This document shows, piece after piece, positions 1 to 64,000 of a stretch of 64,000 nucleotides of DNA. The notes under the pieces are model-generated. The model did no database searches. It worked only from the letters and a program-made list of their open reading frames with translations, and had not been told where the DNA came from. Positions within the stretch are counted from its first letter, which is position 1, and every line of letters begins with the position of its first letter. The stretch comes from an uncultured delta proteobacterium. Its GTDB lineage: Bacteria > Desulfobacterota > Binatia > UBA9968. The stretch is from the NCBI GenBank assembly GCA_963727625.1, contig CAVSHR010000005.1, forward strand, positions 320,001 through 384,000. The letters are read 5' to 3'. Position numbers and translations under genes: made by a program.

Positions 1-165
1 TCTCACCGAGGCGTCGATGTCGCGCACGACCAGCACGGCATGTCCCATTTTGCCGATCTTGAAAGGCATGTCGGCCGGCGGCTGAACTTTTTTCAATGCT
101 TCAATTTCGGGATCGTGCAACCCGTCCAAATCGACCTTGCTCAAATCAATCGTGCGTTTTTCCAT
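1..165 (-). CDS. VOC/glyoxalase family protein, N-terminal part (runs off window edge)
   Basis: Manual translation MEKRTIDL...FKIGKMGHAVLVVRDIDASVR; GHxxLxVRD is a typical first VOC strand; AAGGAG RBS upstream. Confidence 0.65.
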   Translation of the reverse strand, partial: MEKRTIDLSKVDLDGLHDPEIEALKKVQPPADMPFKIGKMGHAVLVVRDIDASVR

Positions 166-242
166 TTCGCTTTCTCCTTGAGTCGATCTTGATCAATTCC
201 CTAAGTGACCTCGGCGCAGTCATCTTTCCCGAGGCTCGGCGT

Positions 243-791
243 TCAACGCTTGAGGGGCAACGGCGCGTCCGCCGGCGCTTCGGCGCCGACGACATTCGCC
301 ATCATTGCCGTGGTCGTAAAATGGCCGATGACGCCGACCACGTCGGCAAGGCGCTTATAGCCGAGCGTCGATTCAGCAGCCTTAAAGCTGTCATCATTCA
401 GCGACCCGGTCGCGAGCAGCTCCCGCGCCACCGCATGCACCATCTCATCGGCGCGGTCCGTGAATTTCGGCTGCTCCCTCGCGTTGATCGCCTCGAGCAC
501 GGTCCGCTCGACGCCTGCGGCCAACGCTGGCGCGGCTTGCGCGTTCCAGGGGTAAGCGGCGTTCCACTGTCGCGCCGTCATCAGCGAGACGATCCGGACC
601 TGCGCCTGGGTCAAGGAACAATCGAGCAGATGCGCGCTCGATGCGTTGTGAACCCGCCAGAGGCCCGGCGAATACGAATAGCCGACCGATGGTCCTTTGC
701 CGACCCGCCCCGTCGTCGCCACGGTCTCGTCATAAACCTTCTGCTGTTCCGCGTCCATTTCGTCTCGGCTCAACGCCCGTATTCTCGGCAT
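243..791 (-). CDS. Carboxymuconolactone decarboxylase/AhpD-like family protein
   Basis: MPRI..L.RDEMDAEQQKVYD start, TARQWNAAYPW motif, size and GGAG RBS fit the CMD family. Confidence 0.7.
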   Translation of the reverse strand: MPRIRALSRDEMDAEQQKVYDETVATTGRVGKGPSVGYSYSPGLWRVHNASSAHLLDCSLTQAQVRIVSLMTARQWNAAYPWNAQAAPALAAGVERTVLEAINAREQPKFTDRADEMVHAVARELLATGSLNDDSFKAAESTLGYKRLADVVGVIGHFTTTAMMANVVGAEAPADAPLPLKR

Positions 792-972
792 GTTTCAACT
801 CCTCATTGCTAATTGGCCAGCGCCGGCACGCCCGCACCGCCGCACACTGCTGACATCAGAAAACCAATTGCGCCAGACTTGCCTAAGTCTACTAACTCTT
901 CTGCAATGCCCTGCAAGCCTAACTCAAACACGACGATCTTTTCTGAACCGCAAATTTCCTGAAGCGCGGGTC

Positions 973-1287
973 CTAATCTTCAAACATTGAGCTATCCAAG
1001 AGCCTGGCGCCTTGGATGACTCTGATCACGTAGATTGTGTTTTTCGCGATGCGAAATACGGTTCGGTAATTCCCGTAGAGCAGGTGGCGATAGCGGGTTC
1101 CGAGTATTTCGTTTTCCGGAATAAGCGGGCACCTTTCCGGGAACCTCTCCAAGGTTTCAATTTGTTCTTCCAGTCGACGGGTGAATTTGCCGGCTGCTTC
1201 AGTGCTGTCGTCGGAGATAAAGTTCCAGATTTCTTCGATATCTCGTTCTGCCGCGCGCGTAATTCTAACGCGAAACTTTGCGGGCAT
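973..1287 (-). CDS. Type II TA toxin, RelE/ParE family
   Basis: VRITRAAERDIEEIWNFI...LERFPERC...YRTVFRI...VIRVIQGAR; overlaps upstream antitoxin; start moved to ATG at 1287. Confidence 0.85.
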   Translation of the reverse strand: MPAKFRVRITRAAERDIEEIWNFISDDSTEAAGKFTRRLEEQIETLERFPERCPLIPENEILGTRYRHLLYGNYRTVFRIAKNTIYVIRVIQGARLLDSSMFED

Positions 1288-1549
1288 GTTTAAATTCTTT
1301 GAGGAAAGCACGCATGGGTCGCGTGCGTCCGGCCGTGAGGTCTTCTTCCCCGCGTGCGAGAAGCCTTGCCATGTTGGCCGCTTTCAAGTGCTTCTCATAA
1401 GTTTTCGTGTCCATGAGCACCGCGTCGGCTTTCCCGTTGACCGTGAGCACCACAGGTCTTTTGGTACGATGAACCTGGCTAATAATCTGCTTCGTGTTGC
1501 GCTTGAGATCGGTAACCGAGCAAATATCTTCGGAAGGAGTCAGAGACAT
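1265..1549 (-). CDS. Type II TA antitoxin, Phd/YefM family
   Basis: SVTDLKRNTKQII...RPVVLTVNGKADAVLMD is the Phd-family pattern. Confidence 0.85.
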   Translation of the reverse strand: MSLTPSEDICSVTDLKRNTKQIISQVHRTKRPVVLTVNGKADAVLMDTKTYEKHLKAANMARLLARGEEDLTAGRTRPMRAFLKEFKHARKVSR

Positions 1550-1797
1550 TGGCGATCCCCCTTATTGGGCAATCAATGCCCGCACGAAATATAGCACCCC
1601 ATTCGATGCGCAACAATCTATCGTGACGTTAAGAGAATCGTGAATCTTGACAGTCACTAGATCAATCCCGGCTCAAGCATAACGACTAGGCGCGCTAATT
1701 GCCGTCGTCAACGTTCTGATATCCACCCTCTCCAGCCCGAGAAACCAACTGAACAGTGCGTTCTGTTCGGAAAACGCCGTGGGGTGATCCGTATGAT

Positions 1798-2319
1798 TCA
1801 TTGCTTCCGAAGTGCGCCAATGGCCTCCGCGAGAGTAATCATCAGCGTCAGAGGATTGATCGGCGAAACCGTAAACCCGCACCCTTCATAAAACCGCTTC
1901 GCATTCTCAGAGAGCGCATGAACCAGGATGGCTCGAACACCGATAATATCCGCGGCTTGCAAGATTCGCAGGATGGCGTCCCGCAGCAACGCACGCCCGA
2001 GCCCCTGGCCTTGATAATCCTGATCGACCGCGAGTCGGCCCAGAACAACCACAGGCACCGGATCCGGCGCATTGCGTCTTACGCGACCCGGCGCCGTTTC
2101 CCTCGCCACCGAGCCGGCTGCCAGGCTGTAGTAAGCGGCGACTCGCGTCTTATGGAGCACGACGTAGGTGCTCGATGCGGCGTTTTGCTGATTTTGCAGT
2201 GCGCGCCGGCGTAGCCAATCATTCAATACCGGCTCGCCACAATTGAATTTCGAGAGATCGTGCTCCGGTTGGAGTTTCTCCGGAGCGTTTTTGATCTCTG
2301 TGAGACTTATCGATTCCAC
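1798..2319 (-). CDS. GNAT-family acetyltransferase toxin (TacT/AtaT-like)
   Basis: FNCGEPVLNDWL, PVPVVVLGRLAVD, QGQGLG acetyl-CoA loop, AKRFYE..GF. Confidence 0.85.
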   Translation of the reverse strand: MESISLTEIKNAPEKLQPEHDLSKFNCGEPVLNDWLRRRALQNQQNAASSTYVVLHKTRVAAYYSLAAGSVARETAPGRVRRNAPDPVPVVVLGRLAVDQDYQGQGLGRALLRDAILRILQAADIIGVRAILVHALSENAKRFYEGCGFTVSPINPLTLMITLAEAIGALRKQ

Positions 2320-2594
2320 GGAGCCGCGGACCGAAGCAGCTGTCGAAGCTTGGGATTATCTTTCGGAGACTTATCGAGCGCCGCCATGAACCGTTTAAAC
2401 TTGTCTTCAGGGAGCGAAAAGTGAGTCTGGTCCACGAGCAATGCCAAGGCCTCCCGACACGCGGCCTCCAGCATGAAATCCGACCTCGTCCTATCGAGCA
2501 ACTCCGCGGCTTGGTCGATCAATTCTTTCTGCCGCCGGCTCGCCCGCAGGTTAATGATCTCGTTTCGTGCTTGTGTCTCGGCCATGGCTGTCAC
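2307..2594 (-). CDS. DUF1778 RHH antitoxin (TacA/AtaR-like)
   Basis: INLRAS..QKELIDQAA...RSDFMLEAACREA...NPKLRQLL..APW; overlaps the GNAT gene. Confidence 0.85.
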   Translation of the reverse strand: MTAMAETQARNEIINLRASRRQKELIDQAAELLDRTRSDFMLEAACREALALLVDQTHFSLPEDKFKRFMAALDKSPKDNPKLRQLLRSAAPWNR

Positions 2595-2691
2595 CTATGC
2601 GCTACGCCTAGAGCCCTTCGCTCGTAGTGAATGTAGCAAAGTTGTCTATACAACGTCAATACAAACAACCCTGGCGGCTTGGGATGTCTTT

Positions 2692-4087
2692 TCAATGTTT
2701 CACGGGAGACCCGAGAGCCGCCGTCAGCGTTCCGATATCTGCCATACTCTCTAAGCCCAAAACCAAGCCTACACTACGTTCCATATCGTCCGGGCCTAGC
2801 TGGCTGCGCACACAGTCCCGGTACTTAGAAATCAGCTCGTTGTCGGTCAGCGATTGAGCGGGGTCGCCTCGCGGTATGTCCACGCGGGCGCTGTAGCTCT
2901 GTCCGTCGGTGGTCTTGATCGTCACCGGATTGCCGACGAACTCGGTGTCCGGGCCGACGTCGGCGAGGCCGGGCCAGATGGGGACGTCGGGGAATGAAAG
3001 GTGAACTTTTTTTCGGGTCGCTATGATTTTCGGATCTTCGAACTTGCGCGGCGTGAAAGTTTCGAGCGTGACCTGGCGGTCCACCACCGCGGCAGCGATG
3101 CAGTAAGGCATGCTGAATTTCGCCTGGTACGGCGTCGCCGGCTCGGTGAAGGCGAGCACGCGCATGGCGCGCTCTGGAGTTCCGACATCGACTTCGGCGA
3201 TGTCCTTCGTCGCTTAGTCAGTGCTCGCGCAGCAGTTGGAAACACTCCGTCCAGCGCCCGGTGCGGTGTGATAGCAGCTCGGATATTTCTTGAGGCCGAT
3301 ACCCGGCGACTCGAGTGTAGAACGGTTTGCCGAGACTATCCGCCATGCGCTCGGCGTCGTAGTGGTCCCGGCCCACCAGCGTGTCGTAAAAACCGTTCTT
3401 GGTCTCGATGATGTTGATGTTGGCCGTGACTCCGGCTTGTGCCATGAGCGCGGCGGTCACACCGTTGCGGCAGGCGTTGCCCGCCGCCATGGCGCCGGCC
3501 ATGCTGCCGTGATTCGCCGACAGGCCGCCGGCGAAGTTGGCGGCGATTCCCAGCGCCGCTCTCGTCTTGTCGACATCCAGCTTGAGCAGCTTGGCGCAGG
3601 CGGCTGCCGCGCCGATGGAGCCGTACCAGGTCTGGTGATTCAGGCGTGCCTGCATGAGCTTGAAGTCGGCGTGGAGCGCCAGCTTGCCTTCAACCTCCAG
3701 TCCCAGGACGTAGGCGGTGAGCACGTCGCGGCCCGAAGCTCCGAGATGCTCGCCGAGGCTAAGCACCGCGGGCAGAACCAATACACTCGGGTGGCCGATC
3801 TTCACGCCGCAGTCGTCGTAGTCCAAGGCGTGAGCAATACAACCGTTGGCCAGGGCCGCGTCTTGAACCGAAACTTTGACACCCGCGCCGAATACGGACG
3901 CCTGAGCCGGACCGCCGAGCTTGATGATGTAACCCGTGATGGTTTGACTGACCGGCTCGGTAACGCCGGCCAGCGCCGCACCCATGCAATCGAGCGCCGT
4001 GCGCTTGGCTTTTTCGACAACGTCGTACGGAATGCCTTCGTAGCCGGTATCCACGATGAACCGGGTAATTTTCTCAGTGGCACCCAT
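2692..4087 (-). pseudogene. MmgE/PrpD family protein, frameshifted around 3200-3320 (pseudogene or sequence error)
   Basis: N-part has AHALDYDD and GHPS; KKYPSCYHT is readable in a shifted frame; C-part has AKFSMPY and PRGDP; several single-base shifts lie between them. Confidence 0.75.
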
Positions 4088-4121
4088 TCTTCACCTCATC
4101 GAGAACGGCGTTAATAAGCAA

Positions 4122-4144
4122 AGGGCGGGTTTCAAACCCGCCCT
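4122..4144. repeat. REP-like palindrome
   Basis: AGGGCGGGTTTCAAACCCGCCCT; related copy at 57270-57300. Confidence 0.6.
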
Positions 4145-4190
4145 CGCCCAATACTCTCTTAGTGCTTTTTGCGATTCAATTTCCGAACCG

Positions 4191-4228
4191 GAAAACCTTG
4201 AACCTTTGAACCCTGGAACTTTTGAACG
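4191..4228. repeat. 8-bp-period TTGAAC tandem array
   Basis: TTGAACCT TTGAACCC TGGAACTT TTGAACG. Confidence 0.6.
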
Positions 4229-4247
4229 ACGCGCGCAGCGCGTCTGG

Positions 4248-5963
4248 TTACGCCGCCGCCTGCAGCGAATGACCGTTGCCGCCGCCGAGCACGGCGCCGG
4301 GGAGCGCGCCGGTGTGGCTGTCCTTTTCCACCAGCACCTGGCCGTTGACGATGGTCATTTCGATGCCGGTCGCTTTCTGGATGAAGCGTCTCTCGTTGCC
4401 GGGCAGGTCCTGCACCATCTCGGCGTCGCCCTCGCGGACGGTCGCCGGATCGAAGACGCAAATGTCCGCTGCCATGCCGCGGCGCAACAGGCCGCGATTC
4501 GGCAGGCCGAAAATCGACGCGACCATGAAAGTCAATTTGCGCACGCCCTCTTCCAAGCTCATGACGTTTTTCTCGCGGATCCAGTAGCCGAGCAAGCGGG
4601 TCGCGTAGCCGAAGCCGGCGTCGTAAATCAAATGGGCGCCGGCGTCGGACTGGCCCACCAGCACGTAGGGGCTGCGGATGATCTCCGCCACTGCCTCTTC
4701 GTCGCCGTTGGTGCTGGAAGTCTGGAACTCGGTGTCCAATCCCTCTTCGAGCGACAGATCAAGAAACGCGTCGATGACGTCCTGGTTTCTAATCTTGGCG
4801 ATTTCCGCCACGCTTTTCTTTTCCAGGTGCTTGTTTTCCGGTTTGACCGCGTTGATCAAATAAACCAGATCCCAGCGCCGCGAGAAGCGCGACGACTTCT
4901 TTTCTTCCACCGCCTCGTAGCGCATCTTCTTGCGCGTCTCCGGATCTTTGAGGGCTTCAAAGCGCGCTTCCAGCGGCAAGAAAAGCACCGTCTTCCAGGT
5001 CGGCAGATCGTCGAACACCTGGGCGTTTTTCATGGTCAGCCGGTTGTTGAACAGGCGGGCATTGCACAGCGGATAAGACTGCACGCCGCGGTCGATGGTC
5101 TCTTTGGCCGCATGCAACAGCACTTTCCATTCATTGGGCTTGTCCCAACGGTGCGCGATGCTCTGCCAGATCACCGGCCGCCCCGAGCGAGAGGAAATCT
5201 CTTCGAACAGCTTCAAGCTCTCCGGTATCGGCACCGATACCCCCAGGGAGCCGCGCGAGATCTGAATCGCGCCCTGATTGATTTCGCCCAGCGCGCAGGC
5301 GAGCTCGATGATCTCGTCGTCGGTGGCGAAGCGGCTTTGGATCGGCGTGCCGTCGGCGTACATGTGCACGGGATTCTGATTGGTCGAAAAACCTGCGGCG
5401 CCCGCGCGCACGCTGGCTTTCAATACTTCTTTCATCTGGTGGATTTCCGCCGGCGTCGCGGCACGCTCGATGGAAGCATCGCCCATGACGAACTGGCGCA
5501 GCGCGCAGTGGCCCACCAACGACGCGACGTTGACGCCGAGATGGCCGCGCATGGCGTCGAGATATTGGCCGAAGGTGGTAAAGCCCCAGGGCACGCCGGC
5601 CTTCAAAGCGGGAAAGGTGATAGCTTCGACGCGCTCGAAACTTCTTAGGATCGTGTCGCGATCCGGCTCCTTGCACGGCGCCAGCGACAAGCCGCAATTG
5701 CCGGGGATAACCGTGGTCACGCCGTGATAGCAGGAGGAAGTCGCCAGCGGGTCCCACAAGAGCTGGGCGTCGAGATGAGTGTGAAAGTCGATGAAGCCCG
5801 GCGAAACGGCAAGCCCGTCGGCGTTGACGGTGCGCTTGGCGCTGCCGCTGATGCGGCCGGTTTCGACGATGCAACCATCCTGCACCGCCACGTCGCCGAG
5901 ATAAGACGGCAGCCCGCTGCCGTCGTAGATTCGCCCGCCCTTGATCAAAATGTCATAAGCCAT
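4248..5963 (-). CDS. N-acyl-D-amino-acid deacylase family amidohydrolase
   Basis: PGFIDFHTHLD, GVTTVIPGNCG, SDAGAH, GMAADICVFDP. Confidence 0.85.
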   Translation of the reverse strand: MAYDILIKGGRIYDGSGLPSYLGDVAVQDGCIVETGRISGSAKRTVNADGLAVSPGFIDFHTHLDAQLLWDPLATSSCYHGVTTVIPGNCGLSLAPCKEPDRDTILRSFERVEAITFPALKAGVPWGFTTFGQYLDAMRGHLGVNVASLVGHCALRQFVMGDASIERAATPAEIHQMKEVLKASVRAGAAGFSTNQNPVHMYADGTPIQSRFATDDEIIELACALGEINQGAIQISRGSLGVSVPIPESLKLFEEISSRSGRPVIWQSIAHRWDKPNEWKVLLHAAKETIDRGVQSYPLCNARLFNNRLTMKNAQVFDDLPTWKTVLFLPLEARFEALKDPETRKKMRYEAVEEKKSSRFSRRWDLVYLINAVKPENKHLEKKSVAEIAKIRNQDVIDAFLDLSLEEGLDTEFQTSSTNGDEEAVAEIIRSPYVLVGQSDAGAHLIYDAGFGYATRLLGYWIREKNVMSLEEGVRKLTFMVASIFGLPNRGLLRRGMAADICVFDPATVREGDAEMVQDLPGNERRFIQKATGIEMTIVNGQVLVEKDSHTGALPGAVLGGGNGHSLQAAA

Positions 5964-6100
5964 TGGAGATCCCCCTTAACCATCGGACTTTTGCCGAGCT
6001 TACCCGCAGCCCCGACAGTCTGTCAAACCGAATCAGCCTATCTATCGACGGAAACGGCTCGCCGCGTCGCCCAGCGCGGCGAAGCCGCAACCGAATCTCG

Positions 6101-6215
6101 GAGTATTTCTCGCAAAGACGCAAAGGGCGCAAAGCTAAGAAATTACAGGCAAGGTCATTCGTAAGCGTATTCGTCTTTTCCTCGTAAACTTGGCGACTTT
6201 GCGCCTTGGCGGGAA
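6101..6215. repeat. MITE-like element with inverted 9-bp-period arms
   Basis: Left arm CGCAAAGACGCAAAGGGCGCAAAG, right arm CTTGGCGACTTTGCGCCTTGGCG; similar copy at ~49071-49190. Confidence 0.55.
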
Positions 6216-6395
6216 AAAAATCCGAATCGAAAACGTCTCATGGGTAGGAAAATTTGCGCGAGCCGCGAAAATTTCGAAGTATAGTAGTACGAAGCGCACC
6301 AAGTAGAATGCATTTTAATATCCGAAGCCTTCGTGATTTTCGTAATCTTTGTGATGAGATGCCTGTATCTATTTTGGGTTCGGCTCCAGCGGGGC

Positions 6396-7223
6396 TTACA
6401 GCCCCCGCTCGGATTCCTTCCACGGCGCGAGCTTTTTCTGCAGCTTTTGGACGACACTGCTGAGCGCCACGCCGAGCAGCGCCAGCAAGATCACCGGAAC
6501 AAAAAATTTATCCGTCGCCAGGGCGCTCGAGTAGCGCACCAGGAGCGCGCCCATGCCGGTCACCGCGGTAAACATCTCCGCGGTGATGATGCCGATCAGC
6601 GCCCGTCCCACCGCGAGCCGGACGCCGGTCATGATAAACGGCAAGGCGGCCGGAAGGATCACCTTGGTGAAGAGCGTGCGCTCGCCGGCGCCGTAGGCGC
6701 GCCCGACTTCGACGAGTTGGGCGCTCACCGTGCGCACGCCGCTGAAAGTATTCATCAGCACCGGGAACAGACCGCTCAAAAACACGATGGCGATCTTCGA
6801 TGACGCGCCAAGGCCGAACCAGAGCAGCAGGATCGGGATCAGCGCCACCCGCGGCGTGGCGTCCAGGGCGTAGACGTAGGGATCGAGCAGATACTCGGCG
6901 AGCCGGTAGCGGCCCATAAGCAGACCCACCGCAATGCCGAGCACCAGCGCGCCGCTCAGCCCGATAACGAACACTTGCAAGCTGCCCAGCGCGGCGCGCT
7001 GGAATTCATGGGTGACTACAATTTGCAGAAATGCCCGCCCGATGGCGCTCGGATAGGAAAGAAACAGCGGATTGACCTGGCGGCCGAAGATTTCCCAGCA
7101 CCCGATCAAAAGCACGACAGAAGCCAAGCGCACCAGCGACAGACGCTCGCTCAGCTTGAACGACCGGGTCTGCGGCAGATCGAGCTCGACTACGGCCTGC
7201 TGTTCCAGAGCATTGAGCGCCAT
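6396..7223 (-). CDS. ABC transporter permease, NitT/TauT family
   Basis: PRVALIPILLLWFGLG; EAA-like VGRAYGA...LPAALPFIMTGVR. Confidence 0.9.
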   Translation of the reverse strand: MALNALEQQAVVELDLPQTRSFKLSERLSLVRLASVVLLIGCWEIFGRQVNPLFLSYPSAIGRAFLQIVVTHEFQRAALGSLQVFVIGLSGALVLGIAVGLLMGRYRLAEYLLDPYVYALDATPRVALIPILLLWFGLGASSKIAIVFLSGLFPVLMNTFSGVRTVSAQLVEVGRAYGAGERTLFTKVILPAALPFIMTGVRLAVGRALIGIITAEMFTAVTGMGALLVRYSSALATDKFFVPVILLALLGVALSSVVQKLQKKLAPWKESERGL

Positions 7224-7298
7224 GCTTCCTCGTTACCGGAGCGGGCCGGAGAAATCTGTCGGGACGCGCGTCTGTCGACAGCCAATCCCATTCCGGAC

Positions 7299-7332
7299 TT
7301 GAACGTTGAACCTTGAACCTTGAACATGAACC
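7299..7332. repeat. 7-bp-period TTGAACN tandem array inside ABC operon
   Basis: TTGAACG TTGAACC TTGAACC TTGAACA TGAACC. Confidence 0.7.
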
Positions 7333-7349
7333 CTTCCGGCTGGCCGGGC

Positions 7350-8183
7350 CTAGCCGACCGCGCGTTCGGTCTCTTTCCAAATCGCCAGCCGGCGTTCAAG
7401 CCATTGGGAACCTCGAATCAAGACGATCCCCAAGCACGCCAGCACGACGATCACCACAAACATTTTTGCGGTTTCGAAGATATTGCCGTAGAGCGACAAC
7501 ATGGCGCCGAGGCCGGTGATCGCGGTGAACAGCTCGGCGATGATCATACCCACCAGCGCGCGGCCGACCGCGATGCGCACGCCGGCCATGATAAAAGGCA
7601 GCGCCGCCGGACAAATCACTTTGAAAAGGATCTGGCGCGGCCGCGCCAGATAGGCGCGCGCCACTTCCACCATCGCGGCGCTGACGTTTTTCGCCCCGCT
7701 TGCAGTGTTGATCAGAATCGGGAAAAAGGCGAAGAGAAAAACCACCGAGACCTTGACGCTGAAGCCGAGGCCGAGCCACATCATCAGCAGCGGCGTGAGC
7801 GCAACCTGCGGTGTGGCATAAAGCGCGTTGATCAGCGGCTCGAAAAACGCCTCGACGGTGCGTGACATGCCCAACACCAGACCCAGAGCGACGCCGAGAA
7901 TCAGCGAAGCGAAAAAACCCGCCGCCAGCGCGCTCAAGCTCACCGCCAGTTGTTTAATCAGCTCGCCGCTGGCGACCAGCTTGACGAAAGCGGCCGCGAC
8001 GGCGCTCGGATAAGTGAAAAGGATCGGATCGATCTGGCGCCCGAAATATTCCCAAACCAGCATGAAAATCGTCACCGACCCCAGGCGAATGAGATTCGGA
8101 TGATCGTAGATCGACCAGCGCCGCTCGCGCCGCAGCCCCAACTCTTCGATAATCTGCTCGTTGGTAGGCAGCGCCATCATCAA
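7350..8183 (-). CDS. ABC transporter permease, NitT/TauT family
   Basis: PQVALTPLLMMWLGLG, PAALPFIMAGVRIA. Confidence 0.9.
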   Translation of the reverse strand: MMMALPTNEQIIEELGLRRERRWSIYDHPNLIRLGSVTIFMLVWEYFGRQIDPILFTYPSAVAAAFVKLVASGELIKQLAVSLSALAAGFFASLILGVALGLVLGMSRTVEAFFEPLINALYATPQVALTPLLMMWLGLGFSVKVSVVFLFAFFPILINTASGAKNVSAAMVEVARAYLARPRQILFKVICPAALPFIMAGVRIAVGRALVGMIIAELFTAITGLGAMLSLYGNIFETAKMFVVIVVLACLGIVLIRGSQWLERRLAIWKETERAVG

Positions 8184-8941
8184 CCCCGCAGCGATTCGCG
8201 CAGGCGCGCGCGCAATCGGGCGAAGCGCGGATCGGCCTTGACGTCGCCTTCCCAGCGCGGCCGCGGCAAATCGACGGTCAATTCCTCCCTGATGCGGCCG
8301 GGCCGCGCCTGCATCACCACGACGCGGTCGGAAAGATAAATCGCCTCATCGATGCTGTGGGTAACGAACACTACGGTGGTCTCGGTCTGGGCCCAGATCT
8401 TCAGCAGCTCTTCCTGCAGTTGCTCGCGCGTCTGCGCGTCCACCGCGCCGAAGGGTTCGTCCATGAGCAGGATCTCCGGCTTTTTCGACAGCGCGCGGGC
8501 GATGCCGACGCGCTGTTGCATGCCGCCGGAGATTTGATGTGGAAAATAGTCTTCGAAGCCTCTCAGACCGACGAGCTCGATATACTTGAGCGCGGTGGCG
8601 CGCCTTTCTTCCCGCGGCATGCCGTCGATCTCCAAACCAAACTCGACGTTGTTCACGACCGTGCGCCAGGGCAGCAGCCCGAACTGTTGAAACACCATGC
8701 AGCGGTCGTGGCCGGGCGCGGTCACGATCTCGCCGTTGACTCGAATTTCGCCCCGGTCTGCCGGAAGCAGGCCGGCGATAATGCGGATGAGCGTCGTTTT
8801 GCCGCAGCCGCTCGGACCGAGCAGCGAGACGAACTCGTTCTTTTTAATGACGAGCGAGACGTTATACAGCGCGACTAATCCCGGCCTGCTCGGATCGTTT
8901 TGCTCGAAGAAGACCTTGCTAAGCTGCCGGACCTCCAGCAT
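8180..8941 (-). CDS. ABC transporter ATP-binding protein, NitT/TauT family
   Basis: Walker A GPSGCGKT, signature ISGGMQQ, Walker B LLMDEPF. Confidence 0.95.
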   Translation of the reverse strand: MLEVRQLSKVFFEQNDPSRPGLVALYNVSLVIKKNEFVSLLGPSGCGKTTLIRIIAGLLPADRGEIRVNGEIVTAPGHDRCMVFQQFGLLPWRTVVNNVEFGLEIDGMPREERRATALKYIELVGLRGFEDYFPHQISGGMQQRVGIARALSKKPEILLMDEPFGAVDAQTREQLQEELLKIWAQTETTVVFVTHSIDEAIYLSDRVVVMQARPGRIREELTVDLPRPRWEGDVKADPRFARLRARLRESLRG

Positions 8942-8985
8942 TCATCCACTCAACGAAGCCCGCGCCGCGGGAACGCCGTCAATCT

Positions 8986-9993
8986 TTATTTCCGTCCCAG
9001 TTCTTTCAGGGCGCGGTCGACGAAGCGCCGATCGAAAAACTCTTTATAGGCCATCGGGGTCTCCAGATAACCGACCTTTTTAAGAAAATCGGCGGTGAAA
9101 TTGTACGAAGCCTCGGTGATATCGCCGTTCACGCCCCAGAGCCTTTTATCGGCGAGGTCATAAGCTTTGCTCAGCACCGCCGGCGATTCGTTGGGGAGGA
9201 TTTTTTTGGCGACTTCCAGGGTGCCCGCTTTGTTAGCGAGGATCCAGCGGTTGGCTTCGATGATTCCCTTGGCGAGTTTGTAAAGCGTATCGCCGTGCTT
9301 CTGTATATACTCCACGGTCGCCATGCCGAATTCGTAGGGAATCTCCGGAACCACCTTCGGAACGTTGACCAAGTCGATGATCTCGGGATAGTTCACGAGC
9401 TTTGCCACTTCCATGTTGGTCACCACGGTGGCGTCGACTTTTCCGGCGATCAATGCTTTGAATCGATCCGCCGGCGAGCCCACCGCGACGTATTTCATTT
9501 TTTCCGGATCGATGCCGCTGCGCTCCAGAACGATGCGCGGAATATGGTACGAGATGGCCCCGATACCCGAGACCGCAACGCTCTTTCCGATCAGCGCTTT
9601 CAGCGTCGTGCCCGCTGCCTTGCGCGCCACGAAGTGGTAAGGCGTCGTCGGATTGGCCACGACCCAGAGGCGAACCGGCGCTTTTTTTGCGGCGGCGACG
9701 ATGCCCTGGGTGGCACCCATGTTGATCGACACGTCGACGTCTCCGGATAACAGTGCCTTAACGTGCGTTGCGTCGCCGCGGAACTCGACAACTTCGGCAT
9801 CGACGCCCAACTTTTTGAAAATGCCCTTCTCGATGGCCACGTAGGGCGTGATCGATTCCAAAGATGGCGGGCTCAGAGAGGAACCCATCTTGATCTTCGC
9901 GGCCTGCGCATCGCCCATGGCGGGCATGATGAAAAGCCCCAAAACCAAAGCGATGAGTCCAAATTTCCACTCCATGCGCAATTTTTTATCCAT
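8986..9993 (-). CDS. ABC substrate-binding protein (NMT1/SsuA-like)
   Basis: Signal peptide, VAIEKGIFKKLGVD; first gene of the ABC operon. Confidence 0.85.
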   Translation of the reverse strand: MDKKLRMEWKFGLIALVLGLFIMPAMGDAQAAKIKMGSSLSPPSLESITPYVAIEKGIFKKLGVDAEVVEFRGDATHVKALLSGDVDVSINMGATQGIVAAAKKAPVRLWVVANPTTPYHFVARKAAGTTLKALIGKSVAVSGIGAISYHIPRIVLERSGIDPEKMKYVAVGSPADRFKALIAGKVDATVVTNMEVAKLVNYPEIIDLVNVPKVVPEIPYEFGMATVEYIQKHGDTLYKLAKGIIEANRWILANKAGTLEVAKKILPNESPAVLSKAYDLADKRLWGVNGDITEASYNFTADFLKKVGYLETPMAYKEFFDRRFVDRALKELGRK

Positions 9994-10282
9994 TGTTTTT
10001 TCCTCCTAACGCGATTCTCCTTGATTGAAAAAAGGCGGCATCCCGGTTTCCTGTGAACACCTAGTCACCATAGCGACGCAGAGTACGCAGAGTTTTCAAT
10101 TTCAAAATTTTCCCGCCGCGCCCTCAATGTCCCCTCGGTTACCCATGCAGACGTCTGAAATCCCAAAAAAGGTAATTGCATCCATAACACGCCGCCGCGA
10201 CAACTTCCACAAGAACATTCAATTCTAACGGCTATGGTGACGGGCACGCGGATGGGCACCTCGCGCAGCCTGAGATCGAACC

Positions 10283-13200
10283 TTAGGAAAGCAGCAGCTC
10301 CAAATCCTCCCGTGTGAGATTGCGCAGCAGACTGTTGTCGCCGCTGATGATCGCGTCGGCGAGGTCGCGCTTGGAGCGCTGCAGCTCCAGCACCTTTTCC
10401 TCCACCGTGTCGCGCGCGATCAAACGATAAGCGAAGACCTGGCGCGTCTGGCCGATGCGGTGGGCGCGGTCGATGGCCTGGGTTTCGACGGCGGGATTCC
10501 ACCAAGGATCGAGCAAATAGACATACTCGGCGGCGTTGAGATTGAGCCCCAAGCCGCCCGCCTTCAAGCTGATTAAGAACAGCTTTGTCTCCGGATCATT
10601 TTGAAATCGATGCACCCGCGCCTGGCGGTCGCGCGTCCGGCCATCGAGATAAACGTAGGGAATTTTCAAGCCGTCGAGGCGATCGCGCACGATCGCCAGC
10701 AGGCTGGTGAATTGTGAAAACACCAGCACTTTGTGATTCTCCTCGAGCACTTGATCCAACTGCTCGAGCAAGGCGTCGATCTTGGCGCTGGGCTCCTTCA
10801 GTTTGTCCTTGTCGATCAGGCCCGGATGACAAGACGCCTGGCGCAAGCGCAACAACGCTTCGAGGACTTGAAACTTGAATCGCCCGCTCCCCTTCTCCGC
10901 GGCAGCCTTGAGCAAACGGGCGCGGTAGTAGTCACGCAGCTCGTCATAAAGCCGCCGCTCGCGCCCTTCGAGGTCGCAGTAAAGCGTTTGCTCGGTCTTG
11001 GCCGGCAGTTCCTTGGCAACCTGCGCCTTGGTCCGGCGCAAGATAAACGGCCGCAGCGCGCGCGCCAGGACGGCGCGCGTGGCCTCGTCGGGATTGCGGC
11101 CGACGCCGCCGAAGACCGAAGCGCCGCCGAGCATGCCGGGATTGAGAAACTCGAACAGGCTCCAGAGCTCGCCCAGATGATTTTCCACCGGCGTGCCGCT
11201 AAGCGCCAGGCGATGCTCAGCGTTGATCAAGCGCGCCGCTTTCGCCGACAGGGTGTTGGCGTTCTTGATCGCCTGGGCCTCGTCGAGCACACAGTATTTA
11301 AAGCGCAGGTTTTTGAAATGCAGCGCGTCGCGCGCCAGCGTGCCGTAAGTCGTCAGCACCAGCTCATAGTCCTCGAAGTGCGCGCCCGGGTGGCGCCGGC
11401 CGACGCCGGAGTGATCAAAAATTTTTAGCTCCGGCGCAAAGCGCGCCGCCTCCTCCTGCCAGTGAAACAACAGCGAGCGCGGCACGACGACCAGGGAAGC
11501 GCGCGGCGCCTGTTTGAAATCGGCGCCGCGCTGCGCTTCCAACAGCGCCAGCACTTGAATAGTCTTACCCAAACCCATGTCGTCGGCGAGACAGCCGCCC
11601 AGATGGAAGCGCTGGAGGAATTGCAGCCAGCCCAGCCCTTCGCGCTGGTAATCGCGCAGTGTGCCGCGAAAGCTCGGTGCGGCATCGGCGGCTTCAACCC
11701 CGGCAAAACCGCGCAGCTGATTGCGCACGCTCTCGAAGACCGCATCGACGCGCAGCGCAGACTCATCGGCGAGCAAGAGATCGAGCAGGCCCGCCTGTGG
11801 CCGCGTGAAGCGCAGCCGATCGCCGTCGAGTTCGCCGAGCCCGGCGAGCAAACGGTACTTGGCAAGCCATTCCTCGGGAATGATCCCGAAGCTGCCGTCG
11901 TCCAGGCGCACGGTCTGTTCGCCATGGCGGATCGCGCGCAACAGCTTGGGCAGCGACACGCCGGCGCCGTCGAACTCCGCGCCGCCGTCGAGATCGAACC
12001 AGTCGACGCCGGAGTTGATTTCCAGCCGTACCGCCACTGCGTTGCGGTAAAGCTTGCCATTTGCCTCGACTCGCCAACCCTCTTGGGTCAACACCCGCAC
12101 CGCCCGCGGCACACGTTCGGCGCCAATCTCCAAGACGCCGTCGCGCGGCGGCAATCCATCACGGAATCCGAGCTGCGCCAGACGGGTTTTTGCCGCTTCT
12201 TCGGCTTGCTGATCACGCTGGACGACGCGCCGTTCGCCTTTCTGGTAAACGTTTTGCGATGCCGGATTTGCCGCGATCATGCTGCCATCGTAGTCGAAGG
12301 CCAAATCGCCGGTGACAAAATCCTGCCCCCACGGGTCGCGCTTTCCTGCTTTGATCGTCAGATTGGGCTTGGGCGAAACGGCGATGACATCGAAACGCAA
12401 CTCTTCCGGCAGATCGAGCGCGGGTTGGCGCGGCAAACGAATCAATTGATCCAAAAACTCGTCCGCTTCTCCCTTGGCGAAAAACAAACCCTGGCGCGCG
12501 CGCAGCAAATTAATCCACGCGAAGGCGCCGAAATCGTTGAGCCGTGCGATCCGGCCGCTGTAAACAACCAAGCCGCCGGCGACCAGCAGGGCCGGCTGCG
12601 CCAAGCTCATTTCAACGCCGTAGCGCCGCAACAGCCCGGTCAAACAATACTGTCTCTTGCTGTCGGCCGGAGCGATACGCAGACAGAGCTCCCACGCGCC
12701 GCCGTCGTCCCACTGGAGCGTTTCAATTTTCCCGCCGGCCGCGGCTTGACGTAGCCCGCAGCGTCCGGTGCCGCACATGAGCGGCAAAATCACCTCCCAC
12801 AGCGCCGGCGCGAGGACAAATTCGCCGCCGGCCGCGCCATAGGCGTAAGACGAATAGACGTAGCCCGGCTGATCCTGCGCGCCGAGCAGCGTCGCCAGAA
12901 TACGTCGGTCGGAGGCGTCACTGAGCGGCACGAGATCGCCGCGGCTGAGCTTCTTGAATTTGATTTTACCCCAGTTTCCGTCGAGCTTGCGCTCACTCAA
13001 CCCCACCTGAAGCCTGAGCTCACCGTTGGCGGCCATGTTTTGAGAGTCGATAAAATAGTGCAACTGGCGCTCCGCTCTATGAGCGACGACGGCGTGCTCT
13101 TCCGCCGCAATCAACTGTCCGCGCAGGAGCAGCAGCTGCTGCTTCCAGCTCGCGATCAACGAAGGCTTACCCGCGCCGCTGCCCGGCGATCTCGTTTTTC

Positions 13201-13537
13201 CGGGACGCTGCCCGGCAACGCCGCGCAGATGCGGCGCCGCGACGGCATTGAGTCCGGCCAAAAGGCCGCTCTGCTCCGCGGCGAGTAGCGCCGCCCAAAT
13301 ATGCTTGCAGGGATCGCGGTCTCTTTCGAAAAAAGGACAGGTACAGGAGACGTTCACCACGTGCTTTTCGATGGCGACCTGAACGTCATAGAGGCGCGTG
13401 CCTTGAACGCCGGCGTACAGCGACGCTGGGCCGCCGTCCATAAAACTTACCGCGCCGTGCTGGAAGTAACGCCGGCCGCGCTCCTGCGACAGGCGATCGA
13501 CCTGGTTGAAAAAACGCGCGGTGAAAGAGTCACTCAT
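10283..13537 (-). CDS. SWIM zinc finger-SNF2 family helicase/ATPase
   Basis: SWIM CTCPF...CKH; LADDMGLGKT; DEAQ; SGTP; SLKAGGLGLNL; QAIDRAHRIGQ. Confidence 0.92.
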   Translation of the reverse strand: MSDSFTARFFNQVDRLSQERGRRYFQHGAVSFMDGGPASLYAGVQGTRLYDVQVAIEKHVVNVSCTCPFFERDRDPCKHIWAALLAAEQSGLLAGLNAVAAPHLRGVAGQRPGKTRSPGSGAGKPSLIASWKQQLLLLRGQLIAAEEHAVVAHRAERQLHYFIDSQNMAANGELRLQVGLSERKLDGNWGKIKFKKLSRGDLVPLSDASDRRILATLLGAQDQPGYVYSSYAYGAAGGEFVLAPALWEVILPLMCGTGRCGLRQAAAGGKIETLQWDDGGAWELCLRIAPADSKRQYCLTGLLRRYGVEMSLAQPALLVAGGLVVYSGRIARLNDFGAFAWINLLRARQGLFFAKGEADEFLDQLIRLPRQPALDLPEELRFDVIAVSPKPNLTIKAGKRDPWGQDFVTGDLAFDYDGSMIAANPASQNVYQKGERRVVQRDQQAEEAAKTRLAQLGFRDGLPPRDGVLEIGAERVPRAVRVLTQEGWRVEANGKLYRNAVAVRLEINSGVDWFDLDGGAEFDGAGVSLPKLLRAIRHGEQTVRLDDGSFGIIPEEWLAKYRLLAGLGELDGDRLRFTRPQAGLLDLLLADESALRVDAVFESVRNQLRGFAGVEAADAAPSFRGTLRDYQREGLGWLQFLQRFHLGGCLADDMGLGKTIQVLALLEAQRGADFKQAPRASLVVVPRSLLFHWQEEAARFAPELKIFDHSGVGRRHPGAHFEDYELVLTTYGTLARDALHFKNLRFKYCVLDEAQAIKNANTLSAKAARLINAEHRLALSGTPVENHLGELWSLFEFLNPGMLGGASVFGGVGRNPDEATRAVLARALRPFILRRTKAQVAKELPAKTEQTLYCDLEGRERRLYDELRDYYRARLLKAAAEKGSGRFKFQVLEALLRLRQASCHPGLIDKDKLKEPSAKIDALLEQLDQVLEENHKVLVFSQFTSLLAIVRDRLDGLKIPYVYLDGRTRDRQARVHRFQNDPETKLFLISLKAGGLGLNLNAAEYVYLLDPWWNPAVETQAIDRAHRIGQTRQVFAYRLIARDTVEEKVLELQRSKRDLADAIISGDNSLLRNLTREDLELLLS

Positions 13538-13659
13538 AGAATTTGCTTAACGTAGCGTCGGCGAAAAGTCTAATCCGCGCGGCGCGCGCAGCGAATTCGT
13601 TGACAAGCCGACAAACTCCGTGCGAGAAGATCCGTAGACAATTCGCCGCGGAGGCAGCC

Positions 13660-14700
13660 ATGAACCAGACTAAGACCAAGAGCCGCATCATCGACGCCGA
13701 CGGCCATGTGCGCGAGACCGATGAAGAAATCATCGAGTACATGTCCGCCGGCTACCGCGCGCGACGCGACGCCATGCTTTATTTTCCGCTGACTCCGCAC
13801 CATGGCTGGCATCGCTCGATCCCGGCCAACGATTTTCGCCACCAGGACTTCCGCGTGCCCGACTGGCGCGAGTGGGTGAGCAAGCTCGACGAGGGCAATT
13901 TCCAGCTGACCGTGCTCTACCCCACGCGTCTCATGCATATCGGCCAAATCGGCAATCCGCCCTACGCGGTGGAGCTTTGCCGCGCCTATAACGACTATCT
14001 CCATGACAAGTTTCTGTCCCACGATCGCCGTTTCCGAGGCATGGCGCTGTTGCCGCTGCAAGATCCCGCCGCCGCGGTGAAAGAGCTGCGCCGGACTGTC
14101 AAAAAATACGGCGTGGTCGGGGGCATCTTGCCCGCCGACGGCCTGCCGCTGCCGCTGGGCCACCGGCAATATTGGCCGATCTATCAAGAAGCCGACAAAC
14201 TCGGCTGCGCCCTGTCGGTGCACTCGTGCAACTCGCTGCGCGACAACGATCGCTATCTCGTGCCCAACGAAGCGGCGACCTTGACCCACGTGATCCCGCA
14301 GATGCGCCAGTTCACCAACATCATGTTTTCCGGCGTGATGAATAGGTTGAAAAAGCTCAAGCTCGGCTTTCTCGAAGCCGGCTGCGGCTGGGTGCCGTTT
14401 TTGATCAGCAAGATCGAAGAACGCTTAGAGCGCGTCGCGCCGAAAGAGCGACCCGTGTTGCCGAGCGAGTTGCTGGCGCAAAAACGCCTCTATTTTCAAT
14501 GCGGCGAAGAGGTCACGACCAAGCGCGATATCGAACTGCTCGGCGACGACTGCTTGCTTTGGGCTTCGGATTTCCCCCACGAAGCCACCCGCACCGACAT
14601 GCGTGTGCTGGTCAAAGAGCACTTCGATCGCAAAGACCTAACGCCCCAGGCCAAGCGCAAAGCCATCTTCGACAACGCCAAACGGTTTTACCGGCTCTAA
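13660..14700 (+). CDS. Amidohydrolase_2 family protein
   Basis: IIDADGH, FLEAGCGW, WASDFPH, DNAKRFY; GGAGG RBS before ATG 13660. Confidence 0.85.
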   Translation: MNQTKTKSRIIDADGHVRETDEEIIEYMSAGYRARRDAMLYFPLTPHHGWHRSIPANDFRHQDFRVPDWREWVSKLDEGNFQLTVLYPTRLMHIGQIGNPPYAVELCRAYNDYLHDKFLSHDRRFRGMALLPLQDPAAAVKELRRTVKKYGVVGGILPADGLPLPLGHRQYWPIYQEADKLGCALSVHSCNSLRDNDRYLVPNEAATLTHVIPQMRQFTNIMFSGVMNRLKKLKLGFLEAGCGWVPFLISKIEERLERVAPKERPVLPSELLAQKRLYFQCGEEVTTKRDIELLGDDCLLWASDFPHEATRTDMRVLVKEHFDRKDLTPQAKRKAIFDNAKRFYRL

Positions 14701-14845
14701 AATTCAACTCGTTTAAATAGTTCAAGCCGTTCAAAACGCTCAGACCCCTCCTTACATCCTCCCCCGCGTCGCGGGGGAGGATGTAAGGAGGGGTCTGAGC
14801 GGAGCGATTGAACGGAGCGTAGCGGTTGAACGATTTGAACGCGTT
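14701..14845. repeat. Perfect 31-bp inverted repeat nested in inverted TTCAA/TTGAA 9-mer arrays
   Basis: Arms 14737-14767 and 14771-14801 are exact reverse complements with loop GTC; lies between convergent genes. Confidence 0.8.
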
Positions 14846-14864
14846 CCTAGTCCGAACTTCGTTC

Positions 14865-15866
14865 CTATTGTTGCAGACTTTTGATAAACCCACTCTTAAC
14901 GATTTCGCGTACGAGCCGGCCGTCGGCGAAATCTTCCGGTTTGGCGCCCTTCGCCTTCGGATTGGTTTTTTCCACCACTTGAATCAGACTCGCGACACCG
15001 GGCAGCGATGGATACGGCGGGATCGCGAAGTTCGACTTAACGATCATGTCGTAGCTTTCGTCCAGCACCTCGCGATCGTTGGTGCGGAACATTTTAGCCA
15101 TCGCCTTGAGGGCGAACGCTTTGTCCTTTTGAGCGCGCACCGTGCCTTCGATGTAAGCGCGTAGAAAGCGTCTGACGGTATCCTCGTTGCTCTTGAGAAA
15201 GTGCCGCGTCGTGACCACACCGTTGATATGATACTCGGCGTCAAGCTTGGACATATCCAATAATTCTTTAAACTTGACCTTCTTCGCTTGCAGCGTCGCC
15301 GGCGGCGTTAGTGCCGCGGCTTGAACCTTGCCGGTTGTCATTGCGGCGATCGTCTCAGCCGGTCCGCCGGTTTGCACCATCGTGATGTCGTGCTCGGGAT
15401 CGATGCCATGGAGCCGAAGCGCGAAACGCGATGCGAGATCCGATAGCGAACCGAAGCGCGTGGTGCCGAAGACTTTGCCTTTGAGATCCTCCATCCGGCC
15501 GATCTCCGGCCGGCCGTAGATCCAAAATACAAATTTACGCACGATGGTGGCGACGATCACCGTGTCGGCGCCGGAGAGATTGGCCCGGATCGACGCGGCC
15601 CCGCCCAGCTGAAGCACCGGCAGCTCGCCTGAGAGCATCGCTTGCAGCGCCAGAGAGCTGCCGGGAATGCTGATCGAATCGACATCGAGCCCATGCTTTT
15701 CATAGTAGCCCCCTTCTTTGGCAAGCCACATGGGCAACTGCGTCGCCGAAGCCGAGCCGCCGCCGATGCGAAGTTTCTCCAACTTTTTTTCCTGGCCGCG
15801 CGCAGGATTGAATAGGCAGACGCTTAGCGCGAACACTATACAAATCTTAACACCCCATCTCCTCAT
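14865..15866 (-). CDS. Orphan ABC substrate-binding protein (NMT1/SsuA-like)
   Basis: Signal peptide, LAKEGGYYEKHGLDV, DLKGKVFGTTRFGS; start moved to ATG 15866. Confidence 0.85.
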   Translation of the reverse strand: MRRWGVKICIVFALSVCLFNPARGQEKKLEKLRIGGGSASATQLPMWLAKEGGYYEKHGLDVDSISIPGSSLALQAMLSGELPVLQLGGAASIRANLSGADTVIVATIVRKFVFWIYGRPEIGRMEDLKGKVFGTTRFGSLSDLASRFALRLHGIDPEHDITMVQTGGPAETIAAMTTGKVQAAALTPPATLQAKKVKFKELLDMSKLDAEYHINGVVTTRHFLKSNEDTVRRFLRAYIEGTVRAQKDKAFALKAMAKMFRTNDREVLDESYDMIVKSNFAIPPYPSLPGVASLIQVVEKTNPKAKGAKPEDFADGRLVREIVKSGFIKSLQQ

Positions 15867-16007
15867 CTTCTTGGTTCTCCTTTTCTTATTCTTGGCGGTC
15901 AACAATTCATACCTGCGAATTCTTTGCTCACGCTTGTAGCACAAATTTTCACCGATGGGCCAACCGGATCAACTTTTTCTTAGTCGTTAAAATACACACC
16001 CGCCCAT

Positions 16008-16690
16008 TCAATCCGCCATCTCAGCTCCTAAACCCAACGCTCGCTGGCGCTCCAGCCCATAAGCGATGCCGGCTAACACAAAGTAAGAAACCAGCGCCGA
16101 CAGCGCTGCCCCCCGCATTGAGGGTAACGGTGGAGCGAAGGAAACGAAGGCAAGCAATCCGAGCAGCACGAAACTAAACGCCATCATGCCGTAGCGGCCT
16201 ACGGAGCTCAACGGTTTAGTTGTACCCAGGTAAAACAGCAGGCCGACATAAAGCAGACCTACTTCCAGTGCCAAGGCCGCGGCGGGGAAATAATAGAAAC
16301 CAAGACCAACTTTAAAGGTGTCCGCGTACAAGGGCAAATTTGCACGATGCACGATAAAATCAAGGACCCAGTGAGAGAACACGACCAGACCGACGGTCGT
16401 TGCTGCCTGCCATGTGTGCTGCTTGGTGATTAACCCATAACCGGCCGACGCCGCAATCGACCAGAGAATCACCGCAACTAAACTATGGGTGTAGGGCATG
16501 TAGTAAAAGTCCAGCGGATTGATCGGCGTAATACCCGGAACAATGCGCGCCTTCTCGATACCCAAGAGGACAAAATGGCCCACACGACATCGACCAACTG
16601 CGCGGCAAGAAAAAGCACCCACAACGGAATCGACTTATCAATCGCTTTGGCGAAATAGCTGATCCCGTAATGACCCACCACCATAGGCAT
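16008..16690 (-). pseudogene. Membrane-bound metal-dependent hydrolase-like protein, frameshifted near 16575
   Basis: N-part GHY...FLAAQLVDVVW joins the C-part LLGIEK...PYTHSL...SHWVLDFIVH in another frame. Confidence 0.65.
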
Positions 16691-16839
16691 TCCTAAATTC
16701 TCGCTGAGCGCTATGCGTCCGGCGCACTCAACTGCGTTGTCAGTGAGCTAATGACGACAACAATTTAGTCTTTAGCATTGCAGAGTTATTCCGGCCAGTC
16801 TAAATTGCCCTAACACAATCTCTCCACCGAGCGCTCGAT

Positions 16840-18259
16840 ATGGAAGAGTTTCGAGAAATCCCCACGCCGCAAATCAACGGCACGTCGGTGGAGCCGATGC
16901 GCGGCATCGGCTCATGGGGGTGGTACTTGCGGTTTTGGCGCGACCCGATCGATTGCATTGCGACAATCTATCGGCGCTTCGGTCCACTGTTCGTGCTCGC
17001 CGAGCCGAAATGGATTCGTCGGCCGCACCGACTTCACGTGCTGGCCATCGGGCCGCCGTACAACCGCCTGGTCCTAGGGCAGCCGGCGCGATTCGGCGTT
17101 GCGCCGCTTGCGTCGCGGCCTGGCCGGTGTCAACGGCGAGCGCCACCGCAAACAACGGCATACGATCCTGCCGCCGTTTCAAAAAGCGGCGGTGAACGAT
17201 TACGTCCCTGCAATGGCCGCAATCATCGACCGCTCTCTCGATAGCTGGGCCATCCACCGGCCCATCGACATGCACCAGCTGATGCGCCGGCTCTCCCTTA
17301 CACTTTCCAGCCGTTTTTTGTTCGGCACTGATGACGTAGAGCGCTCGACAAGGCTCAGCACAGCTCTAGAAAACTTTCTCGGCCAAGCGGCAGCCCATGG
17401 CGCCTCAATTATTCCGGTGAACCTGGCCGGCCTTCCCTACCGGCGCATGCTCAAATGCGCCGAGGAGCTGGAACGGTTGATTCAAGAGATGATCGAGATT
17501 AAACGCCGCGCCGATAACGCCGGCCGCGACGTGTTATCGATCATGGTACGCGCTTGCACGCAAGACGACCCAGCGTTCACCGAAGCCGAGCTGCCCGGTC
17601 ACACGGTCTTCATGTTTGGCGCCAGCTACGAGACCGCCGCCGATGCCATGGGTTGGACTTTGTTCTTGTTGGCGCAGCACCCCGATGTGGCGTTGCAGTT
17701 GCTCGACGAGCTGGACGCCGCTCAGCTGAGTGATCTGCCGACATTGGATGAACTGGACGCTCTACCGCTGCTCAACGCCGTGATCGACGAGTCCATGCGC
17801 CTCTTGCCGCCCGTGCCCTACACCGTCCGCACCGCGACGATGCCGACCGAGCTGGACGGCGTGATGCTCAAGCGCGGCGATCGCGTCGTGATCAGCCACT
17901 ACATGACCCAGCATCTGCCCGAGCTTTACCCCGAGCCGAATCGATTCCTGCCGGAGCGTTGGTTCAATCTTAAAGCCGATCCATACAGCTATCTACCGTT
18001 TAGCGCCGGCCCGAGGCTCTGCGTCGGCTACCACTTTGCCATGGCGGAGATTCGCCTGGCGCTTTTGAAAATCATTCGCCGCTTTCGCTTGACCGTGATC
18101 CCAGGCTCGCGCATCGATCGCAAGGTGCGCGTAACCATGAATCCCACCTTCGGCCTGCCGATGATGCTCCATTGTCAGGACCGCGCATTCAAAACCTCAC
18201 CGGTGACCGGGCAGATTCACGAAATGGTGGATTTGCCCGCGCCGCCGAACGGAACGTAG
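16840..18259 (+). pseudogene. Cytochrome P450, frameshifted near 17095
   Basis: I-helix FGASYET, ESMR (ExxR), PERW, heme motif FSAGPRLCVG; N-terminal part is in a different frame. Confidence 0.8.
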
Positions 18260-19071
18260 CGAACCGACTCCATGCCCTCGGCCAACGCGTAGGTGCGCCT
18301 GCGCAGTTCATCGATTAATTGCTGATCGGAATTCAACGCGGCTAATTCTCCAGGCTCGATCATTTCGCCGATCACGACTTGGAATTTGCCGCCAGCCATT
18401 TTGTTGAACTCAGGCACGATGAGGAAATTCTGCAAGTCGCCGTAAATCAGTCCGACGAGTTGAAAAAACAGCCCGTTGGCACCGGGAAAATAAACCGGCA
18501 GCACCGGCGCGCCGATGTGCGGACTCCAGGCGACATCGGTAACGCGACGCTCGCGCAAGCTGAATCGCGAGGCTCGACCGGGGGGAAAAACCGCGAACAC
18601 CCTTCCCTGTCGGAGCCATTTGAAAACACCATGCCAAGCCGAGAGATTGATGCGCCGCTTGCCCCGCTTCTTGATTGGATCGACGATGAACTGAAATTGG
18701 CTCAGGCCGGGCAATCTCGCCAGTTTGTAGGCGGCCAAGCACTTGTAATCACGCCGCACCGAACAAACGACCGCGTTCAAGATGAATCCTTCGATGACAC
18801 CGAATGGATGATTGGCGACGATGATGACTGGGCCCGTGGGTGAAACACGCGCCAATCCGCCGTCGTTGATCTCCACGCAAGCGCCGATGTGGCCGAGAAA
18901 ATGCTCAGCGAGGTTATCCGGAATCCCGTTGGCGATTACCGGCGCGTACGTGGCGTTAAATTGGCTGAAGCCAGCCAACCGGTTAAGCCAACGGCGTAGC
19001 GCTTTGATCAACGGTTGCGGCAGCCTGCGGCTAGAAATCCCCACGCTCAGGTATTCCGGGAAATGGTCCAT
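18217..19071 (-). CDS. PlsC-like/hemolysin-type acyltransferase family protein (possibly degenerate)
   Basis: IIVANHPFGVIEG, VFPPG, PVLPVYF.G.N; start uncertain. Confidence 0.65.
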   Translation of the reverse strand: MDHFPEYLSVGISSRRLPQPLIKALRRWLNRLAGFSQFNATYAPVIANGIPDNLAEHFLGHIGACVEINDGGLARVSPTGPVIIVANHPFGVIEGFILNAVVCSVRRDYKCLAAYKLARLPGLSQFQFIVDPIKKRGKRRINLSAWHGVFKWLRQGRVFAVFPPGRASRFSLRERRVTDVAWSPHIGAPVLPVYFPGANGLFFQLVGLIYGDLQNFLIVPEFNKMAGGKFQVVIGEMIEPGELAALNSDQQLIDELRRRTYALAEGMESVRYVPFGGAGKSTIS

Positions 19072-19167
19072 TTGAGATTCGACCAATGACAGGGAATGGC
19101 TAGAGCAAATCGCGGCGCGGTTTCCTGCCACGATCCTCAATCGAGCTGAATTTGCACGGAAGCCCAC

Positions 19168-19692
19168 TCAGCCGATCTTGATCAGGTCGCTTTCAGTTAC
19201 CTGCCGAAACGAGAAACGATAACCTTCGTACACGGCGATGGCGTAAAAAACTAAATCCATCGGATTGAAGCTCGCGCGCATCAGATTCGCGATAATCTCG
19301 CTGTCTAGTTTTTTGAGGATCTCGAAAAAGGGAACATGGTGCTGGCTGGAGATCAACCCAATCACCGTGAATAGATTGCCGGCGGCGCAGCCCGTGAGCG
19401 ACCACGCGGCGCCGATGATGCCGAAGCTCCGATCGAGCCCTTTACCGAAGGTCTTAACCGCATATCCGACCAGATAACCGACACCCACCGCCATGAAACC
19501 GATTTGGTACCCAGTCGCGCGAGTGACCACCGTCCACGCTGCTGCGCCCAAAAGCGCGGCCGCACCTCCAGCGAGCACGGCCAGGGCCAGATTTTGCTCG
19601 GATTTAAGCCTTTGCAGCGCGGCTTGGAGGATCAGCGGATCAACGTTCCTTTGCGTCGGCATGCTCTGCTGCGTTTGCGATTCATCGGCCAT
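19168..19692 (-). CDS. Hypothetical membrane protein
   Basis: Several hydrophobic Gly/Ala-rich helices; GGAGG RBS. Confidence 0.7.
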   Translation of the reverse strand: MADESQTQQSMPTQRNVDPLILQAALQRLKSEQNLALAVLAGGAAALLGAAAWTVVTRATGYQIGFMAVGVGYLVGYAVKTFGKGLDRSFGIIGAAWSLTGCAAGNLFTVIGLISSQHHVPFFEILKKLDSEIIANLMRASFNPMDLVFYAIAVYEGYRFSFRQVTESDLIKIG

Positions 19693-19904
19693 AGCCGACC
19701 TCCTTCATTCAAAAACCGGTCGATTTCAAGAACCTCTTCGCTCGACCATGGGCGACGCCACCGCGAGATCCATAAATCTCGGCGCCATTTCCAGCCTATC
19801 TACCACATCGGCTCAATGAAAGTTCAAACCACGCTACCGGAGGAACATTGACCCGAGCACCACCCTGCACTAAAAACTCAGCAATCCTAGCGCGCAAAAA
19901 AACC

Positions 19905-20225
19905 TCAGAACCGTGACGGCGCTTCGGCATAGCGCAGCACCTTACCGCCCTTGGGTGCCCGCGTCGGCCCGTAGGGCGAGTTTTTCTCTATGTAGATGCA
20001 CTCGCCAGCGCCGTAGGTTACGCCGCCGATTTCGATCTCCCCTTCGAGAACATAAAACATTTCGTGATACGGATGGCTGTGAACCGGAATATCGGTCTCC
20101 GGTCCCCAGTGACGAATCATGATCTCCGGACCCGTTTCGCCTTTGCTGACGTGCAGCCATTTCGTATGTCCTCGGCCGCTCTTGGCCAGCTCCACGTTCT
20201 TTTCGTTAACAGAATAAATCGCCAT
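19905..20225 (-). CDS. Cupin domain protein
   Basis: PVHSHPYHEMFYVLEGE cupin motif 1. Confidence 0.8.
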   Translation of the reverse strand: MAIYSVNEKNVELAKSGRGHTKWLHVSKGETGPEIMIRHWGPETDIPVHSHPYHEMFYVLEGEIEIGGVTYGAGECIYIEKNSPYGPTRAPKGGKVLRYAEAPSRF

Positions 20226-20358
20226 GGCATGCTCCCGAAATCTAGAGTGCGACCGTCGCCGCCAGCCCCTGGTTCTCACGATCGCCGCCATGATGTCAAC
20301 GGTGGCGTCCGCGGCGCGAATTGAAGCGCCTAAAGTTTAATGATAGACGAAAAAAACT

Positions 20359-22428
20359 ATGTCCAAGTATCGTGTGACCGTAGACACCGGTGGGACCTTT
20401 TCCGATTTTGTCTTTTTTAACGAAGACACCGGCGAAATAGCCATCACCAAGGTTCCATCGACGCCGAAAGAACCTTTTCAAGCCGTGCTGAACGGCGTTA
20501 AAGAACTGCTCGATCAAGGCGTGCCGGCCGGCGACGTTTCGTTTTTCTGCCACGGCACGACAGTCGGCACCAACGCGCTCCTCGAAGAAAAAGGCGCCAA
20601 GACCGGCCTGCTGGTCACGCAGGGCTTCCGCGGCATTTATGAAGTCATGGAGCAGACCCGCGGCTACGGCCCGGCTACCTACGATCTCTTCTTCGAAAAG
20701 CCGCGGCTGCTCGCGCCCCCTTACTACACCGAAGAGATCCCCGAGCGGGTCGACTTCAAAGGGAATGCGTTAAAACCCATTGACGTGGAAACATCGCGCG
20801 AAGCTGTCGGGAGACTCAAGCAAAAAGGAGTCGAGTCGGTAGCGGTGTGCTTTCTCTTTTCCTTTTTGAATCCCGCCCACGAGCTCAAGATCAAAGAAAT
20901 CTTCGCCGAAGAGTTTCCCGAAGCGCGGCTGTCGCTGTCCTATGAAGTCCTGCCACAAATCCGCGAGTTTTATCGGCTCAGCACCACCGTGATCAATGCC
21001 TACATTCAGCCGGTCATGGCGAGTTATCTGGACCGGCTCGAAACCCGCATGCGCGAGCTGGGCATCACGACACCGAAACTTTACATCATGCAATCCAACG
21101 GCGGCGTCTCGACTTTCAGAGGCTCAGCGGAAAAACCGGTGGCCACCGTGCTCTCCGGCCCTGCCGGAGGCGTCATCGCTTCCATGGGCACCTGCGAGCG
21201 CGTCGGCATCAACAACATCATCACCTTCGATATGGGCGGCACCAGCTGCGATGTCGCCTTGATTCACCAGGGCAATCCCGTCATCACGACCCAGGGAAAG
21301 ATCAGCTTGCGCCCGATCGCCCTGCCGATGCTCGACATTCACACGGTCAGCGCCGGCGGCGGCACCATCGCGCGAATTGACGTCGTGGGCGGCTTGCAAG
21401 TCGGCCCCGACAGCGCGGGCGCCGACCCGGGCCCGGTATCCTACGATCGCGGCGGTGAGAACATCACGATCACGGACGCCAACATCGTCACCGGAGTTTT
21501 GGACCCCAATCATTTCCTCGGCGGCAGGATGAAACTCAACCGGCCCAAAGCGGAAAAGCTGCTGCAAGAGAAGATCGCCGAGCCGCTGAAGCTCGCTATG
21601 CACGAAGCCGCCGACGGGATTTTGAAAATCATCAACGTCAAGATGGAAGAAGCGATCAAGGCGGTCTCCTCGGCGCGCGGCTACGATATCCGTGACTTCA
21701 CCCTGGTCGCCTTCGGCGGCGGCGGTCCGATGCATGCCGGACGCATGGCCCTCGACCTCGGCATCCCGTCGGTTTTAATTCCGCTCACACCGGGCGTTCA
21801 CTCCGCGCTCGGTTTATTAATGTCGGACGTGAAACACGACTACGTGCGCTCGAAGCTGGTCGGGCTCGACGACCTTGATCTCGGCGAGATCAACCAGATG
21901 TTTCAGCAACTGATCGATCAGGCCAAAAAAGACCTGCGAGGCGAAGGCTTCACCGACAATGAGATCAAGATCGAGCCCCATCTCGACCTGCGCTACGCCG
22001 GCCAGGGCTATGAATTGACTGTTCCGTGCATGATGCCGCCGCTCAACAAGGAAGATTTGAAAGTCATGCGCGGGCGCTTCGACACGCTGCACGAGCAAAA
22101 CTCGGGGCATAAGGCCGAGACCGAGCCGGTGGAACTCGTCAGCCTGCGCCTGATTTCACTCGGCCTGGTGCCGCAGGCGAAACTCTCGCCGGGCAAAGTC
22201 ACCGGGCGCAAAGTTGAAGCGGCAAAAACCGGTGAACGCAAGGTTTATTTTGGCAAAGAGCACGGCACGCTCACGACACAGATTTACAATCGCGACAGGT
22301 TCGAGCCGGGCCATACCATCAGCGGCCCGGCCATCGTCGAGCAGTTGGACACCACCACGGTGATCCACCCCGAGCAGGAAGCGACCGTGGACGAGTATCG
22401 CAATATCATCATAAAGGAGAAGGCATGA
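20359..22428 (+). CDS. Hydantoinase/oxoprolinase A subunit (ATP-dependent)
   Basis: DTGGTFSD, HGTTVGTNA, SGPAGG, DMGGTSCD, SAGADPGP. Confidence 0.92.
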   Translation: MSKYRVTVDTGGTFSDFVFFNEDTGEIAITKVPSTPKEPFQAVLNGVKELLDQGVPAGDVSFFCHGTTVGTNALLEEKGAKTGLLVTQGFRGIYEVMEQTRGYGPATYDLFFEKPRLLAPPYYTEEIPERVDFKGNALKPIDVETSREAVGRLKQKGVESVAVCFLFSFLNPAHELKIKEIFAEEFPEARLSLSYEVLPQIREFYRLSTTVINAYIQPVMASYLDRLETRMRELGITTPKLYIMQSNGGVSTFRGSAEKPVATVLSGPAGGVIASMGTCERVGINNIITFDMGGTSCDVALIHQGNPVITTQGKISLRPIALPMLDIHTVSAGGGTIARIDVVGGLQVGPDSAGADPGPVSYDRGGENITITDANIVTGVLDPNHFLGGRMKLNRPKAEKLLQEKIAEPLKLAMHEAADGILKIINVKMEEAIKAVSSARGYDIRDFTLVAFGGGGPMHAGRMALDLGIPSVLIPLTPGVHSALGLLMSDVKHDYVRSKLVGLDDLDLGEINQMFQQLIDQAKKDLRGEGFTDNEIKIEPHLDLRYAGQGYELTVPCMMPPLNKEDLKVMRGRFDTLHEQNSGHKAETEPVELVSLRLISLGLVPQAKLSPGKVTGRKVEAAKTGERKVYFGKEHGTLTTQIYNRDRFEPGHTISGPAIVEQLDTTTVIHPEQEATVDEYRNIIIKEKA

Positions 22429-22440
22429 GACGACTAAGAC

Positions 22441-22530
22441 AGGCGGGAGGCGGGAGGCATGAGGTACAAGGGAAGGCAACTTCCCGCGTTCTTTGCTACT
22501 CACGCCTCGTGCCTTCCGCCTCACGCCTCC
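22441..22530. repeat. Inverted heptamer arrays
   Basis: AGGCGGG AGGCGGG AGGCATG AGG ... CTCACGC CTCGTGC CTTCCGC CTCACGC CTC. Confidence 0.65.
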
Positions 22531-22536
22531 AACGCT

Positions 22537-24285
22537 ATGACCGTTGATCCCGTAACCTTACAAGTTATCCAGGCCCGTCTCGCCGGCATCGTCCAGGAGA
22601 TGCAGAACTCGCTGTTCCGCACCGGATACTCGACGATCATCCGCGAGTCTCAGGACGCCAGCTGCGCGATCTTGAACCGCCAGGGCGAAGTGGTCGCCCA
22701 GCATGTCGTGTTGCCGCTGCACATGGGCGCATTCCCGGCCTGCGCCGCGGGCATTCTCAAAAACTACACGCCGGAAGAAGTGCACGAGGGCGACGCCTTC
22801 ATCACCAATCACCCTTACCTCGGCGGCAGCCCGCACGCGCCGGATATGGCGGTGCTCTCGCCGATTTTTTATCAAGGGGAGTGGGTGGGCTTTGCAGCTA
22901 ATTTGGCGCACAAAAGCGACATCGGCGGTCCGGTGCCGGGCAGCTGCTGGAGCCAGGCACGGGAAATCTATCAAGAAGGACTGCATGTGCCGCCGATCAA
23001 ATATGTGCAGGCTTACAAAACCAGCAAAGACATCGAAGCCTTGCTCGGTTGCAACAGCCGCACGCCGGAATTGGTCGTTGGCGACCTGCGCGGCCAGGTC
23101 GGCGCGGCGCGTCTCGGTGAAAAACGTTTTCAGGAGATGATGGAGCGTTACGGCAAGGAGACTATTCTCGACTCCTTCGAGCAACTCTTTGCCCTGACCG
23201 AAGCTAAGGTCCGCGCGGAAATCGCTTCATGGCCCGACGGTGTCGGCGAGGGCGAACGGTTCGTCGATAGCGACGGCATCGAGCTCGACAAGCCCGTGCG
23301 GTTGCATGCGCGCATCGAGAAAAAAGGCGACCACCTTCTCTTCGACTTCACCGGCTCGGCGGACCAGACCAAGGGCCCGGCCAATATCCGTCCGACTATC
23401 GTGCGCGCCGCTTGCTGTTACCTGCTCACCTGCCTGGTCGACCCGGCCCTCGCCATCAACTATGGCCTAGCCAGGTGTATCAATATCAAAGTGCGCGAAG
23501 GCAGTGTGGTCAATCCGCGTTTCCCGGCGCCGGTGAATACTTACAATCCCACCGTCCACGCGCTGGTGGAATCGCTGCTCGAAGCATCGAGCCAGATCAC
23601 GCCACACAAAAAAGTCGGCGACGGTTGCAGCAGCCGCTCGATCATCATCGGCGGGCGCAGCAACAAGACCGGCAAGGGCTACGTGCAATACGAAATTTTC
23701 GGCGGCGGTTCCGGCGGTCGGAGCGGCAAAGACGGCGTGTCGGGAACCAATGTGAATCAGTCCAACGCCAAGATCGCGCCCATCGAGATCATCGAGGCGG
23801 AGTTTTCCACCCGTGTCCGGCGCTTTGAACTAATCCCTGATTCCGGCGGTCCGGGCGAGTTCCGCGGCGGTTTGGGCTTCGTGCGGGAATACGAAGTGCT
23901 GGATAACGACGCGCGCTTTTCACTGCGCTCGACCAAGCATACGGTGGCGCCCAAAGGCATTGACGGCGGCATGGACGGCAAGACCGGCCTGTGCACGCTC
24001 AATCCCGGCACATCCGACGAGCGGGTGATCCCGTCGCGCTACTCCGACCACGTGCTTCACCCGGGCGAAGTGTTCAGTCTCGAAACTCCCGGCGGCGGCG
24101 GCCTCGGCGACCCGCGCCACCGCGATCCACTCAAAGTATTGAATGACGTGCGCAACGGCTACGTGACACCGAAGAAAGCGCGCGAGATTTTCGGTGTCGC
24201 CATCGATGGCGTCAACAGCGACTTTGTGCTCAATGAAGCGCAGACCCGCGCGCTGCGACAAGAGGCAACAGCCATTAGGCAATAG
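22537..24285 (+). CDS. Hydantoinase B/oxoprolinase subunit, copy 1
   Basis: IRESQDASC, NHPYLGGSPH, HKSDIGG, DSGGPGEFRGG, TPGGGGLGDP. Confidence 0.9.
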   Translation: MTVDPVTLQVIQARLAGIVQEMQNSLFRTGYSTIIRESQDASCAILNRQGEVVAQHVVLPLHMGAFPACAAGILKNYTPEEVHEGDAFITNHPYLGGSPHAPDMAVLSPIFYQGEWVGFAANLAHKSDIGGPVPGSCWSQAREIYQEGLHVPPIKYVQAYKTSKDIEALLGCNSRTPELVVGDLRGQVGAARLGEKRFQEMMERYGKETILDSFEQLFALTEAKVRAEIASWPDGVGEGERFVDSDGIELDKPVRLHARIEKKGDHLLFDFTGSADQTKGPANIRPTIVRAACCYLLTCLVDPALAINYGLARCINIKVREGSVVNPRFPAPVNTYNPTVHALVESLLEASSQITPHKKVGDGCSSRSIIIGGRSNKTGKGYVQYEIFGGGSGGRSGKDGVSGTNVNQSNAKIAPIEIIEAEFSTRVRRFELIPDSGGPGEFRGGLGFVREYEVLDNDARFSLRSTKHTVAPKGIDGGMDGKTGLCTLNPGTSDERVIPSRYSDHVLHPGEVFSLETPGGGGLGDPRHRDPLKVLNDVRNGYVTPKKAREIFGVAIDGVNSDFVLNEAQTRALRQEATAIRQ

Positions 24286-24357
24286 GCAACAGAAAATACC
24301 CAGCGCCGGTTCTCTTTATTTTCACTAATGCCTATTGCCTGATGCCTATTCCCTAAC
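24263..24357. repeat. Inverted heptamer arrays overlapping the stop of hydantoinase B copy 1
   Basis: AGGCAAC AGCCATT AGGCAAT AGGCAAC ... CTAATGC CTATTGC CTGATGC CTATTCC. Confidence 0.65.
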
Positions 24358-24359
24358 CC

Positions 24360-26093
24360 ATGTCCGTCGATCCCATCACCCTCCAAGTTATCCAAGCGCG
24401 CCTGGCCGGCATCGTCCAGGAAATGCAAAACTCGCTGTTTCGCACCGGCTACTCGACGATTATTCGCGAGTCTCAGGATGCCAGTTGCGCGCTATTGAAC
24501 ACCAAGGGGGAAGTGGTGGCGCAGCATGTCGTGCTGCCGCTGCACATGGGCGCCTTCCCGGCCTGCGCCGAAGCAATTCTCAAGGCCTTTCCGCCCAGCC
24601 AAATTTGCCAGGGCGACGCTTTTATTATCAACCACCCCTACCTCGGCGGCAGCCCCCACGCGCCGGATATGGGCGTGCTCACGCCGATCTTCCATCGCGG
24701 CGATTGGGTCGGTTTCGCCGCCGACATGGCGCACAAGAGCGATATTGGCGGTACCGTGCCCGGCAGCGGCTCGGGCAACGCGCGGGAGATTTATCAAGAA
24801 GGCCTGCACCTGCCGCCGGTCAAATACATGTCACGGCTAAAGCCTGTCAAAGAAATCGAAGCGCTGATCGCCGCCAACAGCCGGACCTCCGCGCTGGTCA
24901 TCGGTGACCTGCGCGGCCAAGTGGGCGCCGCCCGTGTTGGCGAGCGGCGCATGGCTGAGCTGATGGAGCGCTACGGCAAGACCACCGTGCTCGACTGCAC
25001 CGAACTCTTGTCGGACTACACCGAAAACCGCGTGCGCCAGGCCATCTCCTGCTGGCCCGACGGCGAATCCGAGGGCGAGACTTTCGTCGACCACGACGGC
25101 ATCGATCTCACCCAACCGATTCACGTTCATGTCAAAGTGATCAAACGCGGCGACCGTATCCATTTTGACTTTAACGCCAGCAGCGACCAAACCCAGGGAC
25201 CGGCGAATATCCGCCCGCCGCTGGTGCGCGCAGCCTGTGTCTACTGTCTGGTTGCGCTGGTGGACCGGTTTCTACCGATCAATCAGGGCTTGGCCCGCGT
25301 CATCGACGCCAGCTTTCGCCAGGGCAGCGTCGTCGACCCCCGCTTCCCGGCCGCGGTGAATACTTACATGCCGACGGCGCTCGCCGTCGCGGAAGCGGTT
25401 TTAAGAGCGCTGGCGCCCTTCGTGCCGGACAAGCGAATCGCTGGCGGCTCAGGCAGCGCGGCATTGGTGCTGGGTGGCCGCGACAACCAAAATGACCGCG
25501 CCTTCGTGCACTATGAAATTTTCAGCGGCGGTACCGGCGCCCGTTCAGGCAAAGACGGCGTCTCGGCCACCGCATTTCATTTGAGCAATTGTAAAACCGC
25601 ACCCATCGAAATCATCGAGTCAGAGTTTCCAACTCGGGTCGAACGTTTTGAAATGATTGCGGATTCCGGCGGCGCGGGCGAGTGGCGTGGCGGCCTCGGT
25701 TTCGTCCGAGACTATCGCATTCTTGGCGACGACGTGCGCTTTTCCATGCGCACCGACAAGCATGCCGTCGAACCCTTCGGCACCGACCAAGGCCTTCCGG
25801 GACGCACCGGTGCCTGCTTGGTGAATCCCGCTGCCGGCGCAGAAAAGCGTCTTCCCTCGCGTTTCGGCGATCACCGGCTGCAACGAAGCGATATCGTCAG
25901 AGTCGAACGTCCCGGCGGCGGCGGCCTTGGCAACCCGCGCCGACGGCCCACCGAAAAAGTGGTCGAAGACGTGCGCCAGGGGTACGTTTCCACCGAGCGG
26001 GCTGAATCCGATTATGGCGTAAAGCTTCGGCTCGCCGACGGCAAACCCGTCGTGGACGAGGCCGCCACTGTCATTTTGAGAGGAAAAAATTAA
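24360..26093 (+). CDS. Hydantoinase B/oxoprolinase subunit, copy 2
   Basis: Same motifs as copy 1; N-terminal ~40 aa almost identical. Confidence 0.9.
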   Translation: MSVDPITLQVIQARLAGIVQEMQNSLFRTGYSTIIRESQDASCALLNTKGEVVAQHVVLPLHMGAFPACAEAILKAFPPSQICQGDAFIINHPYLGGSPHAPDMGVLTPIFHRGDWVGFAADMAHKSDIGGTVPGSGSGNAREIYQEGLHLPPVKYMSRLKPVKEIEALIAANSRTSALVIGDLRGQVGAARVGERRMAELMERYGKTTVLDCTELLSDYTENRVRQAISCWPDGESEGETFVDHDGIDLTQPIHVHVKVIKRGDRIHFDFNASSDQTQGPANIRPPLVRAACVYCLVALVDRFLPINQGLARVIDASFRQGSVVDPRFPAAVNTYMPTALAVAEAVLRALAPFVPDKRIAGGSGSAALVLGGRDNQNDRAFVHYEIFSGGTGARSGKDGVSATAFHLSNCKTAPIEIIESEFPTRVERFEMIADSGGAGEWRGGLGFVRDYRILGDDVRFSMRTDKHAVEPFGTDQGLPGRTGACLVNPAAGAEKRLPSRFGDHRLQRSDIVRVERPGGGGLGNPRRRPTEKVVEDVRQGYVSTERAESDYGVKLRLADGKPVVDEAATVILRGKN

Positions 26094-26100
26094 AAAACCG

Positions 26101-26130
26101 TTGGCATTGACTTGTTCCCTCTGCTATACA
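26101..26130 (+). promoter_or_regulatory. Sigma70-like promoter of the SWIB gene
   Basis: TTGGCA-N18-TATACA with extended -10 TG; AAGGAGG RBS downstream. Confidence 0.45.
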
Positions 26131-26166
26131 GGTAGAAAAATTTTTCACCCCTGAAGGAGGGAAGAA

Positions 26167-26439
26167 ATGGCAGCAGCAAAAAAGAAACGCAAACCAAATG
26201 CGGCTTTCATGAAACCGGTTCAACCGGACGCCGCTCTCAGCGCCGTGGTCGGCAACAAACCGATCCCGCGCACGGAACTGACCAAGAAACTGTGGGGCTA
26301 CATTAAAAAGAATGGGCTCCAGGACAAAAAGAAGAAGACCAACATCAACGCCGACGACAAGCTCAAGGCGGTATTCGGCGGCAAAAAGACCGTGACCATG
26401 TTCGAGATGACCAAACTGGTCAGCAAGCATGTGAAGTAA
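26167..26439 (+). CDS. Stand-alone SWIB/MDM2 domain protein, Lys-rich
   Basis: AFMKPVQP...LSAVVG..P.PRTELTKKLWGYIKKNGLQD...INADDKLKAVFGG..VTMFEMTKLVSKH. Confidence 0.9.
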   Translation: MAAAKKKRKPNAAFMKPVQPDAALSAVVGNKPIPRTELTKKLWGYIKKNGLQDKKKKTNINADDKLKAVFGGKKTVTMFEMTKLVSKHVK

Positions 26440-26467
26440 TACCCTTAACGCGAAAAAGCATTTTCAG

Positions 26468-26505
26468 GGCCAAGGGCATCGCCATAGCGGGTGCTCTTGG
26501 CCTTT
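26468..26505 (+). terminator. Probable intrinsic terminator
   Basis: GGCCAAGGGCATC...GGTGCTCTTGGCC stem followed by TTTG. Confidence 0.55.
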
Positions 26506-26627
26506 GTGTTTCGAGCTCGAAACAATTCCTGCTCTCTTGCCGCCGTCGAAAAGGGATTCATTGCTTGTGTCGAAATTACCGCAATGTGCTAGAGCTGAGC
26601 AAAAGAGCCGACGAGGACGAAACGGCC

Positions 26628-27488
26628 ATGAGCGAATTCGCCTACAGAAATTTTCGCCAGGAAGAGATGGAGTTTCAATACAATCCGCGCGTCTCGGTGC
26701 CGGAGTATCCTGAGCTCGCGAAAATCCGGGCCGCGCAAGCGCGCAAGGTGCGCGAGACCGCCAGGTCGTGGCTGAACGTTGCCTACGGCGCTTCGCCGCG
26801 CGAAATTCTGGACATCTACGCCGCGGACAAACCCGGCGGGCCGGTGTTGGTTTACATCCACGGCGGCTACTGGCGCAGCGGCAGCAAAGAGGACAACTGC
26901 AATTTCGTGCCGACTTTCACCCGGCGCGGCGCCTCCGTCGTCCTCGTCGAATACGATCTCTGTCCCAAGGTCACCGTCAGCGACATCGTCCGGCAAACCC
27001 GCTCGGCAATCGGTTGGACTTACAAAAACATCTTGCGCTACGGCGGCGATCCATCGAAACTGTTTGTTTCGGGCCACTCCGCCGGCGGCCATTTGACCGC
27101 GATGGCGCTGGCCCATGATTGGCCCGGCGACGGGCTGCCCGCCGATATGATCAAGGGCGCGACGGCGACTTCGGGAGTTTACGATCTCGACATGGTGATG
27201 CGGATCAGCGTGCAGGAGCAAGTGCGAATGACACCCGAGCTCGCCAGGGAAAACAGCCCGCTGCTTCACCCGCCGCGGGTTCGATGCCCGCTCGTCGTCG
27301 CCGTCGGCGCCGCCGAGCCCAAGGGCTGGCAAGAGATTTCACGAGACTACTACGAGTACTGCAAAGCCACCGGCATGAGCGTCGATTATCTCGTCGAGCC
27401 CGAAGCCAATCATTACACCATGTCGGAGCATTTGCTCGACGACACGCGCCCGTTAACCCGCGCGATGATCCAACAAATGGGAATTTAA
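26628..27488 (+). CDS. Alpha/beta hydrolase, arylformamidase (eukaryote-type kynurenine formamidase)-like
   Basis: QYNPR, IHGGYW, GHSAGGHL, SGVYDL, NHY. Confidence 0.8.
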   Translation: MSEFAYRNFRQEEMEFQYNPRVSVPEYPELAKIRAAQARKVRETARSWLNVAYGASPREILDIYAADKPGGPVLVYIHGGYWRSGSKEDNCNFVPTFTRRGASVVLVEYDLCPKVTVSDIVRQTRSAIGWTYKNILRYGGDPSKLFVSGHSAGGHLTAMALAHDWPGDGLPADMIKGATATSGVYDLDMVMRISVQEQVRMTPELARENSPLLHPPRVRCPLVVAVGAAEPKGWQEISRDYYEYCKATGMSVDYLVEPEANHYTMSEHLLDDTRPLTRAMIQQMGI

Positions 27489-27540
27489 GCCGGCAACAAT
27501 TCGAGTTAGCGAACGGGAGCGCCGCTTATGAAATTCAAAC

Positions 27541-27578
27541 AATTTGAACACTTTGAACGGCTTGAACTATTTGAACGA
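27541..27578. repeat. 9-bp-period TTGAAC array
   Basis: TTTGAACAC TTTGAACGG CTTGAACTA TTTGAACG. Confidence 0.65.
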
Positions 27579-27601
27579 CGCCAACGTAGAAACATCGAAA
27601 C

Positions 27602-28438
27602 ATGCCGAATGTAAAACTACCCACGGGCGCCAATCTCTACTATGAATCGCACGGCGCCGGCGAGCCGCTGGTGCTGATCCCTTCAACCGCCTTTTCCGGC
27701 GAAGTATGGAAACCCTACCAAGTTCCCGGATTGTCTAAGTCACTCAATGTTATCATTCACGACCCGCGCGGAACTGGCCGCTCGACCGCAAGCCAACAGG
27801 TTTACACGATCAACCAGATGGCCAACGACGTGGTCGCGCTGTTGGATCATCTGAAAATTCCGTCGGCTCATCTGCTCGGCCATTCCATGGGTGGGCGTAT
27901 CGCCCTGGAGATGGCGCTCAATTTTCCGGGCAGGGTCAAAAGCCTGATCATGGCGGCCAGCGGCTCCGGCCAGGCGGCGCGTCCGGGACCGGATTGTATT
28001 CCCGGTCTGCCCCACTGGCTGGTGATTCGATTGGTTGAAAAGGGTTTCGAGAAAGCGCTGCGTGAAGAATTTTGCGATACCAGCGCTTTTTTCACGAAAG
28101 AATACCGCGACAAACATCCCGACAAAATCGAGGAGTTTTTTCAGCTCGCCTGGGCCACCCACTCGAAACTGCCGGAGTATATCCATTTGATCATCGCCCG
28201 TCATAATTGGGAAGCTACCCATCGTCTCAGCGACGTGCGCTGTCCGACGCTGGTTCTGATTGGCGACAACGACTCGGCCCGGAGCAATCATTTTGCGCAG
28301 GCCGAGACTTTGAAGAACCGCATTGCCAACGCCGAGCTCAAAGTGCTCAATGGCCAGTCCCACGGCTTTTTCTGGCAAGCGCCAGAAGAAACCAATCGAG
28401 CGATACTCGATTGGATCAAGAAGCACAGCGGCAATTAA
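27602..28438 (+). CDS. Alpha/beta fold hydrolase, copy 1
   Basis: DPRGTGRS, GHSMGG nucleophile elbow, SHGFF. Confidence 0.88.
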   Translation: MPNVKLPTGANLYYESHGAGEPLVLIPSTAFSGEVWKPYQVPGLSKSLNVIIHDPRGTGRSTASQQVYTINQMANDVVALLDHLKIPSAHLLGHSMGGRIALEMALNFPGRVKSLIMAASGSGQAARPGPDCIPGLPHWLVIRLVEKGFEKALREEFCDTSAFFTKEYRDKHPDKIEEFFQLAWATHSKLPEYIHLIIARHNWEATHRLSDVRCPTLVLIGDNDSARSNHFAQAETLKNRIANAELKVLNGQSHGFFWQAPEETNRAILDWIKKHSGN

Positions 28439-28442
28439 TTTC

Positions 28443-29279
28443 ATGCCCACGGCTGCATTGCCCACCGGCGTCGAGCTTTATTATGAGGTTCACGGCAGCG
28501 GCGAGCCCCTGCTGTTTTTCCCCTCCACCGCTTTTTCCGCGGGCGTTTGGAAACCCTATCAAGTCCCGGCGCTGGCGCAGTCCCTGCAACTGATCCTCCA
28601 TGACCCGCGCGGTTGCCCGCGCAGTAGAGTCTCACAGCAGGTCTATACGATCGAACAAATGGCCAGCGATGCGGCCGCGCTGCTCGATCATTTAGATATT
28701 CCGGCAGCCCATCTGATCGGCCACTCGATGGGCGGGCGCGTGGCGCTGACGATGGCGCTCAATTTTCCCGGCAGAGTGAAGAGTCTGATCATGGCCGCCG
28801 GCGGGTCCGGTCTGGTGCCGCGCCCCGGGCCCGATTGCGTCCCCGGCCTGCCCCTTTGGCTGGTGCTCGGTCTGGTCGAAAAAGGCTACGAGAAATGTCT
28901 CCGCGATGAGTACTGCGACTCGGAGGTTTTTTTCACCCGCAATTTCCGCGCGCGCCATCCGGAGCGCGTCGAGGAATTTTTCCGCGTCGCTCGCGCCACC
29001 CACGCCGGGTTAAGCGAGTACCTCCAGCTCAGCATCGCGCGCCACAACTGGGAAGCCACCCACCGACTCGGCGACGTGCATTGCCCCACACTGGTACTGA
29101 TCGGCAACCACGACCGCGCCCGCAGCGACCACTTGGTTCAGGCGCAAGCACTGACCGAAAGAATCCCCGGCGCTGAATTGCAAGTGCTCGACGGCCAATC
29201 CCACGGCTTTTTCTGGCAGGCCCCCGAGGAAACCAACCAAGTCATTCTCGACTGGGTGATGCGCCACGCCGCGCAGTAA
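28443..29279 (+). CDS. Alpha/beta fold hydrolase, copy 2 (tandem paralog)
   Basis: ATG at 28443 gives the same 278-aa length as copy 1; colinear, GHSMGG. Confidence 0.88.
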   Translation: MPTAALPTGVELYYEVHGSGEPLLFFPSTAFSAGVWKPYQVPALAQSLQLILHDPRGCPRSRVSQQVYTIEQMASDAAALLDHLDIPAAHLIGHSMGGRVALTMALNFPGRVKSLIMAAGGSGLVPRPGPDCVPGLPLWLVLGLVEKGYEKCLRDEYCDSEVFFTRNFRARHPERVEEFFRVARATHAGLSEYLQLSIARHNWEATHRLGDVHCPTLVLIGNHDRARSDHLVQAQALTERIPGAELQVLDGQSHGFFWQAPEETNQVILDWVMRHAAQ

Positions 29280-29420
29280 ATCGACCGCCGCCAATCAGTG
29301 TGGCGGTGGAGCCGGCCCCAGAACAAATCACAGAAGGCTTGTATTCGGCGCTAGCCGAAACTACCCGAAGTGGACAGGAACCACGCTCTAGGCTAGAAGG
29401 GTTGTCGGGAGAAACGAACC

Positions 29421-30317
29421 ATGCCTTACTGCTACCCACCGGATCCCAACACGCGCAAGCCGCAATCGTCGCCGCCCCCGAACGCTTGCGACAGCCACTT
29501 TCATGTCTTCGGCCCGCCGGAGCAATTTCCTTTTGTCGCTACGCACGAGTATACCCCGCCGGCCGCGCCGCTGGAGCATTATTTAAAAATGCTTGCGGTC
29601 ATCGGCATCGAGCGCGCGGTAGTCGTGCAACCGAGCGTCCACGGCCTGGACAATTCGGCAACGCTCGATGCTGTCAAGAACTCCCAGGGCAGGTTCCGCG
29701 GCGTCGGCCGCATCGACGACAAGACCACGAAGGATGAAATCAGGCGCCTGCATGATGCCGGCATCCGCGGCGTGCGCTTCAACTTGCTCGATCGGCCGCG
29801 CGGCAACGTCAAGCTCGACGTGCTCGACCGCTGTGTCGACAACGTCGCCGAACTCGGCTGGTCCATCGACCTGCACATCGACATGAAGAACTTGATCGCC
29901 CAGGAAAAGCGCATTCGCGCCATGCCCGTGCCCGTAGTCATCGATCATATCGCTCGGGTGAAGCCCGCCGGGGGGTTGGACCAGCCGGGGTTTCAACTAC
30001 TGCTCGATCTGATGAAACTCAAGCATGTCTGGGTCAAGGTCAGCGGCGCGGATAAGATTTGCCAGACCCTGGTGCACTCTTACTATGGCCTTCCCTTCGT
30101 CGAAGTGATTCCCTACGCCCAGGCGGTGATTGCAGCCGCGCCGGAGCGGATTATCTGGGGCACCGACTGGCCGCACTCGAATAATTTCGTGCCCGGCCAT
30201 ACACCCAACGACGGCGATCTTGTCGATCTGCTGGCGGCCTTCGCGCCGGACGCGGCGACTAGAAAGAAGATATTGGTCGACAATCCCGCGGCATTGTACG
30301 GTTTCGAGCAATTCTAG
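29421..30317 (+). CDS. Amidohydrolase, 2-pyrone-4,6-dicarboxylate lactonase (LigI)-like
   Basis: ACDSHFHVFGP, VVVQPSVHGLDN, GIRGVRFN, IDHIAR, WGTDWPH. Confidence 0.8.
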   Translation: MPYCYPPDPNTRKPQSSPPPNACDSHFHVFGPPEQFPFVATHEYTPPAAPLEHYLKMLAVIGIERAVVVQPSVHGLDNSATLDAVKNSQGRFRGVGRIDDKTTKDEIRRLHDAGIRGVRFNLLDRPRGNVKLDVLDRCVDNVAELGWSIDLHIDMKNLIAQEKRIRAMPVPVVIDHIARVKPAGGLDQPGFQLLLDLMKLKHVWVKVSGADKICQTLVHSYYGLPFVEVIPYAQAVIAAAPERIIWGTDWPHSNNFVPGHTPNDGDLVDLLAAFAPDAATRKKILVDNPAALYGFEQF

Positions 30318-30446
30318 TTTTCCGCACTAAACGGTACCGCTACGGTGCATGCGGAGCTGGCAATCAAACCGGCCCGATAGTTTGGCCAGGTACGGGATCC
30401 TATACTTCTTCCCTTGAAGGGGGAGAGTGAGAGTGAAGGAGCCACC

Positions 30447-31376
30447 ATGATCATCGACTGGCATGCCCATGTTTATCCGCCCGAACTGGCCAAAGAGCGC
30501 CGCTGGGGCGGCACAACGCCGTTGACCATAGAAAATCTGCTCGAAGCCCATGAGAACGCGGGTATCGATCGCTGCGTGGTCAGCAACACGATTCATTACT
30601 TAAAGGACAAAACCAACGACGAGTCGCTGGCGTTTCTGCGCCGCTGGAACGAGTACGGCGCCGAGATCCAGCAAAAATATAAAGATCGAATTATTGTTTT
30701 CACCAGCACCCTGCCCTGCGGCGGTGCGTCGTTTGTCAAGGAAATGGAACGGGCCATCGTCGAATACGGTTTGCGCGGCGTGCTCATCAACTCGAGTCAT
30801 CAGCATGCTTACCCCGACGACGACGAGGCAAAGCCGTTTTTCGACGCGGTCGCGAGCCTCGGCATCCCGCTCATGATGCACGCCCCTTCGGTGGGTTACG
30901 GCGAAGAGCGCATGCGCGACTACCGCCTGGCTTCAAGCGTCGGCCGGCCCTTCGACGAGTGCCTGAGCATCGCCCGCCTGATCGTGCGCGGCGTTTTCGA
31001 GCGCCACCCCGGGATCACATTCGTCGGCTGCCATCTCGGCGGCGGCATCTGCGACGTCATCGGCCGGATGGATTACGCCTACGAGCTCGGCGACCTGGCT
31101 TCCGGGTTGGGGGCCTATGAGCCGATGTTGATCACCAAGCGTCCGAGCGATTATCTCAAGACTCTTTTCATGGACACGGTCGCCTATCATCCGCCGGCCA
31201 TCATGTGCGCCTATCAGACCGTAGGCGCCAAGCATTTGCTGTTCGGCAGCGACGCGCCGCCGCTCCTGCCGCTCTTGCCGCGGGCAAAAAAAATCATCGA
31301 AGAGCTGCCAATCACGGAAGCGGAGCGCCAAGACATTTTCGGCGCCAACGCGCTGAAGCTGCTGCAAGGGTCATGA
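30447..31376 (+). CDS. Amidohydrolase_2 family protein (ACMSD/decarboxylase-like)
   Basis: IIDWHAH, HLGGG, LLFGSDAP, NALKLL. Confidence 0.8.
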   Translation: MIIDWHAHVYPPELAKERRWGGTTPLTIENLLEAHENAGIDRCVVSNTIHYLKDKTNDESLAFLRRWNEYGAEIQQKYKDRIIVFTSTLPCGGASFVKEMERAIVEYGLRGVLINSSHQHAYPDDDEAKPFFDAVASLGIPLMMHAPSVGYGEERMRDYRLASSVGRPFDECLSIARLIVRGVFERHPGITFVGCHLGGGICDVIGRMDYAYELGDLASGLGAYEPMLITKRPSDYLKTLFMDTVAYHPPAIMCAYQTVGAKHLLFGSDAPPLLPLLPRAKKIIEELPITEAERQDIFGANALKLLQGS

Positions 31377-31450
31377 CCCGTGGGTTGGCAAGTTGCGCGC
31401 ATTCCGGCGACGTGGCATAAGCAATTTAATGCTCCGGAAAGGAAGTTTTT

Positions 31451-31726
31451 ATGCCGCCGTTATCCTATGATGATCTCATCGAACCGACGATCGTAAAACA
31501 AGTTTCGAAAAGCGTTGCCTATTGCCGCTGCACGCGCAGTAAGAATCTGCCGTTCTGCGACGGATCGCACGCGGTGACAAACGTACAGCCGTTTGTTCTT
31601 GAGCTCGAGCAACCGGAAACCATCGCCATCTGCCGCTGCTGGAAGTCAAAAGAACACCCCTTTTGTGACGGCACCCATGGCCGTTTGGTCAAACCCAAGG
31701 AAAGACCGCCGCGAAATCACGGATAA
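31451..31726 (+). CDS. CDGSH iron-sulfur domain protein (two CDGSH motifs)
   Basis: CRCTRSKNLPFCDGSH and CRCWKSKEHPFCDGTH. Confidence 0.9.
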   Translation: MPPLSYDDLIEPTIVKQVSKSVAYCRCTRSKNLPFCDGSHAVTNVQPFVLELEQPETIAICRCWKSKEHPFCDGTHGRLVKPKERPPRNHG

Positions 31727-31737
31727 CTAAAGTTATT

Positions 31738-31782
31738 GTTTGACGTTTTGAACGATTGGAACTGCTTGAACGATTTGGACGC
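31738..31782. repeat. 9-bp-period TTGAAC array
   Basis: TTTGAACGA TTGGAACTG CTTGAACGA TTTGGACG. Confidence 0.55.
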
Positions 31783-31806
31783 GTTTTAATTTAAAGGAGG
31801 TTTACC

Positions 31807-32193
31807 ATGGTCGAGATGAAAAACCCTATTAAGGAGGCCGACGCCAATCCGGGCGTCAATCACCTCAGTCTGTGGAGAACCGATCTGGCGTATTATTGGG
31901 TGATCAATTGCGAAGGCCGGCTCCAGGACGACATGCACTACCACGATAACGACGATCATATCTTCATGCTGCTCGAAGGCGAGTGCACTATTCGCACGCC
32001 GCACAAAGAGTTTGTCCTGAAGCAGTTCGACACCGTGTTGCTGCAATCCGGCGAGCCCTACCAGCTATGCAACACCGGCAGCGGGAGAATGCTGTTGCTC
32101 GGCGCCGGCAATTCGGGAGTCGACGGCAAGCCCAGAACCCGCGTGCCGAAAATTCCCAGTCACGTGCCGGTCACAGATCCGATTCTTGCGTGA
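31807..32193 (+). CDS. Cupin domain protein
   Basis: MHYHDNDDHIFMLLEGE; AAGGAGG RBS. Confidence 0.8.
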   Translation: MVEMKNPIKEADANPGVNHLSLWRTDLAYYWVINCEGRLQDDMHYHDNDDHIFMLLEGECTIRTPHKEFVLKQFDTVLLQSGEPYQLCNTGSGRMLLLGAGNSGVDGKPRTRVPKIPSHVPVTDPILA

Positions 32194-33439
32194 TGTTGGC
32201 GTAATCGGCGGCGTGGCGGGCAATCTCAGCGTGATACCTACGATTGATGATTAGCAGCCCCGCCGCGGCGACGATGCAAACTGCACCGCACAGGGCGAAG
32301 GTCCATTCGATGCCGATACCTGCCGCAGCGGTGCCGATGATCACGCTGCCCAGCGACCACAGCCCGCGGTCCATAAAAAACAGGCTCAGCACCCGCCCCA
32401 GCAAATTCGACGGCGTCGCGGTTTGAATTGCCGTGTTGGCCAAGGCGCGCCCGGAGATTTGCGAAAACCCGATCATCGCCAGGAAAAAAAACGACAAGAA
32501 AAAATAGTGGGAAAAAGCGAACAAAGTCAGAAATAACGCGAAGCCCATGGCGCTGTAGCAAACCGGCCGGACCCCGACATGGAGTTTCTTTAACGAGGCG
32601 AGCGTGAGCGCTGCCACGGTGGCGCCGAGTCCCGGCGCGGACATGAGCACACCGAAGCCGGACGCCCCGACGTGCAATACATTGGTGGCAAAGATCGGTA
32701 CAAAGCGATTGTAGGGCGCGCAGAAGGTGGCGATGACGTAAGATAACCCGACGATGGAAAGCAGGCGCCGGTTGCCGAGCAAATAATTAAATCCTTCCTT
32801 GACGTCGACCCAGAGACTCGGCTCATCGGCGCGCTTTTCCCAGGGCGGAAGCTCCATCAAGTAAAGATTAAACAGCAAAAACACGAAGCTGATCGCGTTC
32901 ACCAGAAAACAACCGGCGATGCCGATGTAGGCGATGATGATGCCGCCCGCGGATGGTCCAAGAATCTTGGAGAAATTGAAAACCGAAGACTGCAGGCCGA
33001 TGGCGTTGAGCAATTCCTCTTTGGGCACCAAGCTGTTGACCAGCGACTGGCGCGCCGTTTGATTGATCGTGTTGACAACGCCAAGAAAGAACGCTAGCGC
33101 AGCGATGTGCCAGAGTTGAATCACGTCAAACTGCACCGCCAGCCAGTATACGATGGCTTGGGTCATCGCTGCCGACTGAGTGATCATCAAGACGCGTCGG
33201 CGGTCAAATCGGTCCGCGATGGCGCCGCCCAGGGCGCCGACCAACAACCGGGGCATCGTATCGAAAAAAGCCACCACGCCGATCGCCACCGGCGATTTAG
33301 AAATATGCCAGACCAGCCAGCTTTGGGCGACGTTTTGCATGAAATCGCCCGAGCTGGAGATCAGCGCACCTTCCAGCAGGAGACGGAAGTTACGATGCCT
33401 GAGAGAGCGCAGGGTTCTAAGATTCCGTAGACTTGGCAT
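32171..33439 (-). CDS. MFS transporter (MFS_3/DHA3-like)
   Basis: LRHRNFRLL, GGAIADRFDRRR motif A, GRVLS; start moved to ATG 33439. Confidence 0.88.
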   Translation of the reverse strand: MPSLRNLRTLRSLRHRNFRLLLEGALISSSGDFMQNVAQSWLVWHISKSPVAIGVVAFFDTMPRLLVGALGGAIADRFDRRRVLMITQSAAMTQAIVYWLAVQFDVIQLWHIAALAFFLGVVNTINQTARQSLVNSLVPKEELLNAIGLQSSVFNFSKILGPSAGGIIIAYIGIAGCFLVNAISFVFLLFNLYLMELPPWEKRADEPSLWVDVKEGFNYLLGNRRLLSIVGLSYVIATFCAPYNRFVPIFATNVLHVGASGFGVLMSAPGLGATVAALTLASLKKLHVGVRPVCYSAMGFALFLTLFAFSHYFFLSFFFLAMIGFSQISGRALANTAIQTATPSNLLGRVLSLFFMDRGLWSLGSVIIGTAAAGIGIEWTFALCGAVCIVAAAGLLIINRRYHAEIARHAADYANITQESDL

Positions 33440-33611
33440 GTTTGACCTAAGTTGCTTGTGATCGCTATTCTTACGCGACCGCGCCGGGTTTGCAAAGCCA
33501 CGGCAACTCCGAGCTTGACGCGAATTGTATCGCGGTGCGGCGCAGCCTATGATGGCTGCAGATTCAGCCGCGTCAATTGCGCTCGAATAGAACTTACGCC
33601 GGAGGCAGGCA

Positions 33612-34130
33612 ATGTTCCAAATGCCGATCGTCGACTTGCTCGCGCGCGGGCGCGAGCTTGCTGAAACTGGCAGACGCGTGAGCGTCCTCTGGCAGCACGC
33701 CGACACATTGGTGTTTCTCGCCCGCGGGCGCGAGTACCGGAGCGAATTTCACATCAATCCGAGCGACGAAACCATGCAGATAATCAAAGGCGAGATGCGC
33801 CTGCACTACCGCACGCCGGAAGGCAAAGAGGAGGTGGCGGTGATCCCGCAAGGCGCGATCATCTATACACCCGCCGGGACGCCGCACTCGCCGCGCTTCC
33901 CGCCGGACGCCTTCGCGCTCATCTCCGAGCGCAAGCGGCGAGCCGGTGAGATTGACCGTTTTCACTGGTACTGTGCGAAGTGCGATGCGCTTCTTCACGA
34001 AGAAAGTTTCGTCGTGGAAGACTACGCCCTGGACCCGGTCTCGAAAGCGTACCAGCGCTTCTTCAGCAGCGAAGAGTTTCGTACCTGCAAGCAATGCGGC
34101 GCAGTCATGCCAGGCCCGGATTCGCTCTAA
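33612..34130 (+). CDS. nbaC: 3-hydroxyanthranilate 3,4-dioxygenase-like protein
   Basis: RSEFHINPSDE, PHSP, ERKR..GE.D.F.WYC..C and RTC..CG rubredoxin-like Cys pairs. Confidence 0.75.
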   Translation: MFQMPIVDLLARGRELAETGRRVSVLWQHADTLVFLARGREYRSEFHINPSDETMQIIKGEMRLHYRTPEGKEEVAVIPQGAIIYTPAGTPHSPRFPPDAFALISERKRRAGEIDRFHWYCAKCDALLHEESFVVEDYALDPVSKAYQRFFSSEEFRTCKQCGAVMPGPDSL

Positions 34131-34186
34131 GCGTGATAAGGGATCGTATGGGTGATTCGGCTGTGGGTGAGAAAAGCGATCCCAAT

Positions 34187-34272
34187 CTTGAAGGTTTGAA
34201 CGAATCGCCCGAGGTTTGAACGTCGTGAACGGAGCGCCACGGTTGAACGGTTTGAACTTTTTGAACGCTTGA
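34187..34272. repeat. TTGAAC array between convergent genes
   Basis: Contains GAACGGAGCG...CGGTTGAACG.TTTGAAC, matching 14810-14840. Confidence 0.65.
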
Positions 34273-34279
34273 CCGGGAC

Positions 34280-35266
<987 letters not shown>

Positions 35267-35372
35267 AGAAAGATTACTGTTAGCGCCGATGGAGAGAGAT
35301 CGAGGGCGACGCCGGTCGCCCCTGCATTATTGGTGATCTTTGCGTTCTTTGCGGTTAGTTCTTCTTGGTTTC

Positions 35373-36839
35373 TTACTTCAGCAAGTAGCCGAATTGCTCC
35401 CGCGCCTTGCGCACGATCTCCTGGCTCGGCGCGTTCACCCGGGGGAATTTGTCGCGCCATTCGAAGGGCCGGGTCGCGTCGATGACCATACGTGAATTGG
35501 TGAAGTCGCGGACCTTGCGCTGCTCGGGCGTGAGCCGCGGGTCGGCCGGCGTGCTGCGCATGCGTCGCAGGATGTCCACAGAAGTCGCCGGATCGTAGCG
35601 CGACAGCATGGCCCACATCAGCTGATCCAGATTGGACACGTCGATGTCGTCGTCGACGACGATCACCATTTTGCAGCCGTACACGCTCGCGCCGCAGCTC
35701 GCCGCCAGCACTCCGACTTGCTTGGCGTGCCCCGCATAGCGTTGCTTTATGGCGAGCGCGATCAGCATGCGCGAGGCGCCGATCTCGTGCGACCACACCT
35801 GCGTCACTTCGGGCACGCCGGCGGCATAGAGTTGCTGTTTGAGCATGGCCGAGCGCATGATCGCGCGATAGCGCGCCATTTCGTCCGAGCCGCCGCCGAT
35901 GGGCGGCACCCCGAGAATGATCGGATCATTGCGATGATAGATCGCTTCGATCTCCAGCACCGGCTGGGCGCTCTCGTCCGAGGCGTAGTATCCGGTCCAC
36001 TCGCCGAACGGCCCTTCGAATTTGCGGTTGTCGTTGTTCAAAAAACCCTCGAAGACGATCTCCGAGTTGGCCGGAAACGGCAGACCGGTGATTTTCCCGC
36101 GCACGCATTCAACCGGCTTGCGGCGCATGCCGCCGACGATGTCGTACTCGCACAGTCCGTAGGGTTGCTCCGTTCCAGCCATGAAGAAAAACAGCGGATC
36201 GCCGCCGATGACGAGAGCCAGCGGCATCTTCTCGCCGCGTTTGAAATATTTTTCCCGGTGCATGTAGCCATGCTTGCCGGGCACCATCAGCAGGCTGACG
36301 CTCTTCTGATCCTGGACCATGGCGCGATAGCAGCCGGCGTTGACCCATTTTTCGTCCGGGTCCATGGTGACGGAAAAACAGCCGGTGCCGATATAGCGCC
36401 CGCCGTCGTTGACATGCCAGACCGGCGTAGGGAATTTCATGATATCGACATCGCCGCCCGTGCGAGCGTTTTCGAATACCGGCCCGTCCTCGACGATCAC
36501 CGGCGGAATAGGTTTCGGATCTTTCTGGTAGTGGGCGAAATAGGCGTCGCTCAATTCCTGCTTGGTCAACCCTTGAGGAAAACCGAGCGTCATCGCGCGC
36601 CGCTTGCCGGCAAAACAATTGATCAATAAGCGATACCCCTTCGGGCAACCCGGCACTTCGTCAAAGATCACCGCCGGGCCTTCGTCGGGCGGCACGACGA
36701 CGTCGGTCGCCAAGCCGATCTCCTCCTGCCAGGAGGCGCCGAGAACGGTTTTGAGCTCGCCGAGCTTTTCGGCTTCGCGCATCCATTCGCGCAGGTCGGT
36801 AAAAGCAATGTACGGTTGAATCTTTGCGCTGTCGAACAT
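35373..36839 (-). CDS. UbiD family (prFMN-dependent) decarboxylase
   Basis: DGGRYIGTG, CYR, EGPFGEWTGYY, IVVDDDID. Confidence 0.9.
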   Translation of the reverse strand: MFDSAKIQPYIAFTDLREWMREAEKLGELKTVLGASWQEEIGLATDVVVPPDEGPAVIFDEVPGCPKGYRLLINCFAGKRRAMTLGFPQGLTKQELSDAYFAHYQKDPKPIPPVIVEDGPVFENARTGGDVDIMKFPTPVWHVNDGGRYIGTGCFSVTMDPDEKWVNAGCYRAMVQDQKSVSLLMVPGKHGYMHREKYFKRGEKMPLALVIGGDPLFFFMAGTEQPYGLCEYDIVGGMRRKPVECVRGKITGLPFPANSEIVFEGFLNNDNRKFEGPFGEWTGYYASDESAQPVLEIEAIYHRNDPIILGVPPIGGGSDEMARYRAIMRSAMLKQQLYAAGVPEVTQVWSHEIGASRMLIALAIKQRYAGHAKQVGVLAASCGASVYGCKMVIVVDDDIDVSNLDQLMWAMLSRYDPATSVDILRRMRSTPADPRLTPEQRKVRDFTNSRMVIDATRPFEWRDKFPRVNAPSQEIVRKAREQFGYLLK

Positions 36840-37160
36840 TTTCGCTCCTTCTTTCTCTCTTCGATGGCGCTACCCTAGCACAAACTAGGACCGCAGGAAA
36901 ATTCGCTATGGCGGCGTAGCCGCGAATTAAAGACCAACCTTTACTTTGACGCGAAGTGGAAGCGGTTCACTCCTGCTTATGTAGACGGCCGATTCGAACC
37001 GACACTGAATTAACCGGCCGAGCGCGGCGATGAGCCATCGCGTGATCGGACATGCGACATTTGCGGGTTGATTCGCTCGGGGGCTTCAGTAGAATGAGTG
37101 AAGGTTGAAAAGGGCCAACGAATTGCCAGCCATAACGCGCTAAAAAGTGAGGAGCAGACC

Positions 37161-38228
37161 ATGATCGTCGATGCCGATGCCCATGTCGTGGAAACTGAGC
37201 ACACCTGGGATTTTTTGGATGCGGCCGAAAAAAAATTTCGTCCGCAACTCTTCAGCTCCACCGACAACCCCAACATGCAGTACTGGTTCGTCGAAGGAAA
37301 GTCTATCGGCTTTCGCCCGCCGACGCTGACCGAGCAGGAGCTCATCGCCCTGTCCAAGGAAACCGGACGGGAACTGAAGACTGCCCCCGAGGCGCGTGAA
37401 CTGCGTGATGTCGAGCTTCGTTTAAAGCACATGGATAAGCTTGGCATCGACGTGCAGATTTTGTTCAACACCATGTGGATCGCCCGCGTCGCCGACAAAG
37501 CCGAAGCAGAGATCGCGTTGTGCAAATCGTGGAACCGCTGGATGGCCGAAGTCTGGAAGCAAGGCAACCATCGCCTGCGCTGGTCCTGCGTCGTGCCAGC
37601 GATGACCTTGAGCGAGGCGCTTGACCAGATGCGCTACGCCAGGAAAAACGGTGCGGTAGCCGTGAGCCTGCGTCCCTTCGAGGACGACAAACATCTGGTC
37701 GATCCGTACTTCTACCCGATTTATGAAGAAGCGACGCGACTCGATATGGCCGTCGCCGTGCACATCGCCAACGGTAGCCCGCAGCTCCTGGATCAGTTCA
37801 AACCGCGCTACGATAAGATGGGTGGCTTCGCCCAGTTTCGCATTCCGACAGTTATCACTTGTTTGTCGCTGATGATGAGCGAAGTGCCCAAGACTTTCCC
37901 GAAATTGCGCTGGGCATTTGTCGAAGCCTCGGCACAATGGGTTCCCTGGGTCGTCAAAGAAGCAACCCGCCGCACCGGCGCCAAAGGCTATCCCAAGCTA
38001 CCGTTCAAGGAATTCAACATCTATGTGACAACGGAAACCAATGACGATTTCGACTACGTGCTGCGCTATGCCGGCGAAGATAACGTCGTTATCGGCACCG
38101 ACTACGGCCACACCGATGCGTCGAGTGAAGTCGACGCGATCGATATTTTCCGCGCCAATGATTTGGTCGTCGATCCGGTCAAGAAAAAAATTCTCGACGA
38201 CAACCCGCGCCGGTTGTACGGGCTATAG
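37161..38228 (+). CDS. Amidohydrolase_2 family protein
   Basis: IVDADAHVVE, FVEASAQW, GTDYGH, DNPRRLYGL; GAGGAG RBS. Confidence 0.85.
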   Translation: MIVDADAHVVETEHTWDFLDAAEKKFRPQLFSSTDNPNMQYWFVEGKSIGFRPPTLTEQELIALSKETGRELKTAPEARELRDVELRLKHMDKLGIDVQILFNTMWIARVADKAEAEIALCKSWNRWMAEVWKQGNHRLRWSCVVPAMTLSEALDQMRYARKNGAVAVSLRPFEDDKHLVDPYFYPIYEEATRLDMAVAVHIANGSPQLLDQFKPRYDKMGGFAQFRIPTVITCLSLMMSEVPKTFPKLRWAFVEASAQWVPWVVKEATRRTGAKGYPKLPFKEFNIYVTTETNDDFDYVLRYAGEDNVVIGTDYGHTDASSEVDAIDIFRANDLVVDPVKKKILDDNPRRLYGL

Positions 38229-38250
38229 GCGACTTGGTTAGACAGAGTAG

Positions 38251-38294
38251 AGCGTGGGGCAGCTTCTCAAATCGGCAGCCGCCCCACGCTTTTT
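38251..38294 (+). terminator. Probable intrinsic terminator
   Basis: AGCGTGGGGCAGCT...AGCCGCCCCACGCT followed by TTTT. Confidence 0.55.
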
Positions 38295-38662
38295 CCAGCC
38301 GTGCAACCCGATTCCGCGCCTATTCAATTGTCCGAAGTACGATGTCGTTTCACGATGCTCGTTTCAGCGTGCTCATCCAAGAACTTCTCACATTTCAACG
38401 AATTGGCTTCTCCCCTGTTTTTTCCGCACATCAAGATTCCCCCTCTGTTTAAGTCGTCGGAGAAATCGATTCAATCTGAGCGTGTTTGGAAACCCAGCGG
38501 TAGGGACAAAATCCGTGCGGACCGGAACGCTCCGGTTCCGGTGGCGGATATTTTCGTTGTTATTACCTTTAACTTAAGCCTATAATTCAGCCATCGGATG
38601 GACGGCCTTTGGAGAGACGTCTGTCCTGCGGTGTCCAACAATAATCCAATGAGGAGACCTGT

Positions 38663-39145
38663 ATGGCTGTCATCAAGAAGATTTTGGCACCAACGGACTT
38701 GTCCGAGGTTTCGGCCAGCGGAATAAAGTACGCCTGTAATCTGGCTAAAGATGTCGGTGCAGAAGTAATCATCGTCAATGCCATCAAAGTGGAGGAGCTC
38801 ATGTCCGTGTTCCGACAATTACAAGACAGCCCCTCTGCTCAATGGGATCAAGCGAATGCGCTAGAAGAACGGCTCGTGGATCGCCACAGACAGCTGCTTG
38901 AAGAGTTTGTGAAACGCCAGGTTCCTGAGGTTGGGTCGGGTTTAAACGTACGCAAAATTGTCGAAGTCGGCGAGCCCTATTCGACCCTTGTCGATCGGGC
39001 AAAGAAAGAAAAAGTCGATCTGATCGTGATGTCCACCCATGGACGCAGCGGAATACCCCGGATGATGCTGGGTAGCGTGACGGAAAGAGTTCTCCGAAGT
39101 TCGCCTTGTCCTGTATTAGCAATTCCTTTGCCTCAGGAGAACTGA
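38663..39145 (+). CDS. Universal stress protein
   Basis: KKILAPTDLS, DLIVMSTHGRSG...LGSVTERVLR.SPCPVL. Confidence 0.92.
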   Translation: MAVIKKILAPTDLSEVSASGIKYACNLAKDVGAEVIIVNAIKVEELMSVFRQLQDSPSAQWDQANALEERLVDRHRQLLEEFVKRQVPEVGSGLNVRKIVEVGEPYSTLVDRAKKEKVDLIVMSTHGRSGIPRMMLGSVTERVLRSSPCPVLAIPLPQEN

Positions 39146-39293
39146 ACTACCCTCGGCTCCAAGCCGGGGGGTTCCGAATTTGTCGACTGGAAGTCGACTT
39201 CTGTTTCCGTCATTGTGGCGCATGCCGGAATCCATGGGGTTTTTTGTTTTCGGACCGAGAGGGAACCTGGATGCCGGCGTTTGCCGGCATGGC
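39144..39293. repeat. Palindromic repeat cluster
   Basis: Hairpin CCCTCGGCTCCAAGCCGGGGG and inverted pair GTCATT..GCG..GCCGGAATCCA / TGGATGCCGGC..GCCGGCATG. Confidence 0.5.
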
Positions 39294-39511
39294 TAACTTT
39301 CACTTTGCCGGAAAGCGAGGGATCTCAACCATCCCCGAAAGGGTTATTAAAAGCAAGCGTGTCCGTCATTAACGTTCGCTTATGATAAGAAGTGGAGTTG
39401 ATGCAACCGAGAGGATCTCGAAGGTAGAAACTTCCGGCTCTGCTGCCATGATGACATCATTGACACCGTCAGATACTCAACGAGGGCAAAGCTGAAGGAG
39501 CCGGTCGTACC

Positions 39512-40882
39512 ATGGCCAAAGATCTCCGTAGTTTCATCGCTGAATTAGAAGCCCGGCATCCCGAAGAAATCGCCCGCGTCGCAAAGTCGATTTCGCCGCG
39601 CTACGAGATCACCGCGCTGCTCACTCAACTGGAAAAGATCAAACGGTTTCCTCTGCTCTACTGCGAGAAGGTCGAAGGCAGCGACGCGCCGGTGGTGATC
39701 AATGCTCAGTCAAGCCGCAAACTGATGGCGCTCGCGCTGGAATGTAAAGCGGAGGCGCTGGCCGCGAATTTCACCGAGCGCCAGGGCAGGCCGATCGCGC
39801 CCGTCGAGGTCAGTGACGCCCCGGTGCAAGAAGTGATCAAAAACGGCGATGAAGTAGATTTGACGAAAGTCCCGCTGCTCACCCACTACGATGTCAACGC
39901 CGCTCCCTACGTCACCGCCGGCATCGTTGTCGCGGCCGACCCCGACACCGGCGTGCGCAACACCAGCTACAATCGCTTGATGATGGCGGGCAAGCGCGAG
40001 CTGCGCATCTTCATGGCCATTGGCCGCCATCTCTGGACGCTGCACAACAAGTTGGAACGGCGCAATGAGGCTTTGCCGATCGCCATTGTCGTCGGCGTTC
40101 ATCCATTGTTCTCTCTCGGTGCTCAAGCGTTCACCCCCTCGACCGAAGACGAATATGCGGTGATCGGCGGCATGATGGGAGAAGCGCTGCGCGTCGTCAA
40201 AGCGAAGACCCTGCCGATCTTGGTTCCCGCCGACGCGGAGATGGTGCTCGAAGGAAAAATCTTGCCCAACTTGCGCCGGGAAGAAGGTCCCTTCGGCGAA
40301 TTTACCGGCCACGCCGTCTCCAAGGACGATCGCCAGGTCATTGAAGTGACGGCAATAACCCATCGCGAAAGTTATATTTTCCAGGACGTCCACGCCGGCT
40401 ATACCGAGCATAAACTGATGGGCGCTGTGCCGCGCGAAGCGGCGCTGATCAAAGCCGTGCGCCAGACGGTACCGACGGTGCGAAACGTTTGCATGCCGGT
40501 CTCCGGCAACTGCCGCTTTCACGCTTACATTTCGATTGCCAAGCGCACACCGGGACAAGCCAAGAACGCCATCTGCGCCGCCTTCGCCGCCGACATGCTG
40601 CTCAAGCATGTGGTCATCGTCGATGACGACATCGACGTCTTCGACGAAGAGCAAGTCTTATGGGCGGTGTCGAACCGTTTTCAAGCCGATCGCGGTCTGA
40701 TAGTGATTGCCAATGCTCAGGGTAGCGAGCTCGATCCGTCGGCGGGCCCCGGCGGCGTCAACGCCAAGATGGGGTTGGACGCGACCAAACCGCTCACCGG
40801 CTTTGCACCGGAACTCAGAGTGCCCGTAGAAGTGATGAAGAAGATTCGCTTGGAAGATTTTCTGCCAAAATTTGCCAAGTAG
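39512..40882 (+). CDS. UbiD family (prFMN-dependent) decarboxylase
   Basis: NTSYNRL, EEGPFGEFTG, VIVDDDIDVFD, LDPS, KMGLDATKP. Confidence 0.9.
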   Translation: MAKDLRSFIAELEARHPEEIARVAKSISPRYEITALLTQLEKIKRFPLLYCEKVEGSDAPVVINAQSSRKLMALALECKAEALAANFTERQGRPIAPVEVSDAPVQEVIKNGDEVDLTKVPLLTHYDVNAAPYVTAGIVVAADPDTGVRNTSYNRLMMAGKRELRIFMAIGRHLWTLHNKLERRNEALPIAIVVGVHPLFSLGAQAFTPSTEDEYAVIGGMMGEALRVVKAKTLPILVPADAEMVLEGKILPNLRREEGPFGEFTGHAVSKDDRQVIEVTAITHRESYIFQDVHAGYTEHKLMGAVPREAALIKAVRQTVPTVRNVCMPVSGNCRFHAYISIAKRTPGQAKNAICAAFAADMLLKHVVIVDDDIDVFDEEQVLWAVSNRFQADRGLIVIANAQGSELDPSAGPGGVNAKMGLDATKPLTGFAPELRVPVEVMKKIRLEDFLPKFAK

Positions 40883-41096
40883 CAGCAGATCTAACGCTGC
40901 ACAGTTCGATCCAAGTCAATCAAACCCATCGTATTGATCAGGATTTCCCTCGCCACACGTCATCGCGGGAGACCGGGCCGGGGTGACGGAGAGTCCGAGC
41001 CCGGACCCTCACCCCTTCCCACTGCCGCTTTGCAGGAAAAGGAGAAGAGGCCCGGCTCTTCCGCAACTTCATCGATCGTATTCCGAATCACGCGGT

Positions 41097-42068
41097 TCAC
41101 TCCAACGAGAACGACATCCCAACCTGATGCTCCAGCGCCCAACGGCACGCCCACGCTGCCGCCGTGCTGTCCCACAACGACATGCCCACTGATTCGAACA
41201 CAATTGTCTCCGACTCATTGCGCCGCGCGGTAACTTTTCCTAGCAGTACCTCCCCTAGCTCCGCGGCGATGTCATCGCCGGACCATGAGCCCTCGGCGAT
41301 CATCGCGGCATAGGGTTGGCGCGGCGCCTCGCCGCCGAGAACTTCTTCCTTCCAAGAAACGATGACACGCGAATTCTTGACCGTCTCGGCGGGCAATTGC
41401 CCGCTGGTGATTGAAATCACCAACGCGCCGGACTCGATCCAGTCGGGTTCGATGATCGTCGAACGACAACTGGTCGCCAGACTGACAATCGGCGCATGCT
41501 CCACCGCCTTGCGCGGACTGTCCACCGCTTCAACCTCGACACCAAGCCAAGAGCTCATTGATTTAGCAAAGCTCTCGCGATGCTCGCGCGTCGGGCTGAA
41601 GACTCTGACTCGTCTTAACGAGGGCAACGCGCGTCGAATCGCCAAAAGCTGCCCGCCCGCCTGGCGGCCGCTGCCGATGAGCCCGAGGGTATCGGCTTCT
41701 GCAGGCGCCAGATACTGGCTCGCTACGCCCGCCGGAGCGCCGGTGCGCCAGACGTTAAGCGCCGTACCGGCAACAAGCGCGAGCAGATCCCCCCGATCTT
41801 CATCGAAGAGCAAGATAAAATAGGCATCCCTGGCGCCGCGAAACAGCGCGCTGACGCGCATCCCCTGTCCCGCGCCCGGAACCGCCGAGGTGGTGATGCG
41901 ATATTTTTTCTTCGGGTTGGTCAGGCTGGTCTCCAATCGCACTTGGCCGGCCACTGCGCCGCTGTTGAAAGCCCGTAAAGATTCTTCGATGCAAACTAAC
42001 AGGCCATCCATATTCGATGGGTCGCTCAATAAAAGCGCTAAATCCTTTTCGCCTAGCAAAATTGGCAT
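41097..42068 (-). CDS. Ornithine cyclodeaminase/mu-crystallin family protein
   Basis: WRTGA, IGSGRQA, FESVGM.LWD. Confidence 0.85.
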   Translation of the reverse strand: MPILLGEKDLALLLSDPSNMDGLLVCIEESLRAFNSGAVAGQVRLETSLTNPKKKYRITTSAVPGAGQGMRVSALFRGARDAYFILLFDEDRGDLLALVAGTALNVWRTGAPAGVASQYLAPAEADTLGLIGSGRQAGGQLLAIRRALPSLRRVRVFSPTREHRESFAKSMSSWLGVEVEAVDSPRKAVEHAPIVSLATSCRSTIIEPDWIESGALVISITSGQLPAETVKNSRVIVSWKEEVLGGEAPRQPYAAMIAEGSWSGDDIAAELGEVLLGKVTARRNESETIVFESVGMSLWDSTAAAWACRWALEHQVGMSFSLE

Positions 42069-42260
42069 TCAGACCTCCTAATCTAAGTCGACCTGTATCA
42101 GGACGATTAATATTTGTTATAGAGTATTGGGCCGACGGCTTAAAATTTGCTCCAGGGAGTTTTGTTCGGCCCTTACCTTTTTAACACAAATTCTTGAAAA
42201 TGTTGTCCAAAGGAATCGATTCTCGTGACCAGAGATGCAGGAGCCACGCCCAAGTCAGGG

Positions 42261-42289
42261 TTGACATGACAAACCTTCGCAGATACCTT
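42261..42289 (+). promoter_or_regulatory. Sigma70-like promoter of the amidase-actin operon
   Basis: TTGACA-N17-TACCTT. Confidence 0.5.
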
Positions 42290-42332
42290 TTGTAAGTTAC
42301 CGATTTTATTCCCAAGTTTGATGCCGGCGGCG

Positions 42333-43331
42333 ATGGCTAGTACACAAGAAACCAAGGCTGAGATCTTACGCGCTGTGGTCCAGGATAACATCAATGTGAT
42401 CCATGGCGTAAAAGCGACGAGAGTCCAACCCCGCAAGAGCAGGACTCGGATCTGGCTATGGGGCGGCTTGCTCACTGCAGGAACGGCCTATTTCACCCTA
42501 GCTATGGCCGTCATTCCAAAAATAAACACGCCGACTCCAAGCGTAAAACCTGCGCGAGTCTCGACAGCGAGCGCCGGCAATTTTTCGGACACGGATCTTC
42601 TCCTTGCATCTCCCCGGCCGATCGATCGTAAAGCGATTCCGCTTGCGATCAGGACTGTCGTTATCGATGCCGGCCACGGTGGCGAACCGGGGACGGCGGC
42701 AGAATCCGGAATTACCGAGAAAGAAATCACTCTGGATCTGGCGCTGCGCTTGCGTCGCCACTTGAAACAAGCCCCGTTTAAAGTGTTATTAACCCGCGAC
42801 ACGGATCGTCGGCTGCCACTCGACAAGCGCGTGGCCTTCGCCAACCAAAATAAGGCGGATCTCTTTGTATCGATTCACTTGAATTGGATGGAACCGCACA
42901 GCATTCGCGGCGTCGAGACTTATTACGTCGGCCCAACCGATGACCCTTCCGTACTCAAGTTAGCCAGCCGGGAAAATAAAGAATCAGGCTATTCGCTTTC
43001 GGATTATAAGAAAATTCTTGAAAAAATTTACGTTGACACGCGCCGTCATGAATCTCACATTCTGGCGAAAACCGTTCAATCCCAATTGTTCCGGGCGCTC
43101 AAAGAAAACAATCCTGACTTGGAAAATCGCGGCGTCAAAACGGCGCCGTTTGTGGTTTTGATCGGCACACAAATGCCGGCAATCTTGATCGAAGTCGCCT
43201 GCCTCTCCAACCCGGAAGAAGTACAGTTGTTGACAAAAGAGGAGTATCGGGAAAGTATCGCCGTGGCTCTGGCAAGGGGCATACGTAGCTACGCAAACAC
43301 ATTTAATATGGCTGATAGGAAAGGCAGTTAA
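42333..43331 (+). CDS. N-acetylmuramoyl-L-alanine amidase (Amidase_3) with N-terminal TM/signal anchor
   Basis: VVIDAGHGG, TEKEITL, ADLFVSIH, PAILIEV zinc/catalytic residues; hydrophobic IWLWGGLLTAGTAYFTLAMAVI preceded by basic residues. Confidence 0.9.
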   Translation: MASTQETKAEILRAVVQDNINVIHGVKATRVQPRKSRTRIWLWGGLLTAGTAYFTLAMAVIPKINTPTPSVKPARVSTASAGNFSDTDLLLASPRPIDRKAIPLAIRTVVIDAGHGGEPGTAAESGITEKEITLDLALRLRRHLKQAPFKVLLTRDTDRRLPLDKRVAFANQNKADLFVSIHLNWMEPHSIRGVETYYVGPTDDPSVLKLASRENKESGYSLSDYKKILEKIYVDTRRHESHILAKTVQSQLFRALKENNPDLENRGVKTAPFVVLIGTQMPAILIEVACLSNPEEVQLLTKEEYRESIAVALARGIRSYANTFNMADRKGS

Positions 43332-43334
43332 TCG

Positions 43335-44366
43335 ATGGACGAAGCAAACGATACCCTCTGTGTTGGGATCGATCTAGGCACCTCTCGCAGCTCCATTTCG
43401 GCATCCAATGGCGAGCGCCACGTCGTGGATAGTTACGTCGGCTGGCCAGTGGACATGGTGGCGCGCAAATTGGTGAAAAAATCCGTGCTCATTGGCCGCG
43501 AAGCTCTGGATAACCGCCCCATGCTGGACCTGCGCCGGCCGCTCGAACGGGGAATAATGAAGGAGGGTTCCGAGAGGGATCAAGAGGCCGTTCAGGAACT
43601 CGTGCGTCATTTGATTTCCTTGGTCGGTATCAAGCAGAAGGGAAAAAACAAAGCAAAGGTGCGCGCTGTAGTCGGCGTTCCGGCAGAGGCCTTTCGTGTC
43701 AGTCGCCAGAACCTGCGCAACACCATCGACGGGATTGCTGAAAGTGTAATGATGGTCTCGGAGCCGTTCGCCGTCGCCTATGGACTTGAAGCGTTGCTGC
43801 ATTCCCTGGTCATCGACGTCGGCGCCGGGACTGCTGATTTTTGCGTGATGCAGGGCCGCTATCCTACCGAAGAGGATCAAAAGACCCTGCCTAACGCGGG
43901 CGACTCGATCGACGAGCAATTGATGAAATTGATTCGAGAACGCCATCCTGACGCTCAGTTCTCGATCCATATGCTGCGCGAATGGAAGGAAAGTCGGAGC
44001 TTTGTCGGCGAGCCCAAGGATCGAGTCATGGTCAGCGTGCCCATCAAGGGGAAAATGACTGAAATCGATATCACCCAGGAAATGCGGACGGCTTGCGAGA
44101 GTATTCTTCCACCGCTGTGCGAAACCATGACCGCGTTACTCATGAAAGTCGACCCCGAGTATCAGGATAAAGTGCGCGACAACGTTATCCTCGCGGGCGG
44201 GACGTCGCTCATTTCCGGACTGCCGGAGGCGATCGCCAACGCGTTAAAAGATTTAGGCGGCGGACGAGCAACGGTGGTCAATGATCCAGTATTTGCCGGG
44301 TCGGACGGCGGCCTCGCCATTGCCCGCGATGCTTCGAGCTCGGACTGGGACAAACTGTCCCTTTAA
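43335..44366 (+). CDS. mamK: MamK-like actin ATPase
   Basis: GIDLGTS, S.VGWP.D, L.RPL..G...E.SERD.E, VVGVPA, VSEPF.V.YGL, DVGAGT.D.C...G..P..EDQ..L..AG..IDE, PEYQ..V..NVILAGG, C-terminal W..L; colinear with Magnetospirillum MamK as I recall it rather than MreB. Confidence 0.8.
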   Translation: MDEANDTLCVGIDLGTSRSSISASNGERHVVDSYVGWPVDMVARKLVKKSVLIGREALDNRPMLDLRRPLERGIMKEGSERDQEAVQELVRHLISLVGIKQKGKNKAKVRAVVGVPAEAFRVSRQNLRNTIDGIAESVMMVSEPFAVAYGLEALLHSLVIDVGAGTADFCVMQGRYPTEEDQKTLPNAGDSIDEQLMKLIRERHPDAQFSIHMLREWKESRSFVGEPKDRVMVSVPIKGKMTEIDITQEMRTACESILPPLCETMTALLMKVDPEYQDKVRDNVILAGGTSLISGLPEAIANALKDLGGGRATVVNDPVFAGSDGGLAIARDASSSDWDKLSL

Positions 44367-44459
44367 GGCTCCTATCGGCCCGCGAGGCATCGGGTTAGTT
44401 GTCTGCGCGAACCCGGCGATCATGCCACACGATAACGTTTCATTGCGCTGAAACCGAAA

Positions 44460-44759
44460 ATGAGCGATTGGATTTCCGACGTTCTGCTGTTTTCTGCCGG
44501 TATTGCGGGCGGGGTGTTGATTATGACCCTCATCCCGGTGCTGCGCGCGGATAAACGGCGTCGCACCGAGCTCGTCGCCGCGCGCTCGCGCATCCTCGCC
44601 GACATTAAGGACAAACACGAAGAGGAAATTCTCGAACAGGCCTTCCGAACCACCGAGGCCATTCGCGGCGAACTGGACCATTCGTTACAAACCTTGCGAA
44701 AAACGGTTACAACCGTACTGACGCCGCTGAGCAATCAAGAAATCAATGGCCGCCAATAA
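44460..44759 (+). CDS. Small single-pass membrane protein with helical tail
   Basis: N-terminal hydrophobic VLLFSAGIAGGVLIMTLIPVL, then RADKRRR and an amphipathic helix. Confidence 0.55.
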   Translation: MSDWISDVLLFSAGIAGGVLIMTLIPVLRADKRRRTELVAARSRILADIKDKHEEEILEQAFRTTEAIRGELDHSLQTLRKTVTTVLTPLSNQEINGRQ

Positions 44760-44946
44760 CAATCAATGACTCACGTAAGGCTTTCCGTACAGGGTTCAAT
44801 GACGCTTCAAGCGATTTCGCCGGCGGCCGTCCGTTCGCTGTAAGCGTTGCAGCATAATCCGCAATCTCGATGAGATTGACAAGGCGATAAAAGCGGTGAC
44901 AAAGTGTCAGGCGGAAACGCGCGGATGAAATGACTAAAGGGGGGTA

Positions 44947-45906
44947 ATGGCAGCGGCGCTCGCGTTGCTGCCGATCCAAGCTATGGCGGAAGATTTAATT
45001 AAAATAGGTCTGTTCAATCGCGATGCGGCGATCATCGTCGCCGAAGGCAAGGGCTTTCTCCAGCAGGAAGACATTCGAGTCGAGGTCAACACGGTAACCG
45101 ACTCGCCGACGCTGCTGCGCAATTTGATCAGCGGCAGATACGACCTTATTTTAAATAATGCCGACAACGTTATTGCCTGGGCCGAAGGCCAGGGTGAAGA
45201 CCCGCAAAAAAACGACTTCGTGATTTTTCTTGGCGGCAGCCAGGGCGTCGATCAAAAGCTCGTGGTGGCTCCCGCGATTAAAGACTTCCCAGACCTGAAA
45301 GGGAAGCTCTTGGCCGCCGACGCGGTCACCACCGGTTACGCCGTCGTCGCCATGGCGATCCTGAAAAATCACGGCCTCGAGTGGAAGCGCGACTACAAAG
45401 TCAAGTCCTTCGGCAACACCGTGGCACGCGCCGACGCCATGAGCCGAGGCGAAGCGGCGGGCGCGATGATGAGCATGTCGGACGAAGAAATTCAAAACCG
45501 CGGCTTCAAGGTGCTCGCCCTGGCGCAGGATTACGTCAAGCACTACGCCCGAGGCCTAGGGGCCACGCGCCGGCAATGGGCCAATGCCAACGAAGACTTG
45601 GTCGTGCGCTTTAACCGCGCCATGATCCGCGCCACCGATTGGCTGCAAGATCCAAAAAACCGGGACGAGGCGATTCAAGTATTGTTGAGCGAGAGTAAAA
45701 ACAACCAAGCTCGCGCCGAATCGTTGTACCGCCAGTCGCTCAGTCCGACCATGGGACTCACGCCGCGCAGCCGCATCGACATGGAAGGTATCCGCACCGT
45801 GATCGAGCTGCGCGAAGTTGCCGGTCTGATGAAGCCGCCCGTGCCCAAACCGGAAAAATACGTCGATGAACATTTCTACCAGAAAGCATTGGCGACACTG
45901 AAATAA
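44947..45906 (+). CDS. Orphan ABC substrate-binding protein (NMT1/SsuA-like)
   Basis: VAEGKGFLQQEDI, DLKGKLLAADAVTTGYA, KYVDEHFYQKAL. Confidence 0.8.
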   Translation: MAAALALLPIQAMAEDLIKIGLFNRDAAIIVAEGKGFLQQEDIRVEVNTVTDSPTLLRNLISGRYDLILNNADNVIAWAEGQGEDPQKNDFVIFLGGSQGVDQKLVVAPAIKDFPDLKGKLLAADAVTTGYAVVAMAILKNHGLEWKRDYKVKSFGNTVARADAMSRGEAAGAMMSMSDEEIQNRGFKVLALAQDYVKHYARGLGATRRQWANANEDLVVRFNRAMIRATDWLQDPKNRDEAIQVLLSESKNNQARAESLYRQSLSPTMGLTPRSRIDMEGIRTVIELREVAGLMKPPVPKPEKYVDEHFYQKALATLK

Positions 45907-45949
45907 CCGAAAGATCCACTGCGCAAAGACGCCACAGGGAGAGACTGCG

Positions 45950-46591
45950 ATGAAAAAAAGAGCGGTAAAATTAATCCGCACCGCCGCCTCGACGGCGGCG
46001 GCTCTGATCCTGGTGCTGGGCACTGCCCACGCGCAATCCCCCCAAGGCAAACCCGTGACGATTCGCGGTAAAATTGCCGCGGTGGATAAAACCACCCTCA
46101 AAGTCACTACAGCCGCGGGCCATGTCATGATCAAGTTCGCCGAGAAGACTCGCATCGGCGGGGTCGAAGCCGCCAAGCTCGCCGACATCGGCGCGGGCGC
46201 CTATGTGGGCGCCACCGCCGTAAAGCGGGCCGACGGCACGTTGAAAGCCCTCGAGGTACATATTTTTCCCGAGAGCGCGCGCGGCACGGGCGAAGGGCAC
46301 CGTCCCTGGGATCTGCAGCCCGGTTCGACCATGACCAACGCCAATGTCGAAAAGGTCGATCAGGTGGCGGTTGAAAAAGTTCAAGGCGAGTTATTGACCT
46401 TGCACTACAAGGACGGCCAACAAAAAATTTTCATTCCGCCCGGCACGCCGATCGTGCGCAATGTTCCCGGCAATCGCGCCCTGCTTAAGCTCGGCGCCGG
46501 TGTTTTCATTCCCGCCGTTCGCGGCGACGACGGCACGCTCACCGCGAGGAGAATCACGGTAGGTATCGGCGGCATCATGCCGCCGATGTAG
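45950..46591 (+). CDS. Exported hypothetical protein (DUF5666-like)
   Basis: Signal peptide; ALEVHIFPE..RGTGEGHRPWD..PGSTMTNA; C-terminal PPM. Confidence 0.65.
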   Translation: MKKRAVKLIRTAASTAAALILVLGTAHAQSPQGKPVTIRGKIAAVDKTTLKVTTAAGHVMIKFAEKTRIGGVEAAKLADIGAGAYVGATAVKRADGTLKALEVHIFPESARGTGEGHRPWDLQPGSTMTNANVEKVDQVAVEKVQGELLTLHYKDGQQKIFIPPGTPIVRNVPGNRALLKLGAGVFIPAVRGDDGTLTARRITVGIGGIMPPM

Positions 46592-46968
46592 GCGGCTCCC
46601 GCAGGACTTGAATTACCGGTGCACCGCACATCTAACGCGTGGATCGGAACCAAGCCCTATGACTTATTCCTTGAAGCATAAATTTTCTTCCGACCATCAA
46701 TAGATTTGCCTCTAAAACCAAGGCCGGTTCGTGGATCTCTTGCCGACGTCGCTCCGCGCGTAAATCCATCTGCTCACGATAAATGCTGACCGAAGGGTAC
46801 CATGAAAGCCGCGAATTTACCGCAACGGAGGGCAATGCGGCGCGGCATTTGATTGGAATTTAGCAATCATCGAGAGTTTGAGGATTGGCGTGATTGTGTT
46901 TCTTCGAATTGCGCGAGCCGATCGATCGTATCTGCCTCACAGACTATCAGAAACACCCAACCAAACGG

Positions 46969-48342
46969 TCAGTCCCGTTTTACAGGCGGCTGCTTGAAAC
47001 CGGGTTTTACTTTCCAGCCGAAATTCGCGGTCAAGCCGCGTGTTTCATAAGCGCCAACGTCTACCGTCTGGGTGCCGCGCGGTGCGTTATTGAAGTCGCT
47101 GCGCGGCGCCAGCTTGGCGTCGCCTTTGCCGATGAGCGCCGACTCGGGCCGCGGCCATACATCAAACGCGTCCGAGCCGACAAAAACGCTTGCATAACTT
47201 CCCCCGGGCAAGAATCTCTCACTATCCAAGTGAACTCCTATTAACCCTCCTTCAAGAAAGTTTGCACGAATGATAATGCTCTTTCCGTCCAACCCGTCAA
47301 CATTCACGGCCGAGCCGTCCGGGCAATAGACGGCATTATTGGCCAAGATCATATTGACCGCGCCATTCCAACGAATATCCAGGCACGTAGGATGGCCGAC
47401 GATCGTGTTGTTGACGATGGTAACGTCGCGCACGCGGCGATTGGCGGCATGGGGCGCGGCGACGATACCGGCAATCGCAGAGTTGAGGACGAGGTTGTTT
47501 CTGATAATTGCGTCAGCAACGACTTGGATGCCCTCGCCGCAGTTCCACATGGCGTTGCCCTCGACGAGGTTTCTTTCCGGTCCGCCGCCGTAAACGAAAA
47601 TACAGGGGTATTTTCTACCGATGTTGGTGTCGTGAATGACATTGTCGCGCACGACGTTGCCATAGGAGCCGACTTTGATCTCGATGCCGTCGTTGCCACC
47701 GTCGCTGGTGCCGCGCAGATGGTGGATATAATTGCCCTCGAAAAGGCTGTTGGTCACTTTACAGCTGCCGTCGTGACAACCGATATACATCCCCTCCCCT
47801 TCGGTCGGACCGAGTGAATAAAGTCCGGTGTGATGAATGTGATTGCGCCGAATGATCAAAGAATCAACATTGCCGCTGTTGATTGCGATGGCATTGTTTT
47901 GGGTCTCAAAGATCTCGCTATCCTCGATTGTCAAATGACTGCCTCGCATGATCCGCACGCCGATGCTGCCGCCGCGGAAGCGCAAACCGCGAATAATAAG
48001 ATACGTCGAGTCGATGATCTCGATATTGTTCTCCGCCGCATGAGTACGCCGTGATCGGGTAATTACGGGACGCGCTCCCGCCGCCGCGCGGATCACGATC
48101 GGCTTGCCGGGCACGCCTTTGACGTTAATTCCGCGGCGACAGCCTTGCGAATAGACGCCGTCGTGCAAGATCAATTCATCGCCCGGTTGCAGTTTGTTGG
48201 CGATCGATTCGAATTCCTCTTCACAGGACTCGGTCGCTGCCGGATGGATCTCGAAGGTTTCCGCTGCCGCCTTGCCCCGTAATCCGCTTCCACATAAGCC
48301 CAGGAAAACCGCCCCGCAGAGAAATACTTGCCGCACCGTCAT
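46969..48342 (-). CDS. Secreted right-handed parallel beta-helix (pectate lyase-fold) protein
   Basis: Signal peptide, LQPGD..L..G.Y, repeated IRRNHIHH/EGNYIHH/RDNVIHD, C-terminal DVGAYE. Confidence 0.8.
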   Translation of the reverse strand: MTVRQVFLCGAVFLGLCGSGLRGKAAAETFEIHPAATESCEEEFESIANKLQPGDELILHDGVYSQGCRRGINVKGVPGKPIVIRAAAGARPVITRSRRTHAAENNIEIIDSTYLIIRGLRFRGGSIGVRIMRGSHLTIEDSEIFETQNNAIAINSGNVDSLIIRRNHIHHTGLYSLGPTEGEGMYIGCHDGSCKVTNSLFEGNYIHHLRGTSDGGNDGIEIKVGSYGNVVRDNVIHDTNIGRKYPCIFVYGGGPERNLVEGNAMWNCGEGIQVVADAIIRNNLVLNSAIAGIVAAPHAANRRVRDVTIVNNTIVGHPTCLDIRWNGAVNMILANNAVYCPDGSAVNVDGLDGKSIIIRANFLEGGLIGVHLDSERFLPGGSYASVFVGSDAFDVWPRPESALIGKGDAKLAPRSDFNNAPRGTQTVDVGAYETRGLTANFGWKVKPGFKQPPVKRD

Positions 48343-48660
48343 TGACTAGGCTCCGTTGCTAAGCTAAGGGATGGTCGCATACATCCGGGCAAAGGACAAA
48401 GATTCCAGGAATAGGCACGAGGAATCAATTGAGATACTTGGCGTTGTCGCACGGTTAGGCGCTTGGCTGCCGGCGCATCTCAAATCCCGCCGCACGCGTC
48501 GCCAGTGCAATTGACTTTGCCCGCCAGGCGGGCACCAACGTTCGCCGCAAAGCGAAGGCAACCTACGGCAACAGCTTAGCGGAGAATCTCGAGGAAAGCG
48601 GCTTTCTCAAAGAGCGTTGGGGTGGGCCGGCCAAGCTAATTCACAAAGGGAGGAATGACA

Positions 48661-49053
48661 ATGGCGCAAATCAAGCATATCGCGATCCGTACCCATGACG
48701 TGGAAAAGACCGCGCGCTTTTACAAAGAAGCTTTCGGCCTGGAGCAGGTCGGCGCCGGCAAGAACGGTATTTATCTTACCGACGGCCACATTAACATCGC
48801 CGTTTTGAACTTCCGCCCCGCTGTGGAGGGAGAGACCATGAAGCTGGGCGTCGACCATATCGGTTTTCAAGTCGACGATCTGGACGCTGCGTTGGCCCGC
48901 GTGAAAGACGTCGGCGGAAAAGCCTTGAACGAACGCAATGAAGTCGACCGCTCGGATCCGACCAAGCAGCAATCTTACTTCGAAGTAAAGTGCGTTGGTC
49001 CCGAAGAGCAAATTATCGATGTTTCCAGCGCCGGCTGGTTGGGCGCGAAGTGA
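48661..49053 (+). CDS. VOC/glyoxalase family protein
   Basis: IKHIAIRT.DVEKTARFY, GVDHIGFQVDDL, GPE. Confidence 0.85.
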   Translation: MAQIKHIAIRTHDVEKTARFYKEAFGLEQVGAGKNGIYLTDGHINIAVLNFRPAVEGETMKLGVDHIGFQVDDLDAALARVKDVGGKALNERNEVDRSDPTKQQSYFEVKCVGPEEQIIDVSSAGWLGAK

Positions 49054-49070
49054 CTCCGCAAGCGAACAGA

Positions 49071-49190
49071 AATTTCGGAATATTCTCGCAAAGACGCGAA
49101 GCCGCGAAGTTCGGAGTTTAAACTGAAAGTTATTCGAAACGTCAGTATCTCTTCTTTCTAAACTTAGCGCCTTTGCGCCTTCGCGTGAGT
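49071..49190. repeat. MITE-like element with inverted 9-bp-period arms (second copy)
   Basis: TTCTCGCAAAGACGCGAAGCCGCGAAG ... AAACTTAGCGCCTTTGCGCCTTCGCG; resembles 6101-6215. Confidence 0.55.
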
Positions 49191-49235
49191 CATTTCTGAA
49201 TTCGCGCCGGCCGACAAAAATTTCTCCCAACAATC

Positions 49236-50522
49236 GTGAGCAGAATCGGAAAATCCATCGCCGGCCTTTACTACGGCTGGCGCATGATCGGCATCGTCTC
49301 GGCGCTGCGCGTGCTCGGCGGCGGCTTGCACCAGTACGGCTTCACGGTTTTCTTCTTGCCGGTGACCCAGGAGCTCGGGCTCAGTCGCGCCGCCACTTCT
49401 CTCGCCTTCTCCTTGGCGCGCGCGCAAGGCTCGTTCGCCTCGCCATTAGTCGGCTATCTGGTCGACCGCTACGGCCCCAAGCCCATGATGATGACCGCGG
49501 CGTTCCTTGCCGGGGTCGGCTACATTCTATTTTCCCGGGTTCATGACTACACGAGCTTTCTTCTCGTCTATCTCGGCGTGATCTCGATTTCCTTTACGGC
49601 GGGCTTCGTTCACGCTCCCACCATCGTCGCGAACAATTGGTTCAATCGCTTCCGCGCCCGCGCCATGACCGTCGTTAGCGCCGCGGTTCCCGTCGGAGGC
49701 GCGATCATCACTCCGGCGTTGGCGGTCGCGGTGAGAGCCTTCGGCTGGCGCTGGAGCGCGTTTGGCGCAGGCCTTTTATTTCTCGCGGTGGGATTACCGC
49801 TGACATTTTTCATCCGGCGGTCGCCGGAAAGCATGGGCCTCGCGCCCGACGGCGACTCCGAAACCGAAAAGCCCGGTGCGGCGAGTCCAAGCCATCCTCT
49901 GCCGCGCAGCGCAGCGGACGTTACCGCCCGCCAAGCATTGCGTTCCCCCATATTCTGGACGTTGGTGCTCGCCATGACGGCGCGCTCCGCGGCGTTCACC
50001 ACCGTGACGAGCCACTTCATTCCGATGATGGTGTGGAAGGGATTGAGTCAAACCGAAGCTTCGGTTTTTCTCGCCGGCTTTGCCATCGTCAATCTGCCGA
50101 TCCATTTTCTGCTCGGTTGGATCGGCGATTTCGTCAACAAGCCGAGACTCACGGCGATCTGCATGTTTCTGGGCGTCATCGCCGTGTTGCCGATGCAGTG
50201 GTCGAACTCGCTCTGGGCGCTGTGGTTTTTCACCTGCCTCTACAGCGTGCTCGATGCGTCAATGCCAGTCTTCTGGGCCTCGGTGGGGGATTTTTTCGGC
50301 CGTAAATCCTTCGGCACCATCCGCGGCAACATGAATCTGTTCTACACTTGGGGCTCGATCCTCGGCCCTTTCATCGCCGGCGCCGTCTACGACCGCACGC
50401 AAAGCTATCAGATGGTCTTTTTCGGTATCACCCTAGCCTTACTGATCTCCACCGCCATGACCGCGCTCCTGATCAAGCCGTGGGCGAAACTTGGAACGGC
50501 CGCTCAGGCGCCAATCCACTAA
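49236..50522 (+). CDS. MFS transporter (OFA-like)
   Basis: YYGW, GYLVDRYGPK, DFFGRKSFGTIRG; about 12 hydrophobic segments. Confidence 0.88.
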   Translation: MSRIGKSIAGLYYGWRMIGIVSALRVLGGGLHQYGFTVFFLPVTQELGLSRAATSLAFSLARAQGSFASPLVGYLVDRYGPKPMMMTAAFLAGVGYILFSRVHDYTSFLLVYLGVISISFTAGFVHAPTIVANNWFNRFRARAMTVVSAAVPVGGAIITPALAVAVRAFGWRWSAFGAGLLFLAVGLPLTFFIRRSPESMGLAPDGDSETEKPGAASPSHPLPRSAADVTARQALRSPIFWTLVLAMTARSAAFTTVTSHFIPMMVWKGLSQTEASVFLAGFAIVNLPIHFLLGWIGDFVNKPRLTAICMFLGVIAVLPMQWSNSLWALWFFTCLYSVLDASMPVFWASVGDFFGRKSFGTIRGNMNLFYTWGSILGPFIAGAVYDRTQSYQMVFFGITLALLISTAMTALLIKPWAKLGTAAQAPIH

Positions 50523-50879
50523 GCCAGTACGCCGAGAAGATGGTATATCAGACCCCAGGCAGTCCTAAGCGACCTTATGCGTCAGCGTAATGGGTAAAGG
50601 ATTGTGGCCGGGGAGAGGCGAAAGGTTTCTTCGGGTGAGCGTTTCAATCCCAAAAAGCAGTTTCTAAGCCTCCGAATGGAGCGTATTTTAGAAACTTATC
50701 TTGAGTAATCATGACCTTGACCTGCCTGCTAATGGGCGACCCGGTAAGATCCGCAAAACCTCACGCGTGCCACGTGTTCGCTTCACCCGGAACGACGTAC
50801 CGCTGCCATGGCGACGTTTGTCCATCCCTCGGACCACACGGAACTTCTCTGCAATTGCCGGTTCGACTTCGGCTTCTGC

Positions 50880-53730
50880 CTATTCATGGCGGTGCGCCGC
50901 GGGAAATCCGGACCTGTCACGCAAGAGTTGTTGGAACTGCCCGCTTTCATTCAGCGCTTGGCCGAAACGCTCGCCGATGATTCTGTTTGCCGCCGGTGTG
51001 CAGTGGCTGCTGTCCTCGAAATACTCTCTCGTCGCAGGGAGCGCCCCAGCCACGTCAACGAGCACGGCACCGCTCTGCGAAGCGATTTCACGACAAACCC
51101 GATTGAACTCGTCCTTCACGTCGAGCAGGGCGGAAATCGACATGTAGGGCTGGTAGTACAGCCTCGAGCCGGCGGACCAGATTTGATGCAACCTCCGCCG
51201 ATCCCGCCGTATCCTCGATTCCCGCGTCAAGAGGACGACGATAGATACGCCATTCTGGATTTCGTCTATAATATCGCTATAGCCGCATAGAATAATTTTA
51301 AACTCTATGGTTCGTGCGGCTCAAATATCAGTTTTCCGCGGTCGCTCAACGCCCGGACTTGACGGAGATGAATGACGAGGTTCTTCTCGATGAGACCGAG
51401 CAAGGGCGACCATTGACCGAGCCGGCTCAAAACATAGTGGACCCCGGAATAACCAATCTTCCTCCGCGCCCAGTCGGCAGAACTACCGCCCGTGCCCGGA
51501 GCAAGAGCGACGACGTCGGGTTGGAACTTCGAAATCGATTCGCGATACTCGGACTCCCACCTGGGTAATGCCGTTTCCTGGTATCGCCGCATTGATGTAG
51601 TCGCAGGAAAACCCGCCATGTGCTCGGCGCAGCGTTTCGATCGCATGGAACGGCCAAGTCGTCTCGTTACCGCCACTCCAGGAACCGAATGTCAGCGAAT
51701 CACCCAGGAACGCGAACCGAATTGTTCCCGCAGACTTTTGCAAGGAAATATCGGGACTTCGGTATCCGTGCGAGTTCGCTACGACGGAACCAGACCCGGC
51801 ACCGGGTCTCATTCGGCGCAGGCCGGTATCCTTGTCCAGCGCAAATAAATCAAACACCTCCTTTTCAGACGCCCTCGATTTTCTATTAAACTTCTTCTTG
51901 CCGGATTGGCTGTTGCCGCGGTGGCGTGGAACTCGATCGTCGATCGTGAGCAACGGCAGGTCCGGGCTTCGCCCGGTTCGGGCCTTGCCTTCGAGCCCTT
52001 CGATTTTGGCGGCCATCGTCCGCAGCGTGCTTGCGTCACTGAATACAGCTTCAAGGCCTAATTCAACATGAAACAGATATTGACGCAAAAGGTTAATCTG
52101 CCCGGAGCATCGGATGAAAAAATCATCGTTTGATAGACTAGTTGACTGTAATAGTGCCTTCCAGAGCGTCTCAAGTTTGGCCTCAGTCGGGCTGGCCGCC
52201 CCATCGGCAAGCAAGCCCTGATGGTCGAGAAACCGATGTGGCCGCGGATTCAACGTCTCGAAGAGCTGGACAACCTGTTGCCTTCGTATCTTGCCCGAAG
52301 GTCCCCTCGGGATTTGCTCGACGAACACAAATGCCCGGGGCCATTTGAATGGATCGAGCCGATTGCGAAGATACCCTGATAAGCCCTGTTCTGTCACGTG
52401 CGAATTCGGCGTGACAACGATCGCCGCGCCAACGACCTCGCCCAGCGTCGGATGCGGGACGGCAAATGCCGCCGCATCGGAAATTTCCGGATGGGCAAGA
52501 AGCGCTTCGTCCACCTCGACGGGCGCGATCTTCTGTCCGCCCCGATTTATCATCTCCTTGGTTCGGCCGACGAGCGTCAGGTAGCCATCCTCGTCGAAGA
52601 AGCCCACGTCGCCGGTTCGGTACCACTCGCCGGAAAAGGCCGACTCGATCGCCGATGCACTGTGATCGTACCGATCGAACACGTTGGCGCCGCGAACGAT
52701 CACCTTCCCCCGCTCGCCATTTACCATAGGACTTCCATCGTCATCGACGATCAAGACATTGCTGTGGAGGGTCGGCGGGCCGACGGTTCCATGCTTACGG
52801 CGCCTCGGCGGCAACGGATTCCCGCAAATGCGTCCCGACTCGGTCGACGAGTAGGCTTCGATGACGGGCACGCCGAAGATCTTTTCCAGTCCGGCCGAGA
52901 TATTCGGGTGAATAGCGGATTTGACGAACAAAGGCAAGCTTTGATCCTGCGAGTGGGATAGAGCGAAGTATTTCCATTTCAAGTTTTCGGACGAGTCTGC
53001 TTGTTATAATGGCGAATATAACGCATGAGCTTATCTCTTTAGGCCGGGCAAGAAGTGAACACACCGCGGGCGATGAGCGCATCGCGCATCGAATCCGGAC
53101 AGAAACAGCCCCTTCATTCGGTGTGAAACAGGAGCGGCTGCTCGTCGCGCACGAGAAATGTCGATTCAGAACCGACACCAAATGGCGATGGCGCAGGGGA
53201 ACTAGTTTTGCGGCGCTGGTCGAGCCCGATGTGCCGAAGATAAAAGCAATATCGTTCGAGCACGTGACCGTGGCAGCAGCGTCATCCGCCGGAGACGGTA
53301 GGTCAAGCTCAACATGGCCCGCTGCGTCACCGGCCTGTCCGGATCGAACGTCGATGACCCTCAGTCCGGTGGCGCGCGCGATTTCGCGAACGGGTGTGTC
53401 GAGCCGCGCGTCGACCAGGACACCATCGATCCGGCTTGCAACGAGGTAACTGGCAAGGTCGGTTACCGGAACCTCGTCGCTCAGTGGCATCGCAATCGCG
53501 CGGTTCACGACACCAAGAAGTGTTGTGATCATCTCCGGGCCGCCTCGATGGACAAGCGCGAGGCGGCGCGGAACGAGCCCTGGCTTGCAGCTGGCGCGCG
53601 ATGCGACTGTGACACAGCGAGATCGCGGCAGCTCGTCGCGCTTGTCTTGGCTGCGATGCGCGGCGTCCGGCACGGCGATCGCCAATCACGGATCAGGTCG
53701 CCGATGATGCCGACAGCGACGTTCTCATGA
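50880..53730 (-). pseudogene. Degraded AMP-binding (acyl-CoA ligase-like) - carrier protein - SGNH hydrolase fusion
   Basis: TSGSTSAAK, EAYSSTE, YRTGD, GRTKEMINRGG, PRGPSGK; ACP-like TEAKLETLW...DDFF; SGNH GDSLTFG and DSSH; split over at least 4 ORF fragments. Confidence 0.7.
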
Positions 53731-54029
53731 CCCTTGTACTGGCGCGTATACACAGTAAATTAAACCACCTTCTGACCGGAGCTATATCGCCGCACCGGCG
53801 AACCGTCAACGTACGAGAGATTGATTGAGATACACCGCCGGTGCTCTAAATCCGAGTCGCATGTCATAGAAGTCTACTAACACACAGCGACGGCACATCG
53901 AGCGGTGTCAAACGAGGTAAAAGGACAGGGTAGGCCAGCGGTAGACCAAGACAGAAGCGCGGGATGGAGATTCGCCTCCGGAACAAAGGTGGAGATGCGA
54001 TAGATATAGTTAGGAGATTAGGTGATTTG

Positions 54030-54907
54030 TTTGTGGTCAGTTGCGAACAACGCTCGACCATGTTGAGCCAGGAGCTGGAAGTCGGCACAAAGTGCATATG
54101 GAATCGCGGGTGACGTTTGAGCCACGCTTTAACCTTGGGGTTTGTGGGTGGAGTAATTGTCGACGATCAAATGCAGGTCCAATGCGGGCACGGTCTTCAG
54201 ATCGATCAGCTTCAAAAACTTGATCCACTCCTGATGGCGGTGACGATCCATGCAGGTTCCAATGACGCTTGCTTCGGTTATCTCCAGAGCGGCATAGAGA
54301 GTCGTGGTGCGATTGCGTTTGTGATCGTGGGTTATGGTTCCAGTCCTTGCGTGAAAGGGCATCCGGGTTGGGTTCTGTCCAATGCTTGAACCGATGTTTC
54401 CTCATCGGCGCACAACACCAGCGCATGTTCGGGAGGGTTCAAATACAAGCCTACCACATCGATGACTTTCTCGGCGAACTTTTTGTCCCGGCTCACTTTG
54501 ACCTCTTGGCCAAATGCGGCTTAGTCTGCTGGCTTGCCAGACCCGGTGAACCATCGATTTGTCGATCCCAAGACTCTCGGCCAACGTCCTCACGCTCCAG
54601 TGCGTGGCGTCAGCGGCTTACTTTGAGTGGTCCTCTCGATAATCAAAGGAGCCATTCGTTCTCGCTCCTGGCCTGCGCCCACCCCGTGGAAGATCCCAAT
54701 CCCGCCAACCGGCGAAACGCGGGCGGGAGGCGGGGGCGATTTCGGTGATCTGGGTTATCGGTTTCTCCTTGCGTGCGATTTATGAAGCTGCTGAGCGAGA
54801 ACAGCTCCAACGATCACGTTTTCTTTTTATATAGTGCGCTACTGCATGGAACTCTCCTCCGAGTTAGACGAAGGATAAGTCCCGTTAATTCAGAGACACT
54901 ACACTAG
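54030..54907 (-). mobile_element. IS630-family insertion sequence remnant (frameshifted transposase, one end visible)
   Basis: Fragments [63 protein letters not shown]; end-like TAATTCAGAGACACTACACTAG at 54886-54907. Confidence 0.8.
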
Positions 54908-55115
54908 TATGCGCATCAGCTGACGTCGACTTTTTCGACATTCGCAAGTTTATCGAAGCGCCGTTATTGATGTAATCGCGCAGCACCGTCTTGCCGGTTT
55001 CCACGTCTCCAGAGAGCAGAGCATCGACGGCCTCTTTCAATAGGGCCTCGCGGAACGCCGCGTCACGGCGCGCGCGCTCCTGAATGGTTTCTTGGACTTC
55101 TCTGGTCAACGCCAT
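54885..55115 (-). pseudogene. Truncated addiction-module antidote/transcriptional regulator
   Basis: MALTR...TIQERARRDAAFREALLKEAVDALLSGDVETGKTVLRDYIN, then diverges; no HTH half. Confidence 0.6.
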
Positions 55116-55176
55116 ATCACCGCTGCTCTCTCTTGGTCGGGGATTGGGGTTAGACATCAGCTCTACAAGATTTACT

Positions 55177-56154
55177 CTACCGAAGCGCCGTTCTGAGCAC
55201 CCGCATCATGTTGCCGCCGAGAATCTTGCCGATGCTTTCGGCCGAATAGTTTCGTCCAGCGAGTTCGGCCTGCAGGTTTTCCCGGTCGAGGAGTTTGGCG
55301 CCGATGTTGTCGCGGCGGTAGATGCGGTCCTCGCTCCAGTCGCGTTTTTCGAATTCCGCCGCGAACGACGGCAGGTACGGCGCGATGCGTTTGGTGTCTT
55401 TGTACGAGCGGTGCCAATCGTCCTGGGCCGATACTCCGACATGGTCGATGCCGACGAGTTTCACGCAATAGTCGATCCAGTCCGCATACTCGCTGACGCT
55501 CGTGTTCGCGCGCACGTCCTGGCAAATCACCCCGCCTTTTTTCGCCGCGGCGACGATCAACGAATCCGGTGCGCTGCGGCTTCGTTGGAACAGGTTTCGG
55601 CTCGTCGAGTGGCTGAAGATCACCGGCTGCTCGGAGGTTTCCAATGCTTCCATCGCCGTGCGGTCGCCGGCGTGGGACAAATCAATGACGATACCGAGTT
55701 GGTTCATCCGTCGGATCGCTTTCTTGCCAAGAGAAGTGAGGCCGGTATCGACTTCACTCGCATAGCCGCAGCCGTAGTAGCTGTTTTCATTGAAGGCCAG
55801 CGCGAGACAGCGCAGGCCGAGATCGAAGAAGGCGTCGAGCAAGCGCAGGCTATCGCTCAGCGCTTTGGGATTTTGCAGGCCGAGTAGCACGCCGACCTTG
55901 TCTCGATTCTCCTGCCGATCGAGATCGGCGGCGCTCCGCAGAATGTAGGCGTGGGGATGGTCGCGCACGACCGATTTGACCATCTCGAAATTTTCGATGC
56001 TTTCGAGCGCATCGTCCCAGGTGAGATTGGCGGTGCAGCCGACGACACGAACACACTGCTCGTGCAATTGATCGAGAAACGCCGGCGAGAGATCCTCCGG
56101 CCAGGGCGCGCCGAGGCAATTGACGATCTGTTCCTGTGTGCCGACGGAACTCAT
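55177..56154 (-). CDS. Membrane dipeptidase (peptidase M19) family protein
   Basis: GLTSLGK..I.RMNQLGIVIDLSH, PVIFSH, VGIDHVG, KILGGN..RVL; GAGG RBS before ATG 56154. Confidence 0.85.
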   Translation of the reverse strand: MSSVGTQEQIVNCLGAPWPEDLSPAFLDQLHEQCVRVVGCTANLTWDDALESIENFEMVKSVVRDHPHAYILRSAADLDRQENRDKVGVLLGLQNPKALSDSLRLLDAFFDLGLRCLALAFNENSYYGCGYASEVDTGLTSLGKKAIRRMNQLGIVIDLSHAGDRTAMEALETSEQPVIFSHSTSRNLFQRSRSAPDSLIVAAAKKGGVICQDVRANTSVSEYADWIDYCVKLVGIDHVGVSAQDDWHRSYKDTKRIAPYLPSFAAEFEKRDWSEDRIYRRDNIGAKLLDRENLQAELAGRNYSAESIGKILGGNMMRVLRTALR

Positions 56155-56165
56155 CTTGTTCACCT

Positions 56166-57161
56166 CTATTTGATTCGATACGCCCGCGTTGCCGTGTCGT
56201 GAAACAACGCGGCGCGCTCGGCAGCGGAAAAGTTTTTGCTGATTCGTTTGAAGGCGTTCCACACGACGACGTAAGAATTCGAACGCTTTTCGACAGGGAA
56301 ATTGCTTTCGAACATGCAGCGCTCGACGCCGAACTTCTCGATGCAGTATTCGAAGTAGGGCTTTAATATACCGGCGATCTCTTCCGATGACGGCGGCACC
56401 GCGCGCTGATGCCAGTCGTAGCCCGACCGCGCCGAGCCGACGCCGCCGAGTTTGACGACGATGTTGGGACAGCTCGCGACCTCGGCGATCCCTCGGCGCC
56501 ACAATTGAAAGACTTCATCGCGCCGGCCGGCGTAGGGGCCTACGCCCAGGGGCGCGCCGATGTGATTGAGAATGATCGTAACATCGGGAAACGCTCGCGC
56601 CAAAGCGGTGAGCTCCGGGAGCTGGGGATGATAGAGCCAGGCGTCGAAGGTCAATTTGAATCTTTTGAGCCATGCAAATCCGCTGCGGAATTTGCCATCC
56701 GCCAACATTCCCGGTGGCGCTTCGCTGCGCAGCGCGGCGCTGGCGTCCCAGGTCGTCGAGTAGCGGATGCCACGGAAACGGTTCGGGCTTGCCGTCATGT
56801 GCGCTTCGAGCACAGGCGCGACGGCATCGCCCAAGGTGAGGTCGGCAAAGCCGACGATGCCGGCGGCGATACGCGTCGTGATGGACGGATCCGATGCAAC
56901 ACGGCCAGCTATCTCGTCAAGAAATGTGACTTCGCCGATCGGCTTGATCTGCTCGGGTCCATTTTTGTGGTAACCGTAGCCGCATTCGACGGCTACCGTC
57001 GAACTGATGCGATGGCCACTGCGAAGATCGACGAGCAAGTCGTTCAATAGGTAACGCTCGCGCGGCCGCTGCCAAAGATGGTGGTGTGCGTCGCAGATCG
57101 GCATGTCGGGCTCTAACGCGGCTTCGCTGACTGCTCCAGGGTTGCGATTTTCCATTGCCAT
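56166..57161 (-). CDS. Amidohydrolase family protein
   Basis: CDAHHHLW, RFRGIR, ILNHIG, RCMFESNFPV. Confidence 0.85.
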   Translation of the reverse strand: MAMENRNPGAVSEAALEPDMPICDAHHHLWQRPRERYLLNDLLVDLRSGHRISSTVAVECGYGYHKNGPEQIKPIGEVTFLDEIAGRVASDPSITTRIAAGIVGFADLTLGDAVAPVLEAHMTASPNRFRGIRYSTTWDASAALRSEAPPGMLADGKFRSGFAWLKRFKLTFDAWLYHPQLPELTALARAFPDVTIILNHIGAPLGVGPYAGRRDEVFQLWRRGIAEVASCPNIVVKLGGVGSARSGYDWHQRAVPPSSEEIAGILKPYFEYCIEKFGVERCMFESNFPVEKRSNSYVVVWNAFKRISKNFSAAERAALFHDTATRAYRIK

Positions 57162-57179
57162 TCTATGGTATCTCCAACT

Positions 57180-57300
57180 GTAGGGACGACCGGCCGGTCG
57201 CCCCTACGATGCTATCGTGGTGGTGAGATTGCTGTGCATGTAAATTGAACATCGCCATTGATGGTCACATGTAGAGGCGGGTTTAAAACCCGCCTCTACA
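57180..57300. repeat. Two GTAG-type REP palindromes
   Basis: GTAGGGACGACCGGCCGGTCGCCCCTAC (57180-57207) and TGTAGAGGCGGGTTTAAAACCCGCCTCTACA (57270-57300). Confidence 0.7.
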
Positions 57301-57328
57301 CCCATATTTTCGGTTCGTAATTGCGCCG

Positions 57329-58660
57329 CTAGCGGATCCGCCATGCACGCGGCAGAACGAGGTGGACGGCCAACATGGCGGCGGCACCCGCCGCCCCCAT
57401 CAGCGCCACCGCCCATTGCGTGCCGCACAGCACAGCCAACCAGCCGATCGCCATGCTGCCTGCGGTCATCACGACTTGCCCCATGTGAAACAACGCGATC
57501 GCCCGGCCGCGAAATTCCGGCGGCGAGTAGGTTTGAATCACCGTCTGCACCAGCGCGTGAGAGCAAACGTTGGCGAAACCGACCACGATCATCAACGCCA
57601 TCGACAGCTGAAACCACGGCGAACCGGCAAAAGCGACCACGCTCAAGCCATAGAGCACGACACCGCCGAGCATGAACAATCCTCTCGGCATCCTATCGCC
57701 AAAAGTGGTGATAATCGCGGCGCTGCCCAGAGCTCCGATGCCCATGGCGGTGAGCAGAAAACCTTGACCGGTGGCGCCGACGTTAAAAATGTCCCGGGCG
57801 AATACCGGCAAGAGCGCCGTGAACGGCACGATTAACAATGAGGCAAACATGGTGATCAGCAGACCGGCGCGCACGGTTTCGTTGCGCCAGCTGAACATCC
57901 AGCCTTCGATAATACTCCGACCGAAAGAAACCGCGTGCGCAGACTGTTTGCCGCCGCCCTGAGCCGTTTGCTCGGTGGCCTGGAGTCGCAGCGTCCAATA
58001 GGTCGCGAGCAGATAAAAAATCGCCTGGGTCCCGTAGGCTCCGCCGGTGCCGAATAAAGCGATGAGCACGCCCGCTAGCGCCGGACCGGTGCTTCTCGCC
58101 ACGTTGAAGATAACCGAATTCAGGCCGATCGCATTGGTCAAACTTTTCAGCGGCACCACATCGCTGATAATCGCGGCGCGCGACGGCTGCTGAAAGGTCT
58201 GCACGATCGCCATGCCGAAGGCGGTGACGTAAACATGCCAGGGTTCGATGCGTCCGGCGAAAATCAACAACGCCAACGCGGCGAACATTGCGCCATTGAT
58301 GATCTGGGCGATTAAAATCTGCGTCTTGCGCGAATAGCGGTCGGCGGCGCTGCCGGCGATCGGCGACAGCAGGAGAATCGGGATGGCCTGAACGCCGCGC
58401 ACCAAACCCAACTGCACGGTGGAATCGGTCAGCTCATAAATCAGCCAGCCGCGCGACACCTGGTCCATCCAGAAACCCATGGAAGTAAAGACATGGCCGA
58501 ACCAGAGCAGCCGGAAGTTTCGATGCTGCAGCGATGTAAGCGCGCGCCATCGCAGCAGCGCGTTGAGCGGCGACCATGATCCCGGAGCCGCTTCGGCGAC
58601 GCCCGCCACAGCCTCCGCGTCAGGCGCATTGTTATCGATGGGCGGGCGGGGCATCGCCAA
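57329..58660 (-). CDS. MFS transporter (MFS_3/DHA3-like)
   Basis: LQHRNFRLLWFG, AGSAADRYSRK, PPEFRGRA. Confidence 0.88.
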   Translation of the reverse strand: MAMPRPPIDNNAPDAEAVAGVAEAAPGSWSPLNALLRWRALTSLQHRNFRLLWFGHVFTSMGFWMDQVSRGWLIYELTDSTVQLGLVRGVQAIPILLLSPIAGSAADRYSRKTQILIAQIINGAMFAALALLIFAGRIEPWHVYVTAFGMAIVQTFQQPSRAAIISDVVPLKSLTNAIGLNSVIFNVARSTGPALAGVLIALFGTGGAYGTQAIFYLLATYWTLRLQATEQTAQGGGKQSAHAVSFGRSIIEGWMFSWRNETVRAGLLITMFASLLIVPFTALLPVFARDIFNVGATGQGFLLTAMGIGALGSAAIITTFGDRMPRGLFMLGGVVLYGLSVVAFAGSPWFQLSMALMIVVGFANVCSHALVQTVIQTYSPPEFRGRAIALFHMGQVVMTAGSMAIGWLAVLCGTQWAVALMGAAGAAAMLAVHLVLPRAWRIR

Positions 58661-58701
58661 CTCCGGTGCTATATCGACGAAGAAAATATTTCATTTTCGT
58701 C

Positions 58702-58732
58702 GGCTATAACACGCGGCCTCGACCGCCGTCCA
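58702..58732 (-). promoter_or_regulatory. Sigma70-like promoter (duplicated)
   Basis: Minus strand TGGACG-N18-TATAGC with extended TG; same boxes at 60311-60340. Confidence 0.55.
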
Positions 58733-58913
58733 GCCATGCGGTGATGGTTGAAAAAAATTGTTGTTTACCGCGTTTTGCTTAATTGCCGGCCGTGAAAATA
58801 GTTGACCGATCTGGCGATCGCCGGGAGCGCCGGTTCATCCGCCTCTGGAGACTGATTCACAAAGCTCTTGGGCGCCATGATCTGGAACTATAGACGGGCG
58901 AAGCTACTTTCGG

Positions 58914-60239
58914 TCATTGGATCTGGCGAGCCCGCGGCGCGGCAAAGAATAGAATGACCATGCACAATGTGCCGGTAATGGCCATCGAGGCGGCGGCTTT
59001 CGGCGCACCGATCAGCGCCGACAAAGCCCCGACGAACAGTCCACCGAGCAGGAGCAATACCTGCGTCATATGAAAAATCGACATGACGCGGCCGCGAATT
59101 TCCGGCGGCGAGTAAAATTGGAGCACGGTTTGCACCAGCGCGTGGGAACTGACGTGACAGAGGCCGATGATCGCCATCAGTATCATCGACAGCGGAAACC
59201 AGCGCGATGCCGCGAAGATCACCACCAGCACGCCGTAGACTGCGACGCCGCCGAGCATGATCAAGCCGCGCGGCATGCGGTCGCCGAGCGTGGCGATCAA
59301 CAGGGAGCTGCATAGCGCGCCGATGCCCATGGCGGTAAGGAGAAGTCCTTGGCCTTCCGCGCCCACCACCAAAATATCTCGGGCAAAAATCGGCAACAGG
59401 GTCGAAAAAGGAATCATGAATAACGCGGCGATCACCACCACCAGGATTCCGGTGCGGATGATCTCGTTGTGCCAAGCGAATTTCCATCCTTCGAAAATGC
59501 TCTGCACGAAGGATTCATCGTGCTTGCCGGCGCGCCGCGCGGAGGCTTCGGAATAGAGCTTCGAGCTCATCTGCACGGTCCACACGGTCGCCATAAGAAA
59601 GAACACCGCCTGCACCGCGTAGGACATGCCCGTACCGAAGAGCGATATCAGCACGCCGGCGAGCGCCGGCCCGGTGCTCCGCGCCATGTTGAAAACCACC
59701 GCGTTGAGGCCGATGGCGTTGGTCAAAATCTTGGTTGGCACCGTGTCGGAAATCATCGCCGCCCGCGACGGCTGCAAAAACACTTGCACGCATGCCATCA
59801 GTACCGCGGTCACGTAAACATGCCATGGCCGGATCAGGCCGGTAAAAATCAATGCCGCGATGACGGTATACAAGAAAGCGTTGGCGAATTGCGCGCCGAC
59901 CACCTGGAACTTGCGCGAGTAACGGTCCGCCGTGCTGCCCGCGACCGGTGAGAGCAGCAAAAAGGGAATCGCTTGAATGCCACGCACCAGGCCGAGTTGA
60001 AACGCCGAATCGGTGAGCTCGTAGATCAGCCACCCGCGCGTCACCTGATCCATCCAGGTGCCCATGGAGGCGAACACCTGGCCGTACCAAAGCAAGCGAT
60101 ACTCGCGATAGCGCAGCGCCTCGAAGGCGCGCAGCCGCACGATGGCGGAGAGCGGATACCAGAGTTTTTCGTCCGGCGCGACGCCGCCGTCCTGGGCAGC
60201 CGCCCCGGCCTTTTCTGGCTTTGTAGATTCCGATTGCAG
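58914..60239 (-). CDS. MFS transporter, tandem paralog of 57329-58660 (start uncertain)
   Basis: Colinear with neighbour: RGWLIYELTDS..QLGLVRG.QAIP, GSTADRYSRK. Confidence 0.85.
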   Translation of the reverse strand: MQSESTKPEKAGAAAQDGGVAPDEKLWYPLSAIVRLRAFEALRYREYRLLWYGQVFASMGTWMDQVTRGWLIYELTDSAFQLGLVRGIQAIPFLLLSPVAGSTADRYSRKFQVVGAQFANAFLYTVIAALIFTGLIRPWHVYVTAVLMACVQVFLQPSRAAMISDTVPTKILTNAIGLNAVVFNMARSTGPALAGVLISLFGTGMSYAVQAVFFLMATVWTVQMSSKLYSEASARRAGKHDESFVQSIFEGWKFAWHNEIIRTGILVVVIAALFMIPFSTLLPIFARDILVVGAEGQGLLLTAMGIGALCSSLLIATLGDRMPRGLIMLGGVAVYGVLVVIFAASRWFPLSMILMAIIGLCHVSSHALVQTVLQFYSPPEIRGRVMSIFHMTQVLLLLGGLFVGALSALIGAPKAAASMAITGTLCMVILFFAAPRARQIQ

Positions 60240-60310
60240 TACAGACTCCGACCGGCCGAAGGAGACGAGCAGGCTCGATGACCTAGAGCGCGAGTGTAGA
60301 ATTTCTTCCT

Positions 60311-60340
60311 GGCTATAACACGCGTGTGGATCGGCGTCCA
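60311..60340 (-). promoter_or_regulatory. Sigma70-like promoter (duplicated)
   Basis: Minus strand TGGACG-N17-TATAGC; shares CGCGTGTTATAGCC with 58702-58715. Confidence 0.55.
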
Positions 60341-60364
60341 CTTACGAGTCGAGCCTGACGCTCT

Positions 60365-61744
60365 TCAGTCGGATTTCTTGTCAGAAGACCCGGGCGAGGT
60401 CGATGAGGAAACCTGACGGGACAAACGATACGCCATCAAGCCCAAGACGGCGACGCCTAACACCAGTACGCTCCACAAGATCCATTTTTTGTAATCGACA
60501 CCGTCACGCAACCGTGCCGCGCCGCCGAGCGCTGCAGCGGCGCCAAGCGTTGCCGGTTTGACGGCAAATTCCGCCGCAGTCCGGTAACCGGGTATCAGCG
60601 CGTCGATGCCATAGGCCGCCGGCTTGGCATCGCGATTGCCGTAGGCCAACTGAAACGGACCCTTGCCGCGCGCCGTAAACACCAGCGTTTGCGGCACCCA
60701 GCCAAGGTGAATCGTCGGAACTCCCGTGCCGATACCGCCGCCCTTCTGCTCGGCACGCAGCAACAATTGGCGCGCGCCGGCGCCGGATAAAGAAATCTCC
60801 GGACTCTCAACCTCGGCGTCGTCGCGGCGCAAGCGATAGACAACCGCAGTGGATCTTAGCCGCCAATCTTCTCCGTTCTTGCCACGCGCGAGTATTTGCA
60901 CCCGGGCCACGCTGTTGACTTGGGGCAAATCCACGCGCAGCCGGTCGAACGGGATCGGCCCGCCGAGATCGTAGCTAAATTCACCCGTCTTGCCGGCTAC
61001 CGGCGAGCCCTGGATCGTTTGCCAGAGGCGCGGCGCCGCAACCACGCCGGCGGTCGGTTCCGCAATTACGCTGAGCGACTCCAGCGGCGCTTGGCTTTTC
61101 GGCCAGGTGATCCGCAAATATTTATGTTTCGCGCCGCCGAGATCGAGGCGATTCTGAACCAAATTAAAGCCGCCAAAATTCACCCGCGCCAGCGCCGCGC
61201 TCCGGATCAACATCCGCCAAGCATTGAGATCGTCGCTGACTGCAACGCTGATCTTGCCGACGAATCCTTCCGCGCTGCCCCGCCAGCCAATCTGCAAAGT
61301 CCGGATTGGCTGTTTCAATGCCGATGCATCGAGCAAATAACCGATCAAGCGGCGCTCTTGCGGATTTGGCTCACCCCGGCTTCGCAGCGACACGATGGCG
61401 CCGTCGGCGCGCTTGTCGATGCGCACCTGCAAATCGTCGGCCTTGACGCCCACCGCGCCGCGCAGCGGGAATGCCGGCAGACGCACCGGCGCGGCTTTTT
61501 CGACGCGCTGGGTCTCCCTCGGCCGCAGCGCGTGCGGCACCACCTCCCCCTTCCCGTTAAAGACCCGGACATCGCCAAGATCGGCGCGCGTCACGCCGCG
61601 GTAGAGCGACGGCGGAACTTCGATTTCGTAAAGCGCGTCCTTGCCGTCGGTGTGAATGGGCATGCCGTAGGCAAAATCTGCCGGGCGCTCGGCGGCGACC
61701 GTGAGACCTGGTGTCAACGCAAGCAACAAAAAGAGTTCGATCAT
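60365..61744 (-). CDS. DUF3999-like exported protein with C-terminal TM anchor
   Basis: Signal peptide, DLGDVRVFNG.GE.VP, GPFQLAYG, ILWSVLVLGVAVLGLMA; ATGA overlap with upstream gene. Confidence 0.75.
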   Translation of the reverse strand: MIELFLLLALTPGLTVAAERPADFAYGMPIHTDGKDALYEIEVPPSLYRGVTRADLGDVRVFNGKGEVVPHALRPRETQRVEKAAPVRLPAFPLRGAVGVKADDLQVRIDKRADGAIVSLRSRGEPNPQERRLIGYLLDASALKQPIRTLQIGWRGSAEGFVGKISVAVSDDLNAWRMLIRSAALARVNFGGFNLVQNRLDLGGAKHKYLRITWPKSQAPLESLSVIAEPTAGVVAAPRLWQTIQGSPVAGKTGEFSYDLGGPIPFDRLRVDLPQVNSVARVQILARGKNGEDWRLRSTAVVYRLRRDDAEVESPEISLSGAGARQLLLRAEQKGGGIGTGVPTIHLGWVPQTLVFTARGKGPFQLAYGNRDAKPAAYGIDALIPGYRTAAEFAVKPATLGAAAALGGAARLRDGVDYKKWILWSVLVLGVAVLGLMAYRLSRQVSSSTSPGSSDKKSD

Positions 61745-64000
61745 CTTTCCTCCTGGGCCGTGGCCGGCGGCACGGGGGAAACGTAGCCGATCACCAGCAT
61801 CAGCAAGCCGACCCCGATAAACGAGACAATGCGCTCGATGCCGCCGACATTGGAGAGATCGACAAAAAATAATTTGACCACCACCACGCCCATCAAAGCC
61901 GCCCCGGTAAGCCACAGCGGCCGCAAACGTAGACGGGTCGCGGTCAACATCAGGCACAGCGCCAACAGCGACCAGAAGATCGACAGCGACGCCTGAACCA
62001 GCATAGAGCGCATCATCGGCGCGAAACCAAAGCGCACGCCGGCCCACTGGTGCAGCGAGCGCAGCAGCGCGCCGTTGAGCCAAAAGAAGGCGGCGCTGCC
62101 CAAGCCGACCGATGCGATCTCTCCCGACCTAAGCTGCGACGGCGCCCAGTCCTCCGAGCGCAGCCGCCGAGACCAAGCAAACAACGCCATCAACGCGGCA
62201 AATTGCGTGAGATCCAAAGGGTTGATCAGCGGCAAATAAGCAATCGGCGCGGCGTCGCCGCGGCTGGTGAAGTTGGCATGCAGCATCCACAACCAAAGAT
62301 AGGCCGCGAGCGGTATTGCGCCTTCAATCAGGTAAGCACGCGGACGCCGGGACAACGGCCAGACCGACGGCTGCTTTCGGTCGGCAAGCCATACCAGCAG
62401 TGCGATCGGCACGAGCGGCCAACCGATCACGCGCCATGCCTCGCCGCCTTTGACCAACTCACCGATCCACCACGCCGCTTCCCAACTCGCCAAAGCGGCG
62501 AACAGCCAAACACCGGCGGCGTGCCACCAGTCAACTTGCGGCATCTCCTTCTCGTTACGCCGAAGCAGCCAGAGGTGGGTGACGAAGGCGAGGGGCCATA
62601 CGATATAACCGAAATATTCAAGCGGGTGGACGGCCCGGGTAGTCTCGCCGACTCCTAACGCAAACATTAGCGGCAGTAATGCAATCACCGGATAGAGAGC
62701 TTCGTCCCATTTCAAGCGCCGCCGCAGCGCGCCGAAAAGCACGCAGGACACCGTGACGAAGAGGACGACGATGTGAACGCGATAAAATCGCCTTGCCAGG
62801 GGCTCGGCTCTGACGTACGCCGTAATCTCCTCGAACCCGCTGCCGAACCACCATAACACTCCCCAGAAAAATAGCGCGACGGCGACCGATGCCTCCTCGT
62901 CGCGCAATCGGTGGCGCTGCTGTTTGAGATACCAAGCGCTAAAGAGTCCCGCTACGCTAATCATAACGGCGCCGAGATAGAAGCGATTGAATACCGGCAC
63001 TGCGCCACGCGGTTCCGCGGCAGTGAGAAACAATGCCGCCCCGGCGGCGAATTGCAGAAAAATACCGAAGCCGCGCGCAAGAATTTTATCCTGGCGCACG
63101 CCGACCCAAACGATCGCCGCGCCTTCCATGGCCCAAGCCGCGGCGGTCCAGCGCCCGTCGACGGCCAACGGGATTGCCAGCGTACCGAAAACCGCGCCGA
63201 TGGCGATGAACGCTTCGACCAACAAGCGCAGCGGGACGGCGACCCGGGAAAAAAGCGATTTGGCCAGCAGCAGGTAAAAGCCGCTTAAAACCAGAGCGCT
63301 GTACGCCGCGCCATACTCGATCCCGCGCACCATGACGGTCTGAAGGCCGAATGCGATTAGCGGCGTGCCGAATACCAGTGTGCCGTCCACCGGGCTTTTG
63401 ATGCTGGCCTCCTGGCGCAGCGCGAACAGCACTGCGATCGCCACGTAGAAGAAAAAAAAGAGAATCAGAAACGGCTCGGTGCTGGCGAAGAGTTCGGGGC
63501 GATAGAACCTTCCGCCCCAGGACAGACCGATGACGAACGTAAAAGCAAAACCCAATAGATTGAGCGAGCGCCAGGCCTTGAACCAGGCGATGATGAGAAT
63601 CCCCGAGTTGAGCAAAGCATAGAAGCTGAACAGCGCCACGTGGCTGCCGGCGCCCGTGGACGCGAGAATCGGCGCGAGAAAACCGCCGCTGATGCCCATG
63701 GCGGCAAGCGAGCGCGAATCTTGCAGCACGGCCAACATCGCGAAAAAAACCGACATCGCCACCAGCAGCGCAAAAACCAATCCCGCCGGCAGCAACTGAT
63801 AGAGGCGAAAGGCGGCGAACAGCGTGAGATAGAGCAGGCCGACGCCGCCGCCCTGCACGATCAAAGCGTAACCGGGCCGCGCCAGCCGCAACCGCCAGCC
63901 GATCGCCAACATGACCGTGGCGCCCAAGGCAACACCGATCAGCCGCGCCTCGATGGGAATTTCGATATGTTCGGAAGCGTACTTGAGCAGGAAGCTCACC
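61741..64000 (-). CDS. DUF2339 predicted multi-TM membrane protein (5' end outside window)
   Basis: QGGGVG.LYL, GGFLAPILASTG, VVVKLFFVDLS...IERIVSFIGVG...GYVSPVPP. Confidence 0.8.
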   Translation of the reverse strand, partial: VSFLLKYASEHIEIPIEARLIGVALGATVMLAIGWRLRLARPGYALIVQGGGVGLLYLTLFAAFRLYQLLPAGLVFALLVAMSVFFAMLAVLQDSRSLAAMGISGGFLAPILASTGAGSHVALFSFYALLNSGILIIAWFKAWRSLNLLGFAFTFVIGLSWGGRFYRPELFASTEPFLILFFFFYVAIAVLFALRQEASIKSPVDGTLVFGTPLIAFGLQTVMVRGIEYGAAYSALVLSGFYLLLAKSLFSRVAVPLRLLVEAFIAIGAVFGTLAIPLAVDGRWTAAAWAMEGAAIVWVGVRQDKILARGFGIFLQFAAGAALFLTAAEPRGAVPVFNRFYLGAVMISVAGLFSAWYLKQQRHRLRDEEASVAVALFFWGVLWWFGSGFEEITAYVRAEPLARRFYRVHIVVLFVTVSCVLFGALRRRLKWDEALYPVIALLPLMFALGVGETTRAVHPLEYFGYIVWPLAFVTHLWLLRRNEKEMPQVDWWHAAGVWLFAALASWEAAWWIGELVKGGEAWRVIGWPLVPIALLVWLADRKQPSVWPLSRRPRAYLIEGAIPLAAYLWLWMLHANFTSRGDAAPIAYLPLINPLDLTQFAALMALFAWSRRLRSEDWAPSQLRSGEIASVGLGSAAFFWLNGALLRSLHQWAGVRFGFAPMMRSMLVQASLSIFWSLLALCLMLTATRLRLRPLWLTGAALMGVVVVKLFFVDLSNVGGIERIVSFIGVGLLMLVIGYVSPVPPATAQEER

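Follow-up and report, generated by a model that had tools for sequence, protein, structure and literature searches.

A MamK-like actin encoded beside a membrane-anchored amidase suggests filament-guided cell wall cutting in uncultured soil bacteria

Only a few bacterial actins have a known job: MreB, FtsA, the ParM-type proteins and MamK. How wall hydrolases are aimed from inside the cell is an open problem. In the FtsA-FtsN and MreB-RodZ pairs the actin-family protein holds a bitopic protein of the wall machinery by its cytoplasmic tail. The locus described here lies in a window of 64,000 nucleotides (the whole stretch of DNA that was analysed) from an uncultured member of the Binatia. It resembles these pairs in that an actin is predicted to bind the N-terminal tail of a single-pass protein with its business end in the periplasm; their partner, however, is a regulator of wall synthesis, whereas here it would be the hydrolase itself. 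It differs from the plasmid-segregation system ParMRC in that no DNA-binding partner or centromere is found at this locus.

With MamK of Magnetospirillum (PDB 5ljw, 5ljv and 5jyg) the window actin has the fold and the nucleotide-binding motifs in common, but its fixed partner is a wall amidase instead of magnetosome proteins, and it falls below the family cut-off and into a separate clade. BeeR (PDB 8r2n), an actin from Verrucomicrobiota, is related to MamK and assembles into three-stranded tubes; in the portion of the published account drawn on here its function is stated as unknown, its hallmark is an N-terminal extension of 30-50 residues, and no amidase partner is given (PMC11929497). Like BeeR, the window actin is MamK-like and comes from soil bacteria that are not magnetotactic, but it reaches only 211 bits on the BeeR model (NF053558, cut-off 530), belongs to a separate clade and has its phosphate-1 motif starting at residue 11, without the extension. 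A comparable layout is found for BacA-LmdC: according to the sections of that work drawn on here, a bactofilin gene is clustered with the gene of a bitopic M23 peptidase in Hyphomonas neptunium and Rhodospirillum rubrum, and LmdC is recruited to the bactofilin through a conserved cytoplasmic motif of the beta-hairpin type (PMC10945521). Judged by those same sections, both systems place a polymer gene next to that of a membrane-anchored wall hydrolase across lineages, but here the polymer is an actin-family ATPase and not a bactofilin, the hydrolase is an Amidase_3 and not an M23 enzyme, the candidate motif is a helix and not a beta-hairpin, and the host lineages are others. We found no published description of the amidase-actin pair in the literature; the tree and alignments of the BeeR paper may hold members of its clade.

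The locus and its two proteins

The features of the locus are listed below.

42261..42289, + strand: promoter-like letters, ttgaca (42261-42266), 17-nt spacer, tacctt (42284-42289); weak candidate
42333..43331, + strand: bitopic N-acetylmuramoyl-L-alanine amidase, 332 aa; Pfam Amidase_3 (PF01520), 172.8 bits, E 8.7e-51, cut-off 27
42342..42401, + strand: cytoplasmic N-terminal helix of the amidase, residues 4-23 (TQETKAEILRAVVQDNINVI); conserved, candidate actin-binding motif, helix 4-23 in AlphaFold2
42441..42506, + strand: transmembrane helix of the amidase, residues 37-58, with a basic stretch ahead; AlphaFold2 helix, hydrophobic segment
42654..43310, + strand: periplasmic Amidase_3 catalytic domain, residues 108-326, including an insert that aligns with the AmiA/AmiB regulatory region
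43317..43324, + strand: Shine-Dalgarno-like AGGAAAGG, within the 3' end of the amidase gene, 10 nt ahead of the actin ATG (sequence read)
43335..44366, + strand: MamK-like actin-family ATPase, 343 aa, member of the amidase-linked clade (NCBIfam, PDB, fold search, tree)
44460..44759, + strand: small membrane protein, 99 aa; transmembrane helix 8-28 followed by a basic stretch and, beyond it, a charged tail that is probably helical (hydropathy)

The two open reading frames are separated by 3 nt, as the initial annotation had it: reading the sequence, the amidase stop TAA (43329-43331) is followed by tcg and then by the actin ATG at 43335. The actin gene is predicted to be translationally coupled to the amidase gene. 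The amidase frame opens further upstream, at TTG 42318, but ATG 42333 is the likelier start because 43 of 68 aligned orthologues have a methionine at the matching position. As for the promoter proposed in the initial annotation (TTGACA-N17-TACCTT), its letters are present but the match is weak: the -10 agrees with TATAAT at 3 of 6 positions, and a consensus promoter scan left it uncalled, returning one site in the region, on the opposite strand, where chance alone would give 2.2. Among the nine genes scanned around the pair (38.6-48.3 kb) there are no mam or mre genes, and to that extent the earlier claim that the window lacks them stands. The amidase gene is slightly GC-poorer (0.51-0.53) than its surroundings (0.55-0.61), a difference too small to use.

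By sequence comparison we class the actin as MamK-like rather than MreB-like. It scores 374.7 bits on the NCBIfam MamK model NF040964 (curated cut-off 400), against 65.9 and 55.4 bits on the MreB models NF010539 and TIGR00904 (cut-offs 293 and 366). The closest solved relative is MamK (PDB 5ljw, E 1.8e-74, full length), and the HMMER alignment of residues 3-341 with 5ljw residues 7-341 confirms the full-length match to MamK, with the MamK-type segments, that the initial annotation had claimed. A fold search with the structure model (pLDDT 80.4) likewise puts MamK first (TM 0.80-0.86, with 36-37% identity in the structural alignment). All four actin motifs reported as intact were found, namely GIDLGTS (11-17), VSEPF (141-145), DVGAGT (161-166) and LAGG (286-289), and their key residues (D13, G15, T16, E143, P144, F145, D161, G163-T166, G288 and G289) are invariant in 42 orthologues. 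No membrane-binding helix is evident within the actin sequence.

On a tree with other MamK-like actins the protein lies in a clade of its own (18 rows, support 100/100). This clade is separate from that of BeeR and from the one with crystallised MamK (16 rows, support 100/98; recognised via P0146, with 463 bits to PDB MamK). Because the protein lies outside the latter clade and below the NCBI cut-off, "MamK-like" is the right term and "a MamK" the wrong one. On the MamK model, three orthologues from other phyla score 368-382 bits, and two actins of a sister subclade (47-53% identical) exceed the cut-off with 424 and 442 bits. The pair comes on top of the ordinary equipment of the genome, which encodes a canonical MreB elsewhere (C6; 500 bits on Pfam MreB_Mbl), FtsA (464 bits) and a second Amidase_3.

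The amidase is predicted to have a catalytic domain of the AmiA/B/C type in which the zinc-binding and catalytic residues are intact. Among solved structures its closest relatives are AmiB of Bartonella (3ne8, 2.3e-30) and AmiA of E. coli (8c2o, 3.7e-26), and the top matches of the fold search are AmiA, AmiC and AmiB, with AmiA leading (TM 0.83-0.84 on the target). Four residues, H115, E129, H182 and E287, do not vary in 42 orthologues; by comparison with AmiB and CwlV we take them to be the zinc ligands and the catalytic residues. The scores on the equivalog models stay below the cut-offs (AmiA 108 versus 400, AmiC 84 versus 700, AmiB 75 versus 532). In place of soluble periplasmic export the protein has a membrane anchor and a cytoplasmic tail of about 36 residues, and residues 59-107 form a low-confidence linker of some 50 residues that AlphaFold2 predicts to be disordered.

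Within the tail, the consensus K-R-R-L-L-R-x-A-V-x-E-N recurs across the orthologues, with K8 nearly invariant and N19 invariant in 42 of them. The frequency of the top residue is higher in the tail (0.51) than in the transmembrane helix (0.38) or the linker (0.36), and amidases of the sister subclade carry a variant form of the motif. When 16 loci around MamK-like genes were searched with the motif pattern in six frames, it was present only in the two amidase-linked ones.

Linkage and distribution of the pair

Among the best 80 of at least 575 relatives, the amidase lies directly upstream of the actin, on the same strand, in all 76 testable loci (the other four have the actin at a contig start). 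These 80 loci come from Binatia, Rokubacteria/Methylomirabilota, Acidobacteriota and one Syntrophobacteraceae genome, that is, from four or more phyla. The same arrangement is seen in 30 of 30 loci of a second sample (29 of the 30 Acidobacteriota matches in 401 evenly drawn genomes and one locus from a genome in the phylum of the window itself, three of these loci being duplicates of earlier ones) and in 21 of 21 loci within the genus. Stop-to-start gaps range from -20 to +144 nt and are mostly 3-6 nt or 4-nt overlaps. The neighbourhood survey suggested at the outset finds the adjacency conserved across lineages, and the two genes behave as one unit, in keeping with the operon that had been proposed.

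At 10 of 10 loci from other MamK-like clades the amidase is absent; clades of this kind occur in Verrucomicrobiota, Gemmatimonadota, Nitrospinota and ANME-2. Linkage to it amounts to one change on the tree, in a single clade with 100/100 support, and the backbone joining the MamK-like clades is weakly supported (bootstraps 27-76); the suggestion that this might be the family's ancestral role is not upheld. Two near-complete genomes of the genus (99% and 92% complete) that have no actin also have no tail-bearing amidase and keep only a paralogue of 36-39% identity. The pairwise identities of actin and amidase correlate over 861 pairs, with an r of 0.82 that is inflated by shared ancestry.

Carriage is patchy: the pair occurs in 2 of the 251 genomes from the phylum of the window and in 30 of the 401 from Acidobacteriota; at up to 30 of 401 sampled species in the latter, the actin clade is common in poorly known soil lineages. 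All carriers seen are uncultured organisms with metagenome-assembled genomes. On the tree, members of different phyla interleave, and it may therefore be concluded that the pair moved horizontally. In one genome (assembly 80% complete, 50 contigs, possible indel errors) both genes contain in-frame TGA codons and frame shifts, which could be joint decay but from which we conclude nothing.

A wider conserved operon was considered and rejected, as reading the loci by hand showed only the amidase to be conserved across all lineages while the other neighbours differ (single-linkage clustering of raw neighbour ORFs suffered from overlapping frames, the DNA being rich in GC). The 99-aa membrane protein, for which nothing above the curated cut-off was found in Pfam or NCBIfam and nothing in PHROGs, is encoded downstream of the actin at 18 of 21 loci within the genus and at 4 of the wider set (the best 80 of at least 575), and its gene is best described as a putative lineage-specific third gene.

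The complex model and the proposed module

A model of the actin with amidase residues 1-40, as had been proposed for checking, gave an ipSAE of 0.81 (runs 0.82, 0.79 and 0.81), against 0.00 for the best of three controls. In calibration, 58 of 80 solved complexes attained this ipSAE mark, as did 2 of 110 mismatched pairs; this calibration holds only roughly here, because the complex model was built on its own unpaired alignments. The runs share at least 89% of their contacts, with a partner pLDDT of at least 65. On the tail, all predicted contacts fall in residues 4-23; on the actin they involve residues 124-128, 139-141, 149-155, 174-176 and 329-343. Compared with the rest of the actin, residues at the interface show higher conservation within the clade (0.83 against 0.75) and are less shared with other clades (0.30 against 0.38), with R128, L155, R175, Y176, A333 and D337 specific to the clade; the specificity signal in these figures is modest. 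Since the solved structures of other actins include helix-in-cleft complexes (ParM bound to ParR, actin bound to WH2 peptides), part of the score may reflect memory of them. The model thus supports binding of the tail to the actin without showing it.

We consider it probable that the two genes form a module linking cytoskeleton and cell wall, in which a filament sets where or when the amidase cuts. The actin would polymerise into filaments beneath the membrane, and the amidase would dock by its tail helix on the actin, in the cleft that separates subdomains Ia and IIa and in contact with the C-terminal helix of the actin. The filament would then fix the place or the time at which the periplasmic enzyme cuts peptide stems off the glycan strands, probably in the service of daughter-cell separation or local wall remodelling. 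The filament-guided wall-remodelling module put forward in the initial annotation is in this respect backed by the conserved tail motif and by a complex model that passes its controls. Taken together, the observations suggest that an undescribed internal filament controls the site of wall cutting, here and in more than 100 other bacteria. Given the fixed partner and the candidate binding motif of 20 residues, a direct test is possible.

Should the tail fill the cleft through which subunits touch, it might be able to bind monomers or filament ends only, and not filament sides. From its position in the fold, we take the modelled cleft to be the one in which the C-terminal helix of ParR sits on ParM, and it might therefore be argued that the tail holds only the growing end. 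A cytomotive actin would in that case push or drag the amidase, giving an ATP-driven wall-cutting track, independent of wall synthesis, that has spread among soil phyla as a two-gene cassette. To this elaborate version we assign a slim chance.

Alternative readings

It might also be argued that the amidase is mainly a rivet, anchoring to the membrane or wall a filament whose real job is cytoplasmic (cargo, inclusion or chromosome), with wall cutting secondary. MamK itself positions a cytoplasmic organelle, according to the portion of the BeeR account drawn on here (PMC11929497). No membrane-binding segment is evident in the actin itself, and across 42 orthologues the mean column identity of the actin is 76% against 44% for the amidase, which fits many cytoplasmic contacts. 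Nonetheless, the enzyme appears to be under selection, because its presumed zinc-ligand and catalytic positions are invariant. No conserved cargo gene accompanies the pair either, as the neighbours beyond the amidase vary by lineage. The third gene that recurs in Acidobacteriota, moreover, points to the wall: a bitopic protein is encoded 3' of the actin in 16 of the 80 and 3 of the 30 loci and is similar to two downstream SPOR-domain proteins (a downstream protein of 400-530 aa has a C-terminal SPOR domain in Pfam). SPOR domains bind glycan strands left bare by amidases. We regard a mainly anchoring role as unlikely.

Similarly improbable in our view is that the actin regulates the amidase instead of placing it, its ATP-dependent assembly on the tail switching the enzyme through the membrane helix in a manner like FtsEX-EnvC, which controls AmiA and AmiB. 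The top structural matches are indeed regulated division amidases, and the alignment to AmiB and AmiA is unbroken across residues 200-260 and runs through the insert, which we take to correspond to their autoinhibitory helix and whose region is modelled with lower confidence (pLDDT 67-72). Direct mechanical signalling is hard to picture, however, because the disordered linker of about 50 residues lies between the membrane helix and the enzyme. Guidance of the amidase by the filament remains our preferred reading.

An origin as a phage- or plasmid-derived cassette (an endolysin with a partition actin on a mobile element) is highly improbable. The patchy distribution and the interleaved phyla would fit it, Amidase_3 is a common endolysin domain (117 bits to a PHROG endolysin family) and there is a weak match between the actin and a phage partition family (40 bits, PHROGs). 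Against it, the pair is flanked by ordinary metabolic genes (UbiD, Usp, ornithine cyclodeaminase and an ABC substrate-binding protein), as it is in at least 9 of 21 genus loci; searches of the window for tRNAs and Rfam families gave no match, and PADLOC gave no meaningful one, the PHROGs matches are to generic domains only, and the amidase is of a predicted AmiA/B/C type with a cytoplasmic tail and not a secreted lysin.

That the actin is an orphan or remnant mamK, left from a magnetosome cluster or serving one elsewhere in the genome, agrees with MamK being its best family and structure match but is close to refuted and hardly credible: in the 98.45%-complete genome, searched without a magnetotactic positive-control genome alongside, four marker families have no above-cut-off match (MamI no match at all; MamP at best 32.7 bits against 300, MamQ 75.9 against 250, MamO 84.2 against 800), the actin clade is separate from crystallised MamK, and more than 100 genomes carry the actin next to the amidase wherever this is testable. 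The module has nothing to do with magnetosomes, and its placement outside any magnetosome context by the initial annotation holds for these markers. An annotation as "MamK family" need not mean magnetosomes in general, which matters where mamK serves as a marker gene for magnetotactic bacteria. Above-cut-off copies stand amid ordinary genes in two genomes: the roughly 35 kb around two of the highest-scoring MamK-family genes of the 401-genome sample contain no Mam proteins and encode a YgiQ radical SAM protein, transporters and methyltransferases.

The gene pair and the identity of its actin

The pair is encoded in a genome of 6.6 Mb (15 contigs, 98.45% complete), of which the window covers positions 320001-384000 of contig C5. 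Judged by the sources named for its nearest proteins and contigs, the genome belongs to soil bacteria of the Candidatus Binatia type. Reading of the sequence gave the following features:

43329-43331, forward strand: TAA stop of the Amidase_3 gene
10 nt 5' of the actin ATG, forward strand: AGGAAAGG, within the amidase gene
43335, forward strand: ATG of the actin-family gene (343 codons), 3 bases past the amidase TAA
44460..44759, forward strand: small membrane protein gene (99 codons), 93 nt 3' of the actin gene

The 3-nt spacing reported in the initial annotation is hereby confirmed. For the amidase the ATG at 42333 is the likelier start, because 43 of 68 aligned orthologues have Met at this position. 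A promoter had also been proposed in front of the pair; its letters are present, yet the -10 box fits at just 3 of 6 positions and a consensus scan made no call, which leaves this proposal unsupported.

In Pfam the actin obtains generic MreB_Mbl and Actin matches only. Among the NCBIfam models MamK is the top hit with 374.7 bits (slightly below its cut-off of 400), followed by BeeR (211 bits, cut-off 530) and MreB (66). Compared by sequence with all solved structures, three MamK entries are best (E 1.8e-74, residues 3-341 on 7-341), then BeeR (6e-41) and distantly MreB (1.9e-07), and the fold of the AlphaFold2 model (pLDDT 80.4) matches MamK first (TM 0.80-0.86, 36-37% identity), BeeR second and MreB third. 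All four motifs stated earlier (phosphate-1, VSEPF, phosphate-2 and adenosine) are there, with key residues that do not vary among 42 orthologues. Since the same genome also encodes FtsA (464 bits) as well as a canonical MreB (500 bits) and a second, MreB-like protein, the amidase-linked actin is an extra one. This second MreB-like gene (G000:C2:58888-59829, contig C2 of the window's genome) is divergent, with a 338-aa frame and 205 bits on MreB_Mbl; the canonical MreB is found on contig C6.

Among 1.84 billion cluster representatives searched, 183 clusters matched at E <= 1e-30. The maximum-likelihood tree (LG+G4, bootstrap short of full convergence) has 93 rows: 68 full-length representatives (long proteins trimmed to the actin domain), the window's actin, 22 locus-derived actins and, as outgroup, 2 MreB-type proteins of the own genome. 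Three clades are strongly supported: the window's clade (18 rows, 100/100), that of representative P0146 (16 rows, 100/98), which scores 463 bits against PDB MamK, and the BeeR clade (6 rows, 100/99), of which member P0256 scores 304 bits against PDB BeeR. The backbone between them is poorly supported (bootstraps 27-76). The actin is thus MamK-like but stands outside the MamK clade proper. The earlier assignment to the MamK family consequently holds in part: MamK is the best match in families, structures and fold, and the tree puts the actin among MamK-like clades, but the score stays below the cut-off and the protein groups apart from the MamK-containing clade. The possibly ancestral role suggested for the family is unsupported, as it cannot be assigned from a tree with such backbone values.

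Elsewhere on the tree, 14 MamK-like actins (P0135, P0136, P0139, P0142-P0145, P0148, P0151-P0154, P0164 and P0167) form a tight clade (SH-aLRT 99) and are extended at the N-terminus by about 190 to 900 residues; in 8 scanned members (523-1232 aa) these extensions show no significant Pfam match. ANME-2 and Methanosarcinales archaea also carry MamK-like actins (P0155 cluster), about 39% identical to the window's and annotated as rod shape-determining protein.

Linkage of amidase and actin across genomes

The survey of amidase-actin adjacency proposed with the initial annotation was run within the genus and on two wider samples. The actin occurs in 20 of 24 other species genomes of the genus (one of the 20, G005, is unpublished), and the amidase lies 5' of it in 21 of 21 genus loci, own genome counted (1 cut by a contig end, 1 degraded). 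In the first wider sample one genome per species was scanned; the best 80 of at least 575 actin relatives (62-85% identity) were analysed and belong to Binatia, Rokubacteria/Methylomirabilota, Acidobacteriota (Thermoanaerobaculia, Holophagae and others) and one Syntrophobacteraceae genome. A same-strand amidase is located directly 5' of the actin in 76 of these 80, and in the other 4 the actin is at the contig start, with no upstream DNA to inspect. Most often 3-6 nt lie between the stop of the amidase and the start of the actin, or the two overlap by 4 nt. Evenly drawn Acidobacteriota genomes contain the actin in 30 of 401 cases; the second sample was made up of 29 such hits and a genome from the window's phylum (30 loci in total, 3 of them duplicates of earlier ones), and the amidase is 5' of the actin throughout, even with actins just 47-50% identical.

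In other MamK-like clades the amidase is absent from all 10 loci inspected, and the linkage maps as one change on the 93-row tree. In two near-complete genomes of the genus that lack the actin, a paralogue (36-39% identity) is the only such amidase kept. Within the window's own phylum the pair is scarce, occurring in 2 of 251 genomes sampled, one of them the window's. Phyla are interleaved on the tree, so both genes have been transferred together between lineages by a horizontal route. When the identities of actin and amidase are compared pairwise, r is 0.82 over 861 pairs, a value inflated by shared descent.

At locus L029 (G017:C43:368499-372269) both genes contain in-frame TGA codons and frame shifts, which may reflect joint decay of the pair or assembly indel errors. 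At L030 (G007:C4:5629-9039) the amidase is intact and the actin is cut after about 132-138 residues, running into a remnant of the small downstream gene; this looks like an internal deletion.

The amidase tail, its modelled contact and the third genes

The structure model of the amidase (pLDDT 81.1) shows the following parts:

Residues 4-23: tail helix
Residues 37-58: membrane helix
Residues 59-107: disordered linker
Residues 108-326: catalytic domain

The nearest relatives of the catalytic domain are E. coli AmiA and AmiC and Bartonella AmiB, and the alignment continues through an insert, shared with AmiA/AmiB, that is autoinhibitory in those enzymes. Four residues (H115, E129, H182 and E287) do not vary among 42 orthologues. 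The own genome has a second, longer Amidase_3 elsewhere, and the actin-linked amidase is therefore an extra, specialised copy. Its cytoplasmic tail motif (TKAEILRAVVQDNINVIHG in the window) shows higher conservation than either membrane helix or linker, with the consensus K-R-R-L-L-R-x-A-V-x-E-N followed by basic residues; the sister subclade (related amidase-linked actins, 47-53% identical) has the variant ILRGIYEEN or ILREIYEQN.

As had been suggested, the actin was modelled with the amidase N-terminus (residues 1-40), each with a 42-row alignment. The complex scores 0.81 (runs 0.82, 0.79 and 0.81) against 0.00 for the best of three controls; the mark for this score was reached by 58 of 80 solved complexes and 2 of 110 mismatched pairs, a calibration that applies roughly only, given self-made alignments. 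The runs have at least 89% of contacts in common, at a partner pLDDT of at least 65. Tail residues 4-23 contact actin residues 124-128, 139-141, 149-155, 174-176 and 329-343, presumably the Ia/IIa inter-subdomain cleft together with the C-terminal helix. Compared with the rest of the actin, contact positions are somewhat more conserved within the clade and less common to other clades (clade-specific are R128, L155, R175, Y176, A333 and D337). The model supports binding of the actin by the amidase tail.

The amidase is the sole neighbour conserved in all lineages; two third genes recur, each lineage-specific. The 99-aa protein (44460-44759) has a single membrane helix at its N-terminus, a KRRR stretch and a charged tail on the cytoplasmic side. 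Its gene follows the actin in 18 of the 21 loci of the genus and in 4 of the 80 best relatives (close kin only). Pfam and NCBIfam assign it to no family above cut-off, PHROGs and PADLOC give no match, and it may act as a second partner of the filament. In some Acidobacteriota a bitopic protein is encoded 3' of the actin, and Pfam finds a SPOR domain at the C-terminus of two of them; proteins similar to these two are found there in 16 of the 80 best relatives and 3 of the 30 second-sample loci. Because SPOR domains bind to glycan strands that amidases have left bare, this third gene agrees with an active module directed at the wall. In one Rokubacteria genome the actin is followed by a gene (L040:9063-9851) for a phosphodiester glycosidase of the NAGPA family whose N-terminus is signal-like, another envelope-directed neighbour.

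The comparative evidence, together with a complex model that passes its controls, provides good support for the proposed filament-linked wall-hydrolase module unrelated to magnetosomes, in line with the filament-guided wall remodelling put forward initially. A full-text literature search found no description of the actin-amidase pair. The bactofilin-LmdC system, as presented in PMC10945521, follows the same logic, though it differs in polymer and in hydrolase.

Magnetosome genes and the extent of the MamK family

A search for magnetosome genes, also proposed earlier, was run on MamI, MamP, MamQ and MamO and yielded none over cut-off in this 98.45%-complete genome: the MamI profile has no match, and best scores are 32.7 bits for MamP (cut-off 300), 75.9 for MamQ (250) and 84.2 for MamO (800). 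These sub-threshold scores represent generic PDZ, LemA and protease similarity and are seen in control genomes too (ordinary ones, no known magnetotactic genome among them).

A gene above the MamK cut-off is present in 15 of 401 sampled genomes from the phylum of the Syntrophobacteraceae carrier. Two of these loci, about 35 kb each, have ordinary genes around, and the MamK family as defined by NCBI therefore extends beyond magnetosomes. The BeeR paper (PMC11929497) establishes the presence of MamK-like actins of unknown function in non-magnetotactic bacteria.

Tandem pairs of MamK-family genes, with at least one copy above the NCBI MamK cut-off, were observed in four genomes:

G263:C12:35725-38342
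G321:C1:2982895-2985700
G372:C23:213271-216029
G361:C23:17869-19949

Those of G263 and G321 are surrounded by YgiQ, transporters, methyltransferases and small family-less proteins, and are not magnetosome clusters. The small genomes G174, G062, G104, G296, G141, G206 and G050 (2.1-2.7 Mb; loci L119-L123) contain a MamK-family gene with an open frame of 338-340 residues and 409-435 bits. Those three of the small-genome actins that were put on the tree, with no amidase adjoining, are near-identical and occupy a long branch of their own.
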